Positions 1 through 64,000 of a stretch of 64,000 nt of DNA are shown in pieces. The stretch covers positions 229,073-293,072 of the forward strand of contig CAVQVS010000013.1 of assembly GCA_963717215.1 (NCBI GenBank), written 5' to 3'. Made by a program: the position numbers and the translations under genes. This DNA comes from an uncultured Alphaproteobacteria bacterium (GTDB lineage Bacteria; Pseudomonadota; Alphaproteobacteria; Rhizobiales; Beijerinckiaceae). The notes below the pieces were generated by a model that saw only the letters and a program-made list of their open reading frames with translations, ran no database searches and was not told where the DNA came from. Positions within the stretch are counted from its first letter, which is position 1. Each line of letters starts with the position of its first letter.

Positions 1-1502
1 CGCGCGAGGCTTCCATGTGACGACTCTCGACGCTGCCGACGGCCCGGGCGGAAAGATGCGCGAGGTCGAGGCGGGCGCGCGCCTTATCGACGCCGGGCCG
101 ACTGTCCTTACGATGCCTTGGGTGTTCGAGCAGATCTTCGAAGACGCGGGAGCGTGCCTGTCAGAAACGGTCGCCTTGAATCGGACAATGCGGCTCGCGC
201 GCCATGCCTGGGGCGATGGCTCGCGCCTCGACCTTTATTCCGACGTCGATCAAAGCGCAGAGGCGATTGCCGAATTCGCGGGGGCGCGCGAGGCGGACGG
301 CTACCGTGGTTTTTGCAAACGCGCCGAGTTCGATCTATCGAACGCTGCGCGACAGTTTCATCTGCGGATCGAGACCCGGCCCCGTCGAACTCGCGACGCG
401 GGTCGGACTCTCGCGCCTTCCTGATCTCATGCGAATATCGCCGTTCACGACGCTCGCGCGGGCGCTCGAAGATCATTTCGCTGACCCGCGCCTGCGCCAG
501 TTGTTCGGGCGATACGCCACCTATTGCGGCTCGTCGCCGTTCCTCGCGCCGGCGACCCTCATGCTGGTTGCTCACGTCGAGCGCGAGGGCGTCTGGATCG
601 TTGAAGGCGGCATGGCGCGCCTCGCCGAGGCGCTGGGGGAGTTGGCGAGAGCTAGAGGCGCGGAACTCCGCTTTCGCCAGCGGGTCGCGCGGATCGTCGT
701 CGAGAACGGGCGCGCGGCAGGCGTGGAGACGGACGAGGGCGAACGGATAGCGGCGGACGCCGTCATCTGGAACGGGGACGCTGCCGCGCTCGCCGACGGG
801 AGCGCGGGGCCCCAAGCCGCGCGCGCCGTCGCCGCAACCCCGGCGGGCGAGCGGTCTCTCTCGGCCCTCACCTGGGCGATGACGGCTCGCACGGAAGGCT
901 TTCCGCTCGTGCGCCACAACGTCTTCTTTTCGCGCGACACCCGGTCCGAATTCGACGACATCTTCCGGGATTCTTGCCTTCCGAGTGGCCCGACCGTCTA
1001 CGTCTGCGCGCAGGATCGCGATCAGACGGCGGGCCCCATGGAGCCTGACGCCGAGGAGCGCCTCTTCTGCCTCGTCAACGCGCCAACGCGTCCAGCGGAC
1101 CGCCCTCTCACCGATGCGGAGATCACCTCATGCGAGGAAACATGCTTCCGAATGCTGGAGCGATCGGGCCTGAGGATCACGAAGAACCCCGGCTCGATTC
1201 GGCGAACCACGCCGGAGGATTTCGCCGCTCTCTATCCGTCGACTCGAGGCGCGCTTTATGGCCGGGCGACGCACGGCTGGCGAGCGTCGTTCGCGCGGGC
1301 AGGCTCGAAGACCCGGCTTCCGGGTCTTTATCTCGCGGGCGGCAGCGTCCATCCTGGGCCCGGCGCGCCGATGGCGGCGCTGTCGGGCCGCCAGGCGGCG
1401 ATGCGAGTGATGCTGGACCTTGCTTCGACCAGGAGGTCGTACCCGGCGGCTATGCCTGGTGGTACCTCGACGCCGTCAGCGACGATGGCCAGCATGGACT
1501 GA
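1..1502 (+). pseudogene. crtD: CrtD-like carotenoid desaturase (phytoene desaturase family), 5' end outside the window, reading frame broken once
   Basis: The N-terminal part is in ORF 17..424 (GPTVLTMPWVFEQIFEDAG...GYRGFCKRAE). It continues in ORF 204..1502 (SIYRTLRDSF...RISPFTTLARALEDHFADPRLRQLFGRYATYCGSSPF...GLYLAGGSVHPGPGAPMAALSGRQAA). The frame switch is at GAGTTC 326-331. The 3' end overlaps crtC as in crtDC operons. Confidence 0.8.
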
Positions 1503-2326
1503 CCGTCATCGCCTTCGTCGGCAGCGTCTTCTCACCCTACTACGCCTGGGCGGGACGGCGCGATCCGCTCGATCACTGCGCCTTCAATGTCGCGCTCTAC
1601 GGTCCGCGAGCCTCGCTGTGGTCGATGACCGAGCGGCGGCGATCCGCCGTGACGCGAAGCCGCGACACGCTCGCAATCGGGCCGACGACCGCAAGCTGGG
1701 AGCACGGCGCGCTGGTGCTCGACATCAACGAGCGCGCCGCGCCGATTCCCCGCCGTATTCATGGGCGGATCACTCTTCACCCGGAGGCGATCAACCCCTT
1801 CCCCTTCGTTCTGGAAGAACGCGGCCGGCACTGGTGGCGGCCTCTCGCGCCGCGCGCGCGCGTCACGGTCAAAATGAGCGCGCCGGCGCTTCGGTGGCAG
1901 GGGTCAGGCTACCTCGACCAGAACGCCGGGGCTGAGCCAATCGAGCAGGCGTTTTCGCAATGGACCTGGTCGCGCGCGGCGACCCGCGACGGGGCGGCGA
2001 TTGTCTATGACGCCGTTCGACGGCGAGAGCCGCCGCTCTCCCTCGCCCTCGCTTTCGACAGGAACGCGCATTTTGACGAGCGCCCTTCGCCGCCGCCAGC
2101 TCGCCTGCCTCGCACCCTCTGGGGTCTTGCCCGGACGACGCGCGCGGACCAGGGTCAAGCTTCCGCCGTCCGCGCCTTCGAGGACACACCGTTCTACTCA
2201 CGAAGCCTTGTCGCCCACATGTTGTTCGGCGAGGACGTCGAGTCGGTGCACGAAAGCCTCTCGCTCGATCGGTTCGCCAACCCACTCGTCCGCCTCATGC
2301 TCCCGTTTCGAATGCCGCGGCGGTAG
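1420..2326 (+). CDS. crtC: Carotenoid 1,2-hydratase (hydroxyneurosporene synthase)
   Basis: The frame of ORF 1130..2326 carries FDQEVVPGGYAWWYLDAVSDDGQHGLTVIAFVGSVFSPYYAW, typical of a CrtC N-terminus. There is no in-frame ATG/GTG/TTG close upstream. A TTG at 1420 is one frame off, so the start is unresolved. Confidence 0.8.
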
Positions 2327-2627
2327 CGACCAGGCGCGCAGCATTCGGGAAGACTCGTCATCACGAGGAGCGCAGTGACGCGCATCCAGACAACATGGGC
2401 GCCCCCCGTTCCTTGGATTGCTTCGCCATAGCCCGTCTGAAAGGACGGCGTCTTTCGACGCCCTATGGCTTCTCGCAACAACGATGACCTGAAGCGAGCC
2501 CTCGTTCAACACTCGATTAAGTTTGATCCATAAGCCACGCTCGGACGTTAGTGCGAGTGGACTTTCCGTGACGGGGGCGCGAGACATGCGGCCTAATCTC
2601 GGGAGAACGGAAATCGGAAGCCAAGAT

Positions 2628-3566
2628 GTGAAAAGCGGAACGACGCTTCTTCTCTCGCACCCCGCCTGTCTCGCACACGACATGGGCGAGGGCCATCCCG
2701 AGCGCCCCGACCGGGTGCGCGCGATCGAACGCGCGCTCGAGAGCGAGGCCTTTCAGATGCTGGCCCGCGACGAAGCCCCACGCGCCGACAATTCCTCGAT
2801 CGCCCGCGTCCATCCGCAGGATTACATCGAGGCGCTACGGGCTGCTGCGCCCGAGCATGGCCGCACCGCGCTCGATGCGGACACGTTGATGTCGCCGGGC
2901 ACATTCGAGGCCGCGCTGCGCGCCGCGGGCGGCGCCGTCTTCGCCATCGACGAGGTGATGGGCGGCAGGGCCCGCAACGCCTTCGTCTCGACCCGCCCGC
3001 CCGGCCATCACGCCGAGGTCGCGACCCCGATGGGGTTCTGCTTCTTCAACAACGCCGCCATCGCCGCGCGGCACGCGCAGAAAGCCCATGGCGCCGAGCG
3101 CGTTGCGATCATGGATTTCGACGTCCATCACGGCAACGGCACCCAGCACATCTTCTGGGACGATCCGACCGTGATGTACGCCTCGACCCATCAGATGCCG
3201 CATTATCCCGGCACCGGCGCGCTCAGTGAGCGTGGCGAGCACGACCAGATCGTCAACGCGCCCTTGCGCTCCGGCGACGGCGGCGAGGTCTTCCGGGAGG
3301 CGATGGAGAGCGCGATCCTGCCGCGCCTCGAGGCGTTCGCGCCCGATCTCGTGATCATCTCGGCCGGCTTCGACGCGCACCGGCGCGATCCGCTCGGCAG
3401 TCTGAACCTCGTTGAGGCCGACTTCGCATGGGCGACGCGGAAGCTCATGGGGGTCGCGCGTAGCCGTGCCCATGAGCGCGTCGTGTCGGTGCTCGAAGGC
3501 GGCTACGACCTCGAGGGGCTTTCGCGCTCGGTCGCCGCGCATGTGACGGCGCTGATGGAGGGGTGA
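2628..3566 (+). CDS. Histone deacetylase-family amidohydrolase (HDAC / acetoin-utilisation AcuC-like)
   Basis: Motifs LLLSHPACLAHDMGEGHPERPDR, RPPGHHA, DFDVHHGNGTQ and EGGYDL are present. The GTG at 2628 follows GGAAG; an alternative ATG lies at 2586. Confidence 0.85.
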   Translation: MKSGTTLLLSHPACLAHDMGEGHPERPDRVRAIERALESEAFQMLARDEAPRADNSSIARVHPQDYIEALRAAAPEHGRTALDADTLMSPGTFEAALRAAGGAVFAIDEVMGGRARNAFVSTRPPGHHAEVATPMGFCFFNNAAIAARHAQKAHGAERVAIMDFDVHHGNGTQHIFWDDPTVMYASTHQMPHYPGTGALSERGEHDQIVNAPLRSGDGGEVFREAMESAILPRLEAFAPDLVIISAGFDAHRRDPLGSLNLVEADFAWATRKLMGVARSRAHERVVSVLEGGYDLEGLSRSVAAHVTALMEG

Positions 3567-3657
3567 GAGGGCGATCCTCCCATCCCCGCATGAAACGAGG
3601 ACGAGAGGCGCGCCGAACGCCCAAGGCTGACGCGAACCCCCGCGCCAGCCTTCAGCG

Positions 3658-4245
3658 TCAAACAAGGCGCAAGGCGGAACGGCGGCGGCTTGCAAGAAGA
3701 GCCGTCCCCAGGAATCCCAAGCCCATCATCGCCCAGGTTGAAAGTTCCGGAACCGCAGTCGGCGAGTTCGCATCGATGTCGGTGTTGGGCGTCGTCTCAA
3801 ATCCGTAGAGTTCAAGATCGGGTCCGGCGAATTGCGCAAATCCATAATAGGTATCCGCCCCGACGGTATAGCGAAGGCCGAGGAAACTGTCGCCCGAGGA
3901 ATAAGGGATATCGGTCGCAGTCGAGAAAGACGCATAGGATCCGAACTGGTCCGGCCCGTAGAGTACGTCGCTGCCGCCGCGCATGTCCGTGAAGCTCGTG
4001 CTCGGCTCCACGGGAATGCCGAGGAACCCGCCAAAGCTCGTCACTTCGGCCGTGCCCGTCGTCGAAACGAACGTATCGGCGAAGTACCCGCTCGATGGGT
4101 AAGTGAGAGAAAACTGATCCGCGGCGTCCGGGCCGAATGTAAACGGTGTTGCCGACAGTGTTTCGGGTCCGTGGAGAACAACTGAGGCCGAAGCTGGAGC
4201 CGAAAGCAAGGTGCTGACGGCGAGAATACCAAGGAATTTCTGCAT
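3658..4245 (-). CDS. PEP-CTERM sorting-domain secreted protein
   Basis: Signal peptide MQKFLGILAVSTLLSAPASA. C-terminal VPELSTWAMMGLGFLGTALLASRRR (PEP-like motif, TM helix, basic tail). Confidence 0.75.
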   Translation of the reverse strand: MQKFLGILAVSTLLSAPASASVVLHGPETLSATPFTFGPDAADQFSLTYPSSGYFADTFVSTTGTAEVTSFGGFLGIPVEPSTSFTDMRGGSDVLYGPDQFGSYASFSTATDIPYSSGDSFLGLRYTVGADTYYGFAQFAGPDLELYGFETTPNTDIDANSPTAVPELSTWAMMGLGFLGTALLASRRRSALRLV

Positions 4246-4415
4246 GTGATGGCGCCTTCGCTCGTGTGTACACGCAGGCACTACGGGCGCAGGCGCTCCG
4301 GGATGCAGGGGAAGGAACACTTATTTGTGATCGGGCGGGGTCGCCTGCTTCCGCGTCCGAGCGGCTCGTTGGAGCGTGCGCTTCGAGCAGGCGATTATCG
4401 TAGATACATTAATTC

Positions 4416-4700
4416 GTGAAGATCGGAATTCGACTCGGCGAAGCGTGACAAAACGCTTGCGGAGCGCGGGCTCGATTTCGCGGATGCGCCGAAGGTGTTT
4501 CGCGCTCGGCACAAGATCGTACTGGATGATCGGAAAGACTATGGCGAGCCGCGCTTCAAGTCAGCCCATCGTGGATGGAAGCTCTCGAAGTCCACTTCAG
4601 GCCCTCCCATTTCGTGAAGACGCGCTAGCGTACGTTGTGCTTACGCTAAGAGTTCGAGGAACTTTCGACCAGAGCTTACGGAGTCATCCGTGCGCGAGGT
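4416..4700 (+). pseudogene. Decayed BrnT-like (DUF497) toxin gene
   Basis: GTG 4416 gives VKI. After a 1-nt slip at 4424-4426 the reading is FDSAKRDKTLAERGLDFADAPKVFRARHKIVLDDRKDYGEPRF. The remainder is spread over other frames. No intact antitoxin is visible. Confidence 0.45.
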
Positions 4701-5101
4701 GGGCGCTGTATTAGCGAAGCAAATGTTGATGCTTAGTGCAATCGCGGTGAGCATTTTCCTCACGCGACATGGAGGGTGCTGTTATTATGTTTGGCATGTT
4801 TTAAACACATCACTCATCAAAGCGGCATCATTTGTGTGAAATTAATCTTGCTCCACCCGCGCGAGCTAATGCATAGAGATATGCGGATCATCAGATCGAA
4901 TCTCTAGATCCTCAATTGCCATCTGGAATTGTTCGACTACATCTCTGCTTATTCGAATTCCGCGACCAGCCCTGATAAGCTCTTCTACCAATCTCAATAA
5001 CTTTGTTCTTGACAATTCATCCAAGTTTTTTCCTCCGTCTCTCAGGCGCTGCCTCATTCCCAGCCTTGGCTGAAATCGGAAGAGAATCCTTGCCCTCGCC
5101 T

Positions 5102-6397
5102 TTACTCCAACCTATCCGCCTTCCTCAGCGCCGGAAAAATCCCCGCCCACAGCAGCGTCACGAAAATCGCCCCGCAGCCGCCGAAAATCGCGGAGCCGAC
5201 CGGCCCCAGCAGGCGCGCCATGCCGCCGGATTCGAATTCGCCCAGTTCGTTGGAGGCGCCGATGAACAGGCTCGACACGGCGGAGACGCGGCCGCGCATG
5301 GGATCGGGGGTCACGATCTGCACGAGCGACTGGCGCACGAAGACGGAGACCATGTCGGCCGCCCCAAGGACGCCGAGCGCCGCGACGCTGAGCGCCATCG
5401 AGCGCGACAGGGCGAACACCAAAGTGGAGAGGCCGTAGATCCCGACGGCTGCGAACATTTTCAGCCCCACGCGCGACTTGAGCGGTCGCGCGGCCAACAC
5501 GAAGCCGGTGAGAATCGCGCCGGCCGACGGGGCGGCGCGCAGGAGGCCAAACCCTTCCGGCCCGACATGCAGGATGTCGCGCGCATAGACCGGCAGAAGG
5601 GCCGTCACGCCGCCGAGCAGAACCGCGAACAGGTCGAGGCTGATCGCGCCGAGCACGACCTTGGTGGTCCACACATAGTTCAGGCCCTCGGCGATCAGCG
5701 CCCAGCGCGAGGCGGTCGGACGCGGCTGGCGCGGCGGCGACTTGACCAGCATCAGCGACACGAGCGAGGCGAGGGCGAGAGCGCCCGAGACGACGAAAGC
5801 CGCGACGGGCGAAAACGCCACCAGAAGCCCGCCGATTGCCGGGCCGACGATGGTCGCCATCTGATTGCCGGCCGAATTGACGACGATCGCGCGCGGGATC
5901 AGCCGCCGCTCGACCAGCGTCGGCGCGAGCGCGGCGCTCGAGGGCGTATAGAAGGCCCGCGCGCAACCGAACAAAGCCGCGACCGCGTAGATCGGCCAGA
6001 GAAGGTTCAGCGCGCCATAGGCCATCGCGCTGAACAGGGCCGAGGTGCAAAGCTGGAGGCCAAGACCCGCCATCATGATCTTGCGCCGGTCATAAATGTC
6101 CGCGGCATGGCCGGCGAACAGGGTGAGCGCGAACATCGGCAGGAATTGAGCCAATCCCAGCATGCCGACCGCCAGCGACGCCTGGGCGACCGACCCGGTC
6201 TGGCGCGCGACCGCATAGACCTGCCACGCGAGCGCGATCGCCTGGACCTGCACGCTGAGGCGGTTGCAGATCGAGCCGATCCAGAACCGGACATAGGAGC
6301 GCGCCGCGAAAAGGTCGCGGAGAGTCGCCGGGTTCTGCAGGACGGCTTCGGCAGACGCGACGCCGGCGGGATTCGTGTCGGGAGGGGTGTTGGACAT
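5102..6397 (-). CDS. MFS transporter
   Basis: 431-aa multi-TM protein with MFS-like loops (FAGHAADIYDRRKIM). ATG 6397 is preceded by GAGGGAG. The antisense ORF 5003..6490 is a GC shadow. Confidence 0.85.
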   Translation of the reverse strand: MSNTPPDTNPAGVASAEAVLQNPATLRDLFAARSYVRFWIGSICNRLSVQVQAIALAWQVYAVARQTGSVAQASLAVGMLGLAQFLPMFALTLFAGHAADIYDRRKIMMAGLGLQLCTSALFSAMAYGALNLLWPIYAVAALFGCARAFYTPSSAALAPTLVERRLIPRAIVVNSAGNQMATIVGPAIGGLLVAFSPVAAFVVSGALALASLVSLMLVKSPPRQPRPTASRWALIAEGLNYVWTTKVVLGAISLDLFAVLLGGVTALLPVYARDILHVGPEGFGLLRAAPSAGAILTGFVLAARPLKSRVGLKMFAAVGIYGLSTLVFALSRSMALSVAALGVLGAADMVSVFVRQSLVQIVTPDPMRGRVSAVSSLFIGASNELGEFESGGMARLLGPVGSAIFGGCGAIFVTLLWAGIFPALRKADRLE

Positions 6398-6680
6398 GAA
6401 GGGCTCCCTCTTGGCCGTCGCCGGCGCGTGAGGCAAGCCTGCAAGTCCATGGGGCGCGAGGTTGCACGCGCTGCGCCCGTCCGACCGTGAGCGCTATGCT
6501 TCGCCGCAACGCCTCGCAGACGGCACTCTGGCCAGCAGAAATCAAGCGGCTAGACTTGGAAAAATCGGAAATCTATGCTATACCATTGGCGCTGGCGAAT
6601 TCGTCAGCTTGGCGCGCCAAACGAGGCGGACGCATGAGGCAAGCGCTCGGATACGTGGAAAATACAACCCGCAAGCTTGC

Positions 6681-6819
6681 GCAAGCGGAACGGCCGGATT
6701 TTTTTACTCCAAACGGCCGTAACCCATTGAAAAGGCTCGATTCGAAAAAATAAACGCTAGTAAACGCCAGCATTTTTACTGGCGTTTATTAGCATTTACT
6801 AGCGTTTATTGACGTTTAC
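6681..6819 (-). repeat. AT-rich ~140-bp element, copy A (decamer TAAACGC-type units plus hairpin), inverted relative to copy B
   Basis: The reverse complement of 39911-40050 aligns nearly base for base, e.g. ttactccaaacggccgtaaccc...ttcgaaaaaataaacgctagtaaacgccagcatttttact. It lies 58 nt 3' of ribBX. Confidence 0.85.
6761..6788 (-). terminator. Hairpin inside repeat copy A, candidate terminator for ribBX
   Basis: taaacgccag / ctggcgttta form a 10-bp stem with an 8-nt loop. On the minus strand a T-run follows after one more decamer. Confidence 0.4.
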
Positions 6820-6877
6820 TGGCTCCTGCGTTGCTCCCCCTGGTTGTATCCGAGATCCGCCCAGGGGTCGGGGCGGC

Positions 6878-8164
6878 CTAGTCGACCGGCTCGACAGCTG
6901 CGATCTCGATCCCAAAACCCGCAAGCCCAACATAGGTCCGTTGATTGTCGGTGCGCAGCCGGATCGAGGTGACGCCGAGGTCGCGCAGGATCTGGGCGCC
7001 GAGGCCGATCTCCCGCCATTGCGTCTCGCGCGCATCGTCGGAGCCGGTTGCGTGAGTGCCACCGAGGTTCGCGGGCACCCCCGCCGCGCCGTCGCGCAGG
7101 TAGACGAGGGCGCCGCGGCCTTCCGCCTTGAAGCGGTTCAGCACCTTGGGGATGGGCCCAGCGCCAAAAATGTCGCTCAGGATATCGGCGCGGTGGAGAC
7201 GCGCCGGCATGTTGCGGCCATCGCCAATCGTTCCATGGACGAAGGCGAAATGCAGGACGGGATCGAACGGCGTGCGATAGGCGTAGCCCTGAAGCTCGCC
7301 GATCGGCGTCATGATCGGAAAACAGGCGACCCGCTCGACCAGCTTCTCGCGCGCCTGCCGATAGGCGATGAGATCGGCGACCGAAATGCGCTTGATCTTG
7401 TGCTTGTCGGCGAAGGCCTCGATCTGGGGACCGACCATCACGGTGCCGTCGTCGTTGGCGAGTTCGCAGATCACGGCGACCGGCGGCAGGCCGGCGAGCT
7501 TGCACAGATCAACTGCGGCCTCGGTATGGCCGGAGCGCATGAGCACGCCGCCGTCCTTGGCGATGAGGGGAAAAATATGGCCCGGCCGGACGAAATCGCT
7601 CGCGCCCATGTTGCGATTGGCGAGCGCTCGCACCGTATTCGTGCGCTGCTCGGCCGAAATGCCTGTGGTCAATCCATGACGGACGTCAGCCGATACGGTG
7701 AAAGCGGTGCCGAGCGGCGCGTCGTTGGTGGCCACCATCGGCGTGAGGTTCAATCGCCGCGCATCGTCGCTGGTCAGCGGAACGCAGACGATGCCGCAGC
7801 AATTGCGGATGATGAAGGCCATCTTTTCAGTGGTGCAAAGCGAAGCGGCGACGATCAGGTCGCCCTCGTTCTCGCGATCGTCATCGTCGGTGACGGCGAC
7901 GATCTCGCCACGAGCGAAAGCCTCGATGGCGTCTGCGACAGGATTGAGCATGTCGAGTCCCTGAAGGGCCGGCGGGCCGCTAAGAAAATCGTTCGGCGTG
8001 ACGGCCCCGTGCGTCTCGGCGACGATCCGCTCGGCGGTTTCGCGGGAGAGCCACGAGCCATGTTCGCGGCAGATCAACGTGACCGCGCCCGGCGAAACGC
8101 CGATGCGCCGGGCGAAATCCGTTCGCGATATCTGGTTGCGCTTAAGCCAATCGCCAAGCTTCAT
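6878..8164 (-). CDS. ribB: RibBX-type protein: N-terminal Cro/YdaS-like HTH, 3,4-dihydroxy-2-butanone-4-phosphate synthase, and a Cys-less GTP-cyclohydrolase-II-like domain
   Basis: DHBPS motifs are present (VTDDDDRENEGDLI, RSGHTEAAVDLCKLAG). The C-terminal RibA-like domain lacks the zinc cysteines (LHRADILSDIFGAG). The first ~70 aa, MKLGDWLKRNQISRTDFARRIGVSPGAVTLI, read as an HTH and are in frame with no stop. Confidence 0.85.
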   Translation of the reverse strand: MKLGDWLKRNQISRTDFARRIGVSPGAVTLICREHGSWLSRETAERIVAETHGAVTPNDFLSGPPALQGLDMLNPVADAIEAFARGEIVAVTDDDDRENEGDLIVAASLCTTEKMAFIIRNCCGIVCVPLTSDDARRLNLTPMVATNDAPLGTAFTVSADVRHGLTTGISAEQRTNTVRALANRNMGASDFVRPGHIFPLIAKDGGVLMRSGHTEAAVDLCKLAGLPPVAVICELANDDGTVMVGPQIEAFADKHKIKRISVADLIAYRQAREKLVERVACFPIMTPIGELQGYAYRTPFDPVLHFAFVHGTIGDGRNMPARLHRADILSDIFGAGPIPKVLNRFKAEGRGALVYLRDGAAGVPANLGGTHATGSDDARETQWREIGLGAQILRDLGVTSIRLRTDNQRTYVGLAGFGIEIAAVEPVD

Positions 8165-8166
8165 GC

Positions 8167-8197
8167 GCACTAAATAGTGTCAGGGTCCATTTAGTGC
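8167..8197. promoter_or_regulatory. Perfect 9-bp inverted repeat GCACTAAAT-N13-ATTTAGTGC abutting the ribBX start
   Basis: Read directly from the sequence. The left arm overlaps GTG 8168-8170 and sits 2 nt from ATG 8162-8164. No Shine-Dalgarno sequence is visible. Confidence 0.4.
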
Positions 8198-8298
8198 AAC
8201 TCAAACCTAAACCGGCAGGAGTCGTCTTCAGTAAGGCAAGAGGTTCTTTCGCATGGCGGAACTGGCCATAAAGCTTGCAGTAGCGCCCGCGGCGAAGC

Positions 8299-9294
8299 CT
8301 AATCGACCCTAACCAGCATCTTGCCGAAGTTCCCACCCCGCAGCAGCTCGACCAGCGCCTGGGGCGCCTTTTCGAGACCGTCGTGGATCGTCTCGCGCCA
8401 GGTCAGTTTCTTGGCGGCGGCGAGAGAGGCCAGTTCGCCAATCGCCTTGGGCCACAGGTCCATGTGATCGGAGACGATGAAGCCCTCCATCTTGAAGCGC
8501 CTGACGAGGAAGATCCGCATGTCGGGCAAGGCGGTCACCGCCCCCTCGTAGGAGGCGATAAGACCGCACACCGCGACCCGCGAGAAATCATTGAGCTGTC
8601 GCAAAGCCTGCTGAAACGGTTCGCCCCCGACGTTCTCGAACAGGCCGTCGATCCCGTCCGGCAGCGCCGCCTTCATTTCTTCCGCGAAGTTCGGCGACTT
8701 GTGGTCGACGCAAACGTCGTAGCCGAGTTCCTTGACGGCGTAAGCGCATTTCTCCGTGCCCCCGGCGACGCCAACGGTCCGCGCGCCGGCGAGCTTAGCG
8801 AGCTGGCCGACCACCGAGCCGACCGCGCCGGTCGCCGCTGAAACCAGCACTGTCTCGCCCGCTTTCGGCGCGATGATCCTGTTCAGCCCGTACCAGGCGG
8901 TGACGCCCGGCATGCCGAGGGCGCCAAGATAGGCTTGGATCGGAACCGCCTTCGCGTCGACGACCCGGAGCATCGCGCCGTCGCTCAGCGAATAGCGCTG
9001 CCAGCCGCCCATGCCGACGACGGCGTCGCCCGGATGAAAGCGAGGATTGTTGGAGGCCTCGACGATTCCGACCGTGCCGCCGCCCATCACCGCGCCGACC
9101 TCCTGCGGCTTGGCGTAGGATTTCGCGTCGCTAAGTCGCCCGCGCATGTACGGATCGAGCGACAGAAAGGTATGGCGCACCAGCACTTCCCCCGGGCCCG
9201 GCGCGGGGATCGGCGTCTCGACAACGCGGAAGTTGGCGGGCGAGACCTTATCGGTCGGCCGGTGATCGAGCAGAACCTGAAGATTACCAGTCAA
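8299..9294 (-). CDS. NADP-dependent oxidoreductase, medium-chain reductase family (YncB/CurA-like alkenal/enone reductase)
   Basis: 331 aa with AATGAVGSVVGQLAKLAGA Rossmann motif and an N-terminal MDR fold signature. Confidence 0.85.
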   Translation of the reverse strand: MTGNLQVLLDHRPTDKVSPANFRVVETPIPAPGPGEVLVRHTFLSLDPYMRGRLSDAKSYAKPQEVGAVMGGGTVGIVEASNNPRFHPGDAVVGMGGWQRYSLSDGAMLRVVDAKAVPIQAYLGALGMPGVTAWYGLNRIIAPKAGETVLVSAATGAVGSVVGQLAKLAGARTVGVAGGTEKCAYAVKELGYDVCVDHKSPNFAEEMKAALPDGIDGLFENVGGEPFQQALRQLNDFSRVAVCGLIASYEGAVTALPDMRIFLVRRFKMEGFIVSDHMDLWPKAIGELASLAAAKKLTWRETIHDGLEKAPQALVELLRGGNFGKMLVRVD

Positions 9295-9312
9295 AGCGGC
9301 ATCCCATCGTGG

Positions 9313-10311
9313 TCATTGGCGCGCCGACGCGCCCCAGGATTTCAACGAGAAAAACAGGAGCGACGCGGAGACGACAAACAGGCCAGCATAGAACATCCAG
9401 CCGACAGCAAAATGCAAATCGGAAATCCACCGCGACAAGAAAAACGATATCATAGCCGTCAGCGCCGGGATCAAAAGAAAGAACATCGTGACGAAACCAT
9501 TGTCGGCGCCGGTGACGCTGAGCGCGACTTGATAGAGCACGCGGCCCACCGAGGCGGCGACGATTGTGCCCGAGATCATCAGGACCACCGGAATGATCTG
9601 ACCGAAATCCAATTCGGAACGCCAATACAAGAGTGGTGCCGCAGCTGGGATAAGCAGGAGCGCTGAGACAGTGAAATTCGCCGCGATTGCAGCGGACTCG
9701 TCGTATTTTGCGAACCACTTGCAGACGAGCGTTCCTCCGAGCGCCGAGCAGATCGGGACAGGAATGGCAAAGAGCCAAGTGCCATGCATCGCGCTTTCAG
9801 CCAGTTGGCTCAACTCCGGCCGATTGGCTTCGCCGACCTGGCTCCAGGCGACCGTCATCGCGCCGAGAAACCCGCTAACGAGGCAGGAGAAGAAGATCAG
9901 CGGTGAAACCGGGATCGGCACGCGCGCTATGAGCAGCGCCACGAAGGCGGCGAAAAAGGGTTGGAGGTTGATGATCGCCGAGATGATGATTGGATGCGCG
10001 TTGCTCAGTCCGAGCTTGAATAACAACAGACCGGCCATGCCGATAAGAAAGAGGACGCCAAACTTGAAGTAATTAGCCGGGTTTCCCAGCAACAAAACCA
10101 GGTCGCGGCGACTTTTCCCGCTCGCCATCAACAGCGGAATCGACATCACCAAGGCGACTTGGGTGAGGAACACGAACTGGGTCACGCTGAGCCGCTTGGC
10201 CGCCAGAAATGAGAACGGCTCTTGCACCGACAGCAAGAATGCGGTGACGACAGCGTAAATGCTCCCAAGCTTGTAATTGATTCGTCGTTTCTGCGTCGGC
10301 GGCGGTTGCAT
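9313..10311 (-). CDS. DMT-superfamily (EamA-like) membrane transporter
   Basis: About 10 hydrophobic helices in two similar halves. GC looks lower than in neighbouring genes by eye. Confidence 0.7.
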   Translation of the reverse strand: MQPPPTQKRRINYKLGSIYAVVTAFLLSVQEPFSFLAAKRLSVTQFVFLTQVALVMSIPLLMASGKSRRDLVLLLGNPANYFKFGVLFLIGMAGLLLFKLGLSNAHPIIISAIINLQPFFAAFVALLIARVPIPVSPLIFFSCLVSGFLGAMTVAWSQVGEANRPELSQLAESAMHGTWLFAIPVPICSALGGTLVCKWFAKYDESAAIAANFTVSALLLIPAAAPLLYWRSELDFGQIIPVVLMISGTIVAASVGRVLYQVALSVTGADNGFVTMFFLLIPALTAMISFFLSRWISDLHFAVGWMFYAGLFVVSASLLFFSLKSWGASARQ

Positions 10312-10610
10312 CTCGGCGAACCTGATCTCCGGCGCTGCAATATCGAGGGCTGGATGTTCCGGGCCCTGCCGGTCCGCTTAGAAATGACAACCTGTGCGAC
10401 CGGTTCGGCAACGCCGCTGTCGCCTTTTCCGCTTCAGGATGGGAAACTGCCCATACCGTGGTTCGGTTCCCCGCGCTGCGGGGCGGCGCGCCCTTTCACA
10501 GCGAGGATTGGGAATCTCAGCGGAGAGGCACATCACGAGGCCTTTGGACGCGCGTCTTTCATGCTGCGTCGCGGCGCGACAAGGGCGAGGTCATTGAGGA
10601 GGCGGAGTCT

Positions 10611-11129
10611 ATGAACATACTCGAAACGCGCAGACGCGATCTGGTCGCCGGCCCCTTGGTCGCGATGGCGACGATGGCGCTCGGTGCGAAACTCGGCAAA
10701 GCCGTTGGCGTCGATCCGGCAATGACGATCGTCACGCGGCCGGACGAGATTCCATGGAAGCCGCTTTACAACTTCCCGCCCGGAATGGCGGAATCGGCAA
10801 ACATGTTCGGCGATATCCACGCTCCCGGCCAATATTTCGTGCTCATCCGCTGGCACCCCGGGTACATGAGCGCGCCGCATTGGTACGAGACCGACCGGCT
10901 CTGCGTGGTCTTGTCCGGCACATGGTATGTCGCGAGCGGCGCGGATTTCGCTCCCGACGTGACGGTACCCGTGCCCGCTGGCTCATTCGTCCACCGGGTG
11001 GCGAAGACCCCTCACTATGACGGGGTCAAAAAGGGCGCGACGGAGCCGGCGATCATCGCGATTTCGGGCATGGGGCCGATCACGTACCACCTGACCGATC
11101 CAACAAAGCCGGGCTGGCGGGAGGTCTGA
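10611..11129 (+). CDS. Secreted cupin-domain protein (Tat-like signal)
   Basis: ATG 10611 follows GAGGAGG. N-terminus MNILETRRRDLVAGPLVAMATMALGA. Cupin-like core WHPGYMSAPHWYETDRLCVVLSGTWYV. Confidence 0.6.
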   Translation: MNILETRRRDLVAGPLVAMATMALGAKLGKAVGVDPAMTIVTRPDEIPWKPLYNFPPGMAESANMFGDIHAPGQYFVLIRWHPGYMSAPHWYETDRLCVVLSGTWYVASGADFAPDVTVPVPAGSFVHRVAKTPHYDGVKKGATEPAIIAISGMGPITYHLTDPTKPGWREV

Positions 11130-11162
11130 TCATCGGGCAGGTGGGAGCCCAAGCCCGCCAGG

Positions 11163-11460
11163 CTACGGGTCCCACGGGCGCGCCGAACTGCTCGCGCTTG
11201 CAGCCCGTGAAGCCCTGTTTGAGTTTCCGGATTGTTGAGCATCCTGAACGGAAACATCGGCGCGATCGCGCTCGGCTTCGTCCAGGCGCGCGATCTGGGC
11301 GGGCGACAGCATCACCTTTGTGGCGGTGAGATTGTTTTCGAACTGAGCCAGCGTGCGCGGACCGATGATCGGAAGCCGGCCCGGGCGAGGTCGTCGAAGC
11401 CCTCACAATCTCTTCGAGCGGCGTGAGGCCATCGGACACGCGCGCCCAGTCGGCGTTGGG
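11163..11460 (-). pseudogene. Aldo/keto reductase remnant (internal deletion plus frameshift)
   Basis: The minus strand reads LEEIVRA-DDLARAG joined directly to PIIGPRTLAQFENNLTATKVMLSPAQIARLDEA. The FPFRMLNNP tail is in another frame. Confidence 0.6.
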
Positions 11461-11483
11461 GGCGCGCCGCCGGCCAAACGCCG

Positions 11484-12209
11484 CTATTGAACAGCCGCCC
11501 CCATCACCAGAACGAATCCGCGGGTCTTGTTGTCGTTGACCGCGTCGGGGGTGTTCATGGCGGCGAACATGTCGGCTGTCTTCACCCAGACCGGCGGGTA
11601 TTTGTAGCGTGCGACGTCGAGAATGAGGAAGCGGTCAGCTTTTCCGTCATAGGCGGCGAGCGGCGATATATGGCCGCCGACTTCCTCGCCGAGCGCCTTG
11701 CGCAAGTAGTTCACGATCACGAAATGGCCGGGCTCGCGAAGATAGGCGCTGGCGAGCTTGCGGAACTCGTCAACCGAGGAATCCGCCGCGTGATGGACCT
11801 CGGCCTTGACCGGCTGCGTCGACAGAATGCCTCCAAGCTGGTCGAGCGTCATGCCCTGATGGGCCAGTGTCTCCCGCGGCAGGACGGCGTCCGTTCGCTC
11901 GCTCAGCACATTGTCCTGGGTGAAGGTGCGGTAAGGCGCGTATTCGGGAACCACCGGCGCAGGCACGCCAAGCGCGTTCAGGACCATGACCGTGCTAGCC
12001 ACGCCGCAATAAGCCTGGGTCTTCTGGGTCAGGAAATTGCTGGCGAGCGGGAAATAAGCTTCGTGCGCATCGCTCTCGCCGAAGTAGACCTCGCCGTCAT
12101 GGGTGCTGAATCCGGTCAGATTGTCAGGCAACGGTAGGGTGTCGGCGTTCGCGCCGGCAATGCAGAGCCCCAAGATCAACGTCGCGAACGCGACCCTAAG
12201 ATTTGGCAT
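11484..12209 (-). CDS. Phytochelatin-synthase-like (peptidase C83) secreted protein
   Basis: Signal peptide MPNLRVAFATLILGLCIAGANA. Catalytic-Cys context QKTQAYCGVASTVMVLNALG. Confidence 0.75.
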   Translation of the reverse strand: MPNLRVAFATLILGLCIAGANADTLPLPDNLTGFSTHDGEVYFGESDAHEAYFPLASNFLTQKTQAYCGVASTVMVLNALGVPAPVVPEYAPYRTFTQDNVLSERTDAVLPRETLAHQGMTLDQLGGILSTQPVKAEVHHAADSSVDEFRKLASAYLREPGHFVIVNYLRKALGEEVGGHISPLAAYDGKADRFLILDVARYKYPPVWVKTADMFAAMNTPDAVNDNKTRGFVLVMGAAVQ

Positions 12210-12690
12210 GGCCCCTGCTCCTGGCAGTAAAAAGTCGCCATAGCGGCGATGAGCGTTCACTCCGGCTCGAAGATGTAGGAGCACGTCCCGCCCCGAACGC
12301 CGTTCTCCAATATTGAGCTCCCAGACGTCGCGCGGTCACGAGATCCAAGCGACCACCGCAAGTGGCCGCATAGTTATAGATTGGTGTATCAAAAACCATT
12401 CCCCGATCGGAAGCGACGCGGTCGCAAGCGTCCATGATCCCCTGGTAGCAGGCGAGCAGCAATTCGTTTTACGGCGCTGTCCAGCCGGAGTCCGCCAAGG
12501 GCGGTTCGGTAGGGAAGTACTCCTCTTCAGCCAGAGCCGTTCCGATCACCCCTGAAAAGCGCAAGGCAACACATCGCTGCGATCCGGGGAGCGACAACGG
12601 CGCCGCCGATCCGGTTCATGAATATCTCCATGAATACCCAGTATCGACCTTGACGCCTTTCCCGGCAAGGAGCTACCTCGCCGGCCGCCT

Positions 12691-14928
12691 TCACGGCGTT
12701 CCGAACAGCTTGCTGAGCAGCCCCTTGTCGCGCGCCGATGGGCCACGTCCGCCATTGGGGATCTCGGCAGGCGGAAGGAGATCCCCGTCGTCGGCGCCCC
12801 CGGACGCTCCTCGGGGACCGACGACTCTCGCTTGCGGTGCGAAGTTCTGTGGAGCTGAGGGGGGCGGCTGCGGCGGACGCCCTCCGCGCCCGCCAGTCCC
12901 AAGCTGAGGGCCAGTGACGACGAGGGGTGGCGTTGGCGAGGCGTCCGGCGCATCCGCGCCGCGCCATGCTCCGAGCGGCAAGCCGGCGACGGGAACGCCC
13001 TCATGCGCCGCCTTCATGAACCGGCTCCAGATCTCGACTGGCAAATTGCCGCCCGACACTTTCTTGGTCGGAGAAGAATCGTCGTTGCCGAGCCAGACGC
13101 CGGCGACCAGATAGCTCGTGTAGCCGAGGAACCAGGCGTCGCGCCAATCCTGGCTGGTCCCAGTCTTGCCGGCGGCCTGCCAGCCGGGCAACTCGGCCTT
13201 GCGAGCGGTGCCTGTCAGTAGCGTTTCCTGCATCATCTGGTTCATCATCGCGACATATTGCGGGTCGATGACGCGGCCGAAATTCGCGTTGCGCCGCGCA
13301 TAGAGCTGCTTGCCGTTCGCCGTGCGCACACGCGCGATTACATGCGGCTGGACGCCGAGGCCCCCGTTGGCGAAGGCTGCATAGGCGGCAACCATCTCGA
13401 GCGGCGTCACGTCCGAAGAGCCAAGCGCGATCGATGGAACCGGATCGAGGTCGGACGTGATGCCGAGCCGGTGCGCGGTCGCAACCACCGTCTTCGGCCC
13501 GACTTCCTGCCCCAAGCGCACAGCGACCGTATTGAGCGAAAGCGATAGCGCCTTGGTGAGTGTCACCGGGCCGAAATATTCGCGCGAGTAATTTTCCGGG
13601 CTCCACCCTTTGACTGAGATCGGCGCATCGTCACGAACGGTGTCGGGAGTGAGCCCCTTCTCCAGGGCCGCCAGATAGACGAAGGGCTTGAATGACGAGC
13701 CGGGCTGGCGCTTGGCCGCGACCGCGCGATTGAACTGACTGTCGGCATAGTTGCGTCCGCCGATCATCGCCTTCACCGCGCCATTGGGATCGAGCGCAAC
13801 CAGCGCCCCCTGCTCGACGCCGAACTTGGCGCCCTTCGCATTGAGTTCGTCGGTCAGCGCATGCTCGGCCTCGGCCTGCATCTTGAGATCGATCGTGGTC
13901 GTCACCACGATGTCCTCGTCGATCGCGCCGACCGTGTCATTGAGCGCGTCCATCACATAGTCGGCCGCGTAGTTGATCGAGCCTGCGCTCTTGTCGCGCT
14001 TGACCTGCGCCGGATTGGCGAGCGCGGCCTTGGCCATCGCCTCGGTGATATGGCCCTGTTCGGCCATCGCTGTGATGACCTGCGCGGCGCGCTCGTTGGC
14101 CCCCTGGAGGTTACGGTTGGGCGCAAGTTTGGTTGGCGACTTCATGAGCCCAGCGAGAACCGCAGCTTCCGACAGCGTCACGAACCGCGCGCTCTTGCCG
14201 AAGTATTTCTGGGCCGCGGCCTCGACCCCATACGCCCCCGAGCCGAAATAGACTCGGTTGAGATAGAGTTCGAGGATCTGGTCCTTCGAGTAGCGGCGCT
14301 CGAGCCAAAAGGCCAGGATCGCCTCCTGGATCTTGCGCGGGAGCGTCCGCTCTCGAGTGAGGAACAGATTCTTGGCGAGTTGCTGGGTCAGCGTCGACCC
14401 GCCCTCTATGTTCCCGCCGCCGACCACGTCCCGCAGAAGCGCGCGCGACATGCCGATCGGATCGACGCCGTAATGGTCGTAAAACCGCCGATCCTCGATG
14501 GCCACGAACGCCTTGGGTAAATAGGGCGGGAGGTCTATGAGTTTGACCGCAGGCCCGCCCGTGTCGCCGCGATTGGCGATGAGGGAGCCGTCGTCGGATA
14601 GGATGGCGATATTGGGCGGCCGCTTGGGCACCGCGAGCTGATCAATCGGCGGCAGCTGGCTCGCGTAATAGATGAAAAGCCCGGCGAGGAAGATTGCGCC
14701 CCAAACTGAGAGCACGACGCCCCAGTAGACGAAATGGCCAATGACCGAACGGCGCGGTCTGCCTCGCTTTGCCCCGGAACCGGACCGCGAGGAGGCGTTC
14801 TTTTTCTTGCGGGCGGTCGGCGGGCGGTCGGCGGGATCGGCGCGAAGATCGCCTCCGAAGCCCCCGCCACGCGAATTGAGGCGCGGCTCGATCCGTGTCC
14901 GGGTTTTCTTGCGGCCTCGGCCGAACAT
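12691..14928 (-). CDS. mrcA: Penicillin-binding protein 1A (bifunctional transglycosylase/transpeptidase)
   Basis: Glycosyltransferase motifs EDRRFYDHYGVD and GGSTLTQQLAKN. Transpeptidase motifs SSFKP and KTGT. Confidence 0.9.
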   Translation of the reverse strand: MFGRGRKKTRTRIEPRLNSRGGGFGGDLRADPADRPPTARKKKNASSRSGSGAKRGRPRRSVIGHFVYWGVVLSVWGAIFLAGLFIYYASQLPPIDQLAVPKRPPNIAILSDDGSLIANRGDTGGPAVKLIDLPPYLPKAFVAIEDRRFYDHYGVDPIGMSRALLRDVVGGGNIEGGSTLTQQLAKNLFLTRERTLPRKIQEAILAFWLERRYSKDQILELYLNRVYFGSGAYGVEAAAQKYFGKSARFVTLSEAAVLAGLMKSPTKLAPNRNLQGANERAAQVITAMAEQGHITEAMAKAALANPAQVKRDKSAGSINYAADYVMDALNDTVGAIDEDIVVTTTIDLKMQAEAEHALTDELNAKGAKFGVEQGALVALDPNGAVKAMIGGRNYADSQFNRAVAAKRQPGSSFKPFVYLAALEKGLTPDTVRDDAPISVKGWSPENYSREYFGPVTLTKALSLSLNTVAVRLGQEVGPKTVVATAHRLGITSDLDPVPSIALGSSDVTPLEMVAAYAAFANGGLGVQPHVIARVRTANGKQLYARRNANFGRVIDPQYVAMMNQMMQETLLTGTARKAELPGWQAAGKTGTSQDWRDAWFLGYTSYLVAGVWLGNDDSSPTKKVSGGNLPVEIWSRFMKAAHEGVPVAGLPLGAWRGADAPDASPTPPLVVTGPQLGTGGRGGRPPQPPPSAPQNFAPQARVVGPRGASGGADDGDLLPPAEIPNGGRGPSARDKGLLSKLFGTP

Positions 14929-15178
14929 CGCTGATCCCGCTCGCGGCGTCTCCTTGATGAAGGAGCCTCGGGCGAAACACGCCCCGCCAGGTCGCGGAGC
15001 GTAAGGCTCGTGGTTTAAGGGCCGGTAAAGCTTACGCCAGAATTGACGAAGCAGCGAAAATCCTTGAGGACACGGGTTTCATATCACTTCCGCGCTCTTG
15101 CGCGCGCCGACGCGGCTTGGCAAGGTCCGCCCCCCTTATGGGGCGCGGCAGACGTCAGAGACTTCAGGATTTCAAGCG

Positions 15179-16297
15179 ATGAAGGTCACCATCGAGCGTT
15201 CGGTCCTGCTCAAAGCGCTTGGGCACGTGCACCGCATTGTCGAGCGGCGCAACACCATTCCGATCCTCGCCAATGTGCTGATCGAGGCCTCGGACGGCAA
15301 ATTAGCGCTAAAGAGCACGGACCTCGATCTTGAGGCCTCCGAGTCGGTTTCCGCCGACGTCGCCCAGAATGGCGCAACGACCGTCCCGGCGCACGTGATC
15401 TACGATATCGTGCGCAAGTTCCCCGACGGAGCGCAGGCGACTCTCGAGACGACCGGCGAGGCCAGCCAGCTCATCTTGCGCTCCGGCCGTTCGCGCTTCA
15501 CTTTGCAGGCACTGCCCGCCTCCGACTTTCCCGATCTCACCTCGGGCGAGTTTTCACACCGGTTCGCCCTGCCTGCGGCGGAGCTCAAACGCCTGATCGA
15601 GAATACCCAGTTCGCGATTTCGACCGAGGAGACGCGGTATTACCTGAACGGTATCTACCTCCACACCGTCGACGTCGGCGGGACGCTGATGCTGCGGGCG
15701 GTCGCGACCGACGGCCATCGCCTGGCTCGCGTCGAAACTCAAGCGCCGGAAGGGTCCTCCGGCATCCCGGGCGTCATCGTACCGCGGAAGGCCGTGAATG
15801 AAGTGCAGAAGCTGCTCGAAGACCTGAGCCAGGACGTATCGATCGAAATTTCCACCGCCAAGGCGCGCTTTCAGTTCGGCGATGTGGTGCTGACGACGAA
15901 ACTGATCGACGGCACTTTCCCCGACTATGCCCGCGTCATTCCCACCGGCAACGATAAGCTTTTGATCGTCGACAGGGATCCGTTCAGGAATGCAGTCGAT
16001 CGGGTTGCGACCCTCTCGTCGGAGCGCGGCCGGGCGATCAAGCTTGCAATCGCTGAGGGCAAGATTACGCTGTCGGTCAATAACCCCGACTCCGGCTCAG
16101 CCAGCGAAGAGATCGAGGCCGACTACGATTCGGCTCCCATCGATATCGGCTTTAACGCCCGATATCTGCTCGACATCGTTGGTCAATTGTCGTCCGACAC
16201 CGCCTCGATCCGCCTGGCCGATCCTGGCTCGCCCACCCTCATTCAGGATCGCGAAGGCGCGCCTGCGCTTTTCGTGCTAATGCCCCTGAGAGTGTGA
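15179..16297 (+). CDS. dnaN: DNA polymerase III beta sliding clamp
   Basis: MKVTIERSVLLKALGHVHRIVERRNTIPILANVLIEA...RAVATDGHRLA...LMPLRV; 372 aa from ATG 15179. Confidence 0.95.
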   Translation: MKVTIERSVLLKALGHVHRIVERRNTIPILANVLIEASDGKLALKSTDLDLEASESVSADVAQNGATTVPAHVIYDIVRKFPDGAQATLETTGEASQLILRSGRSRFTLQALPASDFPDLTSGEFSHRFALPAAELKRLIENTQFAISTEETRYYLNGIYLHTVDVGGTLMLRAVATDGHRLARVETQAPEGSSGIPGVIVPRKAVNEVQKLLEDLSQDVSIEISTAKARFQFGDVVLTTKLIDGTFPDYARVIPTGNDKLLIVDRDPFRNAVDRVATLSSERGRAIKLAIAEGKITLSVNNPDSGSASEEIEADYDSAPIDIGFNARYLLDIVGQLSSDTASIRLADPGSPTLIQDREGAPALFVLMPLRV

Positions 16298-17241
16298 AAG
16301 GGGAAACCTTGAACGTTTTCCAGTGGCTGCGCTACGGCCCTTGGCTCGCCCAGGTGGTCGTGACGCGGCGGTGCAACCTGAGATGTGGTTACTGCACCGA
16401 ATACGACCGGACTTCTGATCCTGTGCCGTACGATGAACTCGCTCGACGCCTCGCGAAGCTCGCGGAGCTGCGTGCATGGGCGGTCTGCCTGACAGGCGGC
16501 GAGCCAACGATGCACCCGCGCCTGCCGGATCTCGTAGCCGAGATGAAGAAGCTGGGTTTCAAGCGGCGCATGATGATCACGAACGGATGGCGTCTGACGC
16601 CGGCCCTCATCGACGCTCTCAATGGCGCCGGGCTCACGGACATGCAGATCAGCGTGGACGGGGTCAATCCGACAAAGGTCACCGCGAAAACCTTAAAGCC
16701 TTTGCGGAAAAAGCTGGAGCTACTTGCCGAGAAGGCGACCTTCAAGGTGGTCATGAGCGGCGTCATCGGCAGCGCGCCGGCTGAAGAGGCGCTCGAGGTC
16801 GTGGACTTCGCGAAGGCCCACGGCTTCACGCCGCGCATTCTGCTGGTTCATGACGAGAACGGGCAGTCGCGGCTGTCGCACGAGGAACTGAGCGTTTACG
16901 ACGAAGCGAAGCGCCGGATCGGCGACCGTGCGAATGAGGCCTTCGGATACCGGGGAAAGATGATCGAGTCCGGCGAAGCGCCGTTCAAATGCCGCTCAGG
17001 CTCACGCTATCTCTACATTGATGAATTTGGCAGCGTGCACTGGTGCTATCAGACGCGGGGCAGTTTCTCGAAGGACCTCCTCGCCTACACCTACGCGGAC
17101 CTTCGAGAACAATTCGACGCGCCGAAAAGCTGCAATACCCACTGCACCATCGGATGCGCCCGAACGGCCTCCGCCACGGACCAATGGCGCTCCCAGCGGG
17201 GCCTCGCTGACGCGCCTGTCGCGGCGGCGACAGCGCTATGA
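16294..17241 (+). CDS. Radical SAM protein with Cys-rich (SPASM/twitch-like) C-terminal region
   Basis: CNLRCGYC radical-SAM cluster motif and GGEP. C-terminal CRSGSRYLYIDEFGSVHWC...CNTHCTIGC. GTG 16294 overlaps the dnaN TGA (GTGTGA). Confidence 0.8.
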   Translation: MKGETLNVFQWLRYGPWLAQVVVTRRCNLRCGYCTEYDRTSDPVPYDELARRLAKLAELRAWAVCLTGGEPTMHPRLPDLVAEMKKLGFKRRMMITNGWRLTPALIDALNGAGLTDMQISVDGVNPTKVTAKTLKPLRKKLELLAEKATFKVVMSGVIGSAPAEEALEVVDFAKAHGFTPRILLVHDENGQSRLSHEELSVYDEAKRRIGDRANEAFGYRGKMIESGEAPFKCRSGSRYLYIDEFGSVHWCYQTRGSFSKDLLAYTYADLREQFDAPKSCNTHCTIGCARTASATDQWRSQRGLADAPVAAATAL

Positions 17242-17244
17242 AGG

Positions 17245-18330
17245 CAACGCGATGCCGAGCATCGCTCGTCATGAGTTCGTAGGGCTTTGCGCCACTCCGA
17301 AGCACCCTGATAGTTACACAACTTGTGATAGTTAAGCGGCAGGAGCTGTCGAAAGGCAGCTTCTGCGCAGGCTCGACCGACGGTCTGAAGTCCGGGGTGC
17401 GGTACGCGACGAATTCTGCGCGGCCTCCGAGAGCTCCGTCCGCGACCGGGTTCAGTTCGGGGGCGGGTGAGGGCAGGAAGATCGGGGTGATGTTTCTGGG
17501 CGGTCGAGCTTGCCCGTCGTATGCCATCCGGCGCGATCGAGCAGCAGGACGGCGTGTGCGCCTTCAGTTACATTGCGTGAGATCTCGTCGAGGTGAAGCT
17601 GCATCATCATGTCGGTGTCTGCATAGGGCAAAGCGAGAGCCGCTCCGACACCGCGAGCAGGACAGATCGCGCCGAACAGATAAGCGTTGTCGTATCGCTG
17701 GTCGGCGGGCTGTGTGGGCCGCGTTCCGCGCCGGGCCTACTGGCGCACGAGGCCGTTCTTCTGGCCGATCCGGGCCTCGTCCTGAAACCAGATCTCGACC
17801 GGCGTCGTCTCGGGGATGCCATCGAGATGAGCCTTCAACGCGCGGGCGAAGTTTTTTGAACGCCTCGACGATCCGCTCATCCTGCGCCGGATGGGGCGGT
17901 CTTGCGCTGATGTGGGAGAAGCCGATCTTCTTCAGAAGCGTCCCGACATAGCGCGCGTGGAAGTCGACGCCGAACCGCTCGGCGATGACCCGCTTGAGAT
18001 CGACACGCCGCCAGCGCACGACGCCGTCTTTCTCGCGCTCCGGGCCAGCCTCGACGATCTGCGCAAGCTCGACCACCTGCTCAGCCGAAAGCCGGGGCTT
18101 CGGGCCTTCCGTCCAGTTATCGAGAAGCCCCTCCGGACCGGAGGCGTTGAAGCGGTGAACCCAGTCGCGAAGCGTCTGACGCTCCATCCCGCCGATCCTC
18201 GCGGCCACCCCTCGGTCCATTCCGTCTCGAACCCCGGCCAAGGACAGAAGCCGTCGGCTCTGGTGACGTCCTTCGACCGGCAGGCGAGCCCACGCAACGC
18301 CGCCGCCAAATAATCCTCTCGTAATCTGAC
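17245..18330 (-). mobile_element. IS630-family insertion sequence, transposase decayed
   Basis: Minus-strand pieces include RQTLRDWVHRFNASGPEGLLDNW, HPAQDERIVEAFKK, ARIGQKNGLVRQ*ARRGTRP (TAG where W is expected) and NITPIFLPSPAPELNPV. They lie in at least three frames. Confidence 0.8.
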
Positions 18331-19180
18331 TGAAGGCATGGCGCTGGAGGATGAGAACGCCAAGCTTAAGCGGATGCTGGCGGACGTCATGCTGGACAAC
18401 GTTGCGCGGAAGGATCTCCTGGGAAAAAAATGGTGACGCCCGCCGCGCATCGGGAGGCTGCGGGATATCTGCAGTCGACCTACGAGATGAGCCCATCGGC
18501 GGGTGCCGGGTGATCCGCACCGACCGAACCAGCGTGCGTAATCACGCCAGGCGGTCGGATGACGGAGCGTTGCGCGAACGCCTGAAGGCCTTGGCCCAGG
18601 AGCGACGGCGCTTCGGCTATCGGCGGCTGCATGTGCTGCTGCGCCGCGAGGGCCATGCGGTCAACAGGAAGCGCGTCCAGCGGATCTACCGCGAGGAGCG
18701 GCTGACCGTGCGGCGCCGCGGCGGGCGCAAGCGGGCGATCGGCACCGAAGGCCGATCGAGACGCCTCTGGCGGCCAACAAGCGCTGGAGTTTAGACTTCG
18801 TCTCCGACCCGATGACGGACGGGCGGCGCTTCCGTATCCTGACCGTGATCGACAACTGCACGCGCGAATGCCTGGCCCTGGTGGCCGACACATCGCTGTC
18901 GGGACGCAGGGTCGCTCGCGAACTCGATGTCATCATCCGCCAACGCGGGCGCCCGGGCGCCATCGTCAGCGACAACGGCACCCAATACACCTTCCAATGC
19001 CATCCTCGGCTGGGCCGACGACACTGGCGTGGACTGGCCCTACATCGCGCCCGGCAAGCCTCAGCAAAACGGCTATAACGAGAGCTTCAACGGCCGGCTG
19101 CGGGACGAGCTGCTAAACGAGACACTCTTCCGATCTCTGCCCCACGCCCGCGGCAGGACCCTCGTTATCGCTGGATGACA
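18330..19180 (+). mobile_element. IS3-family (IS407-like) fragment, truncated at both ends
   Basis: An orfA tail (LEDENAKLKRMLADVMLDNVARKDLLGKKW) is followed by orfB pieces ([75 protein letters not shown]) with frame breaks. Confidence 0.8.
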
Positions 19181-19254
19181 AACGGGGGTCACTTCAAAAC
19201 GAAGTCTAAGTCATTCACGATGCTAATTGACGGCACTCTAAGGGTCTGAAAGTT

Positions 19255-19593
19255 TGGTGCGGGCGGCCGGACTTGAACCGGCACAGGCCTTGCGGCCCTA
19301 CGGATTTTCTTACCAGCTACGGCTTTCGCCGTCTCACATTCGCGAGGTTCGCGACTGTGAGTTTGTGGTCTGGACTATCCCTTCACCGTGACGTTCGCCC
19401 GGTGAGGCGTTCGCTGTAGGTGCTGCCCGTCTAGTCTCTACACCTTCCCGCCGGACGTTCGTCCTGCGGGCTTGGCTCGGGATTGCCACTTGCGAGGTTT
19501 CCCCGACTTTGAGCAGTTCTGCCTCTTCGGTTTCCCGAAGGGCACTCAAATCGCGTTTAAGTCCGTTGCGTCTACCAATTTCGCCACGCCCGC
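19255..19593 (-). tRNA. tRNA-Leu(UAA) interrupted by a group I intron (exons 19559-19593 and 19255-19308)
   Basis: The joined exons give GCGGGCG-UG-GCG-AAAUUGGUAGA-CGC-A-ACGGA-CUUAAAA-UCCGU, then a long variable arm (GGCC-GCAA-GGCC), then GCCGG-UUCAAGU-CCGGC-CGCCCGC-A-CCA. Confidence 0.9.
19309..19558 (-). ncRNA. Group I intron (IC3-like), inserted between U34 and A35
   Basis: P1 pairs ACUU|AA with UUGAGU, giving a U.G pair at the splice site. P10 pairs GAUUU with AAAUC. P2 is CUUCGG-GAAA-CCGAAG. Core strings GGGGAAACC, GAGCCAAG, GAAGGUGUAGAGACUAGACGG and AGGGAUAGUCC are present, and the 3'-terminal base is G. Confidence 0.85.
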
Positions 19594-19639
19594 GTACCGT
19601 TAAATCTTATAGGCTTTGAGCCGGATTCGACCAAGAAGA

Positions 19640-19870
19640 TTATCGCGGATCGCCCTCGGGACGGCGACCGCGTTTTTTAGGGGTTTCCTTTGGTGTTGGC
19701 CGGTCTTTGAGGATCGGAGCCATCTTCGATTTGCGCACATTGATGGCCGAAGCGTCGGGGCTTGTTTTGATGTGGGAGGCGTAATACTTCTGGATCATCT
19801 CGACACTGGTGCGACAGTTTTTCGCGATCTGATAGATGTCGCCCCACCATAAAGCGAAGACAGATGTAGG
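19640..19870 (-). pseudogene. C-terminal stub of a tyrosine recombinase (phage-type integrase)
   Basis: WWGDIYQIAKNCRTSVEMIQKYYASHIKTSPDASAINV matches integrase C-termini. The catalytic core upstream is missing. Confidence 0.6.
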
Positions 19871-19918
19871 TGTGGCGAAGGCTGTAAGCCGTTCGCCGCT
19901 GGCCTTCACTTTATCGGC

Positions 19919-19957
19919 TTCTAAGTCCCTTGCGTCTACCGGTTTCGCCACGTCCGC
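19919..19957 (-). other. Orphan 5' half of a second tRNA-Leu (anticodon-loop CUUAGAA), ends in the anticodon loop
   Basis: GCGGACGUGGCGAAACCGGUAGACGCAAGGGACUUAGAA aligns with the true 5' exon at about 33 of 39 positions. No matching 3' half follows. Confidence 0.6.
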
Positions 19958-19997
19958 ATCGAGCGCGCTTCTTTCACGTTTTGCGTCGAAAATGAAC

Positions 19998-20498
19998 TTA
20001 GCCGCCTTTGTCGTTGGCGATCGGCGGCTGAAAGGCGAGCCCCATATCCCAGGGGAAGTAGATCCATGTGTCCTGGGACACTTCGGTGACGAAGGTGTCG
20101 ACCAGCGGGCGACCTAAGGGTTTTGCGTAGACGGTGGCGAAATGCGCTTTGGGCAACATCTCGCGCACCAATTTGGCGGTGGCGCCGGTGTCGACCAAAT
20201 CGTCAACGATCAGGATCTTCTCTCCGTCATCAAGATTGGAGACTTCGAGAGCGATCGTCTTGAGGACCTTGAGACCGCCCTGTGTCTTGTAGTCGTGATA
20301 GGAGGCGATGCTCACCGTCTCGATCACCCGCACCTCGAGCTCACGCGCAACGATCGCCGCCGGCACGAGACCGCCGCGGGTGATGGCGACGATCGCGTTG
20401 AAGGGCCCTGATGAGGCAAGCCGCCAGGCCAACGCCCGTGCGTCCCTGTGGAACTGGTCCCACGAAACCGGAAATGCCTTGTCACGGGGGGCGTTCAC
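19998..20498 (-). CDS. gpt: Xanthine-guanine phosphoribosyltransferase
   Basis: [19 protein letters not shown]...[15 protein letters not shown] (PRPP-binding motif); 166 aa. Confidence 0.9.
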
Positions 20499-20603
20499 AA
20501 GTGGCTCCTTGGCAAAAGATTCGCCTTCCTAACAAGTGCGATGACCGCGACCCGTAGTCGCTCTCGATTAACATTTTTTACAATGCTGGCTTCGGGTCGG
20601 CGC

Positions 20604-21356
20604 CTAGCGCGTCGCCCCGTCCCTAGACAGTTCCGCGACCATGGCTTCGACGGCGCGACGCGCCGCGGTGACCGCTTCCGCGTCCTTGCCGCGCACTACG
20701 ATCTGATTGCTGAAGCGCCCGTCCTTGAACGACGGATAGGAGCCGATCGCCGCAAGCGGATGGGCTGAGGCGATCGCGCCCAACGCCTCGCCATACAATC
20801 CCTCCGGGAGGCTCCCCGCAGGAACAGTCTCGACAAGCATCACCGCGCCGGTCTTCATCGTCTTGACGGCGAAGTCGAGCATGGCCTGCATGACCGCCGG
20901 GACGCCGGCAAGCACAAACACATTGCCGATGCGAAAGCCCGGCGCTCGGGAGATGGGGTTCTCGATGAGGTCGGCCCCCTTGGGGACGCGCGCCATGCGC
21001 CGGCGCGCAGGCGTGAGATCGCTGGGGGCGTAGCGCTCAAGCATGATGGCGATCGCCCTTGGATCCTCGCCGACAGGCACGCCAAACGCGCGCCCGACCA
21101 AATCTGCGGTGATGTCGTCGTGGGTCGGACCAATTCCTCCCGTCGTGACCACATAATCATAGCGCTCCCTAAGGGCGTTGAGAGCCGCGACGATCTCGTC
21201 CTCGACGTCGGGGACGACCCGCGCTTCCTGGACATCGACGCCGATCTTCGCCAGATATTCGGCGATATAGCCCAGGTTGCGGTCCTTCGTACGCCCCGAG
21301 AGGATTTCGTCGCCGATCACCAGGACGGCGGCGGTTACAGTCCTTTGTCCGCCCAT
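20604..21356 (-). CDS. CinA-N-terminal / MoCF-biosynthesis (molybdopterin-binding) domain protein
   Basis: AAVLVIGDEILSGRTKDRNLGYIAEYL...VVTTGGIGPTHDDITAD. Confidence 0.8.
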   Translation of the reverse strand: MGGQRTVTAAVLVIGDEILSGRTKDRNLGYIAEYLAKIGVDVQEARVVPDVEDEIVAALNALRERYDYVVTTGGIGPTHDDITADLVGRAFGVPVGEDPRAIAIMLERYAPSDLTPARRRMARVPKGADLIENPISRAPGFRIGNVFVLAGVPAVMQAMLDFAVKTMKTGAVMLVETVPAGSLPEGLYGEALGAIASAHPLAAIGSYPSFKDGRFSNQIVVRGKDAEAVTAARRAVEAMVAELSRDGATR

Positions 21357-21522
21357 GCTGGCGTGTTCCCCTGTCGCTGATCCCAGCGGAGCATAGCCGG
21401 CCTCGTGGCCGCGGCAAGTGAACCATCGTTCAAGAAAAAAGGCGCCCTCCCCCGAAGGGAGGCCGCCCAACTCTTTTCCCTTGCGGTCAGGCGGACCGCA
21501 AGGGCCGGACCAGATGACGCCC

Positions 21523-22108
21523 TCAGGCTGCCTTGAACGAAGCGCGTTTTCGATACGCAACCGCGCCGAGGCCAACGAAGCCCAGTATCATCATCGCCCA
21601 GGTCGCCGGCTCAGGCACGCCCGGGGTAGGCGGAGGAACGCCGCCGCCGTCGATCGAGAGCACCGATTTCCCAAGCGTCACGACCCAACCGTCGTTGTTC
21701 GCGTCAATGTGGATCTGCACTTGCAGTCCGGTAGCCACATCAGGGAACAGGCTCATCGGGATGGAAAAGTCGTTGCCGTAATCCCACTCGTCGTTGGCGC
21801 CCGTAAGCGTGCCGAGAACTCGTCGACGAGTCGTAAGCAGAGATTTGATCGACCTCGCCGCAGCAGGAGTCGACGTCAAACGCGCTGACAAAAAGATCCG
21901 CAGTCGTGAAGGGGCCTGCGATCGCGCCGTGTTGCCAACTCCAATCCTGGCCGAAACTCCTGTAGTAAGGAGAATCGTACTTCTGCGCGTCAGTCGGCAC
22001 AAAGTAACCCGTGGGCGCTTGGACGACGTCAGAAAAGCCCGCTGCTTCCACGGCCGACGTTCCCATTAGACCAACGGCGCACGTGGCGCCCAAAAGCAAC
22101 TTCCTCAT
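21523..22108 (-). pseudogene. PEP-CTERM sorting-domain protein, frame broken once
   Basis: The N-terminal part with signal peptide MRKLLLGATCAVGLMGTSAVEA is in ORF 21740..22204. The C-terminal part ending VPEPATWAMMILGFVGLGAVAYRKR is in ORF 21523..22002. The switch is at plus-strand GAACTC 21816-21821. Confidence 0.7.
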
Positions 22109-22455
22109 TTCCAACCTTTTCCCCCGTTTGAATGGCCGAATGACCCGAGTCGCCATGGCTACGGTTGACCCACGGCTGGCGCGATTTGAGCGTTGCCGGG
22201 ACATCTTCGCAATCGGTGAAACTACCCAAGCCGGCGCTGGCTTCGTAGTCAGCAGGAGTAATTAGTAAAACACCTGTTGATCGTGCGACAATCAAAATTT
22301 GAGACGCTGTGTGGCTTGCTTGGCGGGCCATTGCGGGCCTGTCGACCGGAAATCACGGGGGGTTTGCAGGCGAAGCCCACGGTTAGGCCGCTTGTCTTCG
22401 GCGCGAGCCAGCGCAATATGTGTAGAGTTTCAGGAATATCGGTCAAGGAACCCTG

Positions 22456-23286
22456 GTGGTGTCGACGACATTTGTGCTGGCAAACGAAAAGGTTGGCCGC
22501 CGCAGCGGCCAGATCCGTCTGCATGGGTCAGAAGACTTCGCCGCGATGCGGAAGGCCAGCGCGCTGACCGCGGAAGCGCTCGATCTGATCGGTCCGCTCG
22601 TCAAACCGGGGGTCACGACGGCGAGCCTCGACCGGTTCGCGTTCGAATTCGCGCGCGACCACGACGCCTACCCGGCGTCCCTGAACTACCGCGGCTATCG
22701 CAAATCGATCTGCACGTCGATCAATCATGTCGTGTGCCACGGCATTCCTGACGAGAAACCCCTGCGCGACGGCGACATCCTCAATGTCGACGTGACCCTG
22801 ATCGTCGACGGCTGGCATGGGGACGCGAGCCGCATGTTCGTCGCCGGGGAGGCCTCCCGGCGGGCGCAACGGCTGATCGACGTAACCTACGAGGCGATGA
22901 TGCGCGGCATCGAAGCGATCAAGCCCGGCGGGACGACAGGCGACATTGGTTACGCCATTCAGACCTACGCCGAGGCCGAGCGATGTTCGGTCGTGCGCGA
23001 CTTTTGTGGCCACGGACTGGGGAGGCTCTTTCACGACGAGCCGAATATCCTGCATGTTGGCCGAAAAGGGGAAGGCGTGCCCCTTCGCCCCGGCATGTTC
23101 TTCACCGTCGAGCCAATGATCAATCTTGGCGGCTACGGGGTGAAGATTCTCGCAGATGGTTGGACGGCCGTGACGCGCGATCGGTCGCTGTCTGCGCAGT
23201 TCGAGCATACCGTCGGTGTTACGGAGACCGGATGCGAGATTTTCACCCTCTCGCCCACCGGAGCCGATCGCGCGCCGATCCGATGA
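22456..23286 (+). CDS. map: Type I methionine aminopeptidase
   Basis: [34 protein letters not shown] and EHTV motifs. Confidence 0.95.
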
Positions 23287-24104
23287 CCTCGGGAGCCGAT
23301 CGCGACGGCAAGGCTTATCATCCGCGCCGCGCGAGACGCACTCAGCTGCACGAGGCTGGCGGGTCGGCGCTCGCGCAACTTCAACCGCAGTCGCCCTCCA
23401 ATCTCGCGGTCCCCGAAGGCGGTGAAGGCGAAACGCCCCATTATCACGGGCATCGCGAGCGGCTGCGCTCCCGCCTGAGGGAAGCGGGTCAGGCCGCCCT
23501 TGCCGATTATGAACTCCTCGAACTCATTCTTTTTCGCGCGATCCCGCGACGCGATGTGAAGCCTATCGCCAAGAACCTGATCGCCCGTTTCGGCTCCTTC
23601 GGCGAAGTCATCGCGGCCGATTCCGGAAGGCTCGCTGAAATCGAGGGCATGAGCGCCGGCGCCATCTCGGAGTTCAAGGTCGTCGAGGCGGCCGCCCAAC
23701 GCTTCGCGAAGGGCGCGGTCAAGAAGCGGCTGCCGCTTGGCTCGTGGAGCGAGGTGATCGACTATTGCCGCACGTCAATGGCGTTCGAAGGCCGGGAAAG
23801 CTTCCGTATCCTGTTCCTCGACAAGAAGAACGGCCTTATCGCCGACGAGGTTCAGGGGCGAGGCACCGTCGACCACACCCCGGTCTATCCGCGCGAGGTC
23901 ATGCGCCGGGCGCTGGAATTGTCGGCAACCGCGATTGTCCTTGTTCACAACCATCCGTCCGGCGATCCGACGCCATCGACGCAAGACATCAAGATGACGT
24001 TGGACATCATCGCGATCGCCAAATCACTGGGCGTCGCCGTGCATGACCACATCGTCGTCGGACGCAACGGACATGCCTCGCTGAAGGGCATGCGGCTTAT
24101 CTGA
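23283..24104 (+). CDS. radC: RadC-family JAMM-domain protein
   Basis: [10 protein letters not shown]..., LELILF, and [17 protein letters not shown] (JAMM motif). ATG 23283 overlaps the map TGA (ATGA). Confidence 0.9.
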
Positions 24105-24299
24105 CACAGAGTAGCGGGATCCGGGTCGGGGGCCTTATGCGGTGCTTCAATCATGCAAATTTTGTATAGATTAGACTGCAGTAAGAGCCAATAGACGGGA
24201 TTAAATGCGCCTAAACGTTAGCAAAATAGCTTGCATTTCCGAGCGATCAAAGACCAAGCGCGCAAAGGCGCTCGAAAGTCTTGAAGGTCAGGCAGCCGA

Positions 24300-25090
24300 A
24301 CTCGGCTCAGGACTCATGATCACAGCCAGAAGACGACAGCTGCGGCGATGCAGATTGCGGAGAAGTAGGCGTGTGCGCAACGATCGTATCGGGTGTGGAT
24401 GCGTCTCCAGTCCTTGAGCCTCCCGAACATGTTCTCAATTCTGTGGCGCTGTTTGTAGAGGACGGCGTCGTGGGGGATCGGCGGCTTTGCGGTTGGATTT
24501 TGAGGGGATGCAGGCAGCGATTTTGCGGTTCGCGAGCGCCTCACGGAACCAATCGGCGTCATAGCCCTTGTCGGCGAGAAGCGCCTTGGCTCCAGGCATG
24601 GCGGGCAGCATCTACGCCGCGCCCTTGAGGTCGCTCATCTGGCCTTCGCTGAGCAACATCACGCGCGGTCGGCCTTTGCCGACGCAAACCGCGTGAAGTT
24701 TGGAGTTCAAGCCCCCTTTCGGGCGTCCGATACGTCGGGGAACTGGCCCTTTTTTAAAAGGCTGGCGGCGGTGCGATGCGCCTTCAGATGCGTGGCGTCG
24801 ATCATGATCCGCTCAGCCTTGCCGCCCTTGCGCGCCAGTTCGGCGAAGATCTTGTCGAATACCCCCAGCCGGCTCGAGCGGATGAACCGATTGTAGATCG
24901 TCTTGTGCGGGCCATATTCCCCCCGGGGCGTCGCGCCAGCGAAGTCCATTCTGATCAGGAACACGATGGCGCTCACAACGCGCCCGTCATCTACCCGTGC
25001 GACCGTGCGACGCCGGAAAAAACCCCTCGATCCGGCGCATCTGCGCCTCAGAAAGCAAAAACAAATCAGACATGGCGAAGCCTCGGCTCG
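24300..25090 (-). mobile_element. IS5-family (IS427-group) insertion sequence, transposase decayed
   Basis: MSDLFLLSEAQMRRIEGFFP, EYGPHKTIYNRF and IDATHLKAHRTA are present, with an A-AAA-AAG slippery site. Further on come KGYDADWFREAL and YKQRHRIENMFGRLKDWRRIHTRYDRC. There is an in-frame TAG plus extra frame breaks. The ends are approximate. Confidence 0.8.
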
Positions 25091-25610
25091 CCTCGGAATC
25101 AGCCAATCCAACCCCATGCAAGAAATTTAACAGGTCCTCGGCCTAGGTGGACATCGGAAATTTGAAGTCCATCCGACTTTCAGTGGGCATCCGGCCCCAT
25201 CACACATTGCTCGTCGCTGACCCGCGGACGAAAGCCCTGTCCAATCCATGCGCCCGGACCGAGCCGCCAAAGTCCGGCAACTCATAGACGTCGGCTTGAT
25301 GTCGCGATAGCGCATGTCGAGCTTGTCGACGACCTTAGCCAGCAGCGGCGAGCTCGGAATTTGAGCGCGCTTCGCACGGGTGCATGTAGGACGTACCCTG
25401 GTCGGTACAGATCCGCACCGGCCGAACCACCAACCCCACCGCCACTCTGACCGCATGCAACTTCACAATGGTGGGACACTTTGCCCTGCACAGCCCTGCA
25501 ACTGTGTGCCACGATTGAGTGTCCCAGTTTTAGCTAAGTGATTGACAAGGCAGCATCAGGCAACTACCTCCTCTCCTGCCATCTGCGGCTTCTCGCCGGA
25601 GGAGACTCGA

Positions 25611-25684
25611 GCGGGCGTAGTTCAATGGTAGAACGGAAGCTTCCCAAGCTTCATACGAGGGTTCGATTCCCTTCGCCCGCTCCA
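25611..25684 (+). tRNA. tRNA-Gly(CCC)
   Basis: GCGGGCG-UA-GUUC-AAUGGUA-GAAC-G-GAAGC-UUCCCAA-GCUUC-AUAC-GAGGG-UUCGAUU-CCCUU-CGCCCGC-U-CCA. Confidence 0.95.
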
Positions 25685-26217
25685 TCCTAAGCTGATTGCG
25701 GACTGGAAATGCTGCGGAATTTCCGAACTCGTTGTCCACGGCTTCAACAGTCCGGCGGATGAGCCGGCATTTTCACCTCTAATTCACGGTGAGGAACGGT
25801 CTTCAATCATTAAGACCATAGTCTGATATTATATGGATTGTTCAGGTCTTTACAGTGAAGACTGGTTTTAACGTAATAAGCAGGCCGGTAAACGCTCTCG
25901 GTAAAGACGGAGCTTGGCGTGCTGTCGACGTCGTGCGTATCTACGGCAGCGATCCCCTGGCCGTTGCGTTGCCCGAGCATGTCAACGACGAAGGCGTCGC
26001 TCCATTGCTAGGGCGACAGCTGCGATGGCGCCGGCTCTGAAGCCGACGAACCGATCGTTCGGAAAGGCGAGAAACTTTCCGCCCGTGCAAGCTCAGCGAG
26101 GTCGCTGAAACGCGGAAAGAAACATAAAAATCGCGTTGGTCGCCATCACGCCTGCCAAACTCGCGTACCCGAAGGGTAACGCTTTGCAAGCGTGGCCTGG
26201 GCGCAAAGACGGTGAAC

Positions 26218-26598
26218 TTATTTCACTTCCGTCCAGCCAACCGTCTTGCACAGGAGGCGAGCCAGCACGCACCCTTTCGTCTTCATGGTCTGGCTTCCCA
26301 CCGTCACGTCAACTGAATACGACATTCCTCGCTTGGGATCGAATGCGGTGCCGGAAAACTCAGTGTCTGACGACCGCTTCAACGACATGATCAGTTTGTC
26401 GCCTGGAGCCTCGCCTCTGCTCGTGTCGCGTATCCAAACGTTCGTCGCACACGTCTTGTCACCACACGACGCGATTCTCACTCGCGCATTGCCGTCGTCT
26501 CGTGCCCAAACGCCATCCATATTGGCCGCTTGAGCCGTCGTCATTTGTGCGAAGGCGAGGCAGAGCGCAACGGAAGCGTGTCGCAGCCCGGTCAGCAT
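26218..26598 (-). CDS. DUF2147-like secreted protein
   Basis: Signal peptide MLTGLRHASVALCLAFAQMTTAQA, then GVWARDDGNARVRIASCGDKTCATNVW...GTAFDPKRGMSY. Confidence 0.7.
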   Translation of the reverse strand: MLTGLRHASVALCLAFAQMTTAQAANMDGVWARDDGNARVRIASCGDKTCATNVWIRDTSRGEAPGDKLIMSLKRSSDTEFSGTAFDPKRGMSYSVDVTVGSQTMKTKGCVLARLLCKTVGWTEVK

Positions 26599-26698
26599 GA
26601 CTAAGCCCTCATAGTGTCTTATCTCTCCTTTTCGTACGTGCGCGGTGTGATCCAGTTTCAATGAGGCGGCGTACAATTGGATAAGGTTGAGGATCGGC

Positions 26699-27109
26699 AT
26701 GCAAGTTTATGGAGCGGCGTGGGTCGCAGCGGCGGTTGTTTTCCTTAGCCTGGACGCCGTCTGGCTTAGCTTCAGCGCTTCGCTTCTCTATCGGCCTCTG
26801 CTCGGAGGCCTGCTGCGGGAGGATTTTCTCCTCGCGCCGGCGGCGTTGTTCTATTTGATCTACACAATCGGCATCGTCGTCTTCGCAGTTTCGCCTGCTT
26901 TGGCCACGGGCCGGTGGTCGACGGCCGGTCTTCGCGGTGTATCGCTAGGCCTGTTCGGCTATGCAGTTTACGACCTGACCAATCAGGCGACGCTTCGGGA
27001 CTGGCCGATGGCCGTGACGGTCGCCGACCTTCTATGGGGGACGTTTCTGACCGCCGTCGCCGCGATAGCGGGTCTATTCGCGGCCCGCGCAGTCGGAACT
27101 CCGAGATAA
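26699..27109 (+). CDS. DUF2177-like small membrane protein
   Basis: Four hydrophobic helices; LSLDAVWLSF...YDLTNQATLRDWP. Confidence 0.65.
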   Translation: MQVYGAAWVAAAVVFLSLDAVWLSFSASLLYRPLLGGLLREDFLLAPAALFYLIYTIGIVVFAVSPALATGRWSTAGLRGVSLGLFGYAVYDLTNQATLRDWPMAVTVADLLWGTFLTAVAAIAGLFAARAVGTPR

Positions 27110-27115
27110 CCCAGC

Positions 27116-27715
27116 TCAGTCCTTAACCAAACCAGAGAGCATAAATCCCAGGACAGTCACGAGCGCGCTGGCGCTCAACGCGTTCAATCGACAGAAGGCG
27201 GCGTATTCCGTTTGCGAATAGACGTGGATCGGGACGGATGCATAGCCCTCGATCCCAAGGAAGATCACAAGAGCCAGTGCGAGCAGCGCGAAGGCAAAGA
27301 CTCTTTCAGACGGTCGGAAAAAAGCGGCGGCAATCAATGCGCACGGGACAATAAACATTGCCACGCCGGAGGCTGCGCCGAATGCCTTTGTGCTCACAAC
27401 GACATTGGCAAGGCCGGTCAACGGTAGAAGCGCGCGCCCGAAAACCGGAGATCGTCGCGAGATCGCGGGGATCGCCAGGAACAGCGGGGTTGAAAGAAAC
27501 GTCAGTAATGTTGCCGCGATATGTGGGCTCACCGACAAATATACGTACAGCGGATAAAACGGCTGGTTCGAGGCGACCAGCAGGGCAATTGTATTGCAGC
27601 TCGCGACGCGCGGATCGGGGTTCGCCGCGTAGGCGCCGACCCAGCGCCAAACGTCGCGCGCAACGGCGCCGAAGGCCGTCAAGTCGGCCGCAGACGATAG
27701 TGACTGACGCCCCAT
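27116..27715 (-). CDS. Integral membrane protein, family not recognised
   Basis: Five to six hydrophobic helices. It is the last gene of the minus-strand sigma/ChrR-DUF1295-CFA string. The start is uncertain because it overlaps the 3' end of the CFA-synthase gene. Confidence 0.45.
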   Translation of the reverse strand: MGRQSLSSAADLTAFGAVARDVWRWVGAYAANPDPRVASCNTIALLVASNQPFYPLYVYLSVSPHIAATLLTFLSTPLFLAIPAISRRSPVFGRALLPLTGLANVVVSTKAFGAASGVAMFIVPCALIAAAFFRPSERVFAFALLALALVIFLGIEGYASVPIHVYSQTEYAAFCRLNALSASALVTVLGFMLSGLVKD

Positions 27716-28704
27716 TCCTGTCCATTGGCGTGCCCGAACAGGCCTGCTGTAGCCAGGAAGAAGAGACGCCAGCGACGCCGCCATAGATCCGCGTCGGCGC
27801 CATAGACCTCAGCCAAGATTGCGTCGATTGCGGTCTTGTTCGCGTCGAAATTGTCAAGCCATTGGAGGGCGGTCCTTCGATAGTGGCGCCCGGTCCAACG
27901 CCAATCCTGCTCGACCGCGAGAAACTCCGAAAGTCGCATCATCAGCCCATGACTCGGCATGATGCCGCCAGTGAAGAAATGCTGCGCAATCCAATCGGCA
28001 TCATCGCCGTGATCGAAACGATAGGGTCTGCTGCGATGGGTGAACACATGGACGAAGAGCCGCCCATCCACGGCGAGCCAGGCGCGGATCCGCGCCAGCA
28101 ATTCACTCCAGTTCGACATGTGCTCGAACATCTCAACCGAAACGACGCGGTCGTAAACCTGTCCTGGCTCAAAGCTGTTCATGTCGGCGGTTATGATGCG
28201 CAGGTTTTGAAGGCGACGTTCGGCCGCGGCGCGTTCGATGAAGCGCCGCTGCGAGACTGAGTTCGACACCGCTGTGATGCGCGCCAATGGAAAGCGCTCC
28301 GCCATGAACAGACTGAGCGAGCCCCAGCCGCACCCGAGTTCCAGAATTCGCTGTCCCTCTTTGAGGTCGGCACGCTCGACCGTTGCTTCAAGGGCGAGGG
28401 TCTCAGCTTCAGCGAGCGTTTCTTCGCCACTCGGATAAAGGCAGCAGGAATATTTTCGCGCCGGCCCGAGCGTGAGCGCGAAGAAGTCCGCGGGCAGCTC
28501 ATAATGCTGTTGGTTGGCATCCCGAACGTGCAGGGCGACTGGAAACTGATCCATTTCACGGACGAATTGGACTTCGCTCGTCCCCGCTCCACTGGAAAGC
28601 GAGCGGCTCGCCCGATCGACAAGCGCGGCCACTCCCAATTTTGAAAGACCGTCTGGGAGCGGCACGCGCTCGACAAATCGGGTCGCTGCGGCGATGAAGC
28701 TCAT
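27679..28704 (-). CDS. Cyclopropane-fatty-acyl-phospholipid-synthase-family SAM methyltransferase
   Basis: ILELGCGWGSLSLFMAE (SAM motif I), SVEMFEHM, HYELPADFF. Confidence 0.85.
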   Translation of the reverse strand: MSFIAAATRFVERVPLPDGLSKLGVAALVDRASRSLSSGAGTSEVQFVREMDQFPVALHVRDANQQHYELPADFFALTLGPARKYSCCLYPSGEETLAEAETLALEATVERADLKEGQRILELGCGWGSLSLFMAERFPLARITAVSNSVSQRRFIERAAAERRLQNLRIITADMNSFEPGQVYDRVVSVEMFEHMSNWSELLARIRAWLAVDGRLFVHVFTHRSRPYRFDHGDDADWIAQHFFTGGIMPSHGLMMRLSEFLAVEQDWRWTGRHYRRTALQWLDNFDANKTAIDAILAEVYGADADLWRRRWRLFFLATAGLFGHANGQEWGVSHYRLRPT

Positions 28705-29528
28705 GAAGGGGCTCCTGATCGAAGGACCTCGGCGCTCGACCTCGGCGGACCGGGCCAGAACGCGTTCACCCGCGCTTGGTAAACACGAAATGCGTCGCCC
28801 CGCGACCGAAGCATGTGGGCCTCCAGCGGAGGGATGCCTGAGACATAGACAAGCAACACATACATGAGGACGGGCGCCGTCAGGCCGAACCAACCCCATG
28901 GATAATGGCCACCAGGCGCGATCGCGATTAGCGCGAAGGCGACCCAGACGAGCCACTCAAAAAAATAATTTGGATGGCGAGAGTAACCCCAGAGACCCGC
29001 GTCGCAGATCCTGGACTTATTCCTGGGGTCTGCCCCGAAGCGAACCAGTTGCCTATCCGCAGCCCTTTCGCCAAAGATGGCAGCCGCCAAAAGCATGACG
29101 CAAAATGCGTCTCGAAGATCCGGCGCCGTATCCGGCCGATGAGCGGCCGCGGCGATCGAAAGAGCGAGAATGAGACCCGCCGCCGCCTGAACCTGGAGGA
29201 ATCCGAAAAGCCGCCCACTGGCTTTGTCGCCCCATTCAGTGCGCAACTGACGATAACGGGGGTCATCGCCTCCCCCCGTCGTGCGCCAAACAATATGGAA
29301 GCCGAGACGAAGCGACCACACGGCCGTCATGCCCGCGACAAGCAAAGGCCGTAAAGCCCCTGGCGACGCGGGCGCCAACGCGAGGACAATACCTGCAAGT
29401 CCCGTCGCGAAGGTCCAGATCGCGTCGATCCATCCCGAACGTCCCGTTCGCTCCGCCACCAACCAAGCGACGCCCATCGCGGCTGACAGAGCGAACGCAA
29501 CAATGAGCGCTTCGAAAGCAAAATTCAT
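28701..29528 (-). CDS. DUF1295 (steroid-5-alpha-reductase-like) membrane protein
   Basis: GLWGYSRHPNYFFEWLVW and multiple TM helices. ATGA overlap with the downstream methyltransferase gene. Confidence 0.8.
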   Translation of the reverse strand: MNFAFEALIVAFALSAAMGVAWLVAERTGRSGWIDAIWTFATGLAGIVLALAPASPGALRPLLVAGMTAVWSLRLGFHIVWRTTGGGDDPRYRQLRTEWGDKASGRLFGFLQVQAAAGLILALSIAAAAHRPDTAPDLRDAFCVMLLAAAIFGERAADRQLVRFGADPRNKSRICDAGLWGYSRHPNYFFEWLVWVAFALIAIAPGGHYPWGWFGLTAPVLMYVLLVYVSGIPPLEAHMLRSRGDAFRVYQARVNAFWPGPPRSSAEVLRSGAPS

Positions 29529-29561
29529 TGGCGACCTTCCAAGGAAGCCTGCGGTGGCGAT

Positions 29562-30221
29562 TCAGAACCCGACAAACGGACGCAGCCACCGACCAAGCCG
29601 GCTGTGGAGCCGGGTATCTCCGTCGAGCGCTGCGAGACAGATGCATTCCATGTCCGGGCCAACAACGGGCCGATGGTCGATGTCGTCGCCCGCCTCGTCG
29701 AAGTCTCCAGGGCCATAGGCGCCGCGATCGTCAAACAGCCACCCTTTCAGAATGAGAGTGAACTCCTCGCCCGTATGCCCGTGGGCAGGCAGTTGCAGGC
29801 CTGGTCGTCCCCGAAGAATCATGACCCTCGCATCGGGGCTTCCGGGCACGGTGATCCAACTCCATCGGAAGCCGGGTCCAAGCCATCGCCACGGGCCAAT
29901 TCCGCAGTCACGCAACGACGCAGGAAGCGCCATTCCGAGATCCGCTTGACGGAGCGGCCTCGCGACCGACGCCAGGGATATCGCCGCCGAGGGCGCCCGA
30001 TCGAGTTTTTCAAATGCTCGCCCAAGCGCATCGGCCCGCATCGGCTCTCGCGCCGCGCCCGCAAGGAAGAAGCCCCCGAGTCGCTCAAATTTTGAAACCC
30101 GCGTGCGGCAAGCGGGGCAAGATTCGAGATGCGCGGTGACGACAAGCGATGGTCCGGCGCTGAGAGAGCCCGCGGCGTAGCGCAGCAGGCTCTCGTCGCT
30201 CGGGTGCCGCTCATGCGTCAT
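29562..30221 (-). CDS. chrR: ChrR-type anti-sigma factor (zinc-binding N-domain plus cupin)
   Basis: HPSDESLLRYAAGSLSAGPSLVVTAHLESCPACR. C-terminal cupin with HGHTGEEFTLILKG. 4-nt overlap with the sigma gene. Confidence 0.85.
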   Translation of the reverse strand: MTHERHPSDESLLRYAAGSLSAGPSLVVTAHLESCPACRTRVSKFERLGGFFLAGAAREPMRADALGRAFEKLDRAPSAAISLASVARPLRQADLGMALPASLRDCGIGPWRWLGPGFRWSWITVPGSPDARVMILRGRPGLQLPAHGHTGEEFTLILKGWLFDDRGAYGPGDFDEAGDDIDHRPVVGPDMECICLAALDGDTRLHSRLGRWLRPFVGF

Positions 30222-30868
30222 ATCTGACCCTCCAGCAGGCCGCGCAGGCGCGCGAGCGCGAGGCGCACTCGCGATTTCACGGTGCCGAGAGGAATACCGA
30301 GTTCCTGGGCGATCTCCGCATGAGGTTTTTCGGCAAAGAATGAGAGGCGAACGATCTCAGCCTGGCTATCCGGAAGGGTGGCCATGGCCTTTCGCACCTG
30401 CTCAGCTGTCTCGGCTGCGATGGCGAGTTCCTCACTTGACCCGCAATCCTCCATCTCGTCGCTTGCGTCGAAGCGCGCCGTTGCGGCTCCCCGGTCCCGG
30501 CGCAGCCGATCGATGCGCTTGTTGCGAGCAATGGTGAAGATCCACGTGGAGACGCCAGCCCGACCTGGGTCGAAACGGTTGGCCTTGCGCCACACCGTCA
30601 GCAGGGTTTCTTGAGCCAGATCTTCCGCTAGGAACTCTGGGAGACCGTAGCGCATCAAAAACCCCTTCACCCGCGGAGCAAAGTGACCAAACAGCTCGGC
30701 GAAAGCGGCGCGATCGCTGTCCAAGGCAATTCTTCTCAACAACCCGCAGCACTCCTCCTCGGAGGGAACGCGATCGTTCCGATCCGCCGGTCTCAACGTG
30801 ACAATCCGCGCCGTACGCGGAACAGCGTTCCCAAGCTTCTCCTCGGATGGAACCCCTGCAAGAGCCAT
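30218..30868 (-). CDS. rpoE: ECF RNA polymerase sigma factor (RpoE of the ChrR-partnered group)
   Basis: AAFAELFGHFAPRVKGFLMRYG, TWIFTIARNKRIDRLR, LGIPLGTVKSRVRLA. The start is uncertain: ATG 30868 sits at the predicted transcription start. Confidence 0.85.
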   Translation of the reverse strand: MALAGVPSEEKLGNAVPRTARIVTLRPADRNDRVPSEEECCGLLRRIALDSDRAAFAELFGHFAPRVKGFLMRYGLPEFLAEDLAQETLLTVWRKANRFDPGRAGVSTWIFTIARNKRIDRLRRDRGAATARFDASDEMEDCGSSEELAIAAETAEQVRKAMATLPDSQAEIVRLSFFAEKPHAEIAQELGIPLGTVKSRVRLALARLRGLLEGQI

Positions 30869-30874
30869 GACCCT

Positions 30875-30902
30875 TCTACGAGACGAAACTCTGGCTGGAT
30901 CA
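30875..30902 (-). promoter_or_regulatory. Candidate sigma-E-type promoter TGATCC-N16-CGTAGA for rpoE-chrR
   Basis: Read on the minus strand. It mirrors the plus-strand copy 18 nt away. Confidence 0.5.
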
Positions 30903-30919
30903 TCCCGTACCAACAAGAG

Positions 30920-30947
30920 TGATCCAAAAAGCGGCGGTGCGCGTATC
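30920..30947 (+). promoter_or_regulatory. Candidate sigma-E-type promoter TGATCC-N16-CGTATC for the divergent FAD-oxidoreductase operon
   Basis: Read on the plus strand, about 55 nt upstream of the 31001 start. Confidence 0.5.
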
Positions 30948-31000
30948 TTATCCGGTTCTCGCAAGACTGGGGGCCAAGCCGATCAACCGCGGAGGGGGCC

Positions 31001-32356
31001 TTGTATAGCGGCGCGAAACTAGGATCGAGGAAGTTGGAGATCGCGGTTGTTGGAAGTGGAATATCGGGCCTTTCGGCGGCGTGGCTTTTGTCGAAGCGCC
31101 ATCGTGTCACCCTCTATGAAGCCTCCCCGCGGCTTGGCGGGCATAGCAATACGGTGGAAGTGGACGGCGTCGCCGTCGACACGGGGTTCATCGTCTACAA
31201 CGAAGCGACCTATCCGAATTTTTCGGCGCTGCTCGATCATCTGGTGGTCGCGACCAAACCCACAAATATGACTTTCGCCGTCTCGCTCGACGATGGCCGC
31301 CTGGAATATTCTGGAACTGGCCTCGCTGGCCTTTTTGCGCAACCGAGAAACGCTGTGAGCTTCAAATTCTGGGGGATGTTGCGTGACCTGTTGCGCTTCT
31401 ACCGTGAAGCGCCGTTCGCTGCCGGAGATATGGGCGATATTCCGCTCGACGCTTACCTCGACGCGCGCGGGTACGGGGCGGCGTTTCGGGAAGATCATCT
31501 CTACCCGATGGCGGCCGCTATTTGGTCGACGCCGGCAGCGACGGTCGGGGACTATCCAGCCCAAGCCTTCATCCGCTTCTGCGAGAACCACGGTCTCCTT
31601 AAGCTGGTCAACCGTCCCGTTTGGAGAACGTTGACGGACGGAAGCCGCGCCTATGTCGAGAAGCTGGCCAAAGCGATCCCCGAGATTCTAACGAGCGCGC
31701 CCATTTCATCTGTCCGACGTCATCCAGACTGCGTGGACGTTGTCTCTCCTGGAGGACAGGCCCGGCGTTTCGATCAGATCGTCCTAGCGACACACGCCGA
31801 TCAAGCGCTCGCGATGCTGACCGACCCGACCGCCGAGGAGCAACGGCTGCTGGGCGCTTTTGGCTATTGCACGAACGGCGCCGTGCTCCATTCGGACGCA
31901 ACTCTGATGCCTCGTCGACGTCGCGTGTGGTCCAGCTGGAATTATCTGTCGAGCGATCGTGGAAACAGCATAAGGTTGTCCGTCAGCTACTGGATGAACC
32001 ATCTTCAAGGTTTGCCAAACACGAGACCGATGTTTTTGACTCTGAATGCGCACCGGAACGTCCGTGAGGATTCGATCCTCTATGCGACCGACTACACGCA
32101 TCCGATCTTCAACGCGCGCGCCATGAACGCACAAAAGCGTCTTTGGTCGCTTCAAGGCGAACGGAACACATGGTTCTGCGGCGCCTATTTCGGGGCTGGT
32201 TTTCATGAAGATGGATTGCAGGCGGGCCTTGCGGTCGCCGAGGCGCTCGGCGGCTGCCGAAGACCCTGGGTTGTCGCGAATGAGTCGAACCGCATCTTCA
32301 TAAATAGGCGCACAGTCGATGACACTCGGGCGACGGCCTGCCTCGAGGCCGTATAA
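31001..32356 (+). CDS. NAD/FAD-binding amine-oxidase-like oxidoreductase (UfaD-like)
   Basis: IAVVGSGISGLSAAWLL dinucleotide fold...LYEASPRLGGH. First gene of the oxidoreductase-DUF1365-CFA operon. Confidence 0.8.
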   Translation: MYSGAKLGSRKLEIAVVGSGISGLSAAWLLSKRHRVTLYEASPRLGGHSNTVEVDGVAVDTGFIVYNEATYPNFSALLDHLVVATKPTNMTFAVSLDDGRLEYSGTGLAGLFAQPRNAVSFKFWGMLRDLLRFYREAPFAAGDMGDIPLDAYLDARGYGAAFREDHLYPMAAAIWSTPAATVGDYPAQAFIRFCENHGLLKLVNRPVWRTLTDGSRAYVEKLAKAIPEILTSAPISSVRRHPDCVDVVSPGGQARRFDQIVLATHADQALAMLTDPTAEEQRLLGAFGYCTNGAVLHSDATLMPRRRRVWSSWNYLSSDRGNSIRLSVSYWMNHLQGLPNTRPMFLTLNAHRNVREDSILYATDYTHPIFNARAMNAQKRLWSLQGERNTWFCGAYFGAGFHEDGLQAGLAVAEALGGCRRPWVVANESNRIFINRRTVDDTRATACLEAV

Positions 32357-33177
32357 TGGCGTCTTTCCGCTCCGCCCTCTTTGCCGGTCACGTCGTGCAT
32401 CAGCGAACACGGCCCAAGCGGCATCGCCTCCAATACAGCGTCTTTTATCTGACTCTCGATCTGGAAGAGGCGGCTGCTGTCGGGGGAGCTTTGCGATTAT
32501 TCTCCGTAAACCGCTTCAATGTTTTCAGCTTCCATGAGCGGGATCACGGAGATGGATCGAGTTTGCCCCTTCTAGAGCAAATTCGGGCAAAACTGCGCAC
32601 TGCGGAGCTCGAAGCCAACGGCGCAATTGTCCTTATGACGATGCCGCGCATGCTCGGCTACGCCTTCAATCCGTTGAGCCTCTATTTTTGCTATCGCAAG
32701 GATGGGGCGTTGGGGGCAATTCTCTACGAAGTGAACAACACTTTCGGACAACGACACAGCTATCTCATCGCGGCAACCCCTGACGCCGATGGGCTTGTCC
32801 GTCAGGAGAGCGCCAAATCGCTCTACGTGTCGCCGTTCCTCGATACGGAGATGAGCTATGCATTTGTGGTGGCGCCGCCAAAAGAACGTGTCGCGCTCTC
32901 GATAATTGCTCGGGACAAGGAAGGGCCAGTCCTCCTCGCGAGACTGTCCGGCGAGCGTATTCCGCTCGCGGATAGGACGCTGCTGCGCGCTCTCCTGACA
33001 TATCCGTTTCTTACACTGAAAGTTGTCGCAGCTATCTACTGGGAGGCAATGCGGCTCTGGCTCAAGGGCGTTCGTCCCACCGCGCGCCCAGCGCAGCTCA
33101 CCGGCCGAACGACGATTGGCCGTGCGTCGCAGCCTGGCGCGGCTCTGACCGAGGATGTGAGCCATGTCGTCTCCTGA
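32356..33177 (+). CDS. DUF1365 protein (UfaO-like)
   Basis: SALFAGHVVHQRTRPKRHRLQYSVFYLTLDL...FSFHERDHG; the start abuts the upstream stop. Confidence 0.85.
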   Translation: MASFRSALFAGHVVHQRTRPKRHRLQYSVFYLTLDLEEAAAVGGALRLFSVNRFNVFSFHERDHGDGSSLPLLEQIRAKLRTAELEANGAIVLMTMPRMLGYAFNPLSLYFCYRKDGALGAILYEVNNTFGQRHSYLIAATPDADGLVRQESAKSLYVSPFLDTEMSYAFVVAPPKERVALSIIARDKEGPVLLARLSGERIPLADRTLLRALLTYPFLTLKVVAAIYWEAMRLWLKGVRPTARPAQLTGRTTIGRASQPGAALTEDVSHVVS

Positions 33178-34387
33178 TCGGACCGTCGGCGCTGTAAGAA
33201 TCGAGCGCGGCCCCTTCCTAGAAGGCTTGGTCCGACGCTTCCTTGCGCGCGTGGACACCGGCGACTTGACGGTGGAGCTTCCTTCCGGCGCTCGGTTGAC
33301 CCACAAAGGCGCTAAACCAGGTCCGCAGGCGTTTCTCGCAATCCATCGCTGGCGAGCGATCCGGCGGCTGATTTTGCTCGGCGATGTCGGTTTCGCAGAG
33401 AGCTACATATCAGGCGACTGGTCGAGCAGGGATCTACCCACATTCATCGAACTCGCGGCGAGGAATGTCGAACCATTAGAAGCGAAAATCAATGGAAGTT
33501 TCGCAACGCGTTTGATTGCCCGCTTGCGTCTTCTCGCACACACCAATACGCGGACCGGCAGCCTCAAGAATATCGCGTTTCACTACGATCTGGGGAACGC
33601 CTTTTACAAATGCTGGCTAGACGCGAATATGAGTTATTCGTCGGCTCTCTATGCCGGAGCTTTCGACACGCTCGAAGACGCGCAGGCCAGGAAAATCAGG
33701 CGCATCGCCGAGCTTCTGGACATCGACGGTGATCACGAGGTCCTTGAGATCGGATGCGGTTGGGGGGCGCTGGCGATCTCTCTCGCCCGGCGATGTCGAA
33801 GCGTGAAAGGCGTCACCTTATCCGCGGAGCAGCTGACCTATGCGAGTGGTCGCGTCCGCGAGAATGGTCTCGAGGAGAAGGTCAAGCTTGAGCTCCGCGA
33901 CTACCGCGATATCGGCGGCTCCTTCGACCGCATCGTCTCGATCGAGATGGTCGAGGCGGTCGGTGAGGCATTCTGGCCTGACTATTTCCGGGCGCTGCAC
34001 GATCGCCTCCGGCCGGGTGGAGCCGTGGTGCTCCAGGCCATTACGATCGACGAGAGCCGATTCGAATCCTATCGCCGGTCACCGGACTTTATCCAGCGCC
34101 ACGTCTTTCCAGGAGGCATGCTTCCGACCAGAAGCGCGATCGTGCGGGAGGCGGAAAGAGCGGGGCTCGCGTTTTCATTCTCCGAGCGTTTCGGCGAAAG
34201 TTACGCGCGAACGCTTTCGGAATGGCGGCGGCGATTCTTGGCTGCGCGGAAAACGGTTGGAACCATGGGCTTTTCCGAAGAGTTCCAGCGAATGTGGGAC
34301 TACTACCTGAGCTATTCAGAAGGCGCTTTCCGAGCTGGTGTCATCGACGTCGGATTTTATGGATTCCGGCGCTCCGCCGCACAATGA
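33164..34387 (+). CDS. Cyclopropane-fatty-acyl-phospholipid-synthase-family SAM methyltransferase
   Basis: NIAFHYDLGNAFY, VLEIGCGWGALAISLA, SIEMVEAVG, MWDYYLSYSEGAF. Confidence 0.85.
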   Translation: MSSPDRTVGAVRIERGPFLEGLVRRFLARVDTGDLTVELPSGARLTHKGAKPGPQAFLAIHRWRAIRRLILLGDVGFAESYISGDWSSRDLPTFIELAARNVEPLEAKINGSFATRLIARLRLLAHTNTRTGSLKNIAFHYDLGNAFYKCWLDANMSYSSALYAGAFDTLEDAQARKIRRIAELLDIDGDHEVLEIGCGWGALAISLARRCRSVKGVTLSAEQLTYASGRVRENGLEEKVKLELRDYRDIGGSFDRIVSIEMVEAVGEAFWPDYFRALHDRLRPGGAVVLQAITIDESRFESYRRSPDFIQRHVFPGGMLPTRSAIVREAERAGLAFSFSERFGESYARTLSEWRRRFLAARKTVGTMGFSEEFQRMWDYYLSYSEGAFRAGVIDVGFYGFRRSAAQ

Positions 34388-34971
34388 TCCTGCGACATCC
34401 TGCGCGCAAGGGTCGCGTCGCGTAGCGTGGACTTGTCCATGAGCCGCGTCAGCGTCGCGGGCTGGCTCCCTTTCTGCGGTTGATCGGAGCTAGCGGATTC
34501 GGCTGCGCCGGCCAGACCGCGGTGGCGTTTCATAAAGCCGCTCAGCCGTTTCGGTTGTGGTTTGCAGCCGCAGGTTTGGAGCGTCACGCCGGCGGGTCGA
34601 TCGCCTTTCGCCTATTGGACCCTCTCCCAGCCCGAGTGAGCAGATCTTCCGATTTTGCCGACGCGGCTATGTCGTCATCGAGTCACCTGGATCCGCTCTA
34701 TGCCGACCTGGACATCCGCCGCTGCCAATTCGGCAGTACGAAAAATGTAAGTTCTTATCGAGACGAACGAGACCTTTGAGACGCTTGGGCGCCAGGAGGG
34801 CTCGGCTTAGGAAGACCATTAGCAAGTCACAGCGGTGAGACGTTTGAAGGGCCCTCAAACGAGGACCAATTCAACTCATGGGAACCTGTAGCGTTCAGGT
34901 GCGTTTACACCCGTGCTAATAGTCCAACCCATTTGACACCGACGTCTAACAGAGCGCTTTCGGGAGCTGCG

Positions 34972-36543
34972 ATGCGGATGATCGAAGCTTGTCGTTCCGC
35001 GATTGCGGCAGTTTTGATGGTGTGCTCGACGGCCGCAATCTCTCGAGCCGCCGATGAACCTAGTCCGCCGGATCCGGCGATGGTCCAAAGAGGCGCGTAC
35101 CTCGCCCGGGCGGGAGATTGCGAAGCCTGTCACACGAAGCCCGGCGGCTCGCCTTACTCCGGAGGCGTGGCGCTGGACTCGCCCTTCGGCCCCCTCTATC
35201 CGCCCAATATCACGCCTGACTCAATTCACGGCATTGGCGCTTGGTCCGACGACGAGTTCTATCGTGCAATGCACGAGGGGGTCGGGCGTCACGGCGAATA
35301 TCTCTATCCCGCCTTCCCCTACCAGTGGTTCACGAAGGTGACGCGGGACGACGTGCTGGCGATCCGGGCCTTCCTGAAGACGGTCCCGCCGTCGAGCGAA
35401 CCGTCTAAGCCCAATCGGCTGATGTTTCCGTTCGACATCCGCGCAGGCCTCGGCCCTTGGGATGCGCTTTATCTCCACCCTGGCGAGTTCAAGCCGGATC
35501 CGTCGAAGTCGGACGCGTGGAACCGCGGAGCCTATCTCGTCGAAGGCCTTGGCCATTGCGGCGATTGCCACACACCGAAGGGATTGGCGATGGAGCCTGA
35601 AAACTCGAAAGCTTTTTCAGGCGGCTCGATCGACCACTGGTATGCGCCGAACATAACCTCCGACCCGGCGGAGGGAATTGGGCGCTGGTCCGAAGGGGAT
35701 CTGGTTAAATATTTCAAGACAGGCACAGACCCCGGAAACGGCGTCGTGGTCGGACCCATGGCGCAGGTGGTGCATGACAGTCTGGCCCATCTTACCGACA
35801 GCGACCTTCAGGCGATCGCAGCTTACGTGAAGTCAATTCCGCCCCTCAAAAGCTACAAGCCCGACCGGCCCAGCGGCGAAGTCGGGCCTCATGCTTCGGG
35901 TGAGAACATCTATATTCAACATTGCAGCTTCTGCCATCAGTTGGACGGCCGGGGCAGGCCGGACGCCGTGCCAGCGCTCGCGGGCAATGGCGCAGTCAAG
36001 GCCAAGGGTCCGGAGGACGTCGTCCGCGTGATCCTCGGCGGCCATCTGGCAACTGGAACCTTCGCCCCAATGCCTGCGGTTGGGGCCGGGTTGACGGACC
36101 AGGAGATCGCCGACGTGACCGACTACGTGCGCAACGCGTGGTCCAACGAGGCCCCGGTGATAGAAAAGACCGGCCTCGTGGGCGACATTCGCGCGAAAAC
36201 GGTCAGCGGGCTCGCAGGACCTGGGACCCACGAAGAGAACAATGACCCTTGCCTGATCCGACCGGATTCGACACCCGTTCCGTCGATCGAAGACTCCCAG
36301 ATCAATAAAACGCTCACCGCGATGACCCCCGAAACAATGCTCCCGACTATTCCATCACTGATCGCCCGCGTGAAGGAGATTTCTCCGAACAAACCGCAGG
36401 CGGACATCATCAACGGTCTGATGCTCGCCTATTGCCGCATCGAAGCCCAAACCCCTGCGTTTTCCAAACCCCACGGGCGTGAAGATCTCACTCGGTTCGG
36501 ACAGCTCGTTTACAGCGAACTCGCCTCGAAGGGGCACGAGTGA
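34972..36543 (+). CDS. Membrane-anchored tri-haem cytochrome c (dehydrogenase cytochrome-c-subunit family) with an extra C-terminal region of about 110 aa
   Basis: Three CxxCH motifs (CEACH, CGDCH, CSFCH). N-terminal signal/anchor MRMIEACRSAIAAVLMVCSTAAIS. Confidence 0.8.
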   Translation: MRMIEACRSAIAAVLMVCSTAAISRAADEPSPPDPAMVQRGAYLARAGDCEACHTKPGGSPYSGGVALDSPFGPLYPPNITPDSIHGIGAWSDDEFYRAMHEGVGRHGEYLYPAFPYQWFTKVTRDDVLAIRAFLKTVPPSSEPSKPNRLMFPFDIRAGLGPWDALYLHPGEFKPDPSKSDAWNRGAYLVEGLGHCGDCHTPKGLAMEPENSKAFSGGSIDHWYAPNITSDPAEGIGRWSEGDLVKYFKTGTDPGNGVVVGPMAQVVHDSLAHLTDSDLQAIAAYVKSIPPLKSYKPDRPSGEVGPHASGENIYIQHCSFCHQLDGRGRPDAVPALAGNGAVKAKGPEDVVRVILGGHLATGTFAPMPAVGAGLTDQEIADVTDYVRNAWSNEAPVIEKTGLVGDIRAKTVSGLAGPGTHEENNDPCLIRPDSTPVPSIEDSQINKTLTAMTPETMLPTIPSLIARVKEISPNKPQADIINGLMLAYCRIEAQTPAFSKPHGREDLTRFGQLVYSELASKGHE

Positions 36544-36546
36544 GGC

Positions 36547-37401
36547 ATGGCGGATGGAGAGGGGAGCTCGCCGTCAGGATCGTTTGATGAATCCGAGCAT
36601 CTAGACCCGTCGCAGAAGGACCAGGCCGCGCAGCACGCCGCTCCCCCTGCGGTCGTCATTCACGAAATCCTCCGCAAAGAGGGCGAAGAAGAACTCAGCC
36701 GAGGCCGGGGCGCGGTCTTCTGGTCGGGTCTGGCTGCCGGCTTGTCCATGGGGTTTTCGTTTCTCGCGCTGGCGCTTATCCAGTGCCAACTTCCAGAGGG
36801 GCCCTCGCGCCACCTGATCGCCAGCGCGGGCTATTCGCTAGGCTTCGTCATCGTTGTTCTCGGACGGCAGGAGCTCTTTACCGAAAGCACGCTGACCGCG
36901 GTGCTCCCTTTGCTCGTGAAGCGCGACTGGAGAACATGGCAGTCTCTGCTTAGGTTCTGGGCAGTGGTGCTCGCCGCCAATCTCCTGGGCACGCTGATCT
37001 TCGCGGGTCTCCTCGCAATCAACGGTCTGTTCAACGATGACGTGCGGACCGCGTTGCGCGAGATCGGCCGGGAGGCCGTAAGCGGCCCGTTCTGGCCGAC
37101 CGCGATCAAAGCCATTTTCGCCGGCTGGTTGATTGCCCTCATGATCTGGCTATTGCCAAGCGCGCGGTCGGCCCGCCTCTTCGTGATCCTGCTTCTGACC
37201 TACGTCGTCGCAATCGGCCATTTTTCCCACGTGATCGCCGGGTCGGTCGAAGCGTTCTTCGCTGTCTTTACCGGCGACGCGTCGGTTTATGACTACGTGG
37301 CGGGTTTCTTTATCCCCACGATCCTAGGGAACACGATCGGCGGCGTAGCGCTCGTAGCGCTGCTCAACCATGCGCCGCTGGCGCCGGAATTACGGGATTG
37401 A
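36547..37401 (+). CDS. Formate/nitrite transporter (FNT) family channel
   Basis: Six TM helices; YSLGFVIVVLGRQELFTESTL and GNTIGG motifs. It starts 3 nt after the cytochrome stop. Confidence 0.8.
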   Translation: MADGEGSSPSGSFDESEHLDPSQKDQAAQHAAPPAVVIHEILRKEGEEELSRGRGAVFWSGLAAGLSMGFSFLALALIQCQLPEGPSRHLIASAGYSLGFVIVVLGRQELFTESTLTAVLPLLVKRDWRTWQSLLRFWAVVLAANLLGTLIFAGLLAINGLFNDDVRTALREIGREAVSGPFWPTAIKAIFAGWLIALMIWLLPSARSARLFVILLLTYVVAIGHFSHVIAGSVEAFFAVFTGDASVYDYVAGFFIPTILGNTIGGVALVALLNHAPLAPELRD

Positions 37402-37458
37402 GGAGCGGTCTCAATGGCCGCCCCAATGTGGCGCGGCGGCGCTGACTGCGCATTTTCG

Positions 37459-37959
37459 TTAGCCAACGCGCTTATACTCAGCCTTCGGAACAATTTCGCC
37501 GTTGACGGGATCGTGGACGGACGCGCCCTCGGTTTTCAGCTCATCGGCCGTCAGCGAAGCGATCTTGCTCACCCGCTCCACGCCGTCCCAGCCAGGAAAC
37601 GAGCACCGATCGATTTTTAGTTTGATTGTCATGGTCGGCTCTTCGACCGTATACGTTCCAAAGTAGCCGATCGACTGTCCGACCGGCATGCGGGGGGTCT
37701 TCGAAGCGGTCTTATCGCGATTGGCCGCGATGATCTGTATCGAGAAATGGCCGCCCGCTGTGTACACGGCGAGGCCTTGGACGCCTTCGCCCCAGACGTA
37801 ATACTCCGACCCGTCTTTGCCCCGGTCATAAATGTCGGTAAGGCTCCAAGCGCCGACAAGCCTGTCTTTCAGCGACTTCGCCTGCGCACGGCTTTGCGCC
37901 GGGAAGGCTAAACTCACCGCCACAGTCGTTGTGCCCAAGAGAACGTCGCGTCGATCCAT
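37459..37959 (-). CDS. Lipocalin-like-domain secreted protein
   Basis: Tat-like leader MDRRDVLLGTTTVAVSLAFPAQSRA. LVGAWSLTDIYDRGKDG...GYFGTYTV. Confidence 0.6.
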   Translation of the reverse strand: MDRRDVLLGTTTVAVSLAFPAQSRAQAKSLKDRLVGAWSLTDIYDRGKDGSEYYVWGEGVQGLAVYTAGGHFSIQIIAANRDKTASKTPRMPVGQSIGYFGTYTVEEPTMTIKLKIDRCSFPGWDGVERVSKIASLTADELKTEGASVHDPVNGEIVPKAEYKRVG

Positions 37960-38225
37960 TCTGCCCTCCTCGTTTCCCCCCGGGAGGCTGATCGCCTCGT
38001 CGATCTCGAGGCTACGGCGCAAAACCCGGTTCGACCTACCAGTCCCTTAAGCGAAGGGCGAGAAGCAGCGGTCCACCCTCGCCCCCGCCTCACGGTCATA
38101 TTCTCGACAACGCCGCCATTTCGGGTGGCTGGCGGCCCCATAGATCGAGAAGATTTTGGACATCGTGTCTTTACTTTGCGACCGTGCGGTTCGGGTGTCA
38201 AACCGTGCTTCCGCTCCCGTCAACG

Positions 38226-38738
38226 TCACGGGACCCGTGGATCAGGCGTGCTTTCGGCTTTCATCCGATGTCCGCGAATCTGCGTGAGGCGCGGCCGCCA
38301 GACGCCAAGCACGACATTGGCGGTCGAGACCGCAAGAAGTATCCACAACGCGCCTTGCTCTCCAAACGAATTTGCAGTCGGCGTCGGATCCAACTGGCCC
38401 GCCACCGCAGCGCCGCTTTGCTTCAGTTCATCCTGTATGGAGCCCAGAACGTGGAAGCTGCCCGCGAACACAAGAATTCCCGTTGCGAACTTTACCCAGG
38501 CCCAGCCGGCGTCGTGAAATGCGCGGTTCACGGCGATCGCCAGCATGCCCGCGAGAAGAGTGAGCGCGAACGAAGGGAAAAAAACCCAGGTCGCGATTTC
38601 GGCTATCGCGCCCCGCATCAGGGCGTCGCCAGCGAGGGAAGTCCGCGGCGAAAAGCCGATGAGGACGAGCAGGGACGCGATGGATCCGATGAGCCCGGCG
38701 GCTCCGATCGTGTGGAGAAATTTGAGTAGCCGTCGCAA
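38226..38738 (-). CDS. Four-TM membrane protein, family uncertain (DUF2269-like?)
   Basis: Hydrophobic profile only. Confidence 0.45.
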   Translation of the reverse strand: MRRLLKFLHTIGAAGLIGSIASLLVLIGFSPRTSLAGDALMRGAIAEIATWVFFPSFALTLLAGMLAIAVNRAFHDAGWAWVKFATGILVFAGSFHVLGSIQDELKQSGAAVAGQLDPTPTANSFGEQGALWILLAVSTANVVLGVWRPRLTQIRGHRMKAESTPDPRVP

Positions 38739-38908
38739 GCCCGTCTCGAAGATCGCGTCCTCAATGCATCAAATCTATCGCGGCCTTCGGAAGAGGGATA
38801 GCGGGATCGTGCCGCCTCTCGCGGTCTCGCCTGCGCGCCGACCGCCAGGCCGCGGCGCCGGCGCGGCATGATTTGACAGCGCGCGCGGCGAGCCGGAAGA
38901 GTCGCCCT

Positions 38909-39835
38909 ATGACGGCCCACATTTTTACGCTCGGCACGCGTGGCTCGCCGCTGGCGCTGGCCCAAGCCGAGGAAACTCGCCATCGTCTGACCCTGGCGCT
39001 GGGCTGGGAGCCCGGACGCGTGGCGCTGAAAATCATCCGTACCACGGGCGACCTGATCCAGGACCGGCCGCTGGCGGATGTCGGCGGCAAGGGTCTTTTC
39101 ACCAAGGAGATCGACGCGGCCCTTCTTGCGGGCGAGATCGACGCCGCCGTTCACTCGGCCAAGGACTTGCCGTCGGTGATGCCAGAAGGGATCGCCATCG
39201 CGGGCTTCCTGCCGCGCGAGGACCCGCGCGACGCGCTCATCTCCGCCTTGGCCGACACCGTCGAGGGCCTGCCGCAGGGGGCGAGCTTTGGCGCCGCCTC
39301 GCTGCGCCGGCAAGGGCAGCTCCTTCGCCTGCGGCCTGATCTTAAGCCGGAGCTTCTTCGGGGCAATGTCGAAACGCGCTTGCGCAAGGCCGAATCGGGC
39401 GCGATCGGCGCGACGCTGCTCGCCATGGCGGGGCTCAAGCGGCTCGGTCTCGCTCATAGGGCCCGGGGGCCGCTCGACCTCGAGGCTTTCCTTCCAGCCC
39501 CCGGTCAGGGCGCGATCGCGCTGACCGCCCGGACTGGGGACGCCGCAGCGCTCGATGCGCTCGCGGCAATCGCCCATTCCGAGACCGGATGGGCGCTCAC
39601 CGCCGAGCGCGCCTTCCTTGCTGAGCTTGAGGGCTCCTGCCGGACGCCGATCGCCGGCCACGCTCGAGTCGAGAACGGCCAGGTCCTGTTCCGGGGCGAG
39701 GTGCTGCGAACCGACGGATCCGAAAGCTTCCCCATCGCCGCCGACGGACCTTTCGCCGACGCGGAGGCGCTGGGCCGGGAGACGGGACGGGAACTCGCCG
39801 CGCGCCTGCCTGCGGGCGTGCTGGTCCACGCCTGA
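38909..39835 (+). CDS. hemC: Hydroxymethylbilane synthase (porphobilinogen deaminase)
   Basis: LGTRGSPLALAQAEE, GGKGLFTKEID, RGNVETRL, GSCRTPIAG. Confidence 0.95.
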   Translation: MTAHIFTLGTRGSPLALAQAEETRHRLTLALGWEPGRVALKIIRTTGDLIQDRPLADVGGKGLFTKEIDAALLAGEIDAAVHSAKDLPSVMPEGIAIAGFLPREDPRDALISALADTVEGLPQGASFGAASLRRQGQLLRLRPDLKPELLRGNVETRLRKAESGAIGATLLAMAGLKRLGLAHRARGPLDLEAFLPAPGQGAIALTARTGDAAALDALAAIAHSETGWALTAERAFLAELEGSCRTPIAGHARVENGQVLFRGEVLRTDGSESFPIAADGPFADAEALGRETGRELAARLPAGVLVHA

Positions 39836-39910
39836 GCGTTGCGCGCGCAACGCCCCACTGGTCGAGGCAAGGGGGATTGAGCGCGAAGCGATGACGTCGG
39901 CTTCGCGCCC

Positions 39911-40050
39911 GTAAACGTCAATAAACGCTAATAAGCGCTAATAAACGCTAGTAAAAATGCTGGCGTTTACTAGCGTTTATTTTTTCGAATCGAGACTTTT
40001 TAAGGGGTTACGGCCGTTTGGAGTAAAAATTTCTCCCTTGCCGCTGCGCC
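39911..40050 (+). repeat. AT-rich ~140-bp element, copy B: four direct decamers, two inverted decamers, a T-run and a conserved tail
   Basis: gtaaacgtca|ataaacgcta|ataagcgcta|ataaacgcta|gtaaaaatgc|tggcgtttac|tagcgtttat|tttttcgaat, then cgagactttttaaggggttacggccgtttggagtaaaaa. It is the inverted match of 6681-6819. Confidence 0.85.
39940..39986 (+). terminator. Intrinsic-terminator-like hairpin within repeat copy B, 3' of hemC
   Basis: AATAAACGCTAGTAAA / TTTACTAGCGTTTATT form a 16-bp stem with a 10-nt loop, followed by TTTTT. Confidence 0.5.
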
Positions 40051-40230
40051 TCAACAACTCCACCCGACCCCGCGCCTTACCTCCGCCATTTCGCAGGTTC
40101 GATTCCGGCGAATGAGCCTTGTAGCATATTTTCAGATCCTTGGAAATAGATTATTTTCTTTCTGTTTACCAGCACAGCAATGGCTCGGCGATCAGGGCGT
40201 GGCTGGTCGGGAGCGCACATTGCGTCCCCC

Positions 40231-41691
40231 CTATTTCAGCCGCTCAATGTCCCCGGGCTTCCAGCTGAAGTCCAGCGCAGGCGCTTCCGGGACGTAGAGG
40301 CGGAGGATCACGAAAAACCCACGCCCGGGCGCGGTGGCGAGCCAGGCGCCGTCTTTGCCGTTCGGCGCTTTCGGCCCGATGTAGAGCTCAGTGCTACCAT
40401 CCGAATTTTGGGCCGGCTGGTCGAGCTTGCCAAGCGAGGGAAACGGCCGCCCGTTGGCGAGGCCGGAGGCGTTCTCGGCCTCGTAGAGCGTGACGGACCA
40501 GAACAGCCGCGCCGGGATGTTGGCGGGCAGATTGACCCGGTAGTTCATGTCGCCGTCGAGCGCATGGCCGTCCGCGTCTTCAAACGCGATCATGTAGAAA
40601 GCGCCCTTGCCAGGCGTCATCGAGACCATGCCGGGGCTGATCGAATAATAGTCGGTGAAAAACCACAAGCGTGCGTCGAGGTCGCGATATCCGCCGTCGG
40701 AGACGAGGAAGGCGAGGTCGATCCCGGCGTTCGGCCAGCGACCCCTCATATTGTTGATGGGATTGAGCCACTTTCGATCCGGGAAGACGCGGAAATCCGC
40801 GCCGTGGACGCCCGGCTCGAGGCCAACGACGCGGCTCATCTTGTAGGCGGTCTTCGCCGCGTCGTTGAGGATCGCGCGGGTCCTCTGGTCGGGCGCAAAT
40901 GGCTTTTTGGCGATGATCCCGAGGCCGGCAAGCATGCCGAGCCAGTCGGGCCCGGCAAGATGGCTTCCCTCCACGTCGAGCAGAGCCTTGAGCTCATCGA
41001 ATGCGCTCGCGTCCGAGCGCGGCAGCATGTTCAGCGACTGACCTGACCCTTCGTGAAACGCCATCGGTTTGGCGGACGCCTGGCTGCCGAGGGGATAGAT
41101 TCTCGTCTGCTTCATCAGGTCGACGGCAGGCCCGGTGTCCTTTGGATCCTTGTAGAAGGACCGCAGGAAGACGAACAGGCTGTTCGTCCCCGAGCGATAG
41201 ACATAGGCGCCATCGGGCGGCTTCGCGTCGGAGCCGGGCGGGAGAACGAGGAACTTGCCTCCTTTGCCTCCATCCGGGCCGGGCAGGCCGAGATCGCCAA
41301 AAAACTCCCCGCCGTCGACCGGAATCGGACGCTGCCAGAAGTCGAGCAGAATGCCCTGAAGGTTCGGCGGCGCTTCGATGACCAATGGCCCGGTCTTGCT
41401 CAGATCGGCGAACGTGATCCCGTAGATCAGATCCGAATTGGGCGTCGTGATATGGGTCTTGGCGTCGAGCCGCTTCGACCAGATCGTCATGATATGATAG
41501 CCGGTCCCGAACTTTTCTTCCGCGCCGACCTTCATGCCGAGCGTGTTGATGAGCGGCATTGCCCACAGATAGGTCTGCGTTGCGCGCTGAAAGATGAGTT
41601 CATCCTTGAGGGCCCGCGCCGTCGCCGACGTCGGCCGATTTTTCTCAAATGGAAGATTGGCGAGCGCGTCGAAGCGCGATGGTTCGGCCAT
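40231..41691 (-). CDS. DUF1254/DUF1214 two-domain protein
   Basis: QRATQTYLWAMPLINTLGM (DUF1254-like N-terminal part) and FWSVTLYE (DUF1214-like C-terminal part). Confidence 0.8.
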   Translation of the reverse strand: MAEPSRFDALANLPFEKNRPTSATARALKDELIFQRATQTYLWAMPLINTLGMKVGAEEKFGTGYHIMTIWSKRLDAKTHITTPNSDLIYGITFADLSKTGPLVIEAPPNLQGILLDFWQRPIPVDGGEFFGDLGLPGPDGGKGGKFLVLPPGSDAKPPDGAYVYRSGTNSLFVFLRSFYKDPKDTGPAVDLMKQTRIYPLGSQASAKPMAFHEGSGQSLNMLPRSDASAFDELKALLDVEGSHLAGPDWLGMLAGLGIIAKKPFAPDQRTRAILNDAAKTAYKMSRVVGLEPGVHGADFRVFPDRKWLNPINNMRGRWPNAGIDLAFLVSDGGYRDLDARLWFFTDYYSISPGMVSMTPGKGAFYMIAFEDADGHALDGDMNYRVNLPANIPARLFWSVTLYEAENASGLANGRPFPSLGKLDQPAQNSDGSTELYIGPKAPNGKDGAWLATAPGRGFFVILRLYVPEAPALDFSWKPGDIERLK

Positions 41692-41726
41692 GACAGGATC
41701 CTCCCTTTCCGGGCTCGACGATGGCC

Positions 41727-43124
41727 TCAGTTGACCTTTTCGAAGTCGGGCAGCGCCCATGACTTGTCGAAGAACGCCTCCGTCGGCCCGTAGAAGCGGA
41801 AGTAGGTGAACCAGCCTTTACCCGGATTGGTCTCAACCCAGTTGGCCTCGTGGCCTTCCGGCGCCTTCGGGCCGAAATAGACATCGATCGACCCGTCGCT
41901 GTTTTTGACGATGCCTTCCTTGCGCGAGGAAATGTCCGGCCTGCCCTGCGCGGTCGGGGCCATCCGCCGGGTGTCTTCATCGTAATAGGTGACCGACCAG
42001 AATTGCTTGACCGGCGGATTGGCGGGGACGTGAAGCCTGTAGGTGTTGCTCCCGTTCAGCCATCGGCCGCTCGAATCTTTGTAGGACGCGATGTAGCGCT
42101 GTCCGACGCCGGGCGTCTGGGTCAGCATGCCCTTCGAAATGACGACCGCCTCGTAGAACCAGGCGGCGCGCTCGTCGAGCTGATCGTACGCGGGCGCCCG
42201 CTGGTCGACTGAGACGACGAGAGCGTGCTTCCAGCGCGTGCCCGGCCAGAAGGGCGGCTCGACGCGCTTGTCGGATGTGTTGGCCTTGGCCATCGCCTCG
42301 CCGACAATCGCCCCCTCTTCGAGGATTTTTCTTTGCCGTTCGTCCGGGCGGAAGGGTTTGCCTTTTTCGATGCCGAGAAATTTCAGTTGCGCCAGGATCA
42401 GCCGGTCGCGCTCCATGATCGGATCACGCTGAATAAAATCGTTGAGGCCCTCCCAATAGGCCATTCCGCGCGGCGGCGTCTGGCTCCATTTCAAGTCGCC
42501 CGCCTGGCGAACAGGCGTCGGCGCGCCTTCCCCCTTCGGCGTCCACGAATAGGTCCTGATGCCGGGGATCAATTCGGCGATGGCCTTTTCCTTGTCCGCG
42601 CCGAGGAGCCGGACGCCGCCGAGCACGATGCGGCTCGGCGACTGCGTGACGTAGTAGCCCTGGGGCGCGACCGATTCGTGGCCCGGCGGGAGGACGAGAT
42701 ACTTGCCGCCTTTCCCCTGATCCGGTCCGACCACGCCAAGATCGGCGAGAACGCGCTGCCAGCCATCGAGGATCATGCCCGCAATGAGGCCGGCCGGAAT
42801 TTCGATGACGGTTGGCCCGCTCTTTTCGAGATCAATGAATGTCGCGATGTAGGGCGTCGTGTAGTTCGGGGTCAGAATCCCCAGCTTCTCGGCGAAGTCG
42901 AGGTAGGAGAGCATCTCGCCGCTCTTCGCCTTGAAGACATTGAAATGGGCCTTTTGCCATTCATTCAGGCCAACGGCCGGGATGCCCCAAAGGTAGGCTT
43001 GGCAGGCGCGCTGAAAGTCCATTTCGTCGTAAAGCTTCTGGACGGTGTCGTCGGAGGGATAGCCGCTCTGGAAGGTCAGCGTGCCAATTCTGGTGTCCTT
43101 CGTCTCATTCGGAGCGTCGTTCAT
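41727..43124 (-). CDS. DUF1254/DUF1214 two-domain protein (paralogue of the neighbour)
   Basis: QRACQAYLWGIPAVGLNEW and FWSVTYYDE, with the same architecture as 40231..41691. Confidence 0.8.
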   Translation of the reverse strand: MNDAPNETKDTRIGTLTFQSGYPSDDTVQKLYDEMDFQRACQAYLWGIPAVGLNEWQKAHFNVFKAKSGEMLSYLDFAEKLGILTPNYTTPYIATFIDLEKSGPTVIEIPAGLIAGMILDGWQRVLADLGVVGPDQGKGGKYLVLPPGHESVAPQGYYVTQSPSRIVLGGVRLLGADKEKAIAELIPGIRTYSWTPKGEGAPTPVRQAGDLKWSQTPPRGMAYWEGLNDFIQRDPIMERDRLILAQLKFLGIEKGKPFRPDERQRKILEEGAIVGEAMAKANTSDKRVEPPFWPGTRWKHALVVSVDQRAPAYDQLDERAAWFYEAVVISKGMLTQTPGVGQRYIASYKDSSGRWLNGSNTYRLHVPANPPVKQFWSVTYYDEDTRRMAPTAQGRPDISSRKEGIVKNSDGSIDVYFGPKAPEGHEANWVETNPGKGWFTYFRFYGPTEAFFDKSWALPDFEKVN

Positions 43125-43477
43125 CGTCGCCCTCCGTGTCAGCGCTGATTAGGCCGAGGTTACTTCGATTTCGCGGGATCCTTGATCCGGCATAACGTCC
43201 GTTTCTAGCCCAATTAAGGCGTCCAAGGCTCCGGTCTGTACGTCCGCGATACGTCGGAACCGGTCAACTTGATTGAGTTTCGACCCTAGGACCGGAGGCG
43301 ACATCGCCTCGATCCTTTCATCCATGCCGCCGATGGCCGTTTGGCCGTAGCCACGGGGCGCGCGTGGGGTGAATCGTGAAACGAGACAGTGGTTGCGATG
43401 GATCGCGACGGCAGGATCCGACGTCGGCCAAACGGCGAGCCCTTCTGACAACTTGAATTGACATGATCCAGCCGACA

Positions 43478-43495
43478 TGTTCGACAGGTCGGACA
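43478..43495. promoter_or_regulatory. TGT-N12-ACA palindrome (PpsR/CrtJ-type box candidate) upstream of bchI
   Basis: In TGTTCGACAGGTCGGACA the half-sites TGTTCGAC and TGTCCGAC differ at one base. It lies 90 nt before ATG 43585. Only one copy was seen. Confidence 0.35.
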
Positions 43496-43584
43496 ATCGG
43501 AAAGACCCACGGTTCAAACACTCGTTGTGACTGTGGAAAAGCCGCGGTTTCTCCTTCGATTAATCCAAAATAAGGCTCGGGCAT

Positions 43585-44609
43585 ATGGGGAGGCCGTTTC
43601 CCTTCTCTGCGATCGTCGGACAGGAAGACATGAAAACGGCCTTCCTGGTCGCAGCCGTGGATGCGACGGTCGGGGGCGTGCTCGCTTTCGGCGACAGGGG
43701 AACTGGAAAATCGACGGCGGTCAGGGCGCTGGCTGCGCTTCTGCCCGAAATGCGCGCCGTCGTCGGCTGCCCCTATCATTGCGATCCCTCGTCGACGGCG
43801 GGCCTGTGCTCCGCCTGCGCCGCCGCGCCGCGGGGCGCCCTCAAGACCGCGTTGCAGCCTGTCCCCGTGGTCGACCTGCCCCTCGGCGCGACGGAGGACC
43901 GAGTTCGTCGGCGCGCTCAATCTCGAACGCGCGCTGTCGAGCGGCGAGAAGGCGTTCGAGCCGGGCCTGCTCGCGCAGGCCAACCGCGGATTTCTCTACA
44001 TCGACGAAGTCAACCTGCTCGAGGACCATCTGGTCGACCTGCTGCTCGATGTGTCCGCGAGCGGCGTGAATGTCGTCGAGCGCGAGGGCCTGAGCATCCG
44101 CCATCCGGCGCGCTTCGTGCTCATCGGCAGCGGCAATCCGGAAGAAGGCGAATTGCGCCCGCAATTGCTCGACCGGTTTGGGCTCGCCGTGGACGTTCGC
44201 ACCCCTTCGGACGGTGCCCGAGCGGATCGAAGTCGTCAAACGCCGGGACGCGTTCGAGCGCGACACCGAGACCTTTTTGAAGAAATGGTCGGGGGAGGAA
44301 AAAAAACTCCGCAAGCGCATCGAGTCCGCGCGCGCCGGGCTTTCCTCGGTCGCGACGCCGGATTCGGTGTTCGACACCGCGACCCGCTTGTGTCTCGCGC
44401 TTGGCACGGACGGCTTGCGCGGCGAATTGACGCTCATCCGCGCCGCGCGCGCGCTCGCAAGCCTAGAGGGCAAGGCGGAAGTCGGCGACGCGGAATTGCG
44501 GCGCCTCGCGCCGATGGCGCTCAGCCACCGGCTCCGGCGTAATCCCCTCGACGATTCGGGCTCCGCGATCCGCGTGCGCCGGGCCGTGGAGGAGATCTTG
44601 CCCGCATGA
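43585..44609 (+). pseudogene. bchI: Magnesium chelatase ATPase subunit I, frame broken twice
   Basis: [13 protein letters not shown]...GDRGTGKST...[11 protein letters not shown] is followed after a shift at 43901-43906 by [31 protein letters not shown]...[14 protein letters not shown]. After a second shift near 44213 the reading continues [15 protein letters not shown]...[13 protein letters not shown]. Confidence 0.9.
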
Positions 44610-46393
44610 AAGCGCCGAGCCCCGGCGCCTCCGCGTGGGCGCAGGCCAAGCTCGCAGCGGAGGCGTTCGCGCTCGATTGGCTGGGTTCCGGAATCGTCCT
44701 GAGGAGCGGGCCGGGGCCGGCGCGGGACGCCTGGCTGGAACGCCTGCGCGCGGCGCTTCCGCCGGACGTTCCCATGCGGCGGATCCCCGCCTCGATTTCC
44801 GACGACCGGCTTGCCGGCGGACTTGACGTCGCGGCGACGATCCGGACCGGCAGGCCCGTCGCTGAGCCCGGGGTTCTCGCGCTGGCGGACGGCGGGGTTC
44901 TCGTTCTCGCGATGGCGGAGCGGGCTTCGCCGCGGGTCGCCGCGCGGCTCGCCGCGGCGCTCGACTTGGACAAGCGGGCTACGCTCGCCTGTCCTTCCGA
45001 GGCCGGGGTCGGACTCGTGGCGCTGGACGAGGGATGCGACGACAGCGAGGCCCCGCCCGCCATTCTGCTCGAACGCTGCGCTTATATTGTGGATCTGAGC
45101 GACGTCGGCTTCCGGGACATCGAGGGAGAGGACGACGACGGAATCGATTTCGAGGCCGCGCGAGCGCGGGTCGGTCGCGTCTCCGCCGATCCGGATGGGG
45201 TCGCCGCTTTGGTCGCCGTCGCGGCCCGGATGGGGATCGCGTCGCTGCGCGCGCCCTTGATGGCGCTCCGCGCGGCGCGAGCGATCGCCGCGCTCGACGG
45301 GCGAACGCAGATCGAAGACGACGATGTCGCCCTCGCCGCCACGCTGACGCTGTCGCCGCGCGCGACGCGCCTGCCGGAAGCCGGAGCGGAAGAAGAGCCG
45401 CAAGCGGAGCCGGAGGACCCGGACCCGCCACGCGATACGGATTCCGAACCGGATCACGAATCCGGGGATTCCGAGAACGACGAGCGGTCGACCGCTCCGA
45501 TCGAGGATGTCGTGCTCGCCGCCGCGAAGGCTGCGATTCCGGCTTCTTTGCTTGCGCAGATCGAAACGGGATCCATCACGCGAAGCCAGTTCGCAGGCGA
45601 GGGCAAATCCGGCGCGTCGCAGGTTTCGGCTCGGCGCGGTCGCCCGATCGCCGCCCGAGCGGGCTCGCCGCGCGAGGGGCGGGTCAGCTTCATCGCCACC
45701 TTGCGCGCCGCCGCGCCATGGCAGCCCGTGCGCCGTCGCGAACGGCCGGATGACAATCGCCGGGTTCTGGTCCGCAAGGAGGATTTCCGGATCGTTCGCT
45801 ATCAGGAGCCGCGCGGCGCCACCGCGATCTTCGTCGTCGACGCCTCGGGGTCCTCGGCCATGCATCGTCTCGCCGAAGTCAAGGGCGCGATCGAATTGCT
45901 GCTTGCGGACTGCTATGTTCGCCGCGACAGCGTGGCGCTGATCGCTTTTCGTGGGCAGGGGGCCGAGATCGTGCTTCCTCCGACGCGGTCGACCGCGCGG
46001 GCGCGGCGCAGCCTTGCGGGATTGCCCGGCGGCGGCGGAACGCCGCTCGCGAACGGGCTCGACGCGGCGGCCAATCTTGCCGATCAGGTCTTGCGAAAAG
46101 GGCAGTCGCCTCTGGTGGTCCTGATGACCGACGGCCGCGCCAATGTCTGCCGCAACGGAGCAGGGGGCCGCGCGCAGGCGATGGGGGACGCGATCGACGC
46201 CGCGAAGCGGCTTCGCGCGGCGAAGATTCGGGCGCTGGCGATTGACACTTCCGCGCATTTCCGCAGCGGCGAGGCCGCGGCGACGCGCCAAATCGCAGAA
46301 GCCATGCAGGCTCGGTACGTGAAGCTGCCGCTGGCCAACGCGGCGCATGTCAATGAAGCCGTTCGCGCTTCCTGGCGGCAGCCGAGTTCGTAG
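44606..46393 (+). CDS. bchD: Magnesium chelatase subunit D
   Basis: AAA-like N-terminal domain, an acidic Pro/Glu-rich linker (EEEPQAEPEDPDPPRDTDSEPDHESGDSEND) and a C-terminal VWA domain (IFVVDASGS). ATGA overlap with bchI. Confidence 0.9.
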   Translation: MKAPSPGASAWAQAKLAAEAFALDWLGSGIVLRSGPGPARDAWLERLRAALPPDVPMRRIPASISDDRLAGGLDVAATIRTGRPVAEPGVLALADGGVLVLAMAERASPRVAARLAAALDLDKRATLACPSEAGVGLVALDEGCDDSEAPPAILLERCAYIVDLSDVGFRDIEGEDDDGIDFEAARARVGRVSADPDGVAALVAVAARMGIASLRAPLMALRAARAIAALDGRTQIEDDDVALAATLTLSPRATRLPEAGAEEEPQAEPEDPDPPRDTDSEPDHESGDSENDERSTAPIEDVVLAAAKAAIPASLLAQIETGSITRSQFAGEGKSGASQVSARRGRPIAARAGSPREGRVSFIATLRAAAPWQPVRRRERPDDNRRVLVRKEDFRIVRYQEPRGATAIFVVDASGSSAMHRLAEVKGAIELLLADCYVRRDSVALIAFRGQGAEIVLPPTRSTARARRSLAGLPGGGGTPLANGLDAAANLADQVLRKGQSPLVVLMTDGRANVCRNGAGGRAQAMGDAIDAAKRLRAAKIRALAIDTSAHFRSGEAAATRQIAEAMQARYVKLPLANAAHVNEAVRASWRQPSS

Positions 46394-46397
46394 CTCC

Positions 46398-47315
46398 ATG
46401 TTCGGCGCCTCCCGAGAGCTGACCTTTGCACGCGAAGGCGCGGACTGGCCCAATCGCGAAGCGAGCGCTTTCGTCGAGGCGGGTGGCTTGCGGTGGCACG
46501 TTCAGACGATGGGAACGGGCCCTGACGTGTTGATGGTGCACGGGACCGGCGCTTCGACGCATTCCTGGGAGGGGCTGGCGCCGCTGCTCGCCCAGCGCTT
46601 TCATCTGGTCGCTCCCGACCTTCCCGGCCATGGCTTCACTCAGGCCAAGCGAACGCCCGACCTTTCGCTTCCGGGAATGGCGCGCGCGCTGGCCTCCCTG
46701 CTCGGCGTGCTGGAGTTTTCGCCGAAGATGGTGATCGGCCATTCGGCGGGCGCGGCCATTCTTGCGCGCCTTTGCCTCGACGGGACGATTTCGCCGAAGC
46801 TGTTCGTCAGCCTCAACGGGGCCTTTCTGCCCTTCGGGGGTCTAGGCCGCGTTCTGTTTCCTTCGATGGCGAAGCTGCTGTTTCTCAATCCCCTCGCGCC
46901 TCGTCTTTTTGCCTGGTCCGCCGATAAGGCCGCCGTCGCCAACCTGCTCAGGGGGACGGGGTCGAAGATCGGACCGCGCGGCGTCGATCTCTACGCGCGC
47001 CTTCTCCACAATCCGGGCCATGTCGCCGGCGCGCTGGGCATGATGGCGAATTGGGACCTGACCGATCTGCGCCGGGACCTCACAGGCCTGAACGCGAAAG
47101 TTCTCCTGATCGTAGGCGAGAACGACAAGGCCGTTCCGCCTCGCGACGCAGGCGTCGTCGCCGCTGAAATCCCCGGTGCGTTCGTCGAAACGATCCGGCG
47201 GGCCGGCCACCTGGCCCACGAGGAGCGGCCCGAAGAGGTTTGCCGGATCATCATGCGCCACGCGGCCGCCGCGGGTCTGACCCAGGATGAGGCGGGAAAC
47301 ACGTCCGAACCCTGA
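46398..47315 (+). CDS. bchO: Alpha/beta hydrolase, BchO-type magnesium-chelatase accessory protein
   Basis: VLMVHGTGASTHSW and GHSAGAAI nucleophile elbow. Position between bchD and crtI as in Rhodobacter-type clusters. Confidence 0.75.
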   Translation: MFGASRELTFAREGADWPNREASAFVEAGGLRWHVQTMGTGPDVLMVHGTGASTHSWEGLAPLLAQRFHLVAPDLPGHGFTQAKRTPDLSLPGMARALASLLGVLEFSPKMVIGHSAGAAILARLCLDGTISPKLFVSLNGAFLPFGGLGRVLFPSMAKLLFLNPLAPRLFAWSADKAAVANLLRGTGSKIGPRGVDLYARLLHNPGHVAGALGMMANWDLTDLRRDLTGLNAKVLLIVGENDKAVPPRDAGVVAAEIPGAFVETIRRAGHLAHEERPEEVCRIIMRHAAAAGLTQDEAGNTSEP

Positions 47316-47408
47316 CTCTCGTGGCGCTGTTTTTCTGATTTTCGTCGGGCCACTCGCCGGCTCGGCCAGGTCGCGATTTCGCTTGATCACCATGATTGAC
47401 ATTACTAG

Positions 47409-47426
47409 TGTATCGTTGTGTTGACA
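47409..47426. promoter_or_regulatory. TGT-N12-ACA motif overlapping the crtI start (weak PpsR-type candidate)
   Basis: TGTATCGTTGTGTTGACA has poor internal symmetry. Confidence 0.25.
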
Positions 47427-48947
47427 CTCCATCAGCGCCCGATCCGCTCGGCCCGCCTCGATTCCCGACCCCGAGCGATCGTCATCGGGAGCGGATTCGG
47501 CGGTCTAGCGGCGGCCATTCGCCTGGGCGCGCGCGGCTACCGGGTCACAATCTTCGAAAAGCTCGACGCCCCCGGGGGCCGAGCCTACGTCCATCGTCAG
47601 GACGGCTTCACCTTCGACGCCGGACCGACGATCGTCACCGCGCCGTTCTTGTTCGAGGAACTGTGGACACTTTGCGGCCGTCGCATGAAAGACGACGTCG
47701 ACCTGCGGGCCATCGATCCCTTCTATGAGATTCGCTTCGACAACGGCGACGTCTTCACGATGAGCGGCGACGAAGCGGCGATGCGGGCGGAAGTCGCGCG
47801 CTTCGATGCGCGCGACGTTTCCGGCTTCGAACGCTTCATGCGGCGGAGCGAAGCGATCTACCGCACCGGGTTCGAGGAGCTCGGCGACGCGCCCTTCAGC
47901 TCGTTCGCCGACATGGCGCGCATCGCCGGCCATCTCATTCGTCTGGAGGGTCACCGAAGCGTCTACGGTCTCGTTTCAAAATACTTTCGCGACGAGCGGC
48001 TCAGGACCGTCTTCAGCTTTCATCCCCTGCTCATCGGCGGCAACCCGTTTCGCGCCAGCGCGATCTATTGCCTGATCCCCTTCCTGGAAAAACGCTGGGG
48101 CGTGCATTTCGCGATGGGCGGAACGGGGACATTGGTCAAGGGTCTCGCCGGCCTGATCGCTTCGCAAGGCGGAGAGATTCGCTGCGGAGAGGAGGTCGAG
48201 ACGATCATGGTCGAGGACGGCGTTGCGAAGGGCGTCGCGCTTGCGTCGGGCGAGATTCTCAGGGCGAGCGTCGTGGTCTCGAACGCCGATTCCGCCTCGA
48301 CCTATCGTCATCTCGTGCCGGCGCCGAGCCGACGACGATGGACCGACCGCAAGATCGACCGCGCCCGCTATTCGATGGGTCTCTTCGTCTGGTATTTTGG
48401 CGTCGACCGCCGCTACGAGGACGTCACGCATCACACTATCTTGCTGGGTCCTCGCTATCGCGAACTCCTTCGCGATATTTTCGATCGCAAGCGGCTCGCG
48501 CCCGATTTCAGCCTCTACCTGCATCGCCCGACTGCGACCGACCCGTCGCTCGCGCCTGAAGGTTGCGACGCCTTCTATGTGCTTTCGCCTGTTCCCAACC
48601 TGCAGGGCGGGCAGGACTGGCGGATCGAGGCCGAACGCTACCGCAAGGCGATCGAGCAATCGCTCGAAGCGACGGTTCTGCCTGACCTTTCGCGGCACAT
48701 CGCGACTTCGAGGATTGCGACGCCGCTCGATTTTCAGGACCGGCTCAACGCCTATCGCGGCGCCGGCTTCGGGCTCGAGCCTACGCTCACGCAGAGCGCC
48801 TGGTTCCGGCCTCACAATGCGAGCGAGGACGTGCGCAATCTTTTTCTCGTGGGGGCCGGAACGCACCCGGGCGCCGGACTGCCCGGCGTGCTTTCCTCAG
48901 CCCGTGTTCTCGACAAGGTTGCGCCTCATGCCTCAGTTTTCGTTTGA
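47418..48947 (+). CDS. crtI: Phytoene desaturase
   Basis: AIVIGSGFGGLAAAIRLGARGYRVTIFEKLDAPGGRA...FLVGAGTHPGAGLPGVLSSARV. Confidence 0.9.
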   Translation: MLTLHQRPIRSARLDSRPRAIVIGSGFGGLAAAIRLGARGYRVTIFEKLDAPGGRAYVHRQDGFTFDAGPTIVTAPFLFEELWTLCGRRMKDDVDLRAIDPFYEIRFDNGDVFTMSGDEAAMRAEVARFDARDVSGFERFMRRSEAIYRTGFEELGDAPFSSFADMARIAGHLIRLEGHRSVYGLVSKYFRDERLRTVFSFHPLLIGGNPFRASAIYCLIPFLEKRWGVHFAMGGTGTLVKGLAGLIASQGGEIRCGEEVETIMVEDGVAKGVALASGEILRASVVVSNADSASTYRHLVPAPSRRRWTDRKIDRARYSMGLFVWYFGVDRRYEDVTHHTILLGPRYRELLRDIFDRKRLAPDFSLYLHRPTATDPSLAPEGCDAFYVLSPVPNLQGGQDWRIEAERYRKAIEQSLEATVLPDLSRHIATSRIATPLDFQDRLNAYRGAGFGLEPTLTQSAWFRPHNASEDVRNLFLVGAGTHPGAGLPGVLSSARVLDKVAPHASVFV

Positions 48948-49971
48948 TCTCGCGAGTCTAAGCGATCATCGGGAATGCCGCCGCGCGATTCGGAACGGAT
49001 CACGGTCGTTTTATGCCGCCTCGAGGCTCCTGCCTGCAGAGACGCGTAAGCGGGGCTTCGCGCTTTACGCCTTCTGCCGCCTGTCGGATGATGCGATCGA
49101 CCTCAGTGGCGGCTCCAGGGACGCGCTGGACCGATTACGCGAGCGGCTCGCCTGCGTCGCGAGGGGGCGGCCCCAGCCATATGCGGCGGATCGTGCAATG
49201 GCGGATCTCATGCGCCGTTGCGCCATTCCCGCCGCTCTGCCCGAGGCCTTGCTCGAGGGGCTTGCCTGGGATTCGGAAGGCCGAAGCTACGAGACGATCG
49301 ACGAACTCTTCGACTATGCGGCGCGCGTCGCCGGCGCGGTCGGCGTGATGATGGCGCTCATCATGGACGTGCGATCGCCGCAGGCGCTCGCACGCGCCTG
49401 CGATCTGGGGGTTGCGATGCAACTCACCAACATCGCCCGCGATGTTGGTGAGGATGCGCGTCTCGGCCGAATCTATCTGCCCAGAGCCTGGCTGCGGGAA
49501 GCCGGAATCGACACGGACGCATGGCTCTCCGAACCCGATCTCGACGAACGGCTCCGCCCGATTGTCGGGCGCTTGCTCCAGGAGGCTGACGCGCTCTACG
49601 CCCGCGCCCGCGCCGGGATTGTGCTCTTGCCCGCAAATTGCCGTCCGGCGATTCTTGCTGCGGGGCTGATTTATCAAGAGATCGGCCGTGAGATCGAACG
49701 CAACGCCCTCAACTCCTTCACGCGACGCGCGCGGGTTTCAGCGACCCGAAAACTTCATTTGATCGCGCAAGCGATAGCCGGGTCGCTCTCCTTGTCTGAA
49801 ACGAGCGCAACGCCGCCTCTTCCTTGTGCGAACTTTCTCATCGAATCCGCACGAAGCGGCCACGCCATTCCGAGGAGATCCCCGCGCTCGATCGTGGGCT
49901 GGCGCGAATCCTTTATCCGCGTGCTCGGCGTCTTCGAAAGGCTCCAGCGTTCGGAACGCTTCGAAAGCTGA
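48928..49971 (+). CDS. crtB: Phytoene synthase
   Basis: SRSFYAASRLLP, YAFCRLSDDAID, VGVMMA, QLTNIARDVGEDARLGRIYLP. ATG 48928 overlaps the crtI 3' end by 20 nt. Confidence 0.9.
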   Translation: MPQFSFDLASLSDHRECRRAIRNGSRSFYAASRLLPAETRKRGFALYAFCRLSDDAIDLSGGSRDALDRLRERLACVARGRPQPYAADRAMADLMRRCAIPAALPEALLEGLAWDSEGRSYETIDELFDYAARVAGAVGVMMALIMDVRSPQALARACDLGVAMQLTNIARDVGEDARLGRIYLPRAWLREAGIDTDAWLSEPDLDERLRPIVGRLLQEADALYARARAGIVLLPANCRPAILAAGLIYQEIGREIERNALNSFTRRARVSATRKLHLIAQAIAGSLSLSETSATPPLPCANFLIESARSGHAIPRRSPRSIVGWRESFIRVLGVFERLQRSERFES

Positions 49972-49978
49972 TCTCCTC

Positions 49979-50128
49979 ATGGACGAGAAATATTATGGCG
50001 TCGTCGAGATGCTGTTCTCCTTCGGAGCGGTGCTCCTCTTCGGCTTCTGGCAGCTCCGGTCGGTGTCGAAGGCGAAGAAGGCGCGACTCGAGCGCGAGCG
50101 CGCACGGTTGGACGATGCCGGCCGCTGA
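49979..50128 (+). CDS. 49-aa single-TM protein, unknown
   Basis: MDEKYYGVVEMLFSFGAVLLFGFWQLRSVSKAKKARLERERARLDDAGR. It occupies the slot after crtB. Confidence 0.4.
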   Translation: MDEKYYGVVEMLFSFGAVLLFGFWQLRSVSKAKKARLERERARLDDAGR

Positions 50129-50282
50129 CGCTCAGGAGCAAATTGCATTTGGATCGAACCGCGATCGTCGTTGCAAGGAGCGATAGGGCGTCGAACGACG
50201 CCCGTCCTTCCGGACGGGCTATGGCGACGACGCAATCCAGGGTAACGTAGGGCGTCCATGTTCTCCGGATCGCCTTGTCGCT

Positions 50283-50822
50283 GTGCCCGACGCGATGCGG
50301 CCAATGCAGACGGCGTATTACTCCGAGCGGACGAAGAGTTTGACGGCGAAAGACGAGCCAGCCTCGCCATTCTGGCGCACGAAAACGCTCGACGAGATGA
50401 GTCTCGCCGAATGGGAGAGCCTATGCGACGGCTGCGGACGCTGCTGCCTCGTCAAGCTCGAGGACGAGGACACGGGCGAGATTCATTTCACCGATATTGG
50501 CTGCAAGCTGCTCGATGGCAGGACCTGCCGGTGCATCGACTATCCGCGCCGCCATCGAAAGGTTCCCGATTGCGTGAAGCTCACTCCGGACGCAGTCCGC
50601 AATTTGAGCTGGCTCCCAGTCACCTGCGCCTACAGGCTGGTGGCCAAGGGCGAGGACCTGTACAACTGGCATCCGCTGGTTTCGGGTTCGCCCGACAGCG
50701 TGCACGAGGCGGGGATCTCGGTGCGCGGGCGCGTGGCGATCAGCGAGACCGACCTCGCGCCCGAACATTGGCCGGACCGGATCGTCAAATGGCCGAACCG
50801 CAGGAAGCGGGCCAAGCGCTAA
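50283..50822 (+). CDS. YcgN/UPF0260 (YkgJ-type Cys-cluster) protein
   Basis: [43 protein letters not shown]. The start is uncertain. Confidence 0.8.
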
Positions 50823-50831
50823 GGGCGCGCC

Positions 50832-52151
50832 TCAAACCGCCGCGCGCAACAGACCTTCGGCGAAGAAACCATCCTTCGACTGGACGCCTGGCAGGACGAA
50901 GAAATATCCGCCGCCCACCGGCTTGATATACTCCTCGAGCTGCTCGCCGTTGAGGCGCGCTTGCACGGTGAGAAAGCCCGCGGCGAGATCGGCCTGGAAG
51001 CAGACGAACAGGAGGCCCATGTCGAGCTGGCCGGCGGTCGTCAGTCCGCGCGAGTAATTGTAGCCTCGACGTAAGATGCGGTTGGCCTCGGCGCCAGGGG
51101 TGCGGGGATTGGCGAGGCGGATGTGGGCGGTGAGCGGCACCCGAGCGCCCTTCGGGTCGGCCGCGTAATCAGGAATGTCGCGCTCATTCGGGTAGGTGAG
51201 CGGCGCGCCGCTCCCCTTCTCGCGGCCGATGATCTGTTCCTGTTCGATCAGCGCGTCGCGATCCCAGCGCTCCACGAAAATGCGAATGACGCGGACGACT
51301 TGATAGGTTCCGCCAGCCGTCCAGGCCGGTTCGCCTGAATTCGGCTGGGTCCACACGATGTCGTTCATCAAGGTTGCATCGCTGGCGTCGAGGTTGGCGG
51401 TGCCGTCCTTGAATCCGAGCAGGTTGCGGACGGTTTCCTTGCCGAGTTTCTTGATCGTATGGGGAGGCAGGAAGCCGTCGATCTTCCAGCGCAGCGAAAG
51501 AAGATCAGGCGTGTGCCTGAGGATGTCGCGCAAAGCGTGGATGTTCGTTTCGGCAGTGTTCGAGCAGAACTGCAGGACGACGTCGCCGTGACAATTATGC
51601 GCGTCGAGCGCGTCGTTGGGAAACTGCTCCATGGTGATGAGGCGCGTCGGCTTCAATTTCTGCAAGCCATAACGCTCATCGAACAGCGACGCGCCGAGCG
51701 CGACGGTCACCGTCAAATTGTCCGGGAATACATTTGTGCCAAGCAGGCCCGAATCCGGCGGCGGGTATTTCGGGTCCAGAGTCGCCGCCTCGCCGCCTTT
51801 CATCAGAAAAGCGATGCGGTCGGTCAGGGTTCGAAATAGCCGCTCGAGCCCCGGGCGGTCCTCGGCGAGAGCGTCGAAGCTTACGATCAGCGCAGCGGCT
51901 GGCTGCGGCGTCGTCACGCCAGACTGATGGAGGCCATAGAACGGCTGAGAATCCTGCGTGCCGTCATCGCCGGGCGCGAGCGTTCCGGCCGGCGTCGCGC
52001 GCGCCTGAGAGCCAAGCCCCAAGCCGATCGCGCCGCCCGCCAGACCCATCAGGAGATCGCGCCGTCCGGGCTGCAGCCCGCGTCGAGGCTCGCTGGCTCC
52101 CGCCGAAGCCGGCGAGAAGGGGCAGCCTCCCTGATCCTGGCGCGACGTCAC
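50832..52151 (-). CDS. efeB: Dyp-type peroxidase / deferrochelatase EfeB (Tat signal)
   Basis: GRRDLLMGLAGGAIGLGLGS, GFKDGTANL, AHIRLANP. GTG 52151 follows GGAAGG. Confidence 0.9.
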   Translation of the reverse strand: MTSRQDQGGCPFSPASAGASEPRRGLQPGRRDLLMGLAGGAIGLGLGSQARATPAGTLAPGDDGTQDSQPFYGLHQSGVTTPQPAAALIVSFDALAEDRPGLERLFRTLTDRIAFLMKGGEAATLDPKYPPPDSGLLGTNVFPDNLTVTVALGASLFDERYGLQKLKPTRLITMEQFPNDALDAHNCHGDVVLQFCSNTAETNIHALRDILRHTPDLLSLRWKIDGFLPPHTIKKLGKETVRNLLGFKDGTANLDASDATLMNDIVWTQPNSGEPAWTAGGTYQVVRVIRIFVERWDRDALIEQEQIIGREKGSGAPLTYPNERDIPDYAADPKGARVPLTAHIRLANPRTPGAEANRILRRGYNYSRGLTTAGQLDMGLLFVCFQADLAAGFLTVQARLNGEQLEEYIKPVGGGYFFVLPGVQSKDGFFAEGLLRAAV

Positions 52152-52173
52152 GCGGTTGCCTTCCGTTCGATCG

Positions 52174-53334
52174 TTACTCGACGCCGAGCGTGCCCTTGAG
52201 CGCGGAGAGATCCTCGGCGAGCGCCGTGACAGGACCTTTAAGCGCATTGCGGTCCGGGTCTGACAGCTTCTCATAGCTCTGGAAGCCTCCGTCCTTCGTC
52301 CTGTATTTGGCGAGGAGGGTGTCGACCTTGGCGAAATTCTCCCGCAGCCGGGCGCTGAGTTTGGGGTCCTGCTTCACGATCAGGGGGTTGAGGAGGGCGA
52401 CGATCTTCTGGGCTCCGTCCACATTCGCCTGGAAGTCCCAAAGATCGGTGCGGCTGTAACGATCCTCCTCGCCGGCGATCTTCTTGGACGCGACTTCCTC
52501 AATCAAGTCGGCCGCTCCACCGACAATGTTCTTCGGAGCGACGGTAAGCCCGTCGATGCGCTTCTGCAGGTCGAGCGTGTCAGCCATCAGCTGGTCCGCG
52601 ATCGGGGCCAACCCGGCAGTCGACTTGTCGGTGAACAGACCCTTCTCGAGCCGATGGAAGCCGGTGAATTTGGGATCTTCCGCCTTCTTCTCGAAATCGT
52701 CCTCGCGCAAATCCATCGTACCGTCGAGATCGTTGAACAGCTCTGCGATCGGCTCGATCCGCTCATAGTGCTGATGGGCGGGCGCGTAGACCTTCTGCGC
52801 CTCGGCCAGCTTGCCGGCCTTCACAGCGTCGGTGAGTTTGCGGGTCTCGGCGACGAGCACGTCCACTTCTGCCTTCACATAGACTTTGTATTCCGCGATC
52901 GGACCAACCAGGTCCATCGGCGAGGGCTTCGGCGGCGCCTCGCTGGTGGCCGCGACTTTCAGAATTCCCTTAGGATTGCTCCTGAGCCCGCAGGTCATCG
53001 CATAGTCCCCGGCGTCGAGCGTCGCGGTCAGAGTTTGTGCGAAGCCCGGAAGGATGTTCTCGCGCTCCTCAACGACCATGACGTCTTTCAGGATCTCCCA
53101 TTCGACGGCGTGCGTGCTTTCATTCTTGATGTTGAATGTGGTCTTGCCGGCGGGGACGTCGACCTTCGCCGGGTCGCATCCCGCATTGGTCAAAGTGATC
53201 AGGATTGGCCCGGGCGCGATGGGCGCGGCGTCTGCTTGCCCGAAAGCCTGACCGCTGATGGTCACCGGAAGGGATAGCAAGGCGGCCCCGCCAAAAAGGG
53301 TGAACCTCAACCGGGTTGTTCGCGAGTTCCTCAT
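52174..53334 (-). CDS. efeO: Iron-uptake component EfeO (cupredoxin-like N-domain plus imelysin/M75-like domain)
   Basis: Signal peptide, cupredoxin-like N-terminal region and a GFHRLEKGLF-type M75 motif. Confidence 0.9.
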   Translation of the reverse strand: MRNSRTTRLRFTLFGGAALLSLPVTISGQAFGQADAAPIAPGPILITLTNAGCDPAKVDVPAGKTTFNIKNESTHAVEWEILKDVMVVEERENILPGFAQTLTATLDAGDYAMTCGLRSNPKGILKVAATSEAPPKPSPMDLVGPIAEYKVYVKAEVDVLVAETRKLTDAVKAGKLAEAQKVYAPAHQHYERIEPIAELFNDLDGTMDLREDDFEKKAEDPKFTGFHRLEKGLFTDKSTAGLAPIADQLMADTLDLQKRIDGLTVAPKNIVGGAADLIEEVASKKIAGEEDRYSRTDLWDFQANVDGAQKIVALLNPLIVKQDPKLSARLRENFAKVDTLLAKYRTKDGGFQSYEKLSDPDRNALKGPVTALAEDLSALKGTLGVE

Positions 53335-53372
53335 TTTGTTTCTTCCCCTGCTGGTCTGCAATGGCGAGTGCG

Positions 53373-54218
53373 TTAGGTCTTGGAAAGCTGGGGCGCGGCG
53401 CGCGCGACCGGCGCGGGGCGGGCGGGCGCGAAGAAGAGGATCAAAGCGGGAATGAGGTAGGCGAAATAGACGATCACTTCGCCGACGGTCGGCGCGTCCT
53501 GATAGCCAAAGATACCGGCGAGCAGCGTGCCGATCAGACCATCCTGCGGCATGAACGCGCTGAGGTCGAAGGCCGTGTTCTGCAAGCCGTTCCAGAGCCC
53601 GGCTTCATGAAATGCGCGGAGCGAACCGGCGAGCAGACCGGCGGCGACGAAAATGATGAAGACGCCGGTCCAGCGGAAGAAATGGCGCAGATTGAGCTTC
53701 ACGCCGAAAGAGTAGATCGCGAAACCAACGCCGACGGCCGACCCAAGGCCGAGCGCCGCGCCGATCGGAACCGCCCAGCCGTCGCTCTGCTGGACGATCG
53801 CGAGAAGAAAGAACAGGGATTCGAGCCCCTCGCGGCCGACGGCGAAGAAGACCATCCCGATCAGCGCAAGGCCCTGGCGGTCGCCTGCACGCAAGGCGTT
53901 GTCGATCGAGTCATGCAATTGCGCCTTGATCGACCGCGCCGCTTTCTTCATCCAGAAGACCATTGAGGTGAGGATCGCCGTCGCGAGAAGCGCGACCAGG
54001 CCTTCGAAGAGCTCCTGCTGGCGCTGAGGGAATTCCTTGTTGGCGCTGACGAGAGCGAAGCCCACGGCGAGGCAGACGGCGACGGCGACGCCGACGCCGA
54101 CCCACACCACTGGCAGCCATTGCGTGCGACCGGATTGCCGAAGATAGCTCGCCACGATGCCAACGATCAGCGCGGCTTCAATTCCTTCGCGCAGCATGAT
54201 CAAATAGGCGGCGAACAT
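53373..54218 (-). CDS. efeU: FTR1-family ferrous iron permease EfeU
   Basis: REGIEAAL and REGLESLF (two REGxE motifs); seven TM helices. Confidence 0.9.
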   Translation of the reverse strand: MFAAYLIMLREGIEAALIVGIVASYLRQSGRTQWLPVVWVGVGVAVAVCLAVGFALVSANKEFPQRQQELFEGLVALLATAILTSMVFWMKKAARSIKAQLHDSIDNALRAGDRQGLALIGMVFFAVGREGLESLFFLLAIVQQSDGWAVPIGAALGLGSAVGVGFAIYSFGVKLNLRHFFRWTGVFIIFVAAGLLAGSLRAFHEAGLWNGLQNTAFDLSAFMPQDGLIGTLLAGIFGYQDAPTVGEVIVYFAYLIPALILFFAPARPAPVARAAPQLSKT

Positions 54219-54342
54219 TGGGAACGCTTATCGTCGGGAAAACGGGTTCGAGGCCCGCCCACCACAGGCATTGACGCGGATCTCTATCGCGTAACGCCGC
54301 GGGTTTGGTGAAGTCAACAAAACCACGCTTGGACTGTTCAAC

Positions 54343-54359
54343 ATTAGAAACGTTCTAAA
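54343..54359. promoter_or_regulatory. Iron control element (Irr box), one mismatch
   Basis: ATTAGAAACGTTCTAAA compared with TTTAGAA-N3-TTCTAAA. Confidence 0.65.
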
Positions 54360-54376
54360 GCCCGCGCGCTCGCAAG

Positions 54377-54393
54377 TTTAGAATCGTTCTAAA
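54377..54393. promoter_or_regulatory. Iron control element (Irr box), perfect
   Basis: TTTAGAATCGTTCTAAA lies about 160 nt upstream of efeU. Confidence 0.7.
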
Positions 54394-54531
54394 CTGCCTT
54401 TGAGATGAAAAGACCTCAGCTTGCCGTTTGGCGAGCGCAGGGCGTTTGCAAGCGCTCGCGGAGTCCTGGGCGAGCTCCGTTGCAAGCCGGATCTGAGGCG
54501 TCAGCGCAACCGTTGTTATTGAGTTGCGTGA

Positions 54532-55062
54532 TCAGGCGGGAACGTACGTCAACCTGATGACACCCTCGCCCACCCGATCGCTGGCCACGAGGCGCAGCGG
54601 CGGCCGGGGGCCGGCGAAGAATGGCTTGCCGCGACCAAGCACGACGGGGTGGAGGTAGAGTCGATATTCATCGATGAGGCCAAGGTTGGTCAGGCTTTGC
54701 GCCAGGTCTGGTCCAGCGACTTCGATCTCCCCCGCGAGGCGGGACTTCAGCCCCCGTATCACCGCCTCGACATCGTCCCGGACGAGGGTGGCGTTGGGTC
54801 CGACGGATTTGAGCGAGCGCGACACAACCCATTTTGGTTGGCTCCGCCATGCCGCCGCGAAGTCGCGTTCCGCCGCGTCCCAGTCAGGCTGGTCTTCGTC
54901 CCAATAGCGCATCACCTCGTACATGCGGCGGCCGTACACGCTGGCGGTCAACCCGCGGACCAGCTCAATGAAGTGGCGAAAGAGCCCGGGGTCCGGCAGC
55001 ATGAGCTGGTGGTCGACATAGCCGTCGAGCGACTGGTTCAATCCGAAGACGAGCTTCGCCAT
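54532..55062 (-). CDS. Dihydrofolate-reductase-like (RibD C-terminal domain) family protein
   Basis: MAKLVFGLNQSLDGYV...DEYRLYLHPVVLGRGKPFF. Confidence 0.75.
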   Translation of the reverse strand: MAKLVFGLNQSLDGYVDHQLMLPDPGLFRHFIELVRGLTASVYGRRMYEVMRYWDEDQPDWDAAERDFAAAWRSQPKWVVSRSLKSVGPNATLVRDDVEAVIRGLKSRLAGEIEVAGPDLAQSLTNLGLIDEYRLYLHPVVLGRGKPFFAGPRPPLRLVASDRVGEGVIRLTYVPA

Positions 55063-55161
55063 GCCATACAATCCCGTCCGAAAGTTTGCTTTCGCCGACC
55101 GATACGGAACTGGGGTGAGCGCAAACTGCGCGCCTCGCTCCGCGCCACGAAAAGCGCAGCC

Positions 55162-56142
55162 TCAGGGCACGAGCACAGCTGCGCCTTCGAGGCGCCCGGT
55201 GCGTAAATCATTGAGCGCTTCGTTGGCCCTGTCGAGCGGATAGGGCGTGGTCGTCGTTCGCACCTTGGCCTGCGGCGCTACGCCCAAGAATTCGTGACCG
55301 TCGGCGCGGGTCAGATTGGCGACCGAGGCGACGCTGCGCTCCTCCCATAGCAAGCTATAGGGGAACGCGGGGATGTCGCTCATGTGAATGCCGCCGCAGA
55401 CAACGCGGCCGCCCTTGCGCAACGCGGCTAGCGCGGCGGGGACGAGCGCGCCAACTGGCGCGAATAGAATTGCGGCGTCGAGGGGTTCGGGTGGCTTGTC
55501 GTCCGAGCCGCCGGCCCAGTCGACGCCGACCGAGCGGGCGAACGCCTGGCCGGCGTCGTCGCCGGGCCGGGTGAAGGCGAACACACGCCGGCCCTGCCAG
55601 CGACAGACCTGGGCAATGATGTGCCCAGCGGCGCCGAAGCCATAAATGCCAATCGTCCGCCCGTCGCCGGCGATCTTGAGCGAACGCCAGCCGATCAGGC
55701 CGGCGCAGAGGAGCGGCGCCGTCGCGACCGGGTCGAGATCGTCGGAAAGCGGAAAGACGAAATCCGCCTCCGCGATCGTATGCGTGGCGTAGCCCCCGTC
55801 GCGCGTGTAGCCGGTGAACAGCGCCGCATCGCACAGGTTTTCACGATCGCTCCGGCAATAGGAGCAAGTCCCGTCGGTGCGGCCGAGCCAGGCGACGCCG
55901 ACGCGGGCGCCAAGCTTGAGGCCGACCCCCGCGCCGACCGCGTCGACGCGGCCGACGATCTCATGTCCCGGCACAATGGGCAGCTTCGGGTTCGGCAGTT
56001 CGCCATCGACGACGTGAAGGTCTGTGCGGCAGACACCGCAAGCCTCGACCCGAATGCGAACCTCGCCCGGTCCGGGCGACGGCTCGGGCCGCTCCTCCAT
56101 CAAGAGCCGTTCGTGCGTCTGATGCAGGACCATGGCGCGCAT
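55162..56142 (-). CDS. Zinc-dependent alcohol dehydrogenase
   Basis: EACGVCRTDLHVVDGE, GHEIVG, GIYGFGAAGH. Confidence 0.85.
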   Translation of the reverse strand: MRAMVLHQTHERLLMEERPEPSPGPGEVRIRVEACGVCRTDLHVVDGELPNPKLPIVPGHEIVGRVDAVGAGVGLKLGARVGVAWLGRTDGTCSYCRSDRENLCDAALFTGYTRDGGYATHTIAEADFVFPLSDDLDPVATAPLLCAGLIGWRSLKIAGDGRTIGIYGFGAAGHIIAQVCRWQGRRVFAFTRPGDDAGQAFARSVGVDWAGGSDDKPPEPLDAAILFAPVGALVPAALAALRKGGRVVCGGIHMSDIPAFPYSLLWEERSVASVANLTRADGHEFLGVAPQAKVRTTTTPYPLDRANEALNDLRTGRLEGAAVLVP

Positions 56143-56157
56143 CAGAATAGCGCCCCT

Positions 56158-56397
56158 TCAGGCGCGCCGGGAGCCGGCGACCGACCGTCGGAGAAGCGCG
56201 TAGAGGCTCCCGCCGCTGAGCGCCCCCAGCACATAGACAACGAAAACGAGCACGGCGAGCGGCAGCGTGACGCTAAGCGCGAGGAAGGAGACGTCGACGC
56301 TCTGCGTGTTCTGAAACACGAAGACAATCAGTGCGGCGACGAACACGATCACGATCGCCAGATAAAACCAGCGCACGCGAACATCTCCTTGGCCCAC
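56158..56397 (-). CDS. LapA-domain (DUF1049-like) small membrane protein
   Basis: Two TM helices; FVFQNTQSVDVSFL. Confidence 0.5.
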   Translation of the reverse strand: MGQGDVRVRWFYLAIVIVFVAALIVFVFQNTQSVDVSFLALSVTLPLAVLVFVVYVLGALSGGSLYALLRRSVAGSRRA

Positions 56398-56461
56398 GAC
56401 ACTCGTCGCCGTGTCGGCTCAAATCGGGCGCCGCTTCATCGAGGCGCCCTGCGTCTCTCCC

Positions 56462-57031
56462 TCAGGCCGCTTGGCGCAAGCCTAAGCCCAGTCCGATCCA
56501 GCTCGCGCCCGCGAACACGAGATCGATGCCGAGAAAGATTCCAAGCACGTAGAGCGAGGAGACCGGCCAATGGATCAGGATGATGATTCCAAGCAGGAGC
56601 GTGATCAGCCCCGAGGCGACGACCCAGCCCCATGGCGTCCCGCCCTTCATGTTGAACCCGAGGAAGACGCGCATGATGCCTGACGCGACCAGCGCCGCGC
56701 CAAGAATGAGCGTGAGCCAAACCGCGGTCAGCAGCGGATTGTCGAAGGCCGTGAAGCCGGCGATGATGTAGAGGACCCCGAGCAGGAGCCAGAAGAGGAA
56801 ACGTCCCCAGGTCTTGATCTGGAACGAGTGGATGACCTCGAAAACGCCCGCGACGATCATCATGATGCCGACGACGTAGACCGTCGCCACCGTCGCCATG
56901 ACGACGCTTCCAAGCGCGATGACGCCGGCGACGAGGTAGACAACGCCGAGTGCGACGACCCAACCCCATTTGCCCCGCAGCGGCGCGATGCCCGCGCCGG
57001 GCCCGAGTCCTAATACCGATGCGTTGGTCAT
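56462..57031 (-). CDS. HdeD-family (DUF308) membrane protein
   Basis: Six TM helices with repeated G/A-rich DUF308 units; WGWVVALGVVYLVAGVIAL. Confidence 0.75.
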   Translation of the reverse strand: MTNASVLGLGPGAGIAPLRGKWGWVVALGVVYLVAGVIALGSVVMATVATVYVVGIMMIVAGVFEVIHSFQIKTWGRFLFWLLLGVLYIIAGFTAFDNPLLTAVWLTLILGAALVASGIMRVFLGFNMKGGTPWGWVVASGLITLLLGIIILIHWPVSSLYVLGIFLGIDLVFAGASWIGLGLGLRQAA

Positions 57032-57196
57032 GGCGTCGTCCCCAATTCCTCCCGCGCAATGACAGGAGCTTCCTAGCCCTCTGGCGCGAATCTCAGCGCA
57101 ATCTATCACAGTCAATCTTCATGAGAAGCGTCCGTCCAGGCGCTGGCGTGTGGTGAAGCACACCGAATTGGGGAGGACAGAGTTGGGATTGCCCCC

Positions 57197-57457
57197 TCAA
57201 GCCTTGGCGCCGGTCCAGTCCCTTAAACGGCTCATGAGCAGGAACGAAGCAGCGTCCTTCGAATCGGCCAGATAGTCGTGCGCGGCGCGTGAGAGGCGCT
57301 CGACCAACGATTTTTTGTAACCCTTGTCGCCAGGCTCGAGCGGGATCGTGGTGACGATCACAAGCACGCGCTGCTCGGCGCCGTCGTGCGTTCTCGCGGT
57401 CCACACTTTGGAGGCCCTGGCGAGGGGATGAGAGAATGCCATTAACAATTGCCCCAT
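57197..57457 (-). CDS. Hypothetical 81-86-aa protein
   Basis: ORF only; coding-like GC3. Confidence 0.3.
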   Translation of the reverse strand: MGQLLMAFSHPLARASKVWTARTHDGAEQRVLVIVTTIPLEPGDKGYKKSLVERLSRAAHDYLADSKDAASFLLMSRLRDWTGAKA

Positions 57458-57556
57458 GGATGATACCCGGAGGTAAGGGATCAGCGCCCGGGAGGCGCGT
57501 CAAGCCCCTAGCATCAAATGCGCGCGCCGACCTCATTCCGTCGAAAGATCGCCTGC

Positions 57557-57823
57557 CTATCGCCTGGAATCGAGCAGCCGTAGCACAAGCCATACGGGAA
57601 CGACCACCATCGCCCCGGTCAGCAGGATCCGCCCGACCTCGTGGATGTCGCTGAACCCGAGCTCGACGATCTGTCCCACGGTGCGCACGGCTTCGGCCAA
57701 CAGAGTCGACGGGTCGAAGCCGAACGTCTCGAGAACGATCCCGACGACAAACGAGACGACGATCAGCCGAAATGAGACCATCGCCGGCGAGCCGCCGAGG
57801 AACCGGCCGACGGCGTTGGTCAT
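57557..57823 (-). CDS. Small two- to three-TM membrane protein, unknown
   Basis: Hydrophobic ORF upstream of the clpB-side cluster. Confidence 0.4.
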   Translation of the reverse strand: MTNAVGRFLGGSPAMVSFRLIVVSFVVGIVLETFGFDPSTLLAEAVRTVGQIVELGFSDIHEVGRILLTGAMVVVPVWLVLRLLDSRR

Positions 57824-57921
57824 CCCAAGAGACTCCGACCCTCGGACCGACCCGCCGCCTGCCGGCGACCAGGGCCGCGGGCAGGAAGCTCCAATTTTGG
57901 ACCGTAGACGGGCCTCATCGA

Positions 57922-60567
<2,646 letters not shown>

Positions 60568-60750
60568 CGTCTACCCCTTCGGCGCAAGGCCCGCGTCCCG
60601 AAGCAACGTGAGCCAGCCCATACAACAGGATTGCCGCGATTTCGCGGCCTGATCGTAATGTAGGAGCCGCTTGGCGCGGGCGGAAGGGCGCAAAAGCGCT
60701 TTAACGCCGAACAATGAAAGGCGGCCTTGACGGATATCAATTCCTGCCCT

Positions 60751-60975
60751 TCAGCGGGACGAGCGCTTCAAAAACTCCTGCAGCCAGTCGGCGTTCATGC
60801 CGGCGATCGGCAGCCAAGCCTTGAACAGAGCTTCCGGAGAAAAGCGCTCGAGTTCGGCCATCATGCGCTTTTCGATCTCCGCCATGGCCGCCTTCTGCAT
60901 GGGCTCCACGTCCGGCAATCCCATGAACTGACGCGCCTCGAGAGGGGTGCAGTCCACATCGACGGTGATCTTCAT
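60751..60975 (-). CDS. Small conserved-looking hypothetical protein
   Basis: MKITVDVDCTPLEARQFMGLPDVEPMQKAAMAEIEKRMM...; ORF only. Confidence 0.4.
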   Translation of the reverse strand: MKITVDVDCTPLEARQFMGLPDVEPMQKAAMAEIEKRMMAELERFSPEALFKAWLPIAGMNADWLQEFLKRSSR

Positions 60976-61079
60976 CGGGCGCGGCTCTCCCTTTTCCAAG
61001 GCTAAGCGGGATGACTTGGCGCGTCACGGCGCGTATTGAAGCCCCTTTCGCGCTCTAAGGCCCGGACTATTGCAGGTCT

Positions 61080-61844
61080 TTGCACAGTGAGCCAGTCTTG
61101 AGCGGGCCCAAAGCCTTCATTCTCCATTTGGAGCGCGCGCGTTCGCGCGCGGCCACCGTCCAGTCGCTACGCGCCGGCATGGCCATCGAGAGCGAGGTCC
61201 TGGCGGCGATCGACGGGGCGCGCCTCACGCCACAGGAGGTCGACCAGGCTTACGCCCGGCGGCGTTTCCGCCCCACCTATCCATTCCCTCTGACGAGGAC
61301 CGAAGTCGGCGTGTTCCTCAGCCACCGCCTGGCCTGGCGGCGGATCGTCGATGACGCGCTCGACTTCGCCTTCATCTTCGAGGACGACGCTGAGATCGAC
61401 CCTGCTGCGTTCGCGGCGCTGGCCGGGTTCGTGACCCTCGAACGGCAAGTTTGGGACTATGTGCTGCTGCCGGCTCAGCCGATCCGGAACGGGACGCCGG
61501 TCGCGAGCCGCGGCGGGTTCACGCTCATGCGCCCCGCGGCGCCCCCCTTGCGAGCGATCGCGCAGATCGTCTCGCTTGCAGCGGCCAAGCGGCTCCTCGA
61601 GCGCACCTTGCCCTTCGACCGCCCCATCGACACGACGCTGCAAATGACCTGGGTCACCCGCCAGCCGGTGCTGGTCGCCTCGCCCTCGCCGGTCCGCGAC
61701 GTGTCGCGCGAGACCGGCGGCAGCACCGTCCAGCGCAAGTCGATGAGCCTGGTGGAACGCCTCCGCCACGAGGCGATGCGCCCGATCTATCGCGCGCAAG
61801 TGCTCGCCCGCTATCGGCGGGATCTGGGGGAAAGTTCGCGCTAG
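61080..61844 (+). CDS. Glycosyltransferase family 25 (LPS/LOS biosynthesis type)
   Basis: FILHLERARSR..., TRTEVGVFLSHRLAWRRI, FIFEDDAEI. The start is uncertain (TTG). Confidence 0.75.
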   Translation: MHSEPVLSGPKAFILHLERARSRAATVQSLRAGMAIESEVLAAIDGARLTPQEVDQAYARRRFRPTYPFPLTRTEVGVFLSHRLAWRRIVDDALDFAFIFEDDAEIDPAAFAALAGFVTLERQVWDYVLLPAQPIRNGTPVASRGGFTLMRPAAPPLRAIAQIVSLAAAKRLLERTLPFDRPIDTTLQMTWVTRQPVLVASPSPVRDVSRETGGSTVQRKSMSLVERLRHEAMRPIYRAQVLARYRRDLGESSR

Positions 61845-61862
61845 CGTGAGGGCGCCCGCGGG

Positions 61863-64000
61863 TCAGGCGGCCGCCGCCCCCATCAGTTTCCGCGCCGCGG
61901 CGGCGCTCATGGGCTGGCCGAAGGCCGACCCTTGGGCGAATTGGCAGCCAAGCTGGGCAAGCTCCACGGCGTCGGATTCCGTCTCAGCTCCCTCGGAGAT
62001 GACGTCCATGCCGATCTCCTGCGCCATGGCCACGATCGAACGCAGGATCGGCGACCGTGCGCCAAAGGCATTGGGTCTGACCAGCGAGGCGTCGATCCGC
62101 ATCGCGTCGAAACGGTACTCCGGCAGATGACCGAGCGAGGTGTAGCCGGCGCCGAACCGGTCGAGCATGAGCGCCGCGCCGATTTCGCGCACCCGCTGCA
62201 GGAGGGCCGCGGCGTATTCCGGATTCTCCATCACCAGGCTCTCGGCAGCGGCAAGCTTGAGCGAGCCGCGCTGGACGTAATGACGGCCAAGCGCGGAGCG
62301 CACGTCGAGCAGGAGGTCGTGGCTGAGCATTTGGCGTGAGAAGGCTGCGACGGTCGCGAAGATGGGCGGATTGACCTCGAGCGCCTTCTGCCACGCAGCG
62401 AGTTCCCGCGCGGTCGACTCGAGAGCGTAGGCGCCGATGTCGACGATTGCGCCGGTCGAACTCGGCGGCCTGCAGGAACTCATCGTCGCCGAGAACTCCA
62501 AGCCTCGGATGGCGCCAGCGGATGAGGGACTGGAATCCGGCGACCGTGCGATCTTCGAGGCGCACGATGGGCCGGTAGAGAATCGAGATCTCGCCGCGCT
62601 CGAGCGCACGCCGCACGTCGTTGCCCAGCGTCTGCCGATCCGTGCGATGGAGGCGCATGTTGGGGGCGAATATCTCCACCCGGTCACCGCCGGCCTTCTT
62701 GGCGTTGGCGAGTGCGAGCTGAGCGTCAGCAAGAAGATCGCCGCCTTTGTCGTGGAGCTTCGGATTGTAGTGCGCCGCGCCGATCGACACCGACAGAGTG
62801 ATTTCCCGCTCGCCAAAGCTGATCGGCGAGGCGAGCACGGCGCGCAAGGCGTCGATCCTGGCGGGCGCATCCATCGAGCCCGGTTCGGCGAGGACGATTG
62901 CGCCGAACATGTCGCCGCCCAAACGGGCTAGCGTATCGCCGGGGTGTAAATCTCGCGACAGGCGCCGCGCCACCGCCAAAAGAGCCGAGTCTCCGATCGA
63001 CAGCCCATAGGAATCGTTGACCGCGCGGAATTCGTCGACATCGATCACCATCACCGTCGGCGCACCGGCGCCAGGCTTCTGCGCCAGGAGAATGGCCGCG
63101 CTCAGGCGATCGGTGAAAAGCTCGCGGTTGGGAAGGCCGGTCAGATTGTCGTGAATCGCATCATGGAGCATGCGCTCTTCGGCCGACTTGAGTTCGGTCA
63201 CGTCCGAGAGCGAGCCGATCACCCGCACCACCTCGCCGTCGGCGCTTATGACCGGCCGGGCTTTGAGAACGTACCAGAAATAATGTCCGTCCGATCCGCG
63301 GAGGCGGAGATCGTGATTGATCCGGCCCGAGCGCTGATGCAGGAGCCCGTCCAGCGCGAGCGTGTAACGGTCGCGATCGAGAGGATGCAGCACGTCGAGC
63401 CAGCCAGCCGCCGGCCCCTCGAGCGCGCCACGCTTGAGGCCGAGCTGGCTCTCGATCGCCTCGCTGCCGTTCACTTCGTCGGTCAAGACGTTCCAATCGA
63501 AAATCGCTTCCCCCGAGCCAGTCATGGCGAGCGATCGTCGCTCGGCGTTGGGGCCGCTGTCCATTGCGCCGGTGGAGCCGGAAAAGGCGAATTGCATCAC
63601 GGTAAAGCCGATCAACATGACGATCAGCACCAGGCCGCCGACGAGTTCCGGCGCCGCGAGGTCATTAGTCAGATAACCGAGCGCTGCCGCGCCCGCGGCC
63701 ACCACCCAGACCGCGAGCAAATACCAGGTCGGGATCAGCATCACGGCGCGGTCGGATCCGCGCGCCGCGAGGCTCAGGATGAGCAGGAATCCAATGCCTG
63801 CGACGGTGGCGATGGAGATCCTCGCCACGCCCGCGGCGACCGCCGGATTGTATACCGAGAGCCCGACCACGGCCCCCATCAGCACGAGCCAGGCAAACGC
63901 AAAATGGGTGTAGCGCACATGCCATCTGCGCAGATTGAGGTAGGCGAACAGGAAGATGATCAGTGTCGCCCCAATCGTCGCCTCGACCCCGGCGCGCCAG
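61863..64000 (-). pseudogene. Membrane-anchored PAS-GGDEF-EAL signalling protein, N-terminus off-window, frame broken once
   Basis: TM region, then PAS, then GGDEF (RLGGDMFGAI), then the EAL start (ILYRPIV) in ORF 61984..63918. The rest of the EAL domain (LMLDRFGAGYTSLGHL, ISEGAETE, QGSAFGQP) is in ORF 61863..62870. The switch is at plus-strand GAACTC 62458-62463. The frame stays open to 64000. Confidence 0.85.

What the first reader, a model, noticed from the sequence alone, without database searches (positions are those of the whole stretch)
19255..19593. tRNA-Leu(UAA) split by a self-splicing-type group I intron in an alphaproteobacterial background
Two exons (35 nt and 54 nt) join into a textbook class II tRNA-Leu with anticodon UAA. 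They are separated by 250 nt inserted exactly between U34 and A35.

The intron shows the expected features in the raw sequence:
- The exon end ACUU plus intron AA pairs with an internal guide UUGAGU, giving the U.G wobble at the 5' splice site.
- The adjacent GAUUU pairs with the 3' exon AAAUC (P10).
- A CUUCGG-GAAA-CCGAAG hairpin follows.
- The strings GGGGAAACC, GAGCCAAG, GAAGGUGUAGAGACUAGACGG and AGGGAUAGUCC match, from memory, the catalytic core of the Azoarcus tRNA-Ile IC3 intron.
- The last intron base is G.

The U34/A35 Leu(UAA) position is the classic cyanobacterial/plastid intron site. The proteobacterial tRNA introns I know of sit in tRNA-Ile(CAU) and tRNA-Arg(CCU). This host/site combination therefore bears on the vertical versus horizontal history of this intron family. 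No homing-endonuclease ORF is present.
Basis: partly seen in the sequence, partly recalled or inferred. Interest (0 to 1): 0.85.

Follow-up and report, generated by a model that had tools for sequence, protein, structure and literature searches.

The report
Island-borne tRNA-Leu gene with group I intron
The window really holds a tRNA-Leu(UAA) gene split by a self-splicing-type group I intron, a kind that proves common in non-cyanobacterial bacteria, and here it sits behind an integrase remnant and has replaced the resident intron-free gene.

Summary
On the minus strand, 19593..19255, a 35-nt and a 54-nt exon join into a class II tRNA-Leu(UAA). A 250-nt intron separates them between U34 and A35. 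The intron reaches the Rfam Intron_gpI threshold (51.6 bits against 50). It threads into a complete P1-P9 fold, which 73 homologues support by covariation.

The claim that this host and site are unusual is not supported. A row-capped scan of species-representative genomes returned 93 non-cyanobacterial tRNA-Leu(UAA) genes with an intron at the same site. By record title, 39 of them are Alphaproteobacteria. A 2020 survey already lists this setting as a classical type.

The context is the more interesting part.
- A 99%-identical sister contig, and at least 17 syntenic relatives, carry an intron-less tRNA-Leu(UAA) just after gpt.
- The window keeps only nt 1-36 of that resident gene.
- Next come the first bases of a foreign arm, a frameshifted C-terminal remnant of a tyrosine integrase, and then the different, intron-bearing tRNA gene.
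- The same order (orphan 5' half, integrase, intron-bearing tRNA-Leu) recurs in Alphaproteobacteria, Acidobacteriota and Binatia.

So the whole intron-bearing gene most likely arrived on an integrative element. The element's far end, the splicing activity and any role of the intron for the element remain untested.

The parts
19559..19593 (-). 5' exon of the intron-bearing tRNA-Leu(UAA), nt 1-35, ending at U34 (GCGGGCGUGGCGAAAUUGGUAGACGCAACGGACUU)
   Evidence: ARAGORN with introns allowed; the spliced product folds as class II tRNA-Leu(taa)
19309..19558 (-). Group I intron, 250 nt. Helices: P1 19562-19557/19549-19544; P2 19543-19521 (GAAA loop); P3 19516-19511/19428-19423; P4 19506-19501/19482-19477; P5 19497-19486; P6 19476-19474/19444-19442; P6a 19470-19447; P7 19436-19432/19377-19373; P8 19422-19384; P9.0 19369-19366/19315-19312; P9a 19361-19333; P9b 19332-19319 (GAAA loop); omegaG 19309
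   Evidence: Rfam RF00028 51.6 bits, E 3.3e-10; every pair of the hand-threaded fold is canonical; covariation on 74 sequences; z = -5.3
19255..19308 (-). 3' exon of tRNA-Leu(UAA), starting at A35; long variable arm, T arm, acceptor strand CGCCCGC, A73, encoded CCA
   Evidence: its acceptor and anticodon-stem strands pair with the 5' exon at 19593..19559, not with the orphan half
19594..19639 (-). 46-nt spacer between the integrase stop codon and the tRNA. It holds a weak promoter-like TTGGTC-17-TATAAG. A TATA(A/C/G)(A/G)-type -10 box lies at the same place in homologous loci.
   Evidence: read by eye; the consensus scan found no promoter that meets its criteria
19640..19912 (-). Frameshifted C-terminal remnant (about 85 codons) of a tyrosine integrase (..RTAYSLRHTYICLRF / DIYQIAKNCRTSVEMIQKYYASH..), ending 46 nt before the tRNA
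   Evidence: six-frame translation; tblastn 61-75% identity, E 1e-25, to annotated site-specific integrases on alphaproteobacterial plasmids; colinear at 84.5% with the 3' end of a full-length integrase gene in L192; family matches PHROG phrog_1 'integrase', E 1.4e-24
19913..19921 (-). First 9 nt of the foreign arm that follows the anticodon loop (GAAGCCGAU; L192 has AAAGCCGAU). This is the preserved left junction of the inserted element.
   Evidence: blastn of L192 against the window and a read of the two sequences
19922..19957 (-). Orphan 5' half (nt 1-36, through A35) of the resident, intron-less tRNA-Leu(UAA), starting 40 nt after the gpt stop codon
   Evidence: identical to nt 1-36 of the complete intron-less gene in the 99.2%-identical contig L001, after which homology stops
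19998..20498 (-). gpt (xanthine-guanine phosphoribosyltransferase-like), the conserved upstream neighbour that anchors the locus (radC-map-cinA-gpt-tRNA-Leu)
   Evidence: Pfam Pribosyltran; synteny in L001, L108, L192 and about 25 metagenome contigs
17300..19200 (.). Degenerate insertion sequences directly downstream of the tRNA: IS3-family remnants on the plus strand (about 18300-19200) and IS630-family remnants on the minus strand (about 17300-18520). They may have erased whatever lay beyond the tRNA on the element.
   Evidence: six-frame translations; Pfam HTH_33, HTH_32, HTH_29 and HTH_21. The family names are from my own reading of the motifs.

Best explanation
The region 19593..19255 (minus strand) is a tRNA-Leu(UAA) gene. 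Its anticodon loop is interrupted after U34 by a 250-nt group I intron of the bacterial tRNA (IC3-like) type.

**How it works (inferred from the family).**
1. The precursor folds so that the internal guide UUGAGU pairs with the exon end ACUU, giving a U.G wobble at the splice site.
2. A free guanosine bound in P7 attacks the 5' splice site.
3. The terminal G (19309) then takes the same site, the 3' exon is held by a short P10, and the exons are ligated.
4. The product is an 89-nt tRNA that ends in CCA.

**How the gene got here.** This gene is not the ancestral one at this locus. The lineage's own tRNA-Leu(UAA), which sits just after gpt, has no intron. In the window that resident gene was cut in its anticodon loop by an element encoding a tyrosine integrase. 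The element carried, just behind its integrase gene, a complete intron-bearing tRNA-Leu(UAA) with its own promoter region. Later, about 1.2 kb was deleted (the element's left arm and roughly 350 integrase codons), and insertion sequences landed downstream. That left the element immobile and the imported gene in place.

**Shown:** the gene and intron anatomy, the covariation, the orphan half, the integrase remnant, and the recurrence of the arrangement.
**Inferred:** splicing, integrase-mediated insertion, and that this is now the working tRNA-Leu(UAA).
For: **Intron and tRNA.**
- Rfam hit above the gathering score; ARAGORN call and cloverleaf.
- Full canonical P1-P9 threading.
- 92.7% of pair cells form standard pairs, against 30-42% for slid controls. 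46 of 65 pairs have compensatory changes, including 4 of 6 in the P3 pseudoknot. The U.G pair is present in 74 of 74 sequences.
- z = -5.3.
- 85-86% identity over aligned positions to published seed introns Ncf2.Leu.3Ug, Rur1.Arg.5Ug and Azoarcus Ile2.

**Import.**
- L001 is 99.2% identical over 3.6 kb and has a complete intron-less tRNA-Leu(UAA) 40 nt after gpt. The window has nt 1-36 of it, then unrelated DNA.
- 107 of 120 metagenome contigs with this 5' half are intron-less. They include at least 17 with gpt synteny at Gpt identity of 88% or more.
- The intron-bearing gene is only 86% identical to the resident gene. Its 3' exon pairs with its own 5' exon, not with the orphan: there is a mismatch in both the acceptor stem and the anticodon stem.
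- L192 (Gpt 87%) shows the intact form: gpt, orphan half, full-length integrase, tRNA-Leu(UAA) with a 251-nt intron, then an OLD/AAA_15-like ATPase. It is colinear with window 19907..19255 at 84.5%.
- The same integrase family, or its C-terminal remnant, ends within 400 nt upstream on the same strand in 11 of 93 scan loci and on a Bradyrhizobium conjugative plasmid.
- Host-type orphan 5' halves precede the integrase in L002, L013, L046, L047, L079, L082, L116, L192 and L248.
- The imported tRNAs all carry acceptor GCGGGCG or GCAGGCG, whereas the orphans are host-specific.
Against: - No RNA data or splicing assay exists, and the Rfam score is only 1.6 bits above threshold.
- The element's far end, which should hold the displaced 3' half, was found neither in the window nor in any locus. 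Insertion by site-specific recombination is therefore inferred from one junction only.
- Regions downstream of the tRNA share no ORFs among loci.
- L001 is a metagenome contig that ends 1.6 kb past its tRNA, so a rearrangement on that side cannot be excluded.
- In L082 the orphan and the imported gene share nt 8-35, which needs an extra conversion event under this model.
- The integrase family has no significant Pfam, NCBIfam or PDB sequence match. Its identity rests on PHROG phrog_1, on annotators' names and on the R..K..LRH..Y motifs.
- Whether the genome has another tRNA-Leu(UAA) is unknown.
Confidence: 0.8

Rival explanations
1. The intron-bearing tRNA-Leu(UAA) is the ancestral, vertically inherited gene of this alphaproteobacterial lineage. 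Relatives such as L001 lost the intron precisely. The integrase remnant and the tRNA fragment nearby come from unrelated events.
For: More distant Alphaproteobacteria have an intron-bearing tRNA-Leu(UAA) close to gpt with no integrase beside it. Examples are L108 (57 nt after gpt; Gpt 82%), L120 and Hoeflea L014. So intron-bearing genes in native context do exist in the class.
Against: - Precise intron loss would leave the same exons. Instead the L001 gene and the window's exons differ at 14% of positions, with compensating changes in the acceptor and anticodon stems.
- The orphan half is identical to L001's gene and lies at the same distance from gpt.
- All syntenic relatives with Gpt identity of 88% or more that carry an intact gene are intron-less.
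- L192 shows the intact intermediate.
Confidence: 0.05
2. The gene is a decaying relic of a dead element. The intron or the tRNA no longer works, and leucine UUA decoding depends on another copy elsewhere in the genome.
For: - The integrase is destroyed and insertion sequences have landed next to the gene.
- No consensus promoter was found by the scan.
- The Rfam score is marginal.
Against: - Every helix of the fold is intact in the window sequence.
- All 56 alignment columns that are invariant across 74 sequences are, by definition, kept in the window as well.
- The cloverleaf has no mismatch.
- The resident gene at this locus is destroyed, so a working replacement is needed unless a third copy exists.
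- The remnant-plus-tRNA arrangement is retained independently in L013, L023, L057, L121 and L246.
Confidence: 0.1
3. The mobile unit is only the integrase plus a tRNA 5' part, a minimal element that supplies the 5' half. It inserted into a host gene that already had the intron, so the intron and the 3' exon are native.
For: - The orphan half and the complete gene are always about 1.5 kb apart with only the integrase between them.
- In L250 a Leu(CAA) 5' fragment, the integrase and a complete intron-less tRNA-Leu(CAA) show a 47-nt direct repeat that fits such a unit.
- In L002 the orphan and the 5' exon differ at one base.
- No far end was ever found.
Against: - In the window, L013, L046 and L082 the orphan's acceptor strand does not pair with the present 3' exon.
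- In the window the anticodon stem does not pair either, whereas L001's intact gene is self-consistent.
- Relatives with this 5' half have no intron.
Confidence: 0.1

Closest known systems
[quoted passage not shown]
   Same: Same tRNA, same insertion point (CUU/intron/AAAA), U-1 and omegaG, no ORF, same overall fold, and GAAA loops on P2 and P9.
   Different: Only 68% identical over full length (80% over aligned positions) to the Synechococcus seed. The core reads GUAGAGACU rather than GCAGAGACU. The peripheral P5, P6, P8 and P9 differ. The host is a proteobacterium, and the gene lies on an integrase-linked element.
Non-cyanobacterial Leu.3Ug introns (Williams 2020 seed Ncf2.Leu.3Ug; the 93 loci found here). 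From my own memory, not retrievable in the library: Vepritskiy et al. 2002, J Bacteriol 184:1481, a tRNA-Leu(UAA) intron in a gamma-proteobacterium.
   Same: Same site and same three-way P9 with GCGGCGAAAGCCGU. 85% identical to Ncf2 over aligned positions and 82% over full length to the closest scan locus, L121.
   Different: No locus of the same species was found. This copy has longer P8 and P9a hairpins (250 nt against a median of 233).
Azoarcus sp. BH72 tRNA-Ile(CAU) IC3 intron (crystallised ribozyme)
   Same: The catalytic core strings are shared: 86% identity over 184 aligned nt. P2 and P9 carry GAAA tetraloops, and there is no P5abc.
   Different: A different tRNA and a different position in the anticodon loop (Ile2.5Ug). 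Azoarcus has a shorter P9 and a total of about 205 nt.
tRNA-targeting genomic islands with tyrosine integrases (Islander model, PMC4383910)
   Same: A tyrosine integrase next to a tRNA gene, a breakpoint in the anticodon loop, and a displaced tRNA fragment that marks one end.
   Different: The displaced piece is the 5' half and lies upstream of the integrase. The target is not regenerated by an att-borne fragment. A complete second gene, with an intron, lies behind the integrase. The other end was not found.
Transfer of a whole tRNA-Leu(UAA) locus with its intron (Rudi et al. 2002, J Bacteriol 184:666, as cited in PMC3984707)
   Same: Exons and intron move together rather than the intron homing alone.
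   Different: That case is within cyanobacteria and was inferred from phylogeny. Here a physical scar (orphan half plus integrase) is preserved.

Membership tests
Group I intron (Rfam RF00028) | Covariance-model score at or above the curated gathering score | tested here: met
   51.6 bits against 50, E 3.3e-10, model positions 1-253. The margin is small; related copies in L192, L245 and L246 fall below it.
Group I intron (Rfam RF00028) | P1 formed by the exon end and an internal guide, with a U.G wobble at the 5' splice site | tested here: met
   ACUUAA/UUGAGU in the window. The U.G pair is present in 74 of 74 sequences, and neighbouring pairs covary.
Group I intron (Rfam RF00028) | Terminal G (omegaG) before the 3' splice site, and a P10 with the 3' exon | tested here: met
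   G at 19309. U-1/omegaG in all 73 ARAGORN-split homologues and in 93 after re-splitting. P10 is 3 bp in the contiguous register, or 5 bp shifted by one.
Group I intron (Rfam RF00028) | P3-P8 and P4-P6 domains with the P3/P7 pseudoknot, supported by compensatory changes | tested here: met
   P3 99.8%, P4 100%, P6 100%, P7 100% and P8 99.3% of cells paired. 46 of 65 pairs have changes on both sides. Slid controls give 30-42%. P7 variation was limited by the search pattern.
Group I intron (Rfam RF00028) | Guanosine-dependent self-splicing | not testable with these tools
   Needs in vitro transcription with GTP and Mg2+, or RNA-seq across the exon junction.
Subgroup IC3 (bacterial tRNA introns) | Sequence and helix pattern of the IC3 tRNA introns: P2 present, no P2.1, no P5abc, GAAA loops on P2 and P9 | tested here: met
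   85-86% identity over aligned positions to the Azoarcus, Rur1 and Ncf2 seeds; helix inventory. Williams 2020 states that the classical bacterial tRNA introns are all marked IC3. No formal subgroup classifier was run.
Class II tRNA-Leu(UAA) | Cloverleaf with a long variable arm, anticodon UAA, and A73 | tested here: met
   ARAGORN on the spliced sequence: tRNA-Leu(taa), 89 nt, all stems paired, CCA encoded.
Homing-endonuclease-mobile group I intron | An endonuclease ORF inside the intron | tested here: not met
   The intron is 250 nt. The largest overlapping ORF is 71 aa across the core, with no Pfam match.
tRNA-integrated genomic island (Islander type) | A tyrosine integrase gene at the tRNA-proximal end | tested here: met
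   A remnant in the window and full-length genes in L192, L002, L046, L047, L079 and L116. PHROG phrog_1 E 1.4e-24. No significant Pfam, NCBIfam or PDB match.
tRNA-integrated genomic island (Islander type) | Target gene regenerated by an island-borne fragment, with the displaced fragment marking the other end | tested here: not met
   The displaced piece is a 5' half beside the integrase. No regenerated hybrid and no displaced 3' half were found in the window or the loci. A separate complete gene replaces the target instead.

The most novel reading that the evidence does not exclude
Genomic islands or ICEs with this integrase family are a vehicle that spreads endonuclease-free tRNA-Leu(UAA) group I introns between bacterial phyla. 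They insert into the anticodon loop of the resident intron-less gene and destroy it, making the cell depend on the island's own intron-bearing copy. The intron may be retained because it splits the anticodon stem-loop that the integrase uses as its target. That would protect the cargo gene from the element's own recombinase, much as introns protect alleles from homing endonucleases.
Probability: 0.3. Interest if true: 0.8.

Novelty: new variant of a known kind. Interest (0 to 1): 0.5.

Why it matters
The intron itself is one more member of a well-known family, and its presence in an alphaproteobacterium is ordinary.

What matters is the scar around it. How bacterial tRNA introns without homing endonucleases come to have patchy, cross-phylum distributions has been argued for decades from phylogenies alone. 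This locus, its intact counterpart L192 and about a dozen similar loci show a physical route:
- A whole intron-bearing tRNA gene rides behind a tyrosine integrase.
- It supplants the resident intron-less gene.
- The imported genes keep the same acceptor-stem type (GCGGGCG, or GCAGGCG in one locus) in Alphaproteobacteria, Acidobacteriota and Binatia. The orphaned resident halves stay host-specific.

If this is general, it makes the vertical-versus-horizontal question testable by mapping islands.

There is also a practical point. Default ARAGORN and the Rfam gathering threshold miss such genes. A related copy sits unannotated in the aac(3)-IId resistance module of 12% of complete E. coli genomes.

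Tried and rejected
- **Detection tools.** ARAGORN default mode finds nothing at the locus. The promoter scan found no sigma-70 consensus site near the tRNA.
- **Integrase identity.** Pfam on the 90-aa remnant gave nothing. For the full-length integrase, Pfam gave only a sub-threshold Phage_int_SAM_3 hit, NCBIfam gave nothing, and PDB sequence and profile searches gave nothing relevant. PHROGs did recognise it.
- **Literature.** Searches for an integrase link to tRNA group I introns found no paper describing it. The 2002 gamma-proteobacterial report could not be retrieved. Absence from this library does not prove novelty.
- **The element's far end.**
  - A degenerate T-arm/acceptor pattern matched only the intron-bearing gene itself.
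  - T-loop motifs and acceptor complements downstream in 12 loci gave nothing.
  - Downstream ORFs are not shared among loci.
- **A recombination site inside the integrase gene.** I considered that the window's deletion arose at a pseudo-att site at the GLK codons. I rejected this because L192 shows that the 9 nt after the loop belong to the element's arm, so it is a plain internal deletion.
- **The 3' exon as host DNA.** I considered that the element ends at the 3' splice junction. I rejected this because of the stem mismatches with the orphan.
- **The intron as an obligatory partner of this integrase family.** I rejected this: L250 has an intron-less tRNA-Leu(CAA), L248 has no tRNA, and L249 and L124 have the standard order of tRNA then integrase.
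- **Phages.** They hold only weak partial matches to group I cores.
Full report
**1. What is at the coordinates**

The feature lies on the minus strand.
- Read 5' to 3', 19593..19559 is GCGGGCGUGGCGAAAUUGGUAGACGCAACGGACUU.
- 19558..19309 is a 250-nt insert that starts AAACGCG and ends GGUAAG.
- 19308..19255 is AAAAUCCGUAGGGCCGCAAGGCCUGUGCCGGUUCAAGUCCGGCCGCCCGCACCA.

ARAGORN in default mode reports only a tRNA-Gly elsewhere in the window. With introns allowed it calls exactly this split. The joined exons fold into an 89-nt class II tRNA-Leu(UAA) with every stem paired and CCA encoded.

**2. Is it a group I intron**

- Rfam's Intron_gpI model matches 19568..19350 on the minus strand over its whole length. 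The score is 51.6 bits against a gathering score of 50, E 3.3e-10.
- I threaded the sequence by hand into P1, P2, P3, P4, P5, P6/6a, P7, P8, P9.0, P9a and P9b. Every proposed pair is canonical.
- The minimum free energy is -105 kcal/mol, 5.3 standard deviations below shuffles.
- The strongest test used relatives. I aligned 73 homologous tRNA-Leu(UAA) introns from other genomes with the window (A1) and counted pairs on the hand-drawn structure.
  - 92.7% of cells are standard pairs, against 30-42% when partners are slid by one to three columns.
  - 46 of 65 pairs carry changes on both sides.
  - No shuffle of 500 reaches the observed values.
  - The splice-site U.G pair is present in all 74 sequences.
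  - The P3 pseudoknot strand pairs in 99.8% of cells, with four of six pairs compensated.
  - P7 could vary only within what my search pattern allowed, so it says little.
- The intron is 85-86% identical over aligned positions to published seed introns: Ncf2.Leu.3Ug, Rur1.Arg.5Ug and the Azoarcus tRNA-Ile intron.
Both registers occur in the family.
- No endonuclease ORF is present.
- Splicing itself is inferred, not shown.

**3. Is the host and site combination unusual**

No.
- One degenerate pattern was built from the core, J8/7 and the start of the 3' exon, using GUAGAG rather than the usual cyanobacterial GCAGAG.
- ARAGORN with introns, followed by re-splitting of a few calls that were off by one base, shows 93 of the 120 to be tRNA-Leu(UAA) with a U-1/omegaG intron at 34/35. 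Intron length runs 202-309 nt, median 233.
- By record title, 39 hosts are Alphaproteobacteria. They include Phenylobacterium, Brevundimonas, Bradyrhizobium, Hoeflea, Rhodobacter, Azospirillum, Sphingomonas, Novosphingobium and Micavibrio.
- The rest are Beta- and Gammaproteobacteria, Acidobacteriota, Bacteroidota, Chloroflexota, Binatia and others.
- Five more loci are tRNA-Leu(CAA) with C at -1, the Leu.3Cg type of Williams 2020.
- That survey (bioRxiv 10.1101/2020.01.27.920355) found 5292 intron-split tRNA genes in about 80,000 genomes and treats Leu.3Ug as one of four classical settings.

So the intron is a new member of a known and common kind.

**4. Background organism**

The source is not named.
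- Gpt, CinA-like and Map proteins of the window have their best matches among the fetched loci in alphaproteobacterial MAGs (Gpt 82-85%) and in Hoeflea (74%).
- The integrase remnant matches only alphaproteobacterial plasmids.
- The exact Gpt protein occurs on an ENA metagenome contig.

I accept "alphaproteobacterial" without resolving an order.

**5. The locus carries a scar**

- The ENA contig (L001) is 99.2% identical to window 23490..19916, and there homology stops.
- In L001 a complete, intron-less tRNA-Leu(UAA) starts 40 nt after gpt.
- The window has the first 36 nt of that gene, identical, at 19957..19922. This covers the 5' half through A35.
- What follows is GAAGCCGAU and then an open frame with a frameshift. 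It reads ..RTAYSLRHTYICLRF / DIYQIAKNCRTSVEMIQKYYASH.. and stops at 19640, 46 nt before the intron-bearing tRNA.
- This peptide matches the C-termini of annotated site-specific integrases on Asticcacaulis, Rhizobium and Novosphingobium plasmids at 61-75% identity, E 1e-25.
- The full-length family matches PHROG phrog_1 "integrase" at E 1.4e-24. It has invariant R (NTGLRPDE), K, LRH and a C-terminal Y. It has no significant Pfam, NCBIfam or PDB sequence match.
- Downstream of the tRNA lie IS3-family and IS630-family remnants.

**6. Which gene is native**

- The intron-bearing gene's exons are only 86% identical to the L001 gene. Its 3' exon pairs with its own 5' exon (acceptor GCGGGCG/CGCCCGC, anticodon stem ACGGA/UCCGU).
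- It does not pair with the orphan (GCGGACG, AGGGA), whereas L001's gene is self-consistent.
- A metagenome scan with a 28-mer from the orphan, again capped at 120, gave 107 contigs with a complete intron-less gene. At least 17 of them keep radC-map-cinA-gpt synteny with Gpt 88-96% identical to the window.
- Twelve contigs have the 5' half followed by foreign DNA of several kinds. The anticodon loop of this gene is therefore an insertion hot spot.
- One of these, L192 (Gpt 87%), shows the intact arrangement:
  - gpt, then the orphan half ending CUUAAAA, then GCCGAU and an A-rich arm;
  - a full-length integrase gene;
  - a tRNA-Leu(UAA) with a 251-nt intron;
  - an AAA_15/DUF2813 (OLD-like) ATPase gene.
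- Window 19907..19255 is colinear with the last third of that integrase gene, the spacer and the tRNA at 84.5% identity. The window therefore equals an L192-type insertion minus about 1165 bp.

**7. The arrangement recurs**

- tblastn with two full-length integrases against the 120 genome loci finds the family, or its C-terminal remnant, ending within 400 nt upstream on the same strand of 11 of the 93 intron-bearing tRNA-Leu(UAA) genes.
- A Bradyrhizobium conjugative plasmid has the same order next to trb genes.
- These loci include six of the nine introns most similar to the window's: L121, L023, L013, L057, L118 and L116.
- Orphan 5' halves that end just after the anticodon loop precede the integrase in L002, L013, L046, L047, L079, L082, L116, L192 and L248.
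- The orphans have host-specific acceptor stems, for example GCCCGGA in Acidobacteriota. The gene behind the integrase always has GCGGGCG, or GCAGGCG in L116.
- That pattern is what transfer of the whole gene across phyla predicts.
- L013, like the window, has lost most of the integrase gene through an independent deletion.

**8. What remains open**

- I never found the other end of the element.
  - The displaced 3' half of the resident gene is absent from the window and from the few kilobases available in other loci.
  - Downstream ORFs are not shared.
  - The trb genes in L246 and the ATPase in L192 suggest islands or ICEs much longer than the fetched pieces.
- A minimal element, consisting of the integrase plus a supplied 5' half, fits L250. 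It does not fit the window, because of the stem mismatches.
- An unbiased sample of the integrase family from IMG/VR shows that the intron is not obligatory: L250 has an intron-less tRNA-Leu(CAA), L248 has no tRNA, and L249 has the standard order of tRNA then integrase.
- The attractive idea that the intron shields the cargo gene's anticodon stem-loop from the element's own integrase is therefore only a hypothesis.
- Two literature searches found no description of an integrase link to tRNA group I introns. That is weak evidence of novelty.

**9. Verdict**

The interpretation as a group I intron in tRNA-Leu(UAA) is supported. The claim of an unusual host and site is not. The added value is the evidence that here the intron came in with a complete tRNA gene on an integrase-bearing element that replaced an intron-less resident gene.

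Noticed in passing
L245 4001-4297; L247 5001-5299 (E. coli plasmids): A complete tRNA-Leu(UAA)-like gene with a group I intron of about 210-220 nt lies unannotated between tmrB/aac(3)-IId and a DUF3883 gene in a resistance module. It matches 1278 PLSDB plasmids (Escherichia, Klebsiella, Salmonella, Acinetobacter) and 636 of 5426 complete E. coli genomes. It is 95% identical to a copy in a Bradyrhizobiaceae MAG, which suggests an alphaproteobacterial origin for that stretch.
   Followed up: partly
L245, L246, L192: The Rfam gathering threshold reports no Intron_gpI hit for these clear homologues, and default ARAGORN misses the window's gene. Such tRNA genes are likely to be under-annotated, leaving genomes apparently without tRNA-Leu(UAA).
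   Followed up: partly
L182, L150, L208; L148, L158; L133; L236; L222 (metagenome contigs): The same resident tRNA-Leu(UAA) 5' half is followed, right after the anticodon loop, by at least four other unrelated sequences. In L182 ARAGORN reads a 457-nt insert at loop position 39, followed by a 3' half. The anticodon loop of this gene looks like a hot spot for several elements.
   Followed up: no
window 19470-19447, 19415-19385, 19355-19339 (minus strand): The motif CGAAC(G/C) recurs in four peripheral hairpins of the intron: GGACGAACGUCC in P6a, GCGAACGC and GGCGAACGUC in P8, and CGCGAACCUCGCG in P9a. This gives GAAC-type loops. It could be chance, or a repeated small structural module.
   Followed up: no
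L009, L026, L029, L056, L058: tRNA-Leu(CAA) genes in Bordetella, Achromobacter and Steroidobacteraceae have an intron at the same position and C rather than U at -1. This matches the Leu.3Cg class, whose splicing Williams 2020 flagged as untested.
   Followed up: no
window 17300-19200: Nested, frameshifted IS3-family (plus strand) and IS630-family (minus strand) transposase remnants fill the gap between the tRNA and a radical SAM gene that overlaps dnaN. The core genes dnaN and PBP1A lie just beyond, and L001's sequence past its tRNA is absent from the window. A rearrangement at this point is therefore likely.
   Followed up: partly
L001 3584-5185: The sister contig ends 1.6 kb after its intron-less tRNA, in fragmented Peripla_BP_6 ORFs. 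L248 also has a Peripla_BP_6-like ORF after its integrase. This is possibly coincidence.
   Followed up: no
window 19650-19677 (+): A terminator-like hairpin with a T run lies on the plus strand inside the integrase remnant's 3' end, pointing towards gpt. The scan's count is no higher than in shuffles.
   Followed up: no
window 25611-25684 (+): tRNA-Gly(CCC), the only other RNA gene detected in the window.
   Followed up: no
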